Shown one piece after another: positions 1 through 35,511 of a stretch of DNA of 35,511 bases. Location: assembly GCA_036280495.1 (NCBI GenBank), contig DASUQU010000074.1, positions 1 to 35,511 of the forward strand. The letters run 5' to 3'. The notes under the pieces were generated by a model. That model had not been told where the DNA came from and did no database searches. It saw nothing but the letters and a program-made list of their open reading frames with translations. The position numbers were made by a program, and so were the translations under genes. How positions within the stretch are numbered: position 1 is the first letter of the stretch; the number at the start of each line of letters is the position of its first letter. The stretch comes from Thermomicrobiales bacterium (lineage in GTDB: Bacteria; Chloroflexota; Chloroflexia; Thermomicrobiales; UBA6265).

Positions 1-1
1 C

Positions 2-1798
2 GTCCCGAACATCGAATCCGCCAGGCAGCCGAGCCGGATGCGCGCCCATCTCGGCGACACCCTGGTAGTTCGCCGGGCCACGCGGGCTGGCGACACCTCC
101 ACCAGGGCGACCGAGATTCCCGGTGATGATGGAAAGATTGATACAGGCGGCAGCGATTTCGGCCGGATCGCCGTAATGGTCGTGGTCCGATCCGGGGAGC
201 TCATCATGCGCAACCGTCTGATAGATCAGCGATGCCGGGTAGTCGGCATCCGCAAGGGGCCCGGCACCTCCGGTCGCGTAGAGAACCGCGGCCTGACGGA
301 TCAGATCACCGGAAACACCGGTAATCGCGGCGACCCTCTCAAGATCGTACGCATCGAGGCTCGCTCGCCACGCGGCGAACCCAGCGTCGCTCTCGGCCTC
401 GGGCCGTGCCAGTCCTGCCTCGACAATAGCCCTCGAAATGCCGTTGAGAAGGACAGCCGTCGTTCCCGGATTTGGCTTCAGGTAGATCGGTGATCGCCAA
501 CCGAGCGGGTAGTCGTCGTGGCTGATAACGACGTACTTGGCTTCCCGGTAGATCTGCGAGTGGTAGAACCAGTACGAAGCGATCGGTGCGGCCTTGCCGA
601 TGTTTGGTCCGACTACGAGCCCCGCCTTGACATCAGAAAAGAGCTCTTGCATGTCGTTCGTGTTGGGCACGTCGGCGCCTAGCCCAGTCCGAGTCGCTCG
701 GGCCACCGCCGCCTGGGCGGGGCCGAGGAAGCGGTCGACGTGAGGACTGGCCATGACCGCGCGAGCGAAGAGTTGCGCCACGTACGCCTCTTCGTTGGTC
801 GCATCCGGAGAAATTAATGCCGCGAATTGATCACCCTGGAAGTGCGCAAGAGATTCGGCGACGTACTCAATGGCATCATCCCAGGTCGTCTCGTGAGTAA
901 ACGGGCGACCGTCGGCCTGGGAGCGGCGGACGGTCGGATAAAACAACCGGTCCTGATGCTGAACTTGTTCGTGACCCCACTTGCCACGCTCGCAAAGGTA
1001 TCCGTGGTTCGTACCGCGCTCCCAGAGATTCGTGACGCGACGCACGAGGCCGCGGTTCGCTTCCACGTTGATGGTGCAACCGACGTCGCAGAATCCGCAG
1101 ATCGTTTCCGTCGTATCGAGCTCCCAGGGGTGGAGGCCGAAATGGCGGTCGGTCAACGCCCCGACCGGGCAGACCGCGATGCACATCCCACACGAGGTGC
1201 AGAGCGTCTCGGTGAGGTCAGCCCCGTAGGCCGGAGCGATGGTGGCCTCAAGTGAGCGATACGCTCCCTCGATCGCCGTCACGCCGATGACCTCGTCACA
1301 GACTCGCGTGCATCGGTTGCACATGATGCAACGGTCCCACTTGTAGTCGATGAGCTCGCTGAAGTGGGCATACGGCTGGGCGAACTTGGGACGCCGGTAC
1401 GGATTGGCGTGGATATTGTGCAGGTAGGTGTTGTCCTGGAGGTAACACTCGCCCGATTTGTCGCAAGTGGGACAATCCAGGGCGTGATCGATCAAGTACA
1501 TCTGAAGGATGAACTGCCGCGCCTGCATCACGTCCGGGGAATGGGTCAGCACCTCCATGCCGTCAGCGAGCGGGGTCGCGCAGGATTCGATGAGTCCACC
1601 GCGCTTTCCCAGAATCTCGACGGTGCAGATGCGGCACGATCCCCAGGCTCGGAGGAGCGGTTGGAAACAGAGATTGGGAATTTCGATGCCGGCCATTCGG
1701 GCGGCCTCAAGGATGACCGTCCCCGCGGGGACGGTCACTTCCTGCCCATTGATGGTGCCGGTAACCATCTTCTGTTCGGTACGAGTAGCAGTCACCAT
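2..1798 (-). CDS. NuoG/FdhA-family iron-sulfur molybdopterin-oxidoreductase-like protein (N-terminal 599 codons; 3' end lies beyond the window start)
   Basis: Absent from the ORF track because it has no stop in the window. Reverse-strand translation starts at ATG 1798, with GGAGAG about 13 nt upstream. It reads MVTATRTEQKMVTGTINGQEVTVPAGTVILEAARMAGIEIPNLCF..GSCRICTVE (2Fe-2S ferredoxin-like). It continues with HALDCPTCDKSGECYLQD, then CIMCNRCTRVC and CTSCGMCIAVCP (4Fe-4S), CGFCDVGC (MopB cluster) and ITGNLGRPGGGVASPRGPANYQG. The frame stays open to position 2. Confidence 0.85.
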   Translation of the reverse strand, partial: MVTATRTEQKMVTGTINGQEVTVPAGTVILEAARMAGIEIPNLCFQPLLRAWGSCRICTVEILGKRGGLIESCATPLADGMEVLTHSPDVMQARQFILQMYLIDHALDCPTCDKSGECYLQDNTYLHNIHANPYRRPKFAQPYAHFSELIDYKWDRCIMCNRCTRVCDEVIGVTAIEGAYRSLEATIAPAYGADLTETLCTSCGMCIAVCPVGALTDRHFGLHPWELDTTETICGFCDVGCTINVEANRGLVRRVTNLWERGTNHGYLCERGKWGHEQVQHQDRLFYPTVRRSQADGRPFTHETTWDDAIEYVAESLAHFQGDQFAALISPDATNEEAYVAQLFARAVMASPHVDRFLGPAQAAVARATRTGLGADVPNTNDMQELFSDVKAGLVVGPNIGKAAPIASYWFYHSQIYREAKYVVISHDDYPLGWRSPIYLKPNPGTTAVLLNGISRAIVEAGLARPEAESDAGFAAWRASLDAYDLERVAAITGVSGDLIRQAAVLYATGGAGPLADADYPASLIYQTVAHDELPGSDHDHYGDPAEIAAACINLSIITGNLGRPGGGVASPRGPANYQGVAEMGAHPARLPGGFDVRD

Positions 1799-1936
1799 CG
1801 TTGAGACGTTCGCTCTCCAGTCAGTAGTCTCGCTCGATTCCGTGCCCGGGAAATGGCGTCGCAGGTCTATTGCAACTTGGGGAATTTTACCACGCCGGAT
1901 GCGTGGAACCGGCCCGAGTCACCAGGGTTGGAACGC

Positions 1937-3505
1937 ATGAAGAATGGTAAACTTCGCGGCCGTTTGCACGCTGTTCAGGAGCAACGGGCAGGGTTCGACT
2001 TGATCGATGCCATCGGAAACGACGTGGTAGGCGGCAACGGTTACGAGACAGTGATCGGACTCGAAGTCCACGCTCAGATGCTCACGCGATCCAAGATGTA
2101 CTGCGGCTGCTCGGCCCGGTACGCGGATGCCCCCCCGAACACTCTCGTCTGTATCGTCTGCGGAGGGTTCCCCGGCGCATTGCCGGTACTGAATGAGGCA
2201 GCTCTCGAGGCGGCGATCCTGACCGGACTCGCGCTCAATTGCACGATTCCGCCTTTCTGCAAACTCGACCGAAAGAACTACTTCTACCCGGACCTGCCCA
2301 AGGGCTACCAGATTTCGCAATTCGATCTCCCGCTAGCGATCGATGGATACCTCGAGTTCGTTTGCGGGGGTGAGACGCGGCGCGCGGGCATTACCCGAGT
2401 TCACGTCGAAGAGGACACGGGCCGGCTCGTCCACCGGACAAAGGAGGATGGCGCCGAGGTCAGCCTCGTTGACCTCAATCGGTCCGGGGTGCCGTTGATG
2501 GAGATCGTGGGGGAACCGCATCTCCGCTCGCCGGAGGAAGCACGAGACTATCTCACCGCGTTGCGCCAAATCCTGCGCTACATCGGTGTCTCAACCGGGA
2601 ACATGGAGGAGGGCGCCTTCCGCTGCGACGCCAATATCTCCGTGCGTGAGATCCATGGCCCGCTTGGCGCCAAGGTCGAAGTCAAGAACATGAACTCGTT
2701 TCGAGCCGTCGAGCGGGCACTGCGATTCGAGCAGAACCGCCAGCTCGACGTACTCCGCCGCGGTGGGCAGGTTGACCAAGAGACGCGGGGGTGGGTGGAA
2801 GACCGCGGCGTGACGGTTGCGCAGCGGACCAAGGAGCAAGCGCACGATTACCGCTATTTCCCGGAACCGGATCTACCGCCACTGACGATCTCGGAGGAGA
2901 TGGTAGCGGCGCTCGCGTCACGGTTGCCGGAGCTGCCCGCTCAGCGGAGAGCGCGCCTTGCCGAGGAGTACGGGATCGGCGAGAGCGAGGCAGCAATCTT
3001 GACGGCCGAGCGAGACGTCGCTGATTTCTACGAAACCGTGGCGAAGAGCGACGGTAGGGACCGAGCGCGACTCGCCGCTAACTGGATTGTCAACGACCTC
3101 GCCGGGTTACAGCGAACGCGCGGCCTGCCTCCTGACCGCCTGCCAGTGTCGGCACAACAGTTGCAAGATCTCCTCGAGGCGCTTGATGCTGGAGCATTAT
3201 CGGGGCGCGCAGCGAAAGAGCTGCTGCCACAGCTGGGCGAGGGAGAGGCCGTATTGGCTGCCGCCGCAAGGCTCGACCTGCTCGTGCTGAGCGAGGAAGG
3301 GGTCATTCGTGACGCCGCGCTCGAGACCATGGAGGCGTTTCCGGCGGCAGTGCGAGACTTCCGGGGAGGCAAGCGAGCAGCTATCGGGAGGCTGATCGGC
3401 GAAACAATTCGGCGAACTGGGGGCCGGGCAAGTCCAGAGCAGGTTCGCCGGGTTCTGGAAGAGGAACTGAGCAGGCCAGTCGTGGCTGAGGGTGGGGACA
3501 TCTGA
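1937..3505 (+). CDS. gatB: Aspartyl/glutamyl-tRNA(Asn/Gln) amidotransferase subunit B
   Basis: ORF 1853..3505 contains [71 protein letters not shown] and FRCDANISV. The start is uncertain: ATG 1853, ATG 1937 or GTG 2024 are all in frame, and none has a strong SD. The homologous core begins at about 2040. Confidence 0.95.
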
Positions 3506-3569
3506 CGGACTCATGCGGGCGACGGCGATACAGGGCGCACTGCAGCGCCAACCGACAGTGGAGGCGTCC

Positions 3570-4874
3570 ATGATCCTCGAGCAGCAATTTGCGCAGACCG
3601 TCGCCGACAGAGGCACGGCGCACATTGGCGAAGAGCGAAATCTGTTCGGTGTCGCGGTCGAGCAATTTCAGATTGCCGCCGACGTTCTTGGCCTAGACGA
3701 CGGGATGCGCAAGATCCTGAGCCACTGTCAGCGCGAACTCACGGTCCATTTCCCGGTCGAGATGGATGACGGGTCCGTCGAAGTGTTCACCGGGTATCGA
3801 GTGCAGCACAACAGCGGCCCCGGGCCCACCAAAGGTGGCATTCGGTACCACCAGAGCGTGACGCTGGAAGAGGTGAAAGCCCTCGCCATGTGGATGACCT
3901 GGAAGTGTGCGGTTGTCGGCCTGCCGTTCGGAGGCGCTAAAGGCGGAGTTCAGGTTAACCCGAAGCTCCTCTCTCAGGCGGAATTGCAGAACCTGACCCG
4001 GCGGTATACGACCGAGATTCAGCCATTTATCGGACCGAATCAAGACATTCCTGCCCCGGACGTCAACACCAATCCTCAGATCATGGCGTGGCTGATGGAC
4101 ACCTACTCGATGAACATCGGGTACTCGGTCCCTGGCGTGACGACGGGCAAGCCGATCGTGCTCGGGGGTTCCGAGGGGAGGAATGAGGCCACGGGCAGAG
4201 GCTGCGTTTTCGCCATCGAGAGCGCTGCCCGGATTCTCGATCTCGATTTGTCCAAGGCGCGAACGGCGGTGCAGGGATTTGGAAATGCCGGGTCGGTCGC
4301 CGCACGCTTGATGTCTGAGCTTGGATCGTCAGTGGTGGCAGTCAGTGATTCCCGCGGCGGAATTTACAATCCAAGCGGGCTTGACCTCGATGCGGTGAGT
4401 GCGCACAAAGCGCGCACTGGATCAGTGGTGGGCTTTCGGGATGCCGATAGTGTCACCAACGAGGAACTCCTCCTCTTACCAGTGCAGATCCTCATCCCAG
4501 CGGCACTCGAAAATCAGATCACGGTCGCGAATGCCGGTCAGATTCACGCGAAGCTGATCGCAGAGGCAGCCAACGGGCCAACCACGCCAGAGGCTGACGT
4601 AATCCTCTACGACCGGGGGGTGTTCGTCATTCCCGACATCCTTGCGAATGCTGGCGGAGTGACAGTTTCCTACTTCGAATGGGTTCAGGCACTCCAGGCT
4701 TTCCCCTGGACTGAGCATGAAGTGAATGAACGTTTGCGACGAATCATGAACCGGGCTTTCGACGCCGTCTACAGCACATCCAGGAAGTACGGCGTTCACA
4801 TGCGGACGGCGGCGTTGGTGCGCGGAATCGACCGGGTGGCCGAGTTCACCCGGCTGCGGGGGATTTACCCATAG
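3570..4874 (+). CDS. gdhA: Glutamate dehydrogenase (Glu/Leu/Phe/Val dehydrogenase family)
   Basis: Contains FTGYRVQHNSGPGPTKGGIRYH, GLPFGGAKGG and VQGFGNAGS (Rossmann fold). ATG 3570 is preceded by GGAGG (3560-3564, 5-nt spacer). The track start GTG 3492 would overlap gatB and add 26 non-conserved residues. Confidence 0.92.
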   Translation: MILEQQFAQTVADRGTAHIGEERNLFGVAVEQFQIAADVLGLDDGMRKILSHCQRELTVHFPVEMDDGSVEVFTGYRVQHNSGPGPTKGGIRYHQSVTLEEVKALAMWMTWKCAVVGLPFGGAKGGVQVNPKLLSQAELQNLTRRYTTEIQPFIGPNQDIPAPDVNTNPQIMAWLMDTYSMNIGYSVPGVTTGKPIVLGGSEGRNEATGRGCVFAIESAARILDLDLSKARTAVQGFGNAGSVAARLMSELGSSVVAVSDSRGGIYNPSGLDLDAVSAHKARTGSVVGFRDADSVTNEELLLLPVQILIPAALENQITVANAGQIHAKLIAEAANGPTTPEADVILYDRGVFVIPDILANAGGVTVSYFEWVQALQAFPWTEHEVNERLRRIMNRAFDAVYSTSRKYGVHMRTAALVRGIDRVAEFTRLRGIYP

Positions 4875-4984
4875 TGCCGCGGTCAGACATCGCTGCATGT
4901 CGGCATTTGACGTCGAGATGTCAATCGTGAGCCGAGGCGTGCTTCAGGGACGGCTGCAAGATTCCATTCCGCGTTTTGGAACTC

Positions 4985-6379
4985 ATGGATCCGACGCACG
5001 AGACTGAGCAGCAGCATGGATCCGAGCGGTCCCGCGCAGTCTGGACAGTCCTTCTTGTGGTCTCGGCCATCGCTTTGATTGCCGTAGTGAGCTTCGGCTC
5101 GGGCATTGTCGCCGAGCGGTACCTCATCCGTGGACCCTGGCCTGGAACCGAAGGCTTTGGCGGCCTGGATCCCAATGGCGATGCCGCGACGGATGCTGCG
5201 TTCCCACGGCAAGCAGAAGTGCGACAGATTCTGGAGGACGAATACTTCTTCCTTCCGGCGTCGCCGGAGGCGCGGGCCACGTTCGTAGCCAATCTCGAGC
5301 AGGGCGCGATCGAGGGAATGGCGATTGCCGCGGCGACGCCGGTGGCCTCTCTTGATGACTATCGTCGCGAGCTGGACTACGGCGCGGCCCGCGGCATGAC
5401 CGAGGCGCTCGGCGACGACTACACGGTGTTTCTTGAGCCGCTGCGTGGCGCGCCGCTGCGCGAAGAGCTTGCCGGCGAATATGAAGGCATCGGCATCTGG
5501 GTGGAGCACCCGGAGGGAGAGTTCACGATCGTCGCGCCAATTCCGGGTTCGCCCGCGGCGCGTGCCGACCTGCGCCCAGGCGATGTCATCGTCGCCGCGG
5601 ACGGACAGGATCTGGGCGAGCTCGAGACCGACGCGGCAATGTCGCTCATCCGTGGCCCGAGAGGTTCTTCGGTCGTCCTCACCATTCGGCGGCCAGGAGT
5701 GCCCGAAACGTTCGATGTAACTGTCAACCGCGAAGCGATCGAGATTCCAGCGGTAGTCTATGAGCGGCAAGCGGACGGCAAGGTCGCGCATATTACTGTT
5801 GGCATCTTCGGTGACAACACAACGCGGGAACTCGATGCGGCACTCAAGCGAGCCAAGGATGAGGGCGTCGCCGGCGTTGTGCTCGACCTGCGAGGCAATG
5901 GCGGCGGGTGGGTAACGAGCGCGCAAGAGATGCTCGGCCGATTCATCCCCGAAGATGCCGGTCCCGCGCTTTATCAGGACCTCGACCTGGACGACGACGA
6001 TGATCTCATCTCAGAGCCGATCGTCGGCGGTGGTGAGACGGCATTTGATGTTCCACTGGTCGTGCTGATCGATGGGGGTACCGCCAGCGCCTCCGAGATC
6101 GTCGCCGGAGCGATTCGAGACTATGAGCGAGGGACGCTCGTTGGCGAACCGTCGTTCGGAAAGGGACTCGTCCAGCGAGTTCACGATTTCGAGGACGGGT
6201 CTTCGGCTCGCGTTACATTTGCCCGTTGGCTCACCCCCGATCGGCACCCGATACCGGAAGAGGGATTGACGCCGGACGTCCCCGTGGCGAACCGACCTGA
6301 CCTCGCCGCTGATCTTCAACTGGACCGGGCAATCGACGTGGCGCTTGGCACTCCGGTAGCGGTCGAACCGGGCGACTAG
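4985..6379 (+). CDS. S41 family carboxyl-terminal processing protease with N-terminal membrane anchor and PDZ domain
   Basis: N-terminal TM segment AVWTVLLVVSAIALIAVVSF. PDZ region GIGIWVEH..IVAPIPGSPAARADLRPGDVIVAADGQDL. S41 core LDLRGNGGGW, LIDGGTASASEIVAGA and GEPSFGKGLVQ. The track start at 4976 is TTG; the first ATG is 4985. Confidence 0.9.
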   Translation: MDPTHETEQQHGSERSRAVWTVLLVVSAIALIAVVSFGSGIVAERYLIRGPWPGTEGFGGLDPNGDAATDAAFPRQAEVRQILEDEYFFLPASPEARATFVANLEQGAIEGMAIAAATPVASLDDYRRELDYGAARGMTEALGDDYTVFLEPLRGAPLREELAGEYEGIGIWVEHPEGEFTIVAPIPGSPAARADLRPGDVIVAADGQDLGELETDAAMSLIRGPRGSSVVLTIRRPGVPETFDVTVNREAIEIPAVVYERQADGKVAHITVGIFGDNTTRELDAALKRAKDEGVAGVVLDLRGNGGGWVTSAQEMLGRFIPEDAGPALYQDLDLDDDDDLISEPIVGGGETAFDVPLVVLIDGGTASASEIVAGAIRDYERGTLVGEPSFGKGLVQRVHDFEDGSSARVTFARWLTPDRHPIPEEGLTPDVPVANRPDLAADLQLDRAIDVALGTPVAVEPGD

Positions 6380-6508
6380 CGCCAATGCCGACTTCCGTGT
6401 TCAAGATCACGAGTACTGATTACTGTCGTTTACCAGGCACTGCACTGCACTTGAAACGAGATTGAAAAGGGCGCGGATACCGACTTCTTGACTTCCGGTC
6501 CGAGATCC

Positions 6509-7438
6509 CTAGCGGAGTCTGCGACGCCGTATGGCTCCGGTGCCGGCAAGGCCCGCTAACAGGCTCGCTGCGGCGAGCAATCCGGTGGAGAAACCGCTTG
6601 GGATTCCAGTCCCCGTTCGCGGCACTTGTACGACGCGAGGGTTCGATGACGGAAGCGACGAGCATGCTACGCCGTCACCACTTGGATCGAGGTTGTACGG
6701 ATCCGAGGGATCCTCGTCATAGACTACTTGAGCTTCCTCCTGGAACTCGAAGTCGACGCAATCGAAGTCTTCCTGGATCCGCACCGTCGTAGGCTCGTCG
6801 ATAACGACTTCTGTCGGCGCTGGATCGACTGCCTGACTGCGCCGATTGCGCCGGCGTTCCTCGCGTGTCTGAGTGGTCTCGTCTGGTTCAGCAGTAGGTT
6901 CGGCCGGCAGTAATTCCTCGCAGGCGAGACCATTGGCGTCGGGGTCCAGATCAGCCAGCCCCTCCGGGTCCGCGTCGAACGCGGCTTGCGCCTCGTCGGC
7001 AGTCGCAAAATCGGCACATGTGACCGCGGCACTCTCATCTTCGGTTGGGGTGCCTTGTTGATTCTGTTCACGAGCCGCCCGCCTTGCCGCGCGTCGCTCT
7101 TCCGGAGTCTGGTTGCCGGCATCCTGCTCGGCGGCGGGGGCACCGTCTCCGGGATCTGTTTCTGGGTCGTCGGCGGACGGGAGCAGCGCACAGGCGATGC
7201 CATCCTGGTTGGGATCGAGATTGTTGGGGTCTGCCGGATCCTCATCGAGGACTGCCTGTGCTTCTTCCTGCGTTGCGAAGTCCTCGCAGTCCAGGTCATC
7301 GGTTTGCGCGAACTTATTGATCCAATATCCCGGACCGTCGGGCGCTTCCCGATGGGCTGGAGCGACGTCCGGTCCCACCAATAACGCTGCGATGGCCAGC
7401 ACCAGGGCTAGTGATGAAATCGAGTTTGTCATCGCCAC
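6509..7438 (-). CDS. Secreted protein with three Excalibur-type calcium-binding repeats and a C-terminal LPXTG-like sorting signal
   Basis: Signal-like N-terminus MAMTNSISSLALVLAIAALLVGPDVAPA. Three repeats: CEDFATQEEAQAVLDEDPADPNNLDPNQDGIAC, CADFATADEAQAAFDADPEGLADLDPDANGLAC and CVDFEFQEEAQVVYDEDPSDPYNLDPSGDGVAC. The C-terminus has VPRTG (6611-6625), a hydrophobic stretch and RRRRLR. GTG 7438 has GGAG 6 nt upstream. Confidence 0.85.
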   Translation of the reverse strand: MAMTNSISSLALVLAIAALLVGPDVAPAHREAPDGPGYWINKFAQTDDLDCEDFATQEEAQAVLDEDPADPNNLDPNQDGIACALLPSADDPETDPGDGAPAAEQDAGNQTPEERRAARRAAREQNQQGTPTEDESAAVTCADFATADEAQAAFDADPEGLADLDPDANGLACEELLPAEPTAEPDETTQTREERRRNRRSQAVDPAPTEVVIDEPTTVRIQEDFDCVDFEFQEEAQVVYDEDPSDPYNLDPSGDGVACSSLPSSNPRVVQVPRTGTGIPSGFSTGLLAAASLLAGLAGTGAIRRRRLR

Positions 7439-7607
7439 GATTCACTCCGGCAAGACCGATGGCAATATCTGTGCCGGACATCGACCCCAGCCATGCTCAT
7501 GGACGAACGATGTTGCACGGAGGTTACGGTCACGAGCGGTTCGCGGGCAGTGTCCGTACAATGCCACGTTGCCACGACTGGTTCAATTTGGCAACCCCCA
7601 CACGCGT

Positions 7608-8066
7608 CTACGGCAAGCCAAGTGCAGCCTCGTCTGCCCATTCGCGCTCCGGGTGCAGGGCTCGCCACGTAGTTACGGCGTGAGTAAGGTCGGTAGCGAG
7701 TTGCTCGAGCTCAATCGGCGCCAAGATGACCCGGTCAGCGCCGGCCTGTTCGGCGAGTTCGGGATCGAGTTCGTCACGCGATTCGGCGATAATAAGTATT
7801 GGAATATCCGTCCGTTCGTCGGTCGTTGCCCGGTCGGAACGACCGCGCAATCGCCGCAGCAGCTCGATCGCGCCTATGCCGCCCAGTGCCGCGTCCAGGA
7901 CCATGACGTCGAACGAGCGAAGCCGGAAGACTTCGAGGGCCTGGACTCCACTGGCGATAGCACTGGTCCAGAACCCAGCATAGACCAGTCCCTCGCCGAG
8001 AAACGACGTCAGTTCGGGGTCATCACTGACGATCAGAATGTGCGGGCGCTGCAGCGCTGATGACAC
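7608..8066 (-). CDS. Stand-alone response-regulator receiver (CheY-like) domain protein, atypical
   Basis: Contains HILIVSDDPELTSFL..ALEVFRLRSFDVMVLDAALGGIGAIELLRRL..IPILIIAES..GADRVILAPIE. The acidic pocket and phospho-acceptor Asp are present. The usual K-P motif reads A-P. GTG start at 8066. No output domain. Confidence 0.8.
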   Translation of the reverse strand: MSSALQRPHILIVSDDPELTSFLGEGLVYAGFWTSAIASGVQALEVFRLRSFDVMVLDAALGGIGAIELLRRLRGRSDRATTDERTDIPILIIAESRDELDPELAEQAGADRVILAPIELEQLATDLTHAVTTWRALHPEREWADEAALGLP

Positions 8067-8163
8067 GGGCCTTCAGTTGCTCCAAATTCTGCGTATACAC
8101 GCGCCAGATGCGCTATGATGACTTCGCCCCGCACATGTTACCCATGCCCGGTGCTCAGGCGCT

Positions 8164-8742
8164 GTGGCGGAGGGGCGCTCGTCCCGGGAGATCGCCGTCG
8201 TGAGTTGGCTGGTCGATCACGAGGAAACGCGCCGGTTTCTCGAACGATACGTCGCGCGTCTCGATCTGCCGACAGAGCGTCTCCGCGTCACGACCGAGCG
8301 GCGGGAATTCGAACGTTGGCTCGGACGACGAGTGCGCGGCGCGATCGGTGGCGCTTATGCGTTTGCGCCCGCCTCAAATGAGCATCTCATATTGATCAAC
8401 TTGCCGCGCATCGATCACTCGCGACCGCGCTCAGTGGAGGTGGTGGTCGCCGAGGAGCTCCTGCACATGCGCGATCGGCTCGACGGTGATTTCCGGCGCC
8501 ACGCGAAACACGGGTACGATCGTATTGCGCATCGAGTCTCGGCTCTCACCGGGGCGACGCTCGAGGAAATTCGTGCCTCGCTTGTCCCGCCGCAGCGGCG
8601 GCAGGCACGATATCTCTATTCGTGCCCGTCCTGTGGCGTATGCGTGCCCCGACAACAGCAAGGTACATGGTCGTGTGGCCGATGCGCACCGCGGTTCGAT
8701 CCTCAGTTCATCTTGCTTTTGCAGTCGACGGCCGGGACTTGA
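8164..8742 (+). CDS. SprT-like zinc-ribbon protein with degenerate metalloprotease motif (EELLH instead of HExxH)
   Basis: VVVAEELLHMRD (8452-8466) is followed by HAKHGYDRIAH. A C-terminal ribbon reads YLYSCPSCGVCVPRQQQGTWSCGRCAPRF. This layout resembles SprT (HExxH .. HG .. two CxxC pairs). The start is GTG 8164, or GTG 8200. Confidence 0.6.
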   Translation: MAEGRSSREIAVVSWLVDHEETRRFLERYVARLDLPTERLRVTTERREFERWLGRRVRGAIGGAYAFAPASNEHLILINLPRIDHSRPRSVEVVVAEELLHMRDRLDGDFRRHAKHGYDRIAHRVSALTGATLEEIRASLVPPQRRQARYLYSCPSCGVCVPRQQQGTWSCGRCAPRFDPQFILLLQSTAGT

Positions 8743-8898
8743 CAATTGGCGCGGTGCCGAGGCGGGATTCAGGGCGGAAGCTGGCCCGCGGTGTGCTTGA
8801 TGTTCAGTGGACGGGGCTCCTGGGGATTTCCCGAGTGAGGGGATTAGCGGAACGCTGAACCTGAAGGCGACGGGGCGAGGCGTCCAGGTGGGGGAGCG

Positions 8899-9972
8899 GT
8901 GAGCAGTTGGGAACGATTCGGTGATTGGATCGCGACACTAGCTGTCGCCTCGTTCACGTGGGTCTCGGGTTTGGTCGTAGCCGGCGCGCCTGCCGGTGCT
9001 CCGGCGGCCACAGTCGATGTGCCGGCCGAGAATCAACCCACCTTGGTGATGTTGTGGGCGCAGGCGGAGGATGAGCCGCCCATCGAGCAGGTGGGCGAGG
9101 AGACAGACGGAGACGTCGAAACGCTCGACGACGCGACGCCCCCCTCGGACGAGGTCGATACGACCGAGGATGTCGAGCTCCTTGACCAGGGTCCTCTCGT
9201 CGACGACGAACAGGACGTCGAGCTCCTTGACCGGGGCTCCCAGCCGGTAACCGCTCCGGAGTCCTCGTCAGTGCCCATAGTTTCAACTGTCCCTGCGACC
9301 ACGGATGTCGCTCCGGTCGACTCCACCGTTCCGTTCGTACCAGAAGGATTCGGAACCGGCGACGTCCACGTCGCCACCGGGACCGCCGGATTCCCGGTCG
9401 GCCTCGAGGATTGCCATGTGGGTGCGGTCACCGGCCGCGCCTATGTCGGGATCGATTGTGGCGAGGGAAGCGGGAGTTCGTTCGTCGGGCACTCCCCGTC
9501 ATTCGAAGAGTTCCCGTTTGTTCTCGAGGAGAACTTCCCGTTCGATCGAGAAAGCGTCTTTGCCGATCGCGGCGAGAGTCAGTCCGAGGATAGCGTTGTG
9601 ACGTTGGTTTCTGCCGCGGGCGATACGGCCCGCAATGGCAACTCAGTTGCCCCGGAAATCCGCACATCGGGCATATCGTCGGTGGAATTCGAGCAGCGAG
9701 CGCGGGATCGCAAGCCTCGGGTCGAGACGGACAACGGTAGTTCGAAGGGGGGTAAACAGAAGCGCCGGAGCCGAAATGCCGAAGTTACGGCATCTGAGAC
9801 TCAGGATGCGGCGGGGACGGTAGCCGCGGAATCCAAGCAACAGAAGAAGGACAAGGGCAAGGACCGAATCCGGCGAGGGGCAGGCGCGGCCGGCGCTGAT
9901 GAGTCAACGAGTTCGCACGGTACCAAGAAAGACGGCGGGAAGAAGGGTAAGAAGAAACGGACCTCCAATTGA
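8899..9972 (+). CDS. Hypothetical membrane-anchored protein: one N-terminal TM, acidic low-complexity region, lysine-rich basic tail
   Basis: 357-codon ORF with GTG start and AGGTGGGGGAG upstream. The TM segment is WIATLAVASFTWVSGLVVAGA. The D/E-rich segment contains a duplicated DVELLD unit. The C-terminus reads KQQKKDKGKDRIRR...TKKDGGKKGKKKRTSN. No recognisable domain. Confidence 0.6.
   Translation: MSSWERFGDWIATLAVASFTWVSGLVVAGAPAGAPAATVDVPAENQPTLVMLWAQAEDEPPIEQVGEETDGDVETLDDATPPSDEVDTTEDVELLDQGPLVDDEQDVELLDRGSQPVTAPESSSVPIVSTVPATTDVAPVDSTVPFVPEGFGTGDVHVATGTAGFPVGLEDCHVGAVTGRAYVGIDCGEGSGSSFVGHSPSFEEFPFVLEENFPFDRESVFADRGESQSEDSVVTLVSAAGDTARNGNSVAPEIRTSGISSVEFEQRARDRKPRVETDNGSSKGGKQKRRSRNAEVTASETQDAAGTVAAESKQQKKDKGKDRIRRGAGAAGADESTSSHGTKKDGGKKGKKKRTSN
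9172..9232 (+). repeat. Intragenic direct repeat (16-nt perfect copies GTCGAGCTCCTTGACC at 9172-9187 and 9217-9232, 45 nt apart)
   Basis: Read directly from the sequence. The 45-nt period equals 15 codons and encodes EDVELLDQGP / QDVELLDRGS in the 8899..9972 ORF. Confidence 0.9.
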
Positions 9973-10093
9973 CCGAATCAAGCTGTCGAAAGCGAACAGT
10001 GCTGCCTGGATACAAGCTGGTCGCTGACTCGCCGTCTGAATCGGCTGGTGACGATATAGAAGAACAGCTGTCTGCAGCCGACGGAGAAGCAAA

Positions 10094-10978
10094 TTAGCTC
10101 ACGAAATCGGGGATGTTGTTCCCGCCATCGTCCGACGGCTCAGCCGGGCTGGTTCCACGCGTGCCCGCGGTGACATCACCGGTCTGAATGATGCTTGCAC
10201 CGTCGGGCCCAGAGACCGCGATCACGTCTCCCGAGCGAGCGAACGCAAAGCCGCCACTCGTGCTGACGTCCGCAATAACGTTGTCGCTAGCCTGCACGAT
10301 CAAGTCATTGATCGACGTTTCGGGGATATCGTCAATGAATACGTTGGGGGTTGCCGGCGTGACGGTAGTGGCATCCGGCACGCGATCCGCTGGCGCATTG
10401 TCGGGTGGCGAATCGCCCGTCGGCTCGTCGGCCTGCTGCTCGAATCGGCGAACGCGCCGGCCGCCGTGATGGTCCGGATCGTTGTCCTCTCCTGAATTGT
10501 CGCGGGACGCTGAATCCGAGTCGGCGTTTCGCCGCTGGGAGTCGCCGCGAGTCTTGCCGCCGTCCGACCCGTTCTGTTGGCTACCTTCGTCGTCTGCGCT
10601 CTGCTCCTCGTTCCCGTCCCGCTTCCGGGACTTCTCTGATTTGTCAGTCGTGCCTTTATCCTCAGCATCAGCATTAGAGTCGTTCTTGCGGCCAGCTTCT
10701 TGTTCGTTCTTAGTCTCGTCCGCCAACTCCTCTGGGTTGTCCTGAGCCGCCTCATCATTGCTGCCCTGCTCGCCGTTTCGTCGCTCCCCTCTTCGCGCAG
10801 CGGAGGCGATCTCTGGTGAAACGGTCGTGAGGCCGAGGCCGGACAGGAGCCGACCTGTCCGGGAGCGTATTCCGGCTCGAGACCCAAGTACATTCGCAAT
10901 CTTTGACCGAGGATTCAGCACGGTATCTTCCCTCTTGCCCGATCCTCTCGATGTCGACACCGACGACACAAGTCTCAA
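10094..10978 (-). CDS. Hypothetical highly charged, hydrophilic low-complexity protein
   Basis: Longest ORF in this region (294 codons, TTG start; the true start is uncertain). G/C is favoured at third codon positions. About 170 residues are D/E/N/S/G/R/K-rich (e.g. NDSNADAEDKGTTDKSEKSRKRDGNEEQSADDEGSQQNGSDGGK). The C-terminal segment is more ordered: VFIDDIPETSINDLIVQASDNVIADVSTSGGFAFARSGDVIAVSGPDGASIIQTGDV. No TM or signal peptide and no recognisable domain. Confidence 0.5.
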   Translation of the reverse strand: MRLVSSVSTSRGSGKREDTVLNPRSKIANVLGSRAGIRSRTGRLLSGLGLTTVSPEIASAARRGERRNGEQGSNDEAAQDNPEELADETKNEQEAGRKNDSNADAEDKGTTDKSEKSRKRDGNEEQSADDEGSQQNGSDGGKTRGDSQRRNADSDSASRDNSGEDNDPDHHGGRRVRRFEQQADEPTGDSPPDNAPADRVPDATTVTPATPNVFIDDIPETSINDLIVQASDNVIADVSTSGGFAFARSGDVIAVSGPDGASIIQTGDVTAGTRGTSPAEPSDDGGNNIPDFVS

Positions 10979-11331
10979 CTATTAACCGCGTGGAGACCAG
11001 GGGGTAGGTCTGTCCCTGGCTGCAAACGAAGAGTTTGCTCTAGCCGTTTCCTTGCCGGCACCACTGAACGCAGGGCACTTGACCAGTTTATCACCACTGC
11101 CGGTTCCCCGGGTCCGGATTTCGCGCGTACGTACGCATCCGGGCGCTGGCATGATGGAATTGCTCGACTGAAACAACCTGTCGACGGGACCTTGCGTTGT
11201 TTGTCCAGGGCCGGGAGGCCTATGGAAGATGACGCGATTCTTGCCCAAGATACGCCAGGCTTGCCCTGGTTGCATCGGGTTCGTAGTCTTGCCAGTAGCG
11301 GTAAGCCAGCGACTGTGCGACGAGGGTGGCC

Positions 11332-11607
11332 ATGAGTCTGTCGCGGGGGCGGGGCCAGATAAGGACGGAACGGGGACGAGTAGTGGTGGTTGCCCGGTGC
11401 CCGCTGTGTGGCGAAGAGCACCGGTATGACAAAGGAGAGGCCGGCGGGGAAGAGATCGAAACCCTGCGTAAGGTCGGCTACACCGATGAGTGGCTCCCGT
11501 GTCAGATGGACTTGCCTGGGAACTTCTGGCGAATTGTAATCACCGGCAGCCGACAGGGAGCGAAACATGAATCACCGCGCCGCCACCGGAGGGCCAAAGG
11601 AAAGTGA
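11332..11607 (+). CDS. Small hypothetical CxxC protein with basic tail, translationally coupled to the TrmH-like gene
   Basis: ATG 11332 is preceded by GAGGGTGG. The sequence reads ..VVVVARCPLCGEEHRYDKGEAGGEEIETLRKVGYTDEWLPCQMDLPGNFWRIVITG..RRHRRAKGK. Its TGA (11605-11607) overlaps the GTG (11604) of the next gene (GTGA). Confidence 0.45.
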   Translation: MSLSRGRGQIRTERGRVVVVARCPLCGEEHRYDKGEAGGEEIETLRKVGYTDEWLPCQMDLPGNFWRIVITGSRQGAKHESPRRHRRAKGK

Positions 11608-12260
11608 ATGCACCCGAGGCCGCTGACCGGCAAGCGCTATCCAGGACGCAGCCGCTCAAATCTCGACGGTGGCCGCGGACCGAGCGACGTCAAGCGCGCA
11701 TCCGGTCCGTGCTGGCGCGACGTCAGCCAGATCTGACGGTTGTCCTGGAAAACGTGCACGACCCGCATAACGTCAGTGCCATTCTCCGCTCCTGCGACGG
11801 GGTTGGCGTGCTGCGGGCACACGCCGTATACACGATGGAAGAGCCACCAGCAGGGGCGTTTGCAAGGCAGACCTCGGCCAGCGCGGCAAAGTGGGTGGAA
11901 GTCGAGCGCCACGATTCACTTGCCGAATGTTTCACGCGATTGAGAGCGGAAGGTTTCTCCATTCTGGTCACAAGCATCGGACCCGATTCTCGCCCCCTCT
12001 ATGACTGGGATCTCAGGCAGCCAGTTGCGCTGGTCCTCGGCAACGAGATGCGGGGGGTCTCCACTGAGGCTCGGGACACTGCCGATGGGGCACTGCAGAT
12101 CCCCATGGCTGGGATGGTAGAGAGCTTGAATGTCTCCGTCGCCTGCGCTGTCTGTCTCTATGAAGCATTTCGCCAGCGAGCCGCCGCCGGTGACTACGAC
12201 TATTCGAAGATCGATTCACATCGATTGCGGACCCTGGAAGAAGACTGGCTTCGCCGCTAG
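11604..12260 (+). CDS. trmH: SpoU/TrmH-family RNA 2'-O-ribose methyltransferase
   Basis: SPOUT motifs are present: VVLENVHDPHNVSAILRSCDGVGV, ALVLGNEMRGVS and IPMAGMVESLNVSVACAVCLYE. Confidence 0.88.
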   Translation: MNAPEAADRQALSRTQPLKSRRWPRTERRQARIRSVLARRQPDLTVVLENVHDPHNVSAILRSCDGVGVLRAHAVYTMEEPPAGAFARQTSASAAKWVEVERHDSLAECFTRLRAEGFSILVTSIGPDSRPLYDWDLRQPVALVLGNEMRGVSTEARDTADGALQIPMAGMVESLNVSVACAVCLYEAFRQRAAAGDYDYSKIDSHRLRTLEEDWLRR

Positions 12261-12283
12261 CCGCGAGTCGCGTACCGGCAGCA

Positions 12284-12754
12284 TTACTCGGAAGAATCGG
12301 TGCCGCCGCCTGACTTGCTGCCGAGAAAACGGAGCTCGAGCTGCCTGAGCGTGACCAGGGCAACGATGGTTGCGACCGTGGCAATGACAGCGACGACATA
12401 GAAACCCGCGCCAATCAGTAGCCCCAGCGCGGTCGCGACCCAGAGACCAGCGGCGGTCGTCAGTCCGATGACTTGTTTGCCAGTGGTGAGAATCACACCA
12501 GCGGCGATGAATCCGATGCCCTGGACGACCGTGGACGCAATGCGACCGGGATCCGAGACGCCTCCGGCTATGGCAACCTGCTCCGCAAGGAGGATGGCGC
12601 AGATCATGAAGAGGCACGCGCCTTCGACCACTAACATGTAGGTCCGCAAGCCCGCCGGCCGGTCGAGGCGCTCACGCTCGATCCCAAGCAGAGCGCCGAC
12701 GACCATGGCTAGCGCCAGGCGCTGAATGGCTTCGAGGTTGCTGAGAGACTCCAT
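12284..12754 (-). CDS. mgtC: MgtC/SapB family membrane protein
   Basis: Contains LALAMVVGALLGIERERLDRPAGLRTYMLV and QGIGFIAAGVIL, plus further TM segments. ATG 12754 (MESLSNLEAIQ) is preferred to the longer track start at 12781. Confidence 0.85.
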   Translation of the reverse strand: MESLSNLEAIQRLALAMVVGALLGIERERLDRPAGLRTYMLVVEGACLFMICAILLAEQVAIAGGVSDPGRIASTVVQGIGFIAAGVILTTGKQVIGLTTAAGLWVATALGLLIGAGFYVVAVIATVATIVALVTLRQLELRFLGSKSGGGTDSSE

Positions 12755-12808
12755 ATCACGCCAGCCCCATGCGGTAACCAAGCCAGGCGCGAATGCTCGG
12801 GGGCACGG

Positions 12809-13363
12809 CTAAAACTGAAGGACAATCGACTGATTTTCCCCGTCCCGGATGTACTTTGCGGTCGCTTGGTCTCCGGCCTTGAGGGTCTCAACCATCTGGT
12901 CGAGCGCGGTCATCGTCCGCACCCGTTTCCCGGCGAAGCTAGTGATGATGTCTCCAGGCTTGAGACCTCCCCGGGCAGCGACGGTCTTCGGTCGGACATT
13001 GCCGACATAGACGCCTTTTGTTCCGGCGGGGACCTTCTCCGCTTTCTCCGGATGCTTGGCCAGATACTCTTCGGCATCCGCGGCCAGAATCCCGAGCGGG
13101 GGCCGCTTCGGACCCGCGAACTTTTCCGCTAGCTTCGCGAATTTCCGCTGGTCGAATCCCAGAATGACGTCGCCATTGGCGACAGTGACTGGCACGCCTT
13201 GTTGACCGCTGATGCGAATCATCTCCATCGCCGCCTGGTAGTCCTTGGCGACGTCCTTTTCAACGAAGGGGACTTTGTTTCGGCTAAGGAACTCCTTAGC
13301 TCTATCGCACCATGGTCAGGTGTTGGTGGTGTAAACGGTGACCTGAGGAGCAGCGTCCGTCAT
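12809..13363 (-). CDS. Glutaredoxin-like (YruB/NrdH-type) + PDZ fusion protein with in-frame UGA at the first redox-Cys position (candidate selenoprotein, U-P-W-C)
   Basis: The track lists only 12809..13228. The same frame continues upstream with no other stop. It reads ATG 13363 (AAGAGGA RBS) MTDAAPQVTVYTTNT-TGA(13318..13316)-PWCDRAKEFLSRNKVPFVEKDVAKDYQAAMEMIRISGQQGVPVTVANGDVILGFD. A linker and PDZ follow (GVYVGNVRPKTVAARGGLKPGDIITSFAGKRV..). I verified this codon by codon. Confidence 0.7.
13283..13300 (-). promoter_or_regulatory. SECIS-like stem-loop downstream of the in-frame UGA
   Basis: The minus-strand RNA is GCUAAGG-AGUU-CCUUAGC, a perfect 7-bp stem with a 4-nt loop containing G and U. 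The stem starts 15 nt after the UGA, and the apical loop starts 25 nt from the U of the UGA. Confidence 0.5.
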
Positions 13364-13480
13364 CGATATCCTCTTTACTCCGGGGCGGCCGGTTCACGCT
13401 CGTCGATCCAATGCCGCTCCGGTCGAATCACTGGCTCCATGGTACCAGTAGCGGTCCAATCGTCCGTGCGACGCCGGTCC

Positions 13481-15073
13481 CTATTCCCATTCGATCGTTG
13501 CTGGTGGCTTCGAAGAGATGTCATAGACCACGCGGGTGATACCGTGCACCTCGTTCACGATGCGATTGCTGATGCGTGCCAGTACTTCATGAGGGAGTCG
13601 TGCCCAGTCGGCGGTCATCGCGTCTTCCGACGTGACCGCTCTGACTGCACATACGCGTCCGTATGTTCGGTAGTCTCCCATGACGCCAACTGTGCGAATG
13701 GGTAAGAGGACGGCGAAATATTGCCAGACCTCCATAGTGCCGCCCAAGAGGTCGACCTCTTCGCGCACCACCGCGTCAGCGCAACGCAGCAAATCGAGAT
13801 CTTCCTTCGTGACCTGGCCGATGATGCGAACGGCGAGGCCCGGACCCGGGAAAGGTTGGCGTTGGACGATTTCGGCAGGCAGACCGAGAGCGCGGCCGAC
13901 ATCGCGAACTTCGTCCTTGAAGAGATAGCGTAATGGCTCGACGAGGGAAAACGTGAGGTCGGTGGGTAGACCGCCGACGTTGTGATGGGTCTTGATCTTG
14001 ACCGCGGACTTGGTATCCGGCGCGGTGCTTTCGATGACATCCGGATAGAGCGTGCCCTGTGCCAGAAAATCGAATGGTCCGTGGAGAGCCGCCTGCGCCT
14101 CGAAGGTCCGGATGAACTCATCGCCGACGATCCTTCGTTTCTCCTCAGGGTCGACGACGCCCTCCAGACGGTTGAGAAATCGCTCGCTCGCGTCGACAAA
14201 GATGAGATTCATGCCGGAAGCGCGGGCGAAGACGTCGCGCACGAGGTCGGCTTCCCCGAGACGCAGCAGGCCGTTGTCGACGAAGACCGGGCTCAAGCGA
14301 TCGCCGATTGCGCGGTGAATGAGGGCAGCCGCGACGGATGAGTCCACGCCCCCACTGAGACCGAGCAGCACCCGACCGTCTCCAACCCTCTCCCGGATCT
14401 GCCGGATGGCACTGTCGATGAAGTGCTCGGCGGTCCAGTCTGTTCGACAATTGCAGACGTCGACGAGGAAATTGCGCAACAGATCTCGGCCAAGCGGGGT
14501 GTGCACCACCTCCGGATGGAATTGGATGCCAAAACGCCGGCCGTCAGTCATACCGGCAATCGGAGCATTGTTCGTGCGGGCTATCCCAACGTAGCCGGTC
14601 GGGAGCCGCGTGACGTGATCACCGTGGCTCATCCAGACATCGAGCGAAGGGGGCAGGTTTCGGAAGAGAGGGGACTGTTGGGTCACCTCAATCGTCGCCG
14701 GGCCGTATTCACGACGAGCGGCTGGCTCAACACCTCCGTCGAGCGCGCGAGCGATCAGCTGCATGCCGTAACAGATGCCGAGTACAGGGGCGTCCACGCG
14801 CAGGACCCAGGTCGGCAGCGAGGGGGCTCCCTCGTCATAGACACTTGCCGGTCCACCGGACAGAATGATGCCCTTCGGCTGCAAGCGCGCAATCTCCTCC
14901 CAGCTCGTATCCCACGGCAGGAGGATGCTGTAGACCCCCGCTTCACGAACGCGGCGGGCAATCAGTTGGCTGTACTGACTGCCGAAATCGAGCACTACGA
15001 TTGTGTCGAAGCGATGGTCGATGCTTCCCTCATCCCCGGTTCCGGTGATCGTAGGAAGTGCTGAAGCCTTCAT
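13481..15073 (-). CDS. guaA: GMP synthase (glutamine-hydrolysing)
   Basis: GATase region [19 protein letters not shown] and ICYGMQL. ATP-PPase P-loop [13 protein letters not shown]-terminus [15 protein letters not shown] 15073 has AGGAG 5 nt upstream. Confidence 0.97.
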
Positions 15074-15121
15074 CGACGCTCCTGACCGCTTTTCGCGGTT
15101 CTGAAACCAAACTCCGGCGGG

Positions 15122-15580
15122 TTAGATGTCCGGGCCTTGGTGACCGAGATAGAGATAGGTCTGATCGAACTCCCACTCCGGGATCGTCTCGATGTCGACT
15201 TCAACTCGCGGGCGAAGGGGGTCGATCTTCTTCGAGAGGTGGAGATCGACGACCGCGCGGTCGTCGAAGCCGATTGTCCGAGCAAGGGCGTCCAAGCAGA
15301 TTTTCAGGCCGCCGTCGAGGTCCCTTCGGTGCGGCGTCTCAAAAAAATACACGAGGTATATGCCGAGGAGCGAACTCGCTAACGCCTGCTCGGTCACCGG
15401 CGAGAGTTGGCCACTGGTTCGCTGCGCCGCGATCAACTTGGCGACATCACGGTTGAAGGTTTTTGCCGGCGCGCTGAGGACCCTCCGCCGGCCCACGCTC
15501 ACGTACTGGTTATTCACTCCAGGCGGTAGCGGCAGGAGGATCTGAAACCTAATTACCGGTCGGGCTGCAATGCGCTGCAT
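15122..15580 (-). CDS. rusA: RusA-family crossover-junction endodeoxyribonuclease (Holliday-junction resolvase)-like protein
   Basis: Contains ILLPLPPGVNNQYVSVGRRRVLSAPAKTF and the catalytic-region pattern RRDLDGGLKICLDALARTIGFDDRAVVDLHLSK. This matches the RusA D-x-D..K..DA...DD signature. The protein is 152 aa. Confidence 0.7.
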   Translation of the reverse strand: MQRIAARPVIRFQILLPLPPGVNNQYVSVGRRRVLSAPAKTFNRDVAKLIAAQRTSGQLSPVTEQALASSLLGIYLVYFFETPHRRDLDGGLKICLDALARTIGFDDRAVVDLHLSKKIDPLRPRVEVDIETIPEWEFDQTYLYLGHQGPDI

Positions 15581-15725
15581 GGAGCCTGATCTCTGTTGAG
15601 CGGGGCGCAGCCAGTCTACTGATGGCTGCGAGCTCGGGCAACCTCGCCGGTCCCCTCTCGAGCCAAGCGATTTGTGGCCGCTATGCTTGAATCATGCGAT
15701 CGTTAGACCTGCCCAGCCACCTTCA

Positions 15726-16637
15726 ATGATCGATGCCATGTTGCTGGGGACGGGCGGCATGATGCCGCTGCCTGGCCGCTGGCTCTCCAGTCTTCTCATC
15801 CGGGTCAATGGGCATCTGACTCTCTTCGATTGTGGCGAGGGGACGCAAATTGCCTGGCGAAAGTCGGGTTGGGGATTCCGGCGCCTCGCGGCAGTCTGCA
15901 TATCGCATGCCCATGCGGACCACATCGCGGGACTCCCAGGACTCCTGCATGCTGTCGCTAATTCAGGTCGAACGGAGCCAATCGACATATTCGGACCGGC
16001 GGGTACTGCCGAGGTCCTGCGGGCGCTCCGCGTGATCGCCCCGGTATTGCCCTATGAGGTTCGCGTGACGGAATTGCTCGGTGGCGAACGTATTTCGCTA
16101 CCTGGATCACTGATCGGTTCCTGCGAACCGGGAGATCACGCACTGCCTGTACTCGCCTATCGAGTTGATCTCAACCGTGGCAGGGCTTTCTTACCAGACC
16201 GGACACGCAAGCTCGGTGTTCCGATTGGCCTATGGAGCCAGCTGCAGGACGGCGACCCCGTGACTTGGGCGCGGGGTCATGCGATTGCTGAGGAGGTGCT
16301 CGGGCCCCCTCGTCCTGGGCTTGCCGTCGCATATGTCACGGATACTCGACCGGTACCGAGTTTGCCGCGGTTTCTGCAGAGAGTCGATCTTCTGGTCTGC
16401 GAAGGTACGTACGGCAGCGACGAAGACCTTCCCAAAGCCGTGCGCAACCGGCACATGACATTCCGCGAGGCGGCAGCGCTGGCCCGGGACGCGGACGCCA
16501 AACGCCTCTGGATCACGCACTTCAGCCCGGCATTAGAAGATCCAGACGCATTTGCGGCGAATGCCAAGAGTGTTTTTTCCCAGGCACAGATTGGGCTCGA
16601 TGGGTTGAAGATCAAGCTGGCGTTTCCGGACGAGTAA
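15726..16637 (+). CDS. rnz: Ribonuclease Z / metallo-beta-lactamase fold tRNA 3' endonuclease
   Basis: Contains MLLGTGGMMPLPGRWLSSLLIRVNG..LFDCGEGTQ, the HxHxDH motif ISHAHADHIAGLPGLL, and C-terminal LWITHFSPAL. The start is uncertain (TTG 15672, ATG 15726 or ATG 15738). Confidence 0.85.
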   Translation: MIDAMLLGTGGMMPLPGRWLSSLLIRVNGHLTLFDCGEGTQIAWRKSGWGFRRLAAVCISHAHADHIAGLPGLLHAVANSGRTEPIDIFGPAGTAEVLRALRVIAPVLPYEVRVTELLGGERISLPGSLIGSCEPGDHALPVLAYRVDLNRGRAFLPDRTRKLGVPIGLWSQLQDGDPVTWARGHAIAEEVLGPPRPGLAVAYVTDTRPVPSLPRFLQRVDLLVCEGTYGSDEDLPKAVRNRHMTFREAAALARDADAKRLWITHFSPALEDPDAFAANAKSVFSQAQIGLDGLKIKLAFPDE

Positions 16638-16641
16638 GCCG

Positions 16642-17526
16642 TTACTCGATGTTCTGGCGTTCGCGACCTGCAAGAACTTGAGTGCGCTGGTAGGCGGCAT
16701 AGACAGCCCGCGACAAGACTGTGCGCAGACCGCCTTTCTCCATCTGGTAGATCGCCTCCGCCGAGGTACCACCCGGCGAGGTCACCATATTGCGTAGCTC
16801 CGCCATGTGCTTGCCGGAGTCCCGCGCAAAGGCCACCGAACCTGAAACGGTCTGCAAGACGATTTGCTCGGCGATCCGGCGCGGGAATCCCATGTGCACG
16901 CCGGCGTCGATCAACGCCTCCATCATGAGAAAGACGTACGTCGGACCCGTTCCCGAGAGGGCCGTGGCCATGTCGACATATTTTTCCTCATCGACCCACA
17001 GTTCCTCACCGAGCGCGCCGAGCACAGCCTGCACCCGCGATCGTTGCTTGTCGGTGACGCCAGGTGTGGTACTCCAGACGCTCATCGCCTGACCGACCTG
17101 GGCCGGGGTGTTCGGCATGACCCGTGCAATCGCCTGATGTCCGAGACCATGGAGCAAGACATCGATCGGCGCCCCGGCGATTACCGAGACGACCACCTGC
17201 TCGGGTGAGAGCGACCCGGATAGCTGTCGCATTACTGCTTGCAGGACTTGTGGCTTGATCGTGAGGACGACCAGGTCCGCGCCTTGAGCGGCCCCGATAT
17301 TGCTTTCTGTGGTGAGGATGCCGAATCGCTCTTCGAGCCTCTGGCGCCGATCTTCGCGGGGATGACTTGCGATTACGTGGTCCGGAGGAATCAGATCCTT
17401 CTTGAGGAGCCCGACGATCATCGATTCGGCCATCACGCCGGCGCCGACAAAGGCGATGCGCACGTCACCGAGGGGATTCGCGTAGCTGAGCGCGCCGTCC
17501 TGTCCTGTCTCGGCAATATCGGCCAC
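16642..17526 (-). CDS. proC: Pyrroline-5-carboxylate reductase
   Basis: Contains VRIAFVGAGVMAESMIVGLL (NADP-binding), PNTPAQVGQAMS and VTSPGGTSAEAI. GTG 17526 has a perfect GGAGG with a 6-nt spacer. The track start at 17601 adds 25 non-conserved residues. Confidence 0.9.
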   Translation of the reverse strand: MADIAETGQDGALSYANPLGDVRIAFVGAGVMAESMIVGLLKKDLIPPDHVIASHPREDRRQRLEERFGILTTESNIGAAQGADLVVLTIKPQVLQAVMRQLSGSLSPEQVVVSVIAGAPIDVLLHGLGHQAIARVMPNTPAQVGQAMSVWSTTPGVTDKQRSRVQAVLGALGEELWVDEEKYVDMATALSGTGPTYVFLMMEALIDAGVHMGFPRRIAEQIVLQTVSGSVAFARDSGKHMAELRNMVTSPGGTSAEAIYQMEKGGLRTVLSRAVYAAYQRTQVLAGRERQNIE

Positions 17527-17630
17527 GTGATTCCTCCATTGGTCGCCCTGTGCCACCATTGTACCGAGTGCTCGCAGCGGGTTCGCGCTGTCGCCGGCCA
17601 TGAAATTTACGCAGAAGAAAGCGAGTTACT

Positions 17631-19703
17631 GTGCCCAATCGCCTGGCTGCCGAAACCAGTCCGTACCTGCTCCAGCATGCGGAGAATCCCGTCGACTGGT
17701 ACCCGTGGGGAGACGAGGCCCTGACCAAAGCTCGCTTAGAGGACAAGCCAATCTTGGTCAGCGTCGGCTACTCCGCCTGCCACTGGTGCCATGTCATGGA
17801 GCACGAGTCGTTCGAGAACGAAGAGATCGCGGCGACGATGAACGACCTCTTCGTCAACATCAAGGTCGACCGGGAGGAGCGCCCGGACCTCGACTCGCTC
17901 TACATGTCCGCTGTGCAATCGATGACAGGGCACGGCGGCTGGCCGCTCAACGTGTTCCTGACACCGGATGGCACTCCCTTTTACGGCGGAACCTATTTCC
18001 CTCCTGAGGACCGCATGGGGATGCCTGGATTTCCAAAGGTCCTGGAAGCGGTCGCCAGTGCATTCAAGGAGCGACGGGAGGAGGTCGAGGAGAACGCGCA
18101 GCAGATCCGTAGCCTTCTACAGCGAGCGACGAAAGAGCTGCCAAAGCCCGATGACCTCACCCCGGAGCTCCTCGCGGAGGCATCCGAGCAGCTCGCCCAC
18201 TCATTCGATGCCCGCAACGGTGGATTCGGGGGAGCACCCAAGTTTCCGCAGCCAGCCGCGATCGAATTCTTGCTGCGGCACGATAAGCGCGGCGGCCAGC
18301 GAGAAGCGATCATGGTGCAGCGGACGCTCGACCGCATGGCCAGCGGCGGTATCTATGACCAGATCGGCGGCGGCTTTCACCGCTACGCTGTCGACGCGAT
18401 CTGGCTCGTACCGCACTTCGAGAAGATGCTCTATGACAACGCGCAACTCGCCTCCGTCTACCTTGCGGGGTTTCAAGCGTACGGTGACGAGCGTTACCGG
18501 CAGGTCGCCGAGGAGACACTCGACTTCGTTGCGCGCGAGCTAACCGATCCAGATGGTGGATTCTATGCCACGCTGGACGCCGATACCGCGGGACACGAAG
18601 GCCTCTTTTACACCTGGACGACCGAAGAATTGGACGAGGCGCTCGGCGAGGAAGACACCGCGATCGCCAAGCGATGGTTCAACGTCGAACCCGCCGGCAA
18701 TTTCGAAGGGCGTACGGTACTGGCCACACCGCGCACGGCCGCCGATATAGCCGACCGGCTCGGGGTCAGCGAAGCGGCGCTGATGGAATCGCTCGTTCGC
18801 GTCAAGCAGCGTTTGCTGGAAGTACGGGAGCAGAGAGAACGCCCGGGTCGGGATGAGAAAGTCATAACGGCCTGGAACGGGCTCATGTTGAGAGCGTTCG
18901 CCGACGGTTCGCGAATTCTCCATCGGGACGATTTTCGCGGTGTGGCAGAAAGGAATGCCGAATTCGTTCTCGAGCACTTGCAACGAGACGGCCGCCTCCT
19001 TCGCAGTTGGAAGAACAGCGACGCTCGCATTGGTGGCTTCCTCGAGGACTACGCCTTCTTCATTGACGGTCTGCTCGCACTCTATCGGGCGACGCTTGAC
19101 GTCCGCTGGCTGGATGAGGCGATGCGGCTCGCGGAGGTGATGGTGGCGGAGTTTGCCGATCCGGCTGGAGTAGGCTTCTTCGACACAAGCGCGAGCCACG
19201 AGACCCCCGTCGCGCGTCCGCGGGATCTCCACGACGGCGCAACGCCCTCCGGCAATTCAGTGGCGGCGGAGGTGCTATTACGGCTGGGAGCCCTGACCGC
19301 CAATGAGGACTATTCTGCTCGTGCCAGCGAGTTGCTGCGGACGATGGCGAGCACGATGCGCGAGCACCCACTCGCCGCTGGTCGTTATCTCAGTGCAGTC
19401 GACTTCTATCTGGGACCGGTGAAGGAAGTCGCGCTGGCAGGAGACCGCGATAGCCCGGACCTGCAAGCATTGCTGAATGCACTGTACGACGAATTTGAAC
19501 CGAATGTCATCGTGGGCTATGTCGATCAGGATCGAGGCGACCTAACAGACCGGTTGCCGTTCCTTCAAGATCGACCACCTCGCGACGGACGCGCCACGGC
19601 CTACGTCTGTGAGCACTTTGCCTGCCTGCCGCCAGTGCACGATCCCGAAGGGCTGCTCCGGCAACTGAACGAGGGAACCGGGATCAGCTGGAGAGATTTC
19701 TGA
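17631..19703 (+). CDS. Thioredoxin-domain protein of the DUF255/YyaL family (thioredoxin-like N-domain + six-hairpin alpha/alpha domain)
   Basis: Contains [86 protein letters not shown] and [25 protein letters not shown] start at 17631. Confidence 0.9.
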
Positions 19704-19705
19704 GC

Positions 19706-20479
19706 ATGCCCGATTTATTTCTCGAACTTCGAGATGAGTCGGGCGGCGGAGAGCAGACTCCAGCCCCCTTACCAGAAGACGACGCGCTCGAGCTCTTGCG
19801 CAACGCGGAGTTCAGCGCGTCGCGTCTGATTCCCTGGGGATCGAACTACTCGTTCGCGGTGGCACTCGAGGCTGCCGACGGCCGCAGTCAGCTCGCAATT
19901 TACAAACCTCGCGCAGGTGAGGCCCCGCTCTATGACTTTCCCGAGGGTACGCTCTATCTACGAGAGCTGGCGGCTTATCTCTTTAGCCGATGGGCTGGGT
20001 GGAACCTCGTTCCGCCAACTGTTATTCGTGACGGTCCGCACGGCGTCGGCAGCGTTCAACTCTACGTTCAACCGGAAGGCGATCGTCAAGACCGCCATGA
20101 CTTCTGGAGCAGCCGCGACCCGGCCATTGAACGAATGGTCCTCTTCGATCACATCGCCAACAACGCGGACCGGAAGATCAGCCACTGCCTGCGAGACGCG
20201 ACCGGCAAAGTGTGGGGCATTGATCACGGGCTGACGTTCAATCGCGAGCCAAAATTGCGAACTGTGCTGTGGCAATTCGTGGGCGAACCGATCTCTCCGC
20301 CATTGCGACGAGAGCTGATGGATTTGCAGGGCCGCAGCCAGGAGTTGCGCGAGACGTTAGAAGACGTGATCGATCGGAGAGAGATCGAGGCTCTCATGGA
20401 ACGGATCTCCAGGTTCGCAATTCACGGGTGTTACCCGGCGCTCAACCCGAGACGGAACGTTCCGTACGGCTGGTGGTGA
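19706..20479 (+). CDS. PI3/PI4-kinase-like (SCO1664-type) uncharacterised protein
   Basis: Contains GSNYSFAVAL..LAIYKPRAGEAPLYDFPEGTLYLRELAAY, then FDHIANNADRKISHCL and WGIDHGLTF (catalytic-loop and DxG-like motifs). The start is 2 nt after the upstream stop. Confidence 0.65.
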   Translation: MPDLFLELRDESGGGEQTPAPLPEDDALELLRNAEFSASRLIPWGSNYSFAVALEAADGRSQLAIYKPRAGEAPLYDFPEGTLYLRELAAYLFSRWAGWNLVPPTVIRDGPHGVGSVQLYVQPEGDRQDRHDFWSSRDPAIERMVLFDHIANNADRKISHCLRDATGKVWGIDHGLTFNREPKLRTVLWQFVGEPISPPLRRELMDLQGRSQELRETLEDVIDRREIEALMERISRFAIHGCYPALNPRRNVPYGWW

Positions 20480-20488
20480 AGCGCGGGC

Positions 20489-21847
20489 TCAATGTCTGAC
20501 GGCTATGGTCAACTCGGGTAGCTCGCGGCGGCCGCGTTCGTAGTCCTCGACCCGCTGGCGGAACATCCACCAGACTAACGCTGACGCGGGCGCCGAGGTG
20601 AGTACAAAGCCGGTCCAGACCCAACCCATACCGGCGTCGAACCAGCGCACGCCAATCCAGGCCAGGAGAACGGAAAGCCACATCGTCGATGCGCCGACGA
20701 TGAGCGGCGTGCGCGTGTCGCCACTCCCTCGTAGGCTCCCGCTGCTGACGAACCAAATAGCCCAGAACGGCAGGGCGAAGCTGAGCGCGCGTAGCGCGCT
20801 AACACCGGACGAAATCACTTCCGGATCGGACGAGAAGATCCGCATGAGCTGCTCACTGAAGATGAACACCAGCACGCCCCCGACGCCAAGCCAGATAAGA
20901 GCCCATTGCAGTGAGATGCTCCACGCCTTTCGCGCGTCGGACGGAAGACGCGCGCCGATGCTCTGACCGACGAGGGCGGTTGCGGTGACCGAGAACGCAA
21001 TTCCAGGCAGAAACGCCGTCGAAAGCGCGGTAAAGGCAATCTGCTGGGCGGCGAGAGCGGGTGTCCCGATGAGAGCCACGACCGCGAGCAGGACCATGAA
21101 CGCACCGGACGACAGCATCTGCTCGACCGCCGCCGGGATACCAAGTGCGAAGAGCTGGCGCCCGGTTGTCACGTAGGGACGCCAGCCCCAGGCACCATGC
21201 AACGAGATCGCCTTATTCCCGCGGGCCATCGCAAGCAGCATGTAGGCTGCGCCGAACCCACGACCGGCCGCGGCACCGAAGGCGCTCCCGGCGACACCGA
21301 GCGCTGGGAAACCAAAGTTCCCGAATATCAGCGTGTAGGCGACCGCGATGTTGATGATGTTGGCCAGCACCGCTGCCGCGAGCGGAGTACGGCTGTCGCC
21401 TGCACCACGGAGCACGGCTCCGCAGACGAAGGAGAGGAACAGTGCAACGCTGGTGGCAGCCGTTATCTCCAAATAGGTCGTCGCAGCCTCGGCAACGTCC
21501 GGCTCGGTGCCGAAGAGCCCGATGATCGACTCTGCGGCGAGATAGACACCGATTGAAACCGGGATTGCCAGAATCAAACCCCAAACGATGGCCTGCCGTG
21601 CGAGCTGGTTCGCGCGTCGCTGATCACCGCTGCCGATGGCTTGCGAAACGAGAACTGTCGCGCCGACATTGATCGCCGACAGAATCGAGATGATGAAGAA
21701 GACGATCTCGAAACCGGTTCCCACCCCAGCAACGGCGGCGGCACCCAGCCGCGCAACCATGAAGGTGTCGACAGCGCCGACCAGCGTCTGCAGCAGGTTT
21801 TCACCGATGATCGGCGTCGCCAGCGAGAGCACTCGCCGCTGCGTCAT
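20489..21847 (-). CDS. MATE family efflux transporter
   Basis: Contains MTQRRVLSLATPIIGENLLQTLVGAVDTFMVARLG and about 12 hydrophobic segments. The second-half repeat reads QLFALGIPAAVEQMLSSGAFMVLLAVVA. ATG 21847 gives the typical length of about 452 aa. The 89-codon upstream extension of the track ORF is non-conserved and Pro/Arg-rich. Confidence 0.88.
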   Translation of the reverse strand: MTQRRVLSLATPIIGENLLQTLVGAVDTFMVARLGAAAVAGVGTGFEIVFFIISILSAINVGATVLVSQAIGSGDQRRANQLARQAIVWGLILAIPVSIGVYLAAESIIGLFGTEPDVAEAATTYLEITAATSVALFLSFVCGAVLRGAGDSRTPLAAAVLANIINIAVAYTLIFGNFGFPALGVAGSAFGAAAGRGFGAAYMLLAMARGNKAISLHGAWGWRPYVTTGRQLFALGIPAAVEQMLSSGAFMVLLAVVALIGTPALAAQQIAFTALSTAFLPGIAFSVTATALVGQSIGARLPSDARKAWSISLQWALIWLGVGGVLVFIFSEQLMRIFSSDPEVISSGVSALRALSFALPFWAIWFVSSGSLRGSGDTRTPLIVGASTMWLSVLLAWIGVRWFDAGMGWVWTGFVLTSAPASALVWWMFRQRVEDYERGRRELPELTIAVRH

Positions 21848-22167
21848 GGGTTTCGGTGGAGCGGATGCGGGTAGGGGCGCGAATTCTGGGATGAGCTCTG
21901 GCGCCGCCGGTGCCTCGACAGCCTCGAGCGCTTCGTCGATTGTTGTATCCACTCTCCCCCCCGACGCCAGAGCAGGACCGCTCAGGCCCGACGGAGGATA
22001 CCCGAGGCAAATCCGGGGCGCACGACGCTTTGCTGGATCGCAGGGCAGCCGGACAACGAGTGTGCGCGAAATGTGAAGGATATTCGGGTGCTGGTGCGGT
22101 ACTCTGGGGAGCAATCAATGCTGCACGGCGGCTCGAAGAAGCGGACGCTGGAAATTCGGGGGTCGCA

Positions 22168-22476
22168 ATGAACGGACGCGATAGCGTGAGTGGAACGCAG
22201 GGCGGGCGCTTCCAGTGGGGAAGTTTTGGTTTCTTTGCGGGTGTTCTTCTCGGTGTCCTGCTGGGATGGTTCTTCGCTGGGTTCGTGGGCGCATTCATTC
22301 GCGTCGCGATGGTAGCCCTGATTATCGTCCCCGTCGTTATTGCTTACCTGGGCTGGCGTAGATACATCGCACCGTGGCTGCGGCCACCGGCGGAGCGCCA
22401 CTACGTTGGTCCTGCTAACGCGATTGAGACCCGTGCCGTCGTGCGTGGCGGGGTGCCGGATCCGCGGACGCGGTGA
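22168..22476 (+). CDS. Small hypothetical membrane protein (two predicted TM segments)
   Basis: ATG 22168 reads MNGRDSVSGTQGGRFQWGSFGFFAGVLLGVLLGWFFAGFVGAFIRVAMVALIIVPVVIAYLGW.. . Its stop overlaps the next start (GTGA at 22473-22476). Confidence 0.5.
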   Translation: MNGRDSVSGTQGGRFQWGSFGFFAGVLLGVLLGWFFAGFVGAFIRVAMVALIIVPVVIAYLGWRRYIAPWLRPPAERHYVGPANAIETRAVVRGGVPDPRTR

Positions 22477-23270
22477 TCCTGGGATCGCGTGATCTCCTGA
22501 TCGTCGGCGAGCTCGCCACAGTTACATTCCTCATCGGACTCTTAATTGGCTTCGTGGGTGCTGGCGGCGCCGGGGTTGCAGTCGCGATCTTGACGACGGG
22601 GTTTGGCCTGCCGGCTCACACGGCGATCGGCACCGCAATCGCGGCCATGTTTTTCGTCACCGTCTCAGGAGCCATTTCGCACCTGCGAGAGGGAAACGTC
22701 GCGCAGCGCCTTGGTCTCGTTGTCGGGATTGCAGGCGCAGTCGGTGCGGTTCTCGGGGCGGACACGAGCCAGGCGATTGACGATCGGACGCTGGCAATGG
22801 CCGCTGGGCTCGCCCTCTGGGGTCTTGCAGCTCTGATGTGGGTGAGAACGCGATTGACCGGCTCTGTCCCCGTGACACGTGAGCTGGTGTGGCAGGGAGA
22901 ATCCCTCAGATCCCACCGCGAGTGGCTCGCTGGAATTGGACTCGGCGCCACGGGAGGGGCCGCAGCCGCTTTTCTCGGCGTCGGCATGGCCCCGTTCATA
23001 CAACTTGGACTCTTCACGGTGCATCACCTGCCGTTGCGGCAGACCGTCGGCACAACGATGCTGGTGCTGGTATTCATTAGCGCCTCGGGGGGCGCCGCAT
23101 TGGCCCGCCACGGCGATGTCTCGCTGCCGCATCTCTTGGGGCTGACCATTGGTCTGGCGTCGGGGGCATACATCGGTGCGCGCTTCACCCGACGAGCGCC
23201 GCGACGAGTCCTACGCTCGGCGGTCGTCGCCATCCCGTTCATTGCCGGGGCAATGCTGCTGTTCCTCTGA
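22473..23270 (+). CDS. TauE/SafE (TSUP, DUF81) family anion-exporter-like membrane protein
   Basis: Eight hydrophobic segments are present. There are two copies of the family G-rich motif: LLIGFVGAGGAGVAVAILT and IGLGATGGAAAAFLGVGMAP. Confidence 0.85.
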   Translation: MILGSRDLLIVGELATVTFLIGLLIGFVGAGGAGVAVAILTTGFGLPAHTAIGTAIAAMFFVTVSGAISHLREGNVAQRLGLVVGIAGAVGAVLGADTSQAIDDRTLAMAAGLALWGLAALMWVRTRLTGSVPVTRELVWQGESLRSHREWLAGIGLGATGGAAAAFLGVGMAPFIQLGLFTVHHLPLRQTVGTTMLVLVFISASGGAALARHGDVSLPHLLGLTIGLASGAYIGARFTRRAPRRVLRSAVVAIPFIAGAMLLFL

Positions 23271-23292
23271 CCGGCTCCTCGAGCTCCTACAG

Positions 23293-24306
23293 TCAGGCGC
23301 TCGTTCCTGCCACCTGAACCTTCAGGCCCTTGCCGGTGCGCACGTGGGCGACGGCTTCCGGGAACTGATCGAGCGTGTAGGTATCCGACACCATCCGCTC
23401 GGTGTCGATCGCTCCAGAGTTGAGGATGTCGATGGCGGGACCATACGAGTTGAGGACAGCCATCGTCCCCAGGATCGAGATCTCTTCGTTATAGATCTTG
23501 AACGCGTCGTAGCTGGCCTTTTCTCCCGGCGGGCAGACGCCGAAGAGGAGAAGTTTTCCGCGCCGCTTGACCGCGTCGATTGCCGCTTCGGCCACCTTCG
23601 TCACACCGGTCGCTTCTATGACGTTGTCGAACCCCCGCGGAGCGATGGACCTAAGATCTTCGAGATTTGTCGCCACGTATTCAAAGCCGAAATCGCTCTT
23701 TGCCCTCTCGAGCCGACTGGGATTGATGTCGATCAGTGCGACGAGGCTTGCCCCGTTGTAGCGGGCGACTTGGGCGTTCAGCAGCCCCATCGGTCCCGCG
23801 CCGTAGATGAGATAGGTCTCTCCCGTCTGCGGTTGCAAGCGGTGGAAGCCGCGTACCACGCAGGAGACCGGCTCGATCAGTGCGGCGGCCTTCATCGACA
23901 TGTTCTCGGGGATGGGATACACGACTCGCTCGGGAACGGCGACGTATTCCGCGAACCCACCAGCGTGATGGCCCACGCCGACCGCGTTCCAGCGCTCGCA
24001 GAGGTTTCCCATGCCGCGTTGACAGAAGTAGCACGCACCGCAGTTCAGCGTGGGATCAACTCCGACGCGATCGCCGACGGAAATATCCTTGACGGTCTCG
24101 CCGACTGCCGTCACTTCACCGCCGAACTCGTGGCCGATGATGATCGGATAGACCGTCGGCGGAAACTCGCCGTCGATGATGTGGATATCGGTGCCGCAGA
24201 TTCCGCAGGCGCCAACCCGGAGGACAACCTCATCAGGTCCCGGTTCTGGTTCTTCGACATCAACGACCCGAACCTTGCCAGGCTCGTCGACCATGACCGC
24301 TTTCAT
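23293..24306 (-). CDS. Zinc-dependent medium-chain alcohol/polyol dehydrogenase (sorbitol/threonine dehydrogenase-like)
   Basis: Contains GACGICGTDIHIIDGEFP, GHEFGGEV, the structural-Zn region CGACYFCQRGMGNLC, and the Rossmann fold LIYGAGPMGLL. It is the last gene of the sugar ABC operon, with SD GGAGG before ATG 24306. Confidence 0.9.
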   Translation of the reverse strand: MKAVMVDEPGKVRVVDVEEPEPGPDEVVLRVGACGICGTDIHIIDGEFPPTVYPIIIGHEFGGEVTAVGETVKDISVGDRVGVDPTLNCGACYFCQRGMGNLCERWNAVGVGHHAGGFAEYVAVPERVVYPIPENMSMKAAALIEPVSCVVRGFHRLQPQTGETYLIYGAGPMGLLNAQVARYNGASLVALIDINPSRLERAKSDFGFEYVATNLEDLRSIAPRGFDNVIEATGVTKVAEAAIDAVKRRGKLLLFGVCPPGEKASYDAFKIYNEEISILGTMAVLNSYGPAIDILNSGAIDTERMVSDTYTLDQFPEAVAHVRTGKGLKVQVAGTSA

Positions 24307-24406
24307 CGCAGACCTCCGGTGCTTACTTGTAGCAATCGACTTTGGGCTTGATAGGCCATGACTGACCAGTGACTTCGGGGAGGATAAGCTCCTCCGGCGG
24401 TCGCAG

Positions 24407-25309
24407 CTATTTCACGGCCCCCATGGAGAGGCCGCGCACCAGTTGACGCTGCGCCAGCCAGCCAAGCAAGACGATCGGGAACACAGCCATAGTGCACGAG
24501 GCGGCCAACTTCGCCCAGAACAATCCCTCCGACGTCACAAAGCGAACCATGAACATCGGCACGGTCGACTCTTTTGGCGCCAGGTTATAGGCAAGGAAGA
24601 ACTCGTTCCAGGCAAAAATGATCGAGATAAAAATCGTCGCTACCAAGCCAGGTGCGACCATAGGCAGAACGATCTGGAGCATTTCACGCGGCAGACCGGC
24701 GCCATCGACTCGGGCCGCGTCGAGCACGTCGCGCGGTACTTCCTCGAAGAATGAGCGTAGCATCCAGATGGCGATCGGCAAGTTCATCGCCGTGTAGAGA
24801 AGGATCAGTCCGGGCAACGTTCCGAGCAGGTTCAGGCCCCGGCCGCCGAGCTGGGGATCGCCAGTGGGGCTGAAGATCACGTAGAGCGGCACGATGACCC
24901 CGGCCACGGGTAGGAACCGTGTGGAGATGAAGAAAAACAGGATGTCTTTCCATTTCTTGGGCCGATAGAGCGCCAGGGCGTACGCGCAGGGAATGGCAAG
25001 GAGCATCACGAAGAAGGTCGAGATCAGTGAGGTCATAATCGAGTTGCGGAAGAACGGCAGGAAGTTGATGCCAAAGACGGCTTCATAATTTTCGAACGTC
25101 GGCCAGAAGACGAGCTTCGGCGGAAGCTCGACCGCAGCATTCTCGGTCTTGAACCCGGTCAGGAACATGTAGAGTACTGGGAAAAAGACGATCAGCCCGA
25201 CGATCCAGGCGGTGATTGCCCAGAGCGGCGACGCCGTCTCCTTTGAGAATCCGCGGCCGGTGCCCAATCTATTGAGCCACCTAGTGCGCTGCGTTGAGAG
25301 TGTTGCCAT
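24407..25309 (-). CDS. Carbohydrate ABC transporter permease (MalG-like)
   Basis: Six TM segments and the EAA loop DAARVDGAGLPREMLQIVLPMVAPGL. Confidence 0.9.
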   Translation of the reverse strand: MATLSTQRTRWLNRLGTGRGFSKETASPLWAITAWIVGLIVFFPVLYMFLTGFKTENAAVELPPKLVFWPTFENYEAVFGINFLPFFRNSIMTSLISTFFVMLLAIPCAYALALYRPKKWKDILFFFISTRFLPVAGVIVPLYVIFSPTGDPQLGGRGLNLLGTLPGLILLYTAMNLPIAIWMLRSFFEEVPRDVLDAARVDGAGLPREMLQIVLPMVAPGLVATIFISIIFAWNEFFLAYNLAPKESTVPMFMVRFVTSEGLFWAKLAASCTMAVFPIVLLGWLAQRQLVRGLSMGAVK

Positions 25310-25311
25310 GG

Positions 25312-26262
25312 TTACGCCTCGCGTCGTTCGAGCATGCGGTCCAGCAGGCGTACGAGGAACGTAATGGCCACGATCGAGATCAAGACGACGATGACGCCGA
25401 GGGCCGCGCCGCGGCCGATGTCGAACGACTCACGAGCTTTCTCGTAGACGAGATAGGGGAGTGTAGTTGTCGCATCACCGGGACCACCGCCGGTCATCAT
25501 GAAGATGGGATCGATCTCCTGGACGATGAAGACGGTGCCCAGCAGACCGCCGAGTTGCATGAATCGCCAGAGCTGCGGGAGCGTGATATCCAAAAACTCT
25601 TGCTTGGCGGTCGCGCCGTCGACACGGGCAGCCTCCCGCACCTCCTCGGAGATCGACTGCATCCCCGCAAGCAGAATCAACATCATGAACGGAGCCCAGC
25701 GCCAAACAATGACCGCAATTACCGAGAGCATGGGAAATTCGTCAAGCCAACTGGGTCCGGGGTTCCCCGGCAACACCGTGTTGACCGTCCAGTCGACGAC
25801 GCCGTAATTCGGGTTGAGTAATTGGTTTTTCCATGTCAGCGCCGCCGCCGCGGGCATGATCAGGAATGGCGTGATCAGCATCGTCCGTACAATCCCCCGC
25901 CCGGGAAAGCGGTGATTGACCAGCTCGGCGTAGAGCAGTCCAAGTGCTAAAGACGCGAGCACAGAACCAACGACGAAGACGACCGTATTGGTAATGGCTT
26001 CCAGGAAGGCGGGGTCTCGCGTGACCAAGAAAATGTAGTTATCAAACCCGACAAATGCGCGGCGCTCCGGCCGGTTGAGATTCCAGCGTTGAAGGCTGTA
26101 CCAAATGGTGAGCAGGAATGGTGCTTGGGTTACCAGGATTGCGAATATGAGCGCCGGCATGACTAGCAGCCGGCCGATCTCGTGATCGCCCAAACCCCGC
26201 TTGGCGGCTGGCGCTGCGCGGAGCAATGTTCGCCTGCGTGTCGGCGTTTCCGCAATCGCCAT
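25312..26262 (-). CDS. Carbohydrate ABC transporter permease (MalF-like)
   Basis: EAA loop EAARVDGATAKQEFLDITLPQLWRFM and multiple TM segments. ATG 26262 has GGAG about 10 nt upstream. GTG 26283 is an alternative start. Confidence 0.9.
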   Translation of the reverse strand: MAIAETPTRRRTLLRAAPAAKRGLGDHEIGRLLVMPALIFAILVTQAPFLLTIWYSLQRWNLNRPERRAFVGFDNYIFLVTRDPAFLEAITNTVVFVVGSVLASLALGLLYAELVNHRFPGRGIVRTMLITPFLIMPAAAALTWKNQLLNPNYGVVDWTVNTVLPGNPGPSWLDEFPMLSVIAVIVWRWAPFMMLILLAGMQSISEEVREAARVDGATAKQEFLDITLPQLWRFMQLGGLLGTVFIVQEIDPIFMMTGGGPGDATTTLPYLVYEKARESFDIGRGAALGVIVVLISIVAITFLVRLLDRMLERREA

Positions 26263-26337
26263 GGGGTTTCTGCTCCGTCGCACTGGAAACTAGGATCAGC
26301 CGTCGATCCGCATCTGCCTCGATCGGTGGTTGGGACG

Positions 26338-26365
26338 GGGGGTTGGAGTGACGACTCCAACCCCC
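26338..26365 (-). promoter_or_regulatory. Perfect 12-bp intercistronic stem-loop between the binding-protein and permease genes
   Basis: GGGGGTTGGAGT-GACG-ACTCCAACCCCC, read directly from the sequence. There is no U-tract on the transcribed (minus) strand, so it is not a canonical intrinsic terminator. Confidence 0.6.
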
Positions 26366-26426
26366 TCGATCGCTACACGGTCGGGGAACTCTCCGCGGCC
26401 GTCACCTCGATGTCGAATATCGCCGG

Positions 26427-27806
26427 TTATTCCTGGTAACCGGCGTCGATTGCGACCTGGTTGGCTAGTTCGTTGGCCTCCTCGATCGCGGCGTCAATTT
26501 CGATGTCGCCAACCAGGGCCGAGGCAAATATCTGTGTGACGTCGTTGCCCAGCTCCTGGAACTCCGGGATGCGGACAAATTGACCGCCGGTGTACGGCAC
26601 CGGCTCCTCCGTCGGCTCGTTCGGGTTCGCCTCATTGATGGAGTTGAGGACGATCTCTGCGAAGTCAGCGGCACGCTCCTGGTACGATGGATTCTCGTAC
26701 ACGGAAGCGCGGGCGCCCGTCGGCGCGCGCCCCCAGCCGCCATCCATCGCGACAATGGTATCGACATAGGTGGTGGAGGTGGCCCACATCATGAAGGCGA
26801 GCGCGGCGTCCTTGGCGTCCGAGTTCGCCGCCATCGCGAAGTTCCAGCTCCACAGCCAATTGCCAGTGGGGAGCTTCTTCGAAGGACCGTAGGCGAACCC
26901 AACCTGCTCGAAGTCCGGGTTGATTGCCGGATCGGTGATGAGCTCTGCAGCTGAGGTGGCGTCGTACCACTGCGCGCACTGACCCTGGATGAGCAGCGTC
27001 TCGTTCTCGGTGAAGCCGTTGCCACTGGCACCTTCAGGTCCGTAGTTCTGGAGCAGCTCGATGTAGAAGCGGATCGCCTCTGCCGAGTCAGGGTCATTGA
27101 GCTGCGCAACCCAGTTCTCGTCGTACCAGCGACCGCCGAAGGCATTGATCACTGTGCCCAACGGTGCGCCCATTTCGCCCCAGCCGGGCAGACCTCGCAG
27201 ACAGACGCCGGAGACTTCGCCCGGTTTGTTGAGGGCCGCGGCGAACTCTGCAATCTGGTCCCAGGTCGGTCGCTCCGGCATTTCGAGCCCGGCCTCCTCA
27301 AAGAGGTCTTTCCGATAGAAGGTCATTGCGCTCTCGCCGTAGAACGGTAGCGCGTAGAGCCCACCATCGTAGCTGAGCCCGGCCTTCATGCTCTCGAAGA
27401 CATCGTCGAGGTTGTAAGTCGGATCGGCCGATGCCTCCTCGCCAACTTCCTCCAGCCAACCTTGCTCGGCCCACAATGGGACTTCGAATGGACCGATAGT
27501 GAAGACATCGAATTGCCCGGACTGCGTGGTCACGTCCTGCGTAATGGTCTGCCTGATCTCGTTCTCCGGGAGGACGGTCAGGTTGACAACGATGTTCGGG
27601 TAAGCCTCGTTGAAGGCGCCGGACTCGACCACCTCCTGGAGCGCGACCATCTGCGGGTTGGCCACCATCGCGACGTCAATAGTCCCGGATATTTCCGTGT
27701 TTGGCGCCGCTACCGGCGTTTGTGCGAGCGAGCCCATCGAGAGCGGGAACATCGTGGTGACGATGACAGCCAGCATGATGTAAACGGAGACGAGTCTCCT
27801 GCGCAT
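26427..27806 (-). CDS. Extracellular solute-binding protein (family 1, CUT1 sugar ABC transporter)
   Basis: ATG 27806 has AAGGAGGG 7 nt upstream. The signal/anchor is MRRRLVSVYIMLAVIVTTMFPLSMGSLAQ. The body is typical of the family (..FDVFTIGPFEVPLWAEQGWL.., ..YGESAMTFYRKDLFEEAGL..). The track start at 27989 adds 61 non-protein-like residues. Confidence 0.9.
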   Translation of the reverse strand: MRRRLVSVYIMLAVIVTTMFPLSMGSLAQTPVAAPNTEISGTIDVAMVANPQMVALQEVVESGAFNEAYPNIVVNLTVLPENEIRQTITQDVTTQSGQFDVFTIGPFEVPLWAEQGWLEEVGEEASADPTYNLDDVFESMKAGLSYDGGLYALPFYGESAMTFYRKDLFEEAGLEMPERPTWDQIAEFAAALNKPGEVSGVCLRGLPGWGEMGAPLGTVINAFGGRWYDENWVAQLNDPDSAEAIRFYIELLQNYGPEGASGNGFTENETLLIQGQCAQWYDATSAAELITDPAINPDFEQVGFAYGPSKKLPTGNWLWSWNFAMAANSDAKDAALAFMMWATSTTYVDTIVAMDGGWGRAPTGARASVYENPSYQERAADFAEIVLNSINEANPNEPTEEPVPYTGGQFVRIPEFQELGNDVTQIFASALVGDIEIDAAIEEANELANQVAIDAGYQE

Positions 27807-28166
27807 TGTAATTCCCTCCTTAAGAGGATCGCGGTGCTGCCGGATGCATCCTTGAGGTCTGTTAGCCTGCGGTCCTGGGTTGCCAGCCCTGCGGGCGAAG
27901 CTGAACTCCCGAGTCTTGATCGCAATCGCGGACGCAAATCCAACTCGCCTCTGAACTGAAGTGGGCGGGATCGTATCGACCAGTGCCACTCATGTCAAAT
28001 TCCGGGGACATGCTCCTGACCAACGGCGGTGATCCGGACTTGTGCCGTGCACCTAATACCGCTAGGCTAGGCTGTATCCCGCCCCGACTGGTTTGACAGT
28101 ACGAGACTGCCGGAATGCGCGCGGCATGCACGACTTCCCGAATCTGGATCGAGGGCCGACGGCAGG

Positions 28167-29129
28167 ATGAATTGGCGGCAGAGCCGGCAGGAGGATGTCG
28201 CCCGCGGGGCTTTGATCCTCCTCATTTCCGTGGGAATCGCTGCGCTGATCGTCGGAGCCCGGCTGGGAAGCCAGCGATTCGCCGCTCCGCCGCCCTCGCC
28301 AACACCCGTCCCTACCACGACTCCGCTGCCCACGCCGACCGCGACTCCAGCGCCGCCCACGCCGACGCCCCGACCCGAGCCTCCGACACCGACTCCCGCT
28401 CCCGTGGCCGTCGCCGGCGTTGACGAGCTGTACGCTCAGGATGGTCGAAACATCGTCTGCATCGATCCTGGTCACGGGGGCGAAGACCTGGGTAATGTGC
28501 GCCTCGAAAACGGGCGCATCACGCTGCAAGAGAAAGACATCGTTCTCGAGCACTCGCTCATGCTAGCGGAGCGGCTGCGCGCCAAGGGGTTCGAGGTCAA
28601 GCTGACGCGGGAAACCGATACCGAGGTCAACCCGTCCAACGAGGACGTCAACGGAGATGGGGAAGTGGCGCCGGAGGGAGGACCCGCACGAACAGATCAA
28701 CTCGACGACCTGCAAGCGCGAGTCAATATTTGTAATCTCGCGGCCGCGGACCTGCTGGTGTCAGTCCATTACAACGGTGCCGAAAACGAGTTCCTCTCGG
28801 GCTATGAAGTGTGGTTCAACGACGACCGCCAGTTCAGTGGTCGCTCAGAGGCGTTTGCGACGTTCATGCACGAGGCACTCGCGGAGGCTTACGCCGCCGC
28901 TGGGTATGCCGCGGTCGATCGGGGTATCGGGATCGAGGACCACGTGCTGACCGGGCCCGAACGCCCCGGTGAGCTAATCCCGAGCGAGATGCCGGGTGCG
29001 GTGATCGAAGGTCTGTTCCTTTCGAACGATGAGGACGCGGCCTTCATCCAGTCCGAAAACGCCGACGAGACGCTGGTCCGAGCGTATGAGCAAGCCATCA
29101 CTCGTTACTTCAGCGTATATCCTGGATGA
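28167..29129 (+). CDS. N-acetylmuramoyl-L-alanine amidase (Amidase_3) with TM anchor and Pro/Thr-rich linker
   Basis: TM segment ALILLISVGIAALIVGA. Linker PPPSPTPVPTTTPLPTPTATPAPPTPTPRPEPPTPTPAP. Catalytic region IVCIDPGHGGEDLGN, ADLLVSVHYNG and AVIEGLFLSNDEDAAF. Confidence 0.9.
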   Translation: MNWRQSRQEDVARGALILLISVGIAALIVGARLGSQRFAAPPPSPTPVPTTTPLPTPTATPAPPTPTPRPEPPTPTPAPVAVAGVDELYAQDGRNIVCIDPGHGGEDLGNVRLENGRITLQEKDIVLEHSLMLAERLRAKGFEVKLTRETDTEVNPSNEDVNGDGEVAPEGGPARTDQLDDLQARVNICNLAAADLLVSVHYNGAENEFLSGYEVWFNDDRQFSGRSEAFATFMHEALAEAYAAAGYAAVDRGIGIEDHVLTGPERPGELIPSEMPGAVIEGLFLSNDEDAAFIQSENADETLVRAYEQAITRYFSVYPG

Positions 29130-29171
29130 ATAACTTGCCGGAGACGGCAGGGTCGGTGGTGTGCGTGGCGC

Positions 29172-30401
29172 GTGACCGGTATGAACGACTGGCGTAAGGA
29201 CAACTTTCCCAGACCGCAGGCACGTCTGCCGCTCGACGCGGAGGAGTGGTGGCGCGAGGACCTCAGCTCCAGGGCGTCGGGTCTGGATCGCAACGCTCAG
29301 CCCAACCGTGCGGGAGCCGGAACCAAGGGAAAGAAGAGCGCCGGATCAACCTCAAGGCGCTCCGGATCCAGGACCGGTAGTTCGCGTCCAGTCCCGCGCA
29401 TGCCGAAGTCCCGTCCTGAAACACAGGTCCGATCGAAAGGAATTACCCTCGCCGGCACGCTGTTGATCGTGGGGCTGACCGTCCTTGCTTTCGCGGGTGG
29501 CAGGCTCTTCGGTCGTGTCGAGGAGCCTGCCACTGGCACCCAGGTAGAAACGGCAGCGCAGACCATGCCTGAGCCCGAGTTGGCTCCGGAAGCTCCCGTG
29601 CTGGAGCCAGTGGAGGAGACGCCGGTGGCGCTCCCTGCCACGTTCGCCCGGGCGCCCATCGTTTGCGTCGACCCTGGGCATGGTGGAGAAGACCGCGGTT
29701 TCTCTCGATTCTTTGAGAATGACATTCCGGCGATGGAAGAGGCAATACTCGTGCTCGAGCAGGCATGGGATCTCGAGGCGCGGCTGCAACAACGTGGTTA
29801 CAAGGTCGTCATGACCAGGGAGACAGACACAGCGGTTAATGTTGACGGGAGGGACGTGAACGGCGACGGTCGGACCGCGGCCCATGACCCGCCACGGTCG
29901 AACCGCAACAAGAATCTGGATGAACTCCAGGCTCGGATCAACGTCTGTAATGCTGCGAACGCTGATCTTCTCGTCTCAATGCATGTCAACGGCTATTCGA
30001 CTGGTGGGCCGCACGGGTTCGAAACCTGGTTCACCCGTGAGCGCCAGTTCGGCGACAAAAATGCCGTCTTTGCCACCCTGGCGTATGCGCATCTAAAGGA
30101 GCAGTTGGCAAAAATCGGCTACGTCCTGCCGGCCGAGGAAGAGCGAGGCGTGCTGCCCGACACAACAGCGGATGTGCAAATGGAGCACTCGCTCTTCCGG
30201 CATTTCGTCATGACCGGGCCCGAAGTACCGGGCGTCGTCAAGGCGAGCAAAATGCCCGGCGCAATTGTCGAGGCGCTCTTCGTCTCAAACGATGGAGATG
30301 CCGCGGTACTGTCGATTCCTGAAGGACGGAATGCGATCGTTACCGCATACGAGAACGCGATCGTCGAATATTTTGAACGCTACCCACCGGAGGCCCGTTG
30401 A
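29172..30401 (+). CDS. N-acetylmuramoyl-L-alanine amidase (Amidase_3) paralogue with long basic N-terminal region and TM anchor
   Basis: Contains IVCVDPGHGGEDRGF, ADLLVSMHVNG and AIVEALFVSNDGDAAVL. The TM segment is ITLAGTLLIVGLTVLAFAGG. It has the same domain order and the same insertion as the upstream paralogue. Confidence 0.9.
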   Translation: MTGMNDWRKDNFPRPQARLPLDAEEWWREDLSSRASGLDRNAQPNRAGAGTKGKKSAGSTSRRSGSRTGSSRPVPRMPKSRPETQVRSKGITLAGTLLIVGLTVLAFAGGRLFGRVEEPATGTQVETAAQTMPEPELAPEAPVLEPVEETPVALPATFARAPIVCVDPGHGGEDRGFSRFFENDIPAMEEAILVLEQAWDLEARLQQRGYKVVMTRETDTAVNVDGRDVNGDGRTAAHDPPRSNRNKNLDELQARINVCNAANADLLVSMHVNGYSTGGPHGFETWFTRERQFGDKNAVFATLAYAHLKEQLAKIGYVLPAEEERGVLPDTTADVQMEHSLFRHFVMTGPEVPGVVKASKMPGAIVEALFVSNDGDAAVLSIPEGRNAIVTAYENAIVEYFERYPPEAR

Positions 30402-30408
30402 TCGGGGA

Positions 30409-32091
30409 ATGGGCTGGAACAAACGAGTGAATGAACCTGGCGAGCCTGTTCCACACGGACCAGAAGCCGGTTCGACCCGGAGGGCACCGCCGCCCTTAAG
30501 CCGGCGCGCCCTAGTTGCGGGAGCGATGCCGGTCGCGGCGGCGGCGATCGGGGCCGCCGGCGCCCTCGCTGTTCAGTATTCGCGGACAGTGAATTCGCCT
30601 GGTCGGGAATCAGTTGACGTTGCGCCGACTGTGGCGGTGCCGGCAAAGATGGACAGATCGCCGGTGACACCGAGTGCGGCTCGAGCGACTCCGACCGGGT
30701 CGGCCACTCCCGCGACAACTGGCGAGCGACCTGAACCCGCGCGGGAACTACAAAACATTGGTGTCCCCGAGGGAATGACCCTGGCGGCATCCCCGCGGCT
30801 TCCGCTCGCCAGTGTCGGACCAGAAGATCCGTGGCGACTGCTCACGGGGCGAATCGCCAATTGGTCGGAGATTGGGTCAGCAGTATCCCTGCCTGTGAAC
30901 CCCGTCGGGCTTGCCTCGGCTGTAGCCGGTGCGAAGCGACCTGAGCTCATCGTTGGGACCTATGAAGAATTGGCAACGGCGTTGTCCCGCGACCCTGGTG
31001 CCGTGGCGCTGGTCCCGACCGAAATGATCGACTTCCGAGTGCAGTCGCTCGCGGTCGGGGAAGACGACCCCCTACGGCGGGCGCTAGGAGGCCGAGCGCC
31101 GGTGCGGATCGGCATCGTCGGCGACATCGTGCCTGGCCGCAACGTCCATCTGCACATGGTCGAATACGGCGATTTCACGCGCCCGTTTCACAGAGTCTCT
31201 TCGCTGCTGCGGTCGTTCGATGTCACCGTTGCGAACCTGGAGGGCAATCTCTCCGACACACTGCCGCAGCCTGCCGACCCGCACTCAGTTTCGTTTGTCT
31301 CCAGCCCGGCAATGCTCGAGGGTTTCGCGCTGGCAGGGATCGATGCCGTCACGCTCGCGAATAATCACTCGACGTGGAACGACGAAGGCTGGGGGGTGCA
31401 GGGGCTGCTCGACACGATTGCGGCGCTCGGGACCCATGGTGTTCCATATTTCGGGGCCGGAGCTGATCTTGCCACGGCCCGGGCGCCGTGGATCGTCGAA
31501 GCGGGTGGGACCCGTTTCGCATTCCTCGGTATTGACGGGGTCACCGCGAACTACGAAGCCGAGCCGGGTGTGGAGAATGGCGTGCTCGACGTCGACGTCG
31601 GAGCGACGAGTGATGGCCCGGGAACTAATCCATATCTCCTCGCGCAGATCGTGGAAGACATTGGCGCCGCGACCGCTGTCGCTGACGTGGTCATACCGTA
31701 CTTCCACCTTGGCGCGGAATATGTCGCCGTCGTGCCGCCGTGGGCGGTGCAGGCGGCACATGCGGCGATCGACGCCGGCGCGGCGATGGTGCTGACCAAT
31801 CACCCACACCTGATCCAGGGCATGGAGATCTACAGCGGAAAGCCAATCGTCTACTCGCTAGGGAACTTCATTCTCGATCAAATGTGGGCCGCCGAGGTGC
31901 GGTCCGGCTACGCCCTAGAGATCGTCCTCCGGGACACCACGATCGCCGGGCTGCGATTTCACGGCGTCGAGATCGAGGATTTCCATCAGCCGCGCCCGAT
32001 GTCGTCGGGCGAGCAGGCCGCGCTGATGGACCGCTTCTGGGCCGCAACCGATCGTCTCGCGGGGCGGGAAGGAAGCGCGGCTCAATCCTGA
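30409..32091 (+). CDS. CapA/PgsA-family metallophosphatase-like protein with Tat-like signal/anchor and extra N-terminal domain
   Basis: The C-terminal two-thirds contains IGIVGDIVPGRNV, VANLEGNLS, GIDAVTLANNHS, PYFGAG, FAFLG, PYFHLGAEY and MVLTNHPHLIQGMEIYSGKPIVYSLGNFILDQ. The N-terminus has LSRRALVAGAMPVAAAAIGAAGA. ATG 30409; the track start at 30265 lies inside the preceding amidase gene. Confidence 0.85.
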   Translation: MGWNKRVNEPGEPVPHGPEAGSTRRAPPPLSRRALVAGAMPVAAAAIGAAGALAVQYSRTVNSPGRESVDVAPTVAVPAKMDRSPVTPSAARATPTGSATPATTGERPEPARELQNIGVPEGMTLAASPRLPLASVGPEDPWRLLTGRIANWSEIGSAVSLPVNPVGLASAVAGAKRPELIVGTYEELATALSRDPGAVALVPTEMIDFRVQSLAVGEDDPLRRALGGRAPVRIGIVGDIVPGRNVHLHMVEYGDFTRPFHRVSSLLRSFDVTVANLEGNLSDTLPQPADPHSVSFVSSPAMLEGFALAGIDAVTLANNHSTWNDEGWGVQGLLDTIAALGTHGVPYFGAGADLATARAPWIVEAGGTRFAFLGIDGVTANYEAEPGVENGVLDVDVGATSDGPGTNPYLLAQIVEDIGAATAVADVVIPYFHLGAEYVAVVPPWAVQAAHAAIDAGAAMVLTNHPHLIQGMEIYSGKPIVYSLGNFILDQMWAAEVRSGYALEIVLRDTTIAGLRFHGVEIEDFHQPRPMSSGEQAALMDRFWAATDRLAGREGSAAQS

Positions 32092-32354
32092 ACCCACGGA
32101 GGGCCGTCGGCGCGCTGAGCCTGAACCTCGCGTAAGGCTTCTCGCGCGGCGGAAACCGCCGCGCGACTGCACTCGAGTCGTTCCTGTGCTCGGCGCGAGC
32201 GAGCTTCATCCCGCGCGAGGGAGGCCATAGCGTCTGCAAGACGCTTTTCCGCCTTGCGTTCGCTCCTGAGCAACTCCTGTTCCGCTGCAGCTCCGGCTGT
32301 GAGGAGTTTCTCCGCAAGGATTTGCGCGTCCAAGACCTGATCGCGGGCCGCCAT
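32082..32354 (-). CDS. Small hypothetical Ala/Arg/Glu-rich coiled-coil-like protein
   Basis: 90-codon ORF. ATG 32354 is preceded by GGGAGA (5-nt spacer). Its 3' end overlaps the convergent CapA-like gene by 10 nt. The composition is low-complexity, so it could be a high-GC artefact. Confidence 0.35.
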   Translation of the reverse strand: MAARDQVLDAQILAEKLLTAGAAAEQELLRSERKAEKRLADAMASLARDEARSRRAQERLECSRAAVSAAREALREVQAQRADGPPWVQD

Positions 32355-32484
32355 GCGCTTCTCCCGATTCCTGGGCAGTATGTGTCCCTGTTCGGCGCTG
32401 GGTATCGGCCGGAGTGTGAGCCGCTAGACTCTCCCGCATGATACCCTCACCGCCCGGATCAGAACGTTCGGACTGGCGAATGGC

Positions 32485-33975
32485 ATGACGGCAGAAGCCA
32501 TGCGGCCGATCGGCGCCGCGATCGACATCGGGTCGAACTCGATCAAGATGACGATTGCGCGTGCAAGCGACGACGGCGGGATCGAGCAGCTCGATTGGGC
32601 ATCGGAAGTCGTTCGCCTCGGAGAGGGGCTAGATCGCACCGGGCTCCTCGATGAGCAGCGCGTCGAGACTGCCATCGAGACGCTTGGGCGATTTGTTGCA
32701 CAGGCGCGGGAGCACGGCGCCACGCGCATCGTTGGTGTGGCGACCGAGGCCACGCGAGCCGCGGCAAACGGCGCGACGTTTCTCGATCGCGTGCGAGCAG
32801 AGGCCGGCATAGACGTTCGCGTCATCGATGGTCAAGAGGAAGCCGCTCTGACATTCAGGGGGCTGCAGGCAGGCACCGATCTGACCGGTTCGGTCGTGGT
32901 TGCTGACATCGGCGGCGGAAGTACGGAACTGATTTCAGCGCGCGACGGCGTAATGCAGATGGTCAAATCGCTCCCATTGGGCTCAGGCCGGCTGACAGAC
33001 CGATTGGTGGTTGCGGACCCGCCGCGACCAGATGAAATCGACGCCTGCGAACGAGAGGCAGGCGCAGTCATTCAAACGTTGCCACCGCTTGGACTACCCT
33101 CCGGCGAGACAGACCGGCTGATCGTGGTGGGCGGAACGGGCGAATATATGGCCCGACTCCTCGCCGACGTCCGGTGCATCGACCTCAAGGCCGTCCGCAT
33201 CGTGCTTGCGAAGTTGGCCACACTATCAGCCGCTGAGCTCGCGGACGAGATCGACATTCCAGAGGCGCGGGCCCGAGTGCTTCCGGCGGGGGTTGCGGTG
33301 GTGGCCGCGATCGCATCCAGCCTGCACCCGAATCGGATCGAAATTTCGCGCAGCGGGGTCCGAACCGGTCTGCTTCTCGAGGCACTTTATGACAGCGCCG
33401 CCGTAAAAGTGGACGAGCCAGCGGCGATAGCCGAGTCGGCCGAGGTCCCGACTTACGACGACCGCCGCCAACCGAATGCGGAGTCGAACACGGTCGACGA
33501 GAGTTTCAGGGAAACGATGCGGGCGCTCATCGCCGAGCGTTGGCGTGTCGTCTGGAAGGCGATCCCGGTCGCCCTCGAAGGTACGGATATCGAGGGGGTA
33601 CACGACGTTCGTGTCGCGTCGCGCCGACTAAGGGCAGCAATGGATGTTGCTCAACCTGCATTTCCCGGGAAGTGGTACAAGCCGCTGCATCGGACCGCGA
33701 AGGAGATCACCAGCGCGCTGGGTGAGGTTCGTGATCGGGATGTGTTGCTGGAAGCGCTGCGGGGCGACCGCAGCGTCGCAACCGTAGTTGAGCACCCTGG
33801 GATCGACCGGCTCATTGACCGCGTCGAAGGGGAGCGAGCCCTGGCCCGCGCGGAGATGGAGCGCTTTCTCCGCCAGCTACTGGACGGTCCGTTGCGGTCT
33901 GAACTGGAGCGCCGATTCTGGATGACCGGGGCGCCGGCGAGCGAGCCAACCGCACCCGAGGGCGGCACCCAGTGA
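32485..33975 (+). CDS. Ppx/GppA-family phosphatase fused to an N-terminal CHAD half
   Basis: ASKHA motifs AAIDIGSNSIKMTIA, VGVATEATRAAANG and VADIGGGSTEL. The C-terminal 150 aa has the CHAD signature GVHDVRVASRRLRAAMDV .. LGEVRDRDVL. Confidence 0.88.
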   Translation: MTAEAMRPIGAAIDIGSNSIKMTIARASDDGGIEQLDWASEVVRLGEGLDRTGLLDEQRVETAIETLGRFVAQAREHGATRIVGVATEATRAAANGATFLDRVRAEAGIDVRVIDGQEEAALTFRGLQAGTDLTGSVVVADIGGGSTELISARDGVMQMVKSLPLGSGRLTDRLVVADPPRPDEIDACEREAGAVIQTLPPLGLPSGETDRLIVVGGTGEYMARLLADVRCIDLKAVRIVLAKLATLSAAELADEIDIPEARARVLPAGVAVVAAIASSLHPNRIEISRSGVRTGLLLEALYDSAAVKVDEPAAIAESAEVPTYDDRRQPNAESNTVDESFRETMRALIAERWRVVWKAIPVALEGTDIEGVHDVRVASRRLRAAMDVAQPAFPGKWYKPLHRTAKEITSALGEVRDRDVLLEALRGDRSVATVVEHPGIDRLIDRVEGERALARAEMERFLRQLLDGPLRSELERRFWMTGAPASEPTAPEGGTQ

Positions 33976-34574
33976 GCCGAGCATGGCCGGTTCATGATGT
34001 CGACCCGGACGCATCCGTCATCGATAACGCGCGGCGTGTCCTGGCCGTCCGGGTCGCCGAGTTCTATTCCTTCGAGCCCATCGTCCCGTACCCCGAACTC
34101 TCCGCGGCGCTCCATGACTTACGGATCTCTGCCAAGCGACTTCGCTACACGCTGGAGTTGTTTCGCCCGCAATTCGGGAAGGCGGGCGAGCGGCAGATCG
34201 AGAGGGTCAAAGCGATCCAGGAGGAACTCGGTACTCTGCACGACCATGACGTGCGTATCGACCTGATCGGCGACGAGCTCTCGCAGCTCATGGTCGAGCA
34301 AAGCCGGATGACCCAGTCGGAAATCGCAGATGCCTCGTCGGAAGAGCTTGCCGCGATCGCGACCGCCGCACTGCGAGCGCCGCCTGACGATCCCCGGCGC
34401 GGACTGATCGCCCTCTTGGGACGCGAACACACTGGCCGACGAGCGGCATACACCCGGTTCCGCGAGTTGTGGGACATGTATGCGCGCGATGGCATGCGCC
34501 GGGATTTGGTTGCCTTGTCGGTTACACCGCTGCCGAAGCAGCTTGAAAACTCCGATGCGGATTCACTGATATGA
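33972..34574 (+). CDS. CHAD-domain protein (second-half-like), overlapping the upstream stop (GTGA)
   Basis: Contains ALHDLRISAKRLRYTLELFRPQFG .. IQEELGTLHDHDV. GTG 33972 overlaps TGA 33973-33975. Confidence 0.75.
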   Translation: MSRAWPVHDVDPDASVIDNARRVLAVRVAEFYSFEPIVPYPELSAALHDLRISAKRLRYTLELFRPQFGKAGERQIERVKAIQEELGTLHDHDVRIDLIGDELSQLMVEQSRMTQSEIADASSEELAAIATAALRAPPDDPRRGLIALLGREHTGRRAAYTRFRELWDMYARDGMRRDLVALSVTPLPKQLENSDADSLI

Positions 34575-35511
34575 GCCAGCAGGAGACAATTGCCGACATC
34601 CATCAAGCGGTCTCTGCCGCAGTCAGCAGGCTGCGGCCGGTAATCGTCGCGGCACTCCAGAAACTGGTGAGCATCCCAAGTCAAACCGGCCATGAAGGTT
34701 TGGCGCAGGAGACGGTTGCGCAATTAATGCGCGGCCACGGCCTCGAGGTCGACGTCTGGGAGCCGGACGTCAGTCTGCTGAGGGAACATGCAGAGTCGGT
34801 GACGCTCGATGGCGGTTTTGCCGGGCGGCCCAATGTTGTCGGCGTCTACCGAGGAAAGGGAAGCGGACGATCCCTGATTCTAAATGGGCATATCGACACG
34901 GTCGAAGTCGGCGATCTCGCGGCGTGGAGCTACGCACCACTTAGTGGAGAGGTCGTCGATGGGCGCCTCTATGGGCGGGGCGCCTGCGACATGAAGGGTG
35001 GCATCGTCGCCAATCTGTTCGCCGTACGGGCACTGCAGCTAGCGGGGTTCGCTCCCGCCGGCGACGTCATTGTCGAGAGCACGGTCTCGGAGGAGGATGG
35101 CGGCGCCGGCGCCCTGGCCGCCGTCTTGCGGGGCTACGTTGCTGACGGCGCGATCATCTCTGAGCCGACCAACCTCGCCATCGTAACGGCGCAGGGCGGA
35201 GCGCTGATGTTCCGGCTTCAGGTGCCGGGACTCTCAGCGCATGCCTGTGTCCGCGATGAAGGGGTCAGCGCCGTCGAGAAGTTCGCCTATCTCCATCAAG
35301 GTTTGCTCACATTCGAGGACCGCCGGAACGTCGAGATTACGCATCCGTTGTACGCTGGAAAGCGGATCAAGGCTCCGATAAACATCGGCGTCGTTCGAGG
35401 CGGCTCCTGGGCGTCTTCTGTGCCTGAATTCTTTGTCGCGGAGGGCCGCGCTGGACTCGTCCCTGGCGAAGCCCTGTCGGCGTTCAAGACAGAGTTTGCG
35501 GCTGAGATCGA
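34571..35511 (+). CDS. M20-family metallopeptidase (ArgE/DapE-like deacylase), 3'-truncated by the window end
   Basis: Not in the track because it has no stop in the window. ATG 34571 overlaps the upstream TGA (ATGA). The translation reads MSQQETIADIHQAV..LVSIPSQTGHEG..LILNGHIDTVEVGD..DGRLYGRGACDMKGGIVANL..VESTVSEEDGGAGAL..IISEPTNL.. . The metal-ligand motifs H-x-D, D and EE are present. Confidence 0.85.
   Translation, partial: MSQQETIADIHQAVSAAVSRLRPVIVAALQKLVSIPSQTGHEGLAQETVAQLMRGHGLEVDVWEPDVSLLREHAESVTLDGGFAGRPNVVGVYRGKGSGRSLILNGHIDTVEVGDLAAWSYAPLSGEVVDGRLYGRGACDMKGGIVANLFAVRALQLAGFAPAGDVIVESTVSEEDGGAGALAAVLRGYVADGAIISEPTNLAIVTAQGGALMFRLQVPGLSAHACVRDEGVSAVEKFAYLHQGLLTFEDRRNVEITHPLYAGKRIKAPINIGVVRGGSWASSVPEFFVAEGRAGLVPGEALSAFKTEFAAEI

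What the first reader, a model, noticed from the sequence alone, without database searches (positions are those of the whole stretch)
12809..13363. In-frame UGA exactly at the nucleophilic Cys of a glutaredoxin CxxC motif: candidate selenoprotein that the ORF track truncates
The track reports only 12809..13228. That ORF starts MEMIRISGQQGVP, which is the middle of a glutaredoxin fold with no redox motif. Reading the same frame upstream gives no other stop. It reads ATG(13363) MTDAAPQVTVYTTNT-TGA(13318..13316)-PWCDRAKEFLSRNKVPFVEKDVAKDYQAA-MEMIRISGQQGVPVTVANGDVILGFD. This is the canonical YruB/NrdH-type glutaredoxin N-terminus: a beta-strand VxVYT followed by C-P-[WY]-C at the start of helix 1. 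The TGA sits precisely where the first Cys belongs, giving U-P-W-C. The ATG has a good RBS (AAGAGGA). Neighbouring genes use TGA as an ordinary stop (3503-3505, 11605-11607, 30399-30401, 33973-33975, 34572-34574). The event would therefore be site-specific recoding, not a reassigned genetic code. UxxC thiol-disulfide oxidoreductases are the most common class of bacterial selenoproteins.
Basis: partly seen in the sequence, partly recalled or inferred. Interest (0 to 1): 0.85.

Follow-up and report, generated by a model that had tools for sequence, protein, structure and literature searches.

The report
Selenocysteine glutaredoxin fused to PDZ
The in-frame UGA is almost certainly read as selenocysteine at the active site of a 184-residue glutaredoxin-PDZ protein that gene callers cut down to its PDZ half; it is a well-supported new member of a known class of bacterial selenoproteins, not a new kind of recoding.

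Summary
On the minus strand, one ORF runs from ATG 13363 to TAG 12809 and is interrupted only by TGA 13318..13316. Read through, it gives a complete glutaredoxin domain (U-P-W-C at the N-cap of helix 1) fused to an HtrA-type PDZ domain.

- **Homologues.** Across 40 species-level Chloroflexota loci in the same guaA / grx-PDZ / mgtC position, this codon is TGA in 21 and TGC/TGT in 19. Four independent metagenome assemblies of the same strain group also read TGA.
- **Hairpin.** Every TGA form has a 7-8 bp hairpin starting 15 nt after the UGA. It meets all four published bacterial SECIS constraints.
- **RNA-level selection.** The hairpin shows compensatory changes at 3 stem pairs. Synonymous sites within it are frozen in the Sec forms only, and nearly all Cys forms lack the hairpin.
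- **Genetic code.** TGA is an ordinary stop in 9 of 21 window genes.

Not shown: selA/selB/selC/selD in this genome. They are absent from the held DNA, but cultured Thermomicrobia have them according to the literature. Public databases annotate the Sec forms as truncated "PDZ domain-containing protein" or "serine protease". UxxC glutaredoxin selenoproteins are already known. The PDZ fusion and its Chloroflexota distribution appear undescribed. Interest is moderate.

The parts
12809..13363 (-). Full coding sequence of the Grx-PDZ selenoprotein (184 aa plus stop), read through the UGA
   Evidence: single internal stop; Glutaredoxin + PDZ; 184-aa Cys orthologues collinear over the whole length
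13369..13375 (-). Shine-Dalgarno-like AAGAGGA, 5 nt before the ATG
   Evidence: The start and the purine-rich upstream element are kept in relatives
13361..13363 (-). True start codon ATG (M1)
   Evidence: The N-terminus M-[TA]-[DE]-x-A-P-Q-V-T-V-Y is conserved in Sec and Cys forms, and sequence further upstream is not conserved
13316..13318 (-). In-frame UGA = Sec16, the nucleophilic position of the U-P-W-C redox motif
   Evidence: TGA in 21 of 40 loci and TGC/TGT in 19 at this column. TGA in 4 independent assemblies. Sits at the N-cap of helix 1 in the model
13307..13309 (-). TGC = Cys19, the resolving cysteine of UxxC
   Evidence: Invariant in the alignments
13283..13300 (-). bSECIS-type hairpin GCUAAGG-AGUU-CCUUAGC (7 bp, tetraloop). 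It starts 15 nt after the UGA and encodes A-K-E-F-L-S
   Evidence: -10.0 kcal/mol; published criteria; spacing 22 nt, covariation; present in Sec forms, absent in Cys forms, frozen synonymous sites; CM scores
13118..13345 (-). Glutaredoxin-fold domain (residues about 7-82: b1-a1-b2-a2-b3-b4-a3)
   Evidence: PF00462, 1-60/60; secondary structure of the model; PDB 7c10 glutaredoxin, E 5e-14
13088..13108 (-). K-R-P-P-L-G-I (residues 86-92). It aligns with the K-R-G-E-L-G-I start of DegP PDZ1 (carboxylate-binding loop region) and is nearly invariant in the family
   Evidence: alignment to DegP 248-344; invariant P85 R87 P88 L90 G91
12812..13111 (-). HtrA-type PDZ domain (residues about 85-184)
   Evidence: PDZ_2 55.6 bits; (TM 0.75-0.80, rmsd 2.1-2.6 A to isolated HtrA PDZ domains)
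13226..13228 (-). Internal ATG (M46), which ORF finders use as a false start. It lies inside helix 2 of the Grx fold
   Evidence: ORF 12809..13228; H42-52; called this way on 4 public contigs
12809..12811 (-). True stop codon TAG

Best explanation
The gene at 12809..13363 (minus strand) encodes a cytoplasmic 184-residue selenoprotein. It has an N-terminal glutaredoxin-fold domain with the redox motif Sec16-Pro-Trp-Cys19, joined to a C-terminal HtrA-type PDZ domain.

Decoding (inferred from the anatomy). When the ribosome reaches UGA 13318..13316, the hairpin 15 nt downstream (13300..13283, apical loop A-G-U-U) recruits SelB.GTP.Sec-tRNA(Sec). Selenocysteine is then inserted instead of termination, and translation continues to TAG 12809.

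Catalysis (inferred from the family). The selenolate of Sec16 attacks a substrate disulfide or mixed disulfide. Cys19 resolves the selenenylsulfide. The oxidised Se-S form is then re-reduced, probably by a thioredoxin-reductase-type or low-molecular-weight-thiol system.

Targeting (inferred). The PDZ domain, whose carboxylate-binding-loop region is nearly invariant, most likely tethers the enzyme to exposed C-terminal tails of client proteins.

What is shown: the recoding signal and its conservation, and the domain identities. What is inferred: Sec as the inserted residue, the reductant, and the PDZ clients.
For: - **Sec/Cys pair.** Full-length Cys homologues align over the TGA. TGA is present at this codon in the window plus 21 of 40 species-level loci, down to about 40% protein identity, across Thermomicrobiales, Chloroflexia and Anaerolineae.
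- **Positional orthology.** guaA -> grx-PDZ -> mgtC -> SpoU is conserved whether the codon is TGA or TGY.
- **Translation upstream of the UGA.** Codons -8..-1 keep V-T-V-Y-T-T-x-T while their third positions vary. Four independent assemblies read TGA.
- **Hairpin criteria.** All four published bSECIS constraints are met: 4-nt loop, 7-bp stem, G at loop position 2 followed by U, 22 nt from UGA to loop, and -10.0 kcal/mol.
- **Hairpin specificity.**
  - A hairpin is present at that offset in 22 of 22 Sec forms: an uninterrupted 7-8 bp stem in 21, and one with a 1-nt bulge (L036).
  - Cys forms have 2-5 bp there, except L031. Mann-Whitney p = 1e-7 for stem length and 4e-6 for free energy.
  - Third-codon entropy is 0 at K-E-F-L-S in 15 Sec forms, against 0.5-1.7 bits in Cys forms and 1-1.8 bits in the flanks.
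- **Covariation.** Compensatory changes occur at stem pairs 2 (C-G/U-A), 3 (U-A/G-C, bought with a Ser->Arg change) and 6 (G-C/G-U/A-U).
- **No code reassignment.** TGA ends 9 of 21 window genes.
- **Fold.** The model shows b1(8-12)-a1(17-28) with residue 16 at the helix N-cap. The PDZ half matches HtrA PDZ domains at TM 0.75-0.80.
- **Sec trait in relatives.** Sphaerobacter, Thermomicrobium and Nitrolancea are SelD+/SelA+/SelB+ with 9, 5 and 8 selenoproteins (PMC5029168 Tables S1/S2).
- **Precedent.** UxxC glutaredoxin is an experimentally established selenoprotein class (PMC13188914).
Against: - No tRNA-Sec, selA, selB or selD is in the window or in about 1 Mb of related loci. The rest of the genome could not be searched, so the decoding capacity of this organism is inferred from relatives.
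- The hairpin of the window taken alone is only modestly better than shuffles (z -1.8 to -2.2), and bSECIS models are permissive in GC-rich DNA. The case rests on comparison across loci.
- Covariation comes from only 6 distinct stem-loops, so from few independent events.
- The hairpin lies in coding sequence, so part of its conservation could be at the protein level.
- One Cys form (L031) keeps the hairpin.
- There are no expression, proteomic or 75Se data.
Confidence: 0.88

Rival explanations
1. The TGA is a sequencing or assembly error, or a recent nonsense mutation. The gene would then be an ordinary CxxC glutaredoxin-PDZ or a pseudogene.
For: Cys forms of the same orthologue are common (19 of 40 loci). 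Some related long-read MAG loci carry apparent frameshifts (L030, L040).
Against: - TGA sits at the identical codon in 21 other species-level genomes and in 4 independent assemblies of near-identical strains.
- Both flanks are under purifying selection.
- A dedicated hairpin co-occurs only with TGA.
Confidence: 0.01
2. UGA terminates translation. The locus makes a 15-residue peptide and, separately, a PDZ-only protein that starts at an internal Met or Val, as the databases annotate it.
For: Gene callers produce 137-154-aa PDZ-only products. M46 and M48 are conserved residues.
Against: - The called starts are inconsistent (residues 31, 34, 38, 46, 48) and lie inside helix 2 or strand 2 of a fold that needs b1-a1.
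- Codons 1-45 are conserved at the protein level with synonymous variation, in Sec and Cys forms alike.
- M46 and M48 are equally conserved in Cys forms, where they are internal.
- No SD-like element precedes M46.
Confidence: 0.04
3. UGA is recoded, but not to selenocysteine. Possibilities are SelB/SECIS-dependent delivery of Cys, near-cognate read-through (Trp or Cys), or a lineage-wide reassignment of UGA.
For: The inserted residue cannot be read from DNA. The Sec biosynthesis genes were not seen for this genome.
Against: - TGA is a normal stop in 9 of 21 window genes, and no other gene has an internal TGA, so there is no reassignment.
- The site is exactly the nucleophilic Cys of a UxxC oxidoreductase and is followed by a bSECIS-type hairpin, which is the signature of Sec insertion.
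- Cultured relatives have SelA, SelB and SelD.
Confidence: 0.05

Closest known systems
Sec-containing glutaredoxin (Pfam PF00462, UxxC), e.g. Clostridium oremlandii Grx1 and Geobacter sulfurreducens Grx. It is listed as an experimentally verified prokaryotic selenoprotein family (PMC13188914; PMC1794560)
   Same: Same fold and the same U-x-x-C motif at the N-terminus of helix 1. Sec replaces the nucleophilic Cys, the SECIS hairpin sits in the coding region just downstream, and Cys-containing homologues are common.
   Different: Those are stand-alone proteins of roughly 80-100 aa, reported from anaerobic Firmicutes and Deltaproteobacteria. This one carries a C-terminal HtrA-type PDZ domain and comes from Chloroflexota (Thermomicrobiales-like). 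Glutathione dependence is unlikely to be shared and was not tested.
NCBIfam NF041212 'Uxx-star family glutaredoxin-like (seleno)protein' and TIGR02196 'glutaredoxin-like protein, YruB family'
   Same: These are the best-scoring curated families for the N-terminal domain (63.3 and 81.4 bits). NCBI has named one Cys orthologue of this very gene (MFT4037555.1) with the Uxx-star name.
   Different: - Both scores are below the curated cut-offs (66 and 88.55).
- The match stops at profile position 66 of 70, and the protein continues into a linker and a PDZ domain instead of ending.
- By my reading of the names (GUXX-star, profile geometry), those families carry their Sec three residues before the stop codon. 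Here Sec is in the N-terminal redox motif.
Trx7/PDZ domain-containing (seleno)protein, NCBIfam NF041199 (predicted from GOS metagenomes; CxxU; PMC13188914, PMC9312934)
   Same: Same design idea: a thioredoxin-superfamily redox domain with Sec in the dithiol motif, fused to a PDZ domain.
   Different: The redox domain is different (Thioredoxin_7, about 390 aa) and Sec is in the second position (CxxU). Only the PDZ part matches, at 33.8 bits against a cut-off of 300. It is an analogue, not a relative.
PDZ1 of HtrA/DegP/DegQ serine proteases
   Same: The C-terminal 100 residues align from the KR-x-x-LGI strand onward and superpose on isolated HtrA PDZ domains (TM 0.75-0.80).
   Different: There is no protease domain and no signal peptide. 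The IMG name 'S1-C subfamily serine protease' for the truncated products is a mis-annotation.
Bacterial SECIS consensus (bSECISearch model; E. coli fdhF type)
   Same: Position just 3' of the UGA, a small apical loop with G followed by U, stem length, spacing and stability are all within the published ranges.
   Different: It is a short perfect 7-8 bp stem without the bulged U or the lower stem of fdhF. The same hairpin solution, encoding K-E-F-L, recurs in a stand-alone Zixibacteria Grx.

Membership tests
Bacterial selenoprotein gene (SelB/SECIS-dependent UGA recoding) | In-frame TGA aligns with Cys in homologues (Sec/Cys pair), with conserved flanks on both sides | tested here: met
   T-[U/C]-P-W-C column, 19 Cys loci and 21 TGA loci. 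Flanks are conserved.
Bacterial selenoprotein gene (SelB/SECIS-dependent UGA recoding) | TGA-containing homologues occur in other organisms, so it is not a one-off error | tested here: met
   21 species-level genomes; 4 independent assemblies; about 95 truncated clusters among the top 120 hits.
Bacterial selenoprotein gene (SelB/SECIS-dependent UGA recoding) | bSECIS as published: 3-9 nt loop, 4-16 bp upper stem, G in the first two loop positions, 16-37 nt from UGA to loop, MFE <= -7.5 kcal/mol (PMC13188914) | tested here: met
   (criteria); loop AGUU, 7 bp, spacing 22 nt, -10.0 kcal/mol. Covariation at 3 pairs. Sec-specific.
Bacterial selenoprotein gene (SelB/SECIS-dependent UGA recoding) | selA, selB, selC (tRNA-Sec) and selD are present in the same genome | not testable with these tools
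   None is in the window or in about 1 Mb of related loci. Cultured Thermomicrobia are SelD+/SelA+/SelB+.
Bacterial selenoprotein gene (SelB/SECIS-dependent UGA recoding) | Selenium is demonstrably incorporated (75Se labelling or MS) | not testable with these tools
   This needs an experiment.
Glutaredoxin (Pfam PF00462) | Score above the gathering threshold over the full-length profile | tested here: met
   61.4 bits against 22.9, profile 1-60/60, residues 8-67 (U replaced by C).
Glutaredoxin (Pfam PF00462) | Thioredoxin-type fold b1-a1-b2-a2-b3-b4-a3 with the dithiol motif at the N-terminus of a1, plus a cis-Pro loop | tested here: met
   (model of the 80%-identical Cys orthologue P0002: E8-12, H17-28...). 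G56-V57-P58 and G69-F70-D71 are invariant.
Glutaredoxin (Pfam PF00462) | Glutathione-dependent disulfide reductase activity | not testable with these tools
   This is a biochemical property. The reductant is unknown.
YruB-family glutaredoxin-like protein (TIGR02196) | Score at or above the curated cut-off | tested here: not met
   81.4 against 88.55 bits.
NrdH (TIGR02194) | Score at or above the curated cut-off | tested here: not met
   41.3 against 85.75 bits.
Uxx-star family glutaredoxin-like (seleno)protein (NF041212) | Score at or above the curated cut-off | tested here: not met
   63.3 against 66 bits (U replaced by C). A Cys orthologue was nevertheless given this name by NCBI, so the group straddles the cut-off.
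Uxx-star family glutaredoxin-like (seleno)protein (NF041212) | C-terminal U-X-X-stop motif at the end of an about 70-aa domain. This is my reading of the family name; the defining paper, Haft & Tolstoy 2025, is not held | tested here: inconclusive
   The match ends at profile position 66 of 70, and the protein continues for 110 more residues with no Cys or Sec there. The definition itself could not be verified.
Trx7/PDZ domain-containing (seleno)protein (NF041199) | Score at or above the curated cut-off | tested here: not met
   33.8 against 300 bits, PDZ part only.
HtrA/DegP serine protease | Trypsin-like protease domain N-terminal to the PDZ | tested here: not met
   only the PDZ1 region matches (DegP 248-344). 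The N-terminal half is a glutaredoxin.
PDZ domain (Pfam PF13180 PDZ_2) | Score above the gathering threshold, and a PDZ fold | tested here: met
   55.6 against 27; TM 0.75-0.80, rmsd 2.1-2.6 A to HtrA PDZ domains.

The most novel reading that the evidence does not exclude
The Grx-PDZ protein is a distinct selenoprotein architecture that has not yet been catalogued: a PDZ-guided selenol:disulfide reductase that docks on C-terminal tails of client proteins. It is fixed at the guaA-mgtC locus of soil Thermomicrobiales and related Chloroflexota. Public databases mis-annotate it systematically as a truncated 'PDZ protein' or 'serine protease'. It has switched between Sec and Cys at least 6 times among positional orthologues. 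That makes it a natural experiment on when Sec pays off in aerobic soil bacteria.
Probability: 0.45. Interest if true: 0.5.

Novelty: new member of a known kind. Interest (0 to 1): 0.4.

Why it matters
- **Annotation.** At least about 95 protein clusters among the closest 120 database relatives are truncated to a PDZ fragment, and some are named as serine proteases. The real gene product is a redox enzyme.
- **Selenoproteome.** It adds a Grx-PDZ fusion to the selenoproteome of Chloroflexota, a phylum common in soils. The only prior PDZ-linked selenoprotein in the literature I could read is the unrelated Trx7/PDZ family.
- **Evolution.** Sec and Cys versions sit in the same genomic slot in sister species. 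The SECIS hairpin appears and disappears with the TGA, and it dictates the amino-acid sequence K-E-F-L-S/R. This is a clean illustration of RNA structure constraining protein sequence, and a tractable system for comparing Sec and Cys catalysis.

None of this changes what is known about how Sec is decoded.

Tried and rejected
- **RNA genes and Sec machinery.**
  - The tRNA/tmRNA scan and the Rfam gathering scan of the window found nothing.
  - The tRNA scan of 40 related loci found no tRNA-Sec.
  - tblastn with authentic E. coli SelA, SelB and SelD against all held DNA gave no hit.
- **Blind TGA/Cys-pair scan.**
  - A six-frame scan of the window plus 40 loci was swamped by off-frame conservation in this GC-rich DNA.
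  - After a composition filter, only this gene recurred, plus one extra candidate in L040.
  - No second selenoprotein gene was found in the window.
- **Covariation counting.** I did not use the count of structure pairs. The Infernal realignment kept the coding register, while the Anaerolineae/Chloroflexia variants close the stem one nucleotide further 3'. I tabulated the pairs per sequence in their own register instead.
- **Structure prediction.** I modelled the 80%-identical Cys orthologue P0002 instead. The model gives no reliable inter-domain geometry (pTM 0.55), so it says nothing about how the PDZ groove faces the active site.
- **Literature.** The paper that defines the UXX-star families (Haft & Tolstoy 2025) is not held.
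- **Transcription signals.** The promoter/terminator scan was uninformative.
- **Rejected readings.** I rejected a sequencing error, a pseudogene, an independent PDZ-only gene and a reassigned genetic code. The reasons are under the rival explanations.
Full report
**Observation.** On the minus strand an ATG at 13363..13361 follows AAGAGGA (13375..13369) after a 5-nt spacer. The frame then runs to TAG 12811..12809 with one internal stop, TGA 13318..13316. The mechanical ORF list shows only 12809..13228, 139 aa, starting MEMIRISGQQGVP. With U written as C, the 184-residue product matches Pfam Glutaredoxin over the entire profile (1-60/60, 61.4 bits against 22.9). It also matches PDZ_2 at residues 110-180, 55.6 bits. 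Among 21 window genes with domain support, TGA ends 9, TAG 6 and TAA 6, and only this gene has an internal TGA. The description is accurate.

**Homologues.** A search of about 5.8 billion proteins returned two kinds of relative.
- Full-length proteins of 181-192 aa (62-81% identical) carry Grx + PDZ and read T-C-P-W-C-D-R-A-K across the TGA column.
- A larger set of closer relatives (84-99% identical) is only 137-154 aa long, has PDZ domains only, and starts at residues 31, 34, 38, 46 or 48.

One NCBI Cys form is named 'Uxx-star family glutaredoxin-like (seleno)protein'. Truncated forms are named 'PDZ domain-containing protein' (MDQ3228079.1) or 'S1-C subfamily serine protease'.

**The DNA behind those proteins.** A scan of one genome per species gave 40 Grx-PDZ loci from Thermomicrobiales, Chloroflexia and Anaerolineae MAGs.
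- The redox codon is TGA in 21 loci and TGC/TGT in 19.
- TGA forms reach down to about 40% identity with the window protein.
- In Thermomicrobiales the gene sits in the same slot (guaA -> grx-PDZ -> mgtC on one strand, then SpoU) whether it has TGA or TGY. Sec and Cys forms are therefore positional orthologues.
- A neighbour-joining tree needs about 7 Sec/Cys switches. One of them rests on L030, whose match carries an extra nucleotide and sits on a long branch, so I count at least 6.
- The identical 139-aa product lies on four independent assemblies (ENA, two SRA runs, JGI). Each was called as PDZ-only, and each reads TGA at codon 16 with nearby synonymous differences. A base-call error is excluded.

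**The recoding signal.** Fifteen nucleotides after the UGA lies GCUAAGG-AGUU-CCUUAGC (13300..13283), -10.0 kcal/mol.
- The published bacterial SECIS model requires a 3-9 nt apical loop, a 4-16 bp upper stem, G in the first two loop positions (usually G[G|U]), 16-37 nt between UGA and loop, and MFE <= -7.5 (PMC13188914). The window has a 4-nt loop with G-U at positions 2-3, 7 bp, 22 nt spacing and -10.0, so all constraints are met.
- All 22 Sec forms have a hairpin at that offset. Twenty-one have an uninterrupted 7-8 bp stem, and L036 has a one-nucleotide bulge.
- Six distinct stem-loops show compensatory changes at pair 2 (C-G/U-A), pair 3 (U-A/G-C) and pair 6 (G-C/G-U/A-U).
- The pair-3 change is paid for with a Ser-to-Arg replacement, so the protein follows the RNA.
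- Cys forms have only 2-5 bp there, except L031. Stem length differs at p = 1e-7 and free energy at p = 4e-6.
- In 15 Thermomicrobiales-type Sec forms, third-codon entropy is zero at K-E-F-L-S (+7..+11). It is 1-1.8 bits in flanking codons and 0.5-1.7 bits at the same codons of Cys forms, which read K-A-Y-L-R/Q instead.
- A covariance model built from the Sec forms scores them at 42-72 bits and Cys forms at 36 bits or less. This separation is partly by construction.
- The window's hairpin alone is only z = -1.8 to -2.2 against shuffles. The argument is comparative.

**Upstream of the UGA.** Codons -8..-1 encode V-T-V-Y-T-T-x-T (strand beta1) in both forms, with variation concentrated at third positions. 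Sequence upstream of M1 is not conserved as protein. Translation therefore starts at 13363 and passes through the UGA.

**Protein anatomy.**
- An AlphaFold2 model of the 80%-identical Cys orthologue has mean pLDDT 85.7 and pTM 0.55. It shows b1 8-12, a1 17-28, b2 33-37, a2 42-52, b3 59-62, b4 65-68 and a3 72-82, followed by a PDZ domain at 92-183.
- Residue 16 caps helix 1, the classical nucleophile position.
- A start at M46 would delete b1-a1-b2.
- Residues 81-182 align with DegP PDZ1, beginning at K-R-x-x-L-G-I. That segment is nearly invariant in the family.
- Foldseek finds isolated HtrA PDZ domains at TM 0.75-0.80. No solved structure combines Grx and PDZ.
- There is no signal peptide or protease domain.

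**Sec machinery.** The window has no tRNA, no Rfam hit and no sel gene. About 1 Mb of related loci has none either. I could not search the rest of the genome. Peng et al. 2016 list Sphaerobacter thermophilus, Thermomicrobium roseum and Nitrolancetus hollandicus as SelD+/SelA+/SelB+ with 9, 5 and 8 selenoproteins, and Anaerolinea thermophila likewise with 4. One Chloroflexia locus (L040) has a second candidate selenoprotein gene next door. The decoding capacity of this particular organism remains an inference.

**Mechanism.**
- Shown: a conserved UGA/Cys pair at the nucleophilic position, a Sec-specific covarying hairpin that meets the bSECIS model, and continued coding downstream.
- Inferred from the established bacterial pathway: SelB.GTP.Sec-tRNA(Sec) binds the apical loop and delivers Sec at the UGA.
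- Inferred from thioredoxin-fold chemistry: Sec16 attacks a disulfide, Cys19 resolves the Se-S bond, and an external reductase recycles the enzyme.
- Inferred from the HtrA-type PDZ: the domain binds C-terminal tails and so selects the clients.

**Comparison with known families.**
- UxxC glutaredoxins are experimentally verified selenoproteins (Clostridium oremlandii, Geobacter). They are rare: 5 organisms in a survey of more than 5200 genomes.
- By curated thresholds the N-terminal domain is not a YruB (81.4 < 88.55), NrdH (41.3 < 85.75) or Uxx-star (63.3 < 66) member. A Cys orthologue does receive the Uxx-star name.
- The Trx7/PDZ selenoprotein is an analogue with a different redox domain and a CxxU motif.
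- A full-text search for selenoprotein + PDZ + glutaredoxin found no description of a Grx-PDZ selenoprotein.
- I therefore file it as a new member of a known kind, a Sec-glutaredoxin, with a domain fusion and a host range that appear undescribed.

**Verdict.** It is a solid selenoprotein prediction and a correction of widespread mis-annotation. A specialist would not find it very surprising. Interest 0.4.

Noticed in passing
L040 9431-9433 (+), gene roughly 9000-9656; CAVVMX010000002.1, Chloroflexia MAG: About 600 nt upstream of that locus's Grx-PDZ gene there is a second in-frame TGA in a two-unit thioredoxin-fold protein (...VHIQVFVTPT-U-PYCTQAVRLAHMF...; first unit ...CQFCAETRQIVEEIA). A 6-bp hairpin CCAGGC-CGUGC-GCCUGG starts 12 nt after the UGA, and three other loci have TGC at the aligned column. 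It looks like an 'AhpF N-terminal domain / glutaredoxin-like domain' selenoprotein. The first unit seems to carry a 1-nt frameshift.
   Followed up: partly
L053 2776-2835 (+); JBIOYE010000059.1, Zixibacteria MAG: A stand-alone (no PDZ) Grx-like gene reads ...YSQPG-U-MFCQKVKEFLSQ.... It has the same hairpin at the same offset (UGA + 15 nt + GUGAAAGA-GUU-UCUUUCAC, -11.8 kcal/mol for 60 nt). The Sec-Grx module with its K-E-F-L-encoding SECIS is therefore older or more widely spread than the PDZ fusion.
   Followed up: partly
window 32485-33975 and 33972-34574 (+): A Ppx/GppA + CHAD protein appears split. CHAD profile positions 2-132 are in the first ORF and 172-226 in the next ORF, in another frame, with the ORFs overlapping at a TGA. 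This is either a frameshift (assembly error or pseudogene) or two genes.
   Followed up: no
window 13292-13297 (-): The 5' arm and loop of the SECIS hairpin contain AAGGAG, a perfect Shine-Dalgarno-like hexamer, inside the coding region. No start codon follows at a usable distance, so it is probably just a consequence of the K-E codons. An anti-SD interaction or pausing effect near the UGA was not examined.
   Followed up: no
window 11604-19703; L001-L030: The gene order is strongly conserved across Thermomicrobiales MAGs: TauE, MatE, a DUF255/Thioredox_DsbH thioredoxin-domain protein (17631-19703), proC, an MBL hydrolase, RusA, guaA, grx-PDZ, mgtC, SpoU. Another thiol-redox protein (DUF255) sits 4.3 kb from the selenoprotein gene in all of them.
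   Followed up: partly
L030 10001-10553; L040 10001-10514: The Grx-PDZ genes of these two long-read MAGs (MFD isolates) show single-nucleotide indel-like frameshifts. L030's match is 553 nt and sits on a long branch in the tree. L040 goes out of frame after about residue 40. These are probably assembly errors rather than pseudogenes.
   Followed up: no
L031 3507-3554 (+); Anaerolineae MAG: This is a Cys form (TGC) that still keeps the full hairpin (GUGAAAGAAUUCCUUUCAC, loop without the G-U). It may be a recent Sec-to-Cys conversion, with the SECIS decaying from the loop first.
   Followed up: no
window 13199-13705 (+): A 168-aa ORF lies antisense to the 5' part of the selenoprotein gene and the guaA 3' end. 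It has no domain support and has the R/S/P-rich composition typical of off-frame ORFs in GC-rich DNA, so it is probably spurious.
   Followed up: no

Follow-up and report, generated by a model that had tools for sequence, protein, structure and literature searches.

A hairpin with arms GCUAAGG and CCUUAGC and an AGUU loop lies 15 nt downstream of an in-frame UGA on the minus strand of the window (the whole stretch of DNA analysed, 35,511 nucleotides of a Thermomicrobiales contig). We consider it very probable that this hairpin is, as the sequence-only reading of this DNA had proposed, a bacterial SECIS, here inside the coding sequence of a glutaredoxin-PDZ protein. It is the comparison of orthologues that establishes this interpretation. 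The gene also probably represents a widespread, unrecognised subfamily of glutaredoxin-PDZ selenoproteins in soil Thermomicrobiales and Chloroflexia, in which a bulge-free, 18-nt SECIS is frozen in sequence across orthologues that are only ~55-65% identical, and which has undergone at least eight conversions to Cys.

The glutaredoxin-PDZ gene and its in-frame UGA

The gene, its protein domains and the parts of the hairpin are listed below.

12809..13363 (-), coding sequence of the glutaredoxin-PDZ protein, 184 codons, from the ATG at 13363-13361 through the TGA at codon 16 to the TAG at 12811-12809
13369..13375 (-), Shine-Dalgarno-like AAGAGGA, whose GAGG core ends 6 nt 5' of the ATG at 13363
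Residues 8-67, glutaredoxin domain (PF00462; E = 9.6e-17, 61.4 bits against a cut-off of 22.9)
12824..13036 (-), PDZ domain, residues 110-180 (PDZ_2, PF13180; E = 6.8e-15)
13316..13318 (-), in-frame UGA, codon 16 of 184, read here as selenocysteine and as the first residue of U-P-W-C
13307..13309 (-), TGC of the resolving cysteine of UxxC; TGC/TGT is invariant across all orthologues
13301..13315 (-), 15-nt spacer between UGA and stem, CCATGGTGCGATAGA, with freely varying synonymous sites
13294..13300 (-), 5' arm of the putative SECIS stem, GCUAAGG, based on the sequence, the ViennaRNA fold, orthologue pairing and RNAalifold
13290..13293 (-), apical loop AGUU, invariant in all TGA forms
13283..13289 (-), 3' arm of the putative SECIS stem, CCUUAGC, on the same basis as the 5' arm, with compensatory changes in orthologues

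Pfam was run on the translation with Cys replacing the TGA. A PDB sequence search returned the first PDZ domain of DegP (DegP PDZ1, E = 3e-15) and glutaredoxin 7c10 (E = 5e-14). The TGA occupies the first position of the redox motif, and the U-P-W-C column aligns with the C-P-W-C of Cys homologues. Full-length relatives found by protein search were 183-185 aa long, carried C-P-W-C and were 72-81% identical to the window protein. The same search returned numerous short 'PDZ' relatives of 137-154 aa, 84-99% identical, starting at varied internal codons. In public gene calls the products are 128 to 154 aa long and are named 'PDZ domain-containing protein', 'S1-C subfamily serine protease' or 'serine protease Do'; one 90%-identity cluster holds 306 members under the truncated annotation, for which the window counterpart is 12809-13228 (-). 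The internal starts are GTG, ATG or TTG at different codons, and such inconsistency between contigs is as expected of artefacts. Gene callers use an internal ATG at 13228, but the Shine-Dalgarno-like sequence at 13369..13375 sets the start 5' of the TGA instead. Codons -8 to -1 (V-T-V-Y-T-T-x-T) are conserved at the protein level with synonymous change, and the protein is likewise conserved with synonymous variation over codons +12 to +29. These substitution patterns indicate that coding constraint spans both sides of the TGA and that translation probably crosses it. The short public PDZ products are systematic mis-annotations that represent the C-terminal parts of the putative glutaredoxin-PDZ selenoprotein.

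If the TGA were instead a real stop, the locus would be a pseudogene or a split gene, with a PDZ fragment made from an internal start and a hairpin that acts in mRNA stability or re-initiation. The PDZ-sized products in public gene calls agree with such an arrangement, as does the use of TGA as an ordinary stop elsewhere in the window. It is nevertheless extremely unlikely, given that in 54 independent contigs the TGA coincides exactly with the catalytic Cys of CxxC, that protein-level constraint with synonymous change is found both upstream of the TGA and between the TGA and the internal starts, that the upstream ATG has a Shine-Dalgarno sequence and that the internal starts differ between gene calls. 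TGA ends 9 of the 21 other Pfam-verified genes in the window; the codon is therefore not reassigned and the genetic code is standard. Reassignment of TGA was accordingly rejected as an explanation for the in-frame codon.

Neighbouring genes include guaA, an MgtC-family gene and a SpoU methylase. A gene for a RusA-family Holliday-junction resolvase, a type that usually derives from prophages, stands by itself at 15122-15580 (-), flanked by guaA and a metallo-beta-lactamase-fold gene. A second thiol-redox protein, a 690-aa thioredoxin-domain protein of the DUF255/DsbH family (PF03190, E = 1.3e-79), is encoded at 17631-19703 (+), ~4 kb from the glutaredoxin-PDZ gene. No Pfam match was obtained for the ORFs at 7113-8060, 8164-8742, 8899-9972 and 10094-10978 or for the stretch 10975-11600, and across the region 7113-11600 ORFs overlap heavily on both strands.

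The hairpin in the window and in TGA-containing orthologues

Read directly from the minus strand, positions 13318-13283 comprise the TGA, the spacer, GCTAAGG, AGTT and CCTTAGC, and are followed by CGAAAC. The perfect 7-bp stem (13300-13294 / 13289-13283), its AGUU loop and the 15-nt distance from the UGA are exactly as the sequence-only reading had given them. The G and U of the loop lie 27 and 28 nt from the U of the UGA and may together form the contact for SelB. ViennaRNA formed the hairpin within a 52-nt context (MFE -12.8 kcal/mol), and the 18-nt hairpin by itself had an energy of -9.0 kcal/mol.

Considered alone, the hairpin is weak evidence and only mildly unusual. The 52-nt fold had a z-score of -2.0, and 6 of 200 dinucleotide shuffles were equally stable. 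Perfect 7-bp stems with loops of 3-9 nt occur 46 times in the window (1.3 per kb), compared to 27 +/- 7 times in shuffles. A scan of the window with loose published SECIS criteria found 17 sites with a TGA and a qualifying hairpin, showing that the structural model alone is non-specific; 16 of these were in frames without gene support, and the exception was the glutaredoxin-PDZ TGA. Since similar hairpins are common in the window, the earlier claim that the palindrome is unlikely to be incidental could not be established from this sequence by itself, and it is through the orthologues that it held.

At the gathering score, no Rfam family matched anywhere in the window. In a permissive Rfam scan of 13150-13450 (E up to 10), no match overlapped the hairpin, and three weak matches in this interval (Actino-ugpB, bxd_2 and 5.8S) were judged to be due to chance. 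A lower stem pairing the UGA region, present in the single-sequence fold, was dropped because RNAalifold showed no conservation of it. Among the fetched loci, the hairpin core AAGGAGTTCCTT recurs once, as CCAAGGAGTTCCTTGG at L033:4960-4980. This copy is without a UGA and is found on the antisense strand of an AhpD-like gene (peptide KELLG, motif C-D-D-C); it was therefore rejected as a SECIS and judged to be a coincidence.

Orthologous DNA was fetched using scan patterns placed outside the hairpin, so that the choice of patterns introduced no bias on the hairpin result. The genome scan yielded 35 orthologous loci, all from MAGs of Thermomicrobiales, Chloroflexia or Sphaerobacteraceae, and the metagenome scan yielded 69 further loci, of which 59 covered the active-site region. 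Across 94 sequences, including the window's own, the active-site codon was TGA in 54 and TGC or TGT in 40. The 54 TGA forms gave 44 distinct 72-nt segments, which make up alignment A2; alignment A3 consists of 36 distinct Cys segments.

The perfect 7-bp stem and the AGUU loop were found in register in 54 of 54 TGA orthologues, and the hairpin was also present in a 55th copy, L078, which is cut by the contig end. Three versions of the stem occur among the TGA forms: GCUAAGG/CCUUAGC, GCGAAGG/CCUUCGC and ACUAAGG/CCUUAGU. In A2 all 308 of 308 pair cells were paired (100%) compared to 96.3% in shuffles, and none of 500 shuffles reached 100%; slid controls were 32-68% paired. Compensatory double changes were observed at pair 3 (13298/13285), with both sides changed from U-A to G-C in six distinct sequences, and at pair 1 (13300/13283), changed from G-C to A-U in L095. 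Each variant comes with, or at the cost of, an amino-acid substitution (Ser to Arg, Ala to Thr). That the stem pair was kept despite the change in amino acid shows that pairing in the RNA outranked the protein sequence. The other five of the seven pairs show no variation and are therefore uninformative on pairing, so the compensatory evidence comes from two pairs. Unprompted, RNAalifold predicted exactly the hairpin helix and no other from the TGA forms. It predicted no conserved pairing within the 15-nt spacer, whose five codons have third-position entropies of 0.4-1.4 bit in the TGA set.

Codon usage in the TGA forms showed the same restriction to the hairpin. Third-codon-position entropy was 0.13 bit over the six hairpin codons compared to 1.29 bit over 157 other codons, and the only four codons with zero third-position variation all lie within the hairpin. 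At a genomic G+C content of 62%, the hairpin codons of these forms include GCT and CTT. AKEFL is the conserved peptide throughout the TGA forms. The expectation of the sequence-only reading that TGA-containing orthologues would keep the stem-loop by compensatory change was thus borne out, with two pairs showing such changes.

Just 5' of the stem, Arg codon 21 (13301-13303 (-)) is AGA in 30 of 47 distinct TGA forms from several clades. Among the Cys forms it is CGC or CGG, and AGA in none. The preference for AGA could reflect shared ancestry, or an unpaired purine could be favoured next to the helix.

Hairpin loss in cysteine-containing orthologues

The hairpin was absent from 38 of 40 Cys orthologues. 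The same columns in A3 were 61% paired, which is the level of shuffles, and the mean hairpin energy was -3.0 kcal/mol in Cys forms compared to -9.2 kcal/mol in TGA forms. Third-position entropy in the Cys forms was 1.30 bit at the hairpin codons and 1.39 bit elsewhere, and the codons used at the hairpin site were mostly GCC or GCG, and CTG. The peptide is free to vary in these forms, with AKAYL, AKQYL, AKSYL and others present. As anticipated by the sequence-only reading, the Cys orthologues as a group do not keep the hairpin; two of them, L083 and L084, retain the stem with a mutated loop G.

These data bear on whether the palindrome simply reflects, at the nucleotide level, a conserved peptide (A-K-E-F-L-S) of the helix that follows the active site, and has no function in RNA. 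Such an origin would account for the presence of AKEFL in all TGA forms and for the five invariant stem pairs, and hairpins of similar size are indeed common in the window. However, in three Cys forms (L021, L104 and L100) the same AKEFL is encoded by other codons, which disrupt the stem; the peptide therefore does not force the hairpin. The synonymous sites of the hairpin are frozen in TGA forms only, at each of the two variable pairs both sides always change together with pairing kept and at an amino-acid cost, and the peptide itself varies freely in Cys forms. The incidental origin is largely refuted by these observations and is scarcely credible, leaving the SECIS as the preferred interpretation.

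The two Cys forms that retain a stem, L083 (1540-1611) and L084 (151-222), have a perfect 7-bp stem, GCGAAGG/CCUUCGC, and the loop AUUU, in which the G is lost. Their motif is C-S-W-C-G, they are 81% identical to the window protein and they are nested in its own clade. Their hairpin looks like a SECIS relic: Sec would have given way to Cys recently, and the loop G would have been the first element to go. At the hairpin site of L021 there is one mismatch, one wobble pair and the loop AAUU, and the L083/L084 and L021 states look like successive stages of SECIS decay. Within the glutaredoxin-PDZ subfamily, the decay series would probably run from an intact stem with the loop G lost, through a broken stem encoding the same peptide, to a peptide that is free to vary.

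Neighbour-joining protein trees were built without the hairpin region and with 30 bootstrap replicates. Sec and Cys forms were interleaved on these trees, and parsimony required at least eight switches, the bootstrap minimum also being eight. Because the hairpin sequence is common to the Sec clades, repeated Sec-to-Cys loss from a Sec ancestor is the simplest reading, suggesting that the direction of switching was from Sec to Cys. At stem pair 3, the G-C variant is scattered over at least three distinct parts of the tree.

One Cys form (L019, JASGGF010000041.1; protein P0117) has C-P-W-C, is 159 aa long and probably carries a frameshift near its C-terminus. Its NCBI name is 'Uxx-star family glutaredoxin-like (seleno)protein', yet it is not of the Uxx-star type.

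Decoding of the UGA and comparison with known systems

In bacterial Sec insertion, SelB-GTP-Sec-tRNA(Sec) binds the SECIS loop via the C-terminal winged-helix domains of SelB and competes with release factor 2 (RF2). What is established for E. coli and Moorella suggests the following course of SelB binding and selenium incorporation, and the following geometry on the ribosome, for the window gene. With the UGA of codon 16 in the A site, the hairpin 15 nt downstream would be located just outside the mRNA entry channel. The AGUU loop, with G and U at loop positions 2 and 3, would be bound by the winged-helix domains, and SelB with GTP would deliver Sec-tRNA(Sec) and outcompete RF2. The product would be the full-length protein of 184 residues with U-P-W-C instead of C-P-W-C at its active site. 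It would combine a glutaredoxin carrying a selenolate nucleophile with a tethered PDZ domain; a presumed role of the latter, which is speculation, is to select the substrate, a peptide or a protein. The mechanism is ordinary, and the understanding of Sec insertion is unchanged by it.

No selA, selB, selD or tRNA-Sec gene was found in the 35.5-kb window or in 138 fetched loci. Pfam scans of 30 window ORFs gave no SelA, SelB or SelD, and ARAGORN found no tRNA whatsoever in the window and no tRNA-Sec in the 138 loci. A C after UGA is a weak termination context, and UGA-C is leaky. Together with the missing equivalent of the E. coli bulged U, these points would fit a UGA that is decoded without SelB, the hairpin stimulating near-cognate read-through by Trp or Cys, or ribosome pausing. 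We consider this very unlikely, as the TGA stands at the redox-active residue, a position at which selenoprotein families as a rule exchange Sec and Cys, and a Trp at the catalytic position would inactivate the glutaredoxin. Moreover, the G-U needed for SelB binding is kept in the loop and its G is lost in the Cys relics, and relatives of the same order have SelA, SelB and SelD. SelB-dependent insertion of Sec is hence the reading we retain. The cultured relatives Sphaerobacter thermophilus, Thermomicrobium roseum and Nitrolancea hollandica possess SelD, SelA and SelB and have 9, 5 and 8 predicted selenoproteins, respectively (PMC5029168, Tables S1 and S2). They lend support to Sec decoding of the window gene at the level of the lineage only.

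If the proposed subfamily is real, it would offer a natural series for the death of a SECIS and for the nucleotides needed by the SelB of this lineage. The selenoprotein interpretation would also correct a database-wide annotation error, add a fusion architecture to the Sec-glutaredoxin family and show that aerobic Chloroflexota abundant in soil make use of selenoproteins. With Sec and Cys forms interleaved and hairpins in decay, the orthologues are a clean textbook case of SECIS constraint overlaid on a coding sequence, and the series could help to train selenoprotein gene finders.

Sec-containing glutaredoxins with UxxC are an established selenoprotein family (PMC13188914), with examples from Clostridium oremlandii and Geobacter sulfurreducens (cited in PMC13188914 and PMC1794560). 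Like these, the window protein has a glutaredoxin fold in which Sec replaces the N-terminal Cys of CxxC, and Cys homologues exist. What sets it apart from the cited proteins is the DegP-like PDZ domain joined to the C-terminal side of its glutaredoxin, and a host among the aerobic soil Thermomicrobiales. In the text of the 2026 review (PMC13188914), 'PDZ' occurs only as the Trx7/PDZ family with CxxU. No description of a glutaredoxin-PDZ selenoprotein was found in text searches of this review and of the deep-Sep and BSepDB papers, or in full-text literature searches. The glutaredoxin-like domain matches two NCBIfam models below their curated cut-offs: NF041212, the Uxx-star glutaredoxin-like (seleno)protein (63.3 bits, cut-off 66), and TIGR02196, the YruB-family glutaredoxin-like model (81.4 bits, cut-off 88.55). 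By the curated cut-off, the protein is thus outside NF041212. The Uxx-star name suggests a Sec three residues before the C-terminus, whereas Sec in the window protein would be at the N-terminal active site, with 168 residues following.

The bacterial SECIS model of bSECISearch (Zhang and Gladyshev 2005), as summarised in PMC13188914, allows 3-9 nt in the apical loop, 4-16 bp in the upper stem, 16-37 nt from UGA to loop and an energy of at most -7.5 kcal/mol, with a G within the first two loop positions that is usually followed by G or U. The model used in the sequence-only reading, with the loop 16-37 nt from the UGA and a G then U, agrees with this summary. In the hairpin the loop is 4 nt long, the stem is 7 bp without a mismatch, and the distance from UGA to loop is 22 nt (15 nt of spacer and 7 nt of arm). 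Its energies are -9.0 kcal/mol for the 18-nt hairpin and -12.8 kcal/mol in the 52-nt context, and the G is at position 2 of A-G-U-U, followed by U. It is located inside the coding sequence, 3' of the in-frame UGA and 15 nt after codon 16. Its structure is kept with compensatory changes in Sec orthologues and is not needed in Cys orthologues (100% compared to 61% paired). The hairpin therefore differs from the model in no defining criterion, as the sequence-only reading had claimed, and represents a minimal version of it: 18 nt, perfect and lacking a conserved lower stem.

In the E. coli fdhF SECIS, U17 is bulged, the loop carries G23 and U24, and the upper stem-loop is located 11 nt from the UGA (PMC8659212). 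The hairpin resembles it in being a stem-loop 3' of the UGA with an apical G-U (G27 and U28 here) and in its presumed recognition by SelB. It differs in its AGUU loop and in that a lower helix including the UGA is not conserved. Of the fdhF-type features, namely a 5' arm with a bulged U and an 11-nt distance to the upper stem-loop, the hairpin has neither: it lacks an equivalent of U17, and its spacer is 15 nt. With no bulge and this longer spacer, the hairpin fits the general bacterial model rather than the fdhF type.
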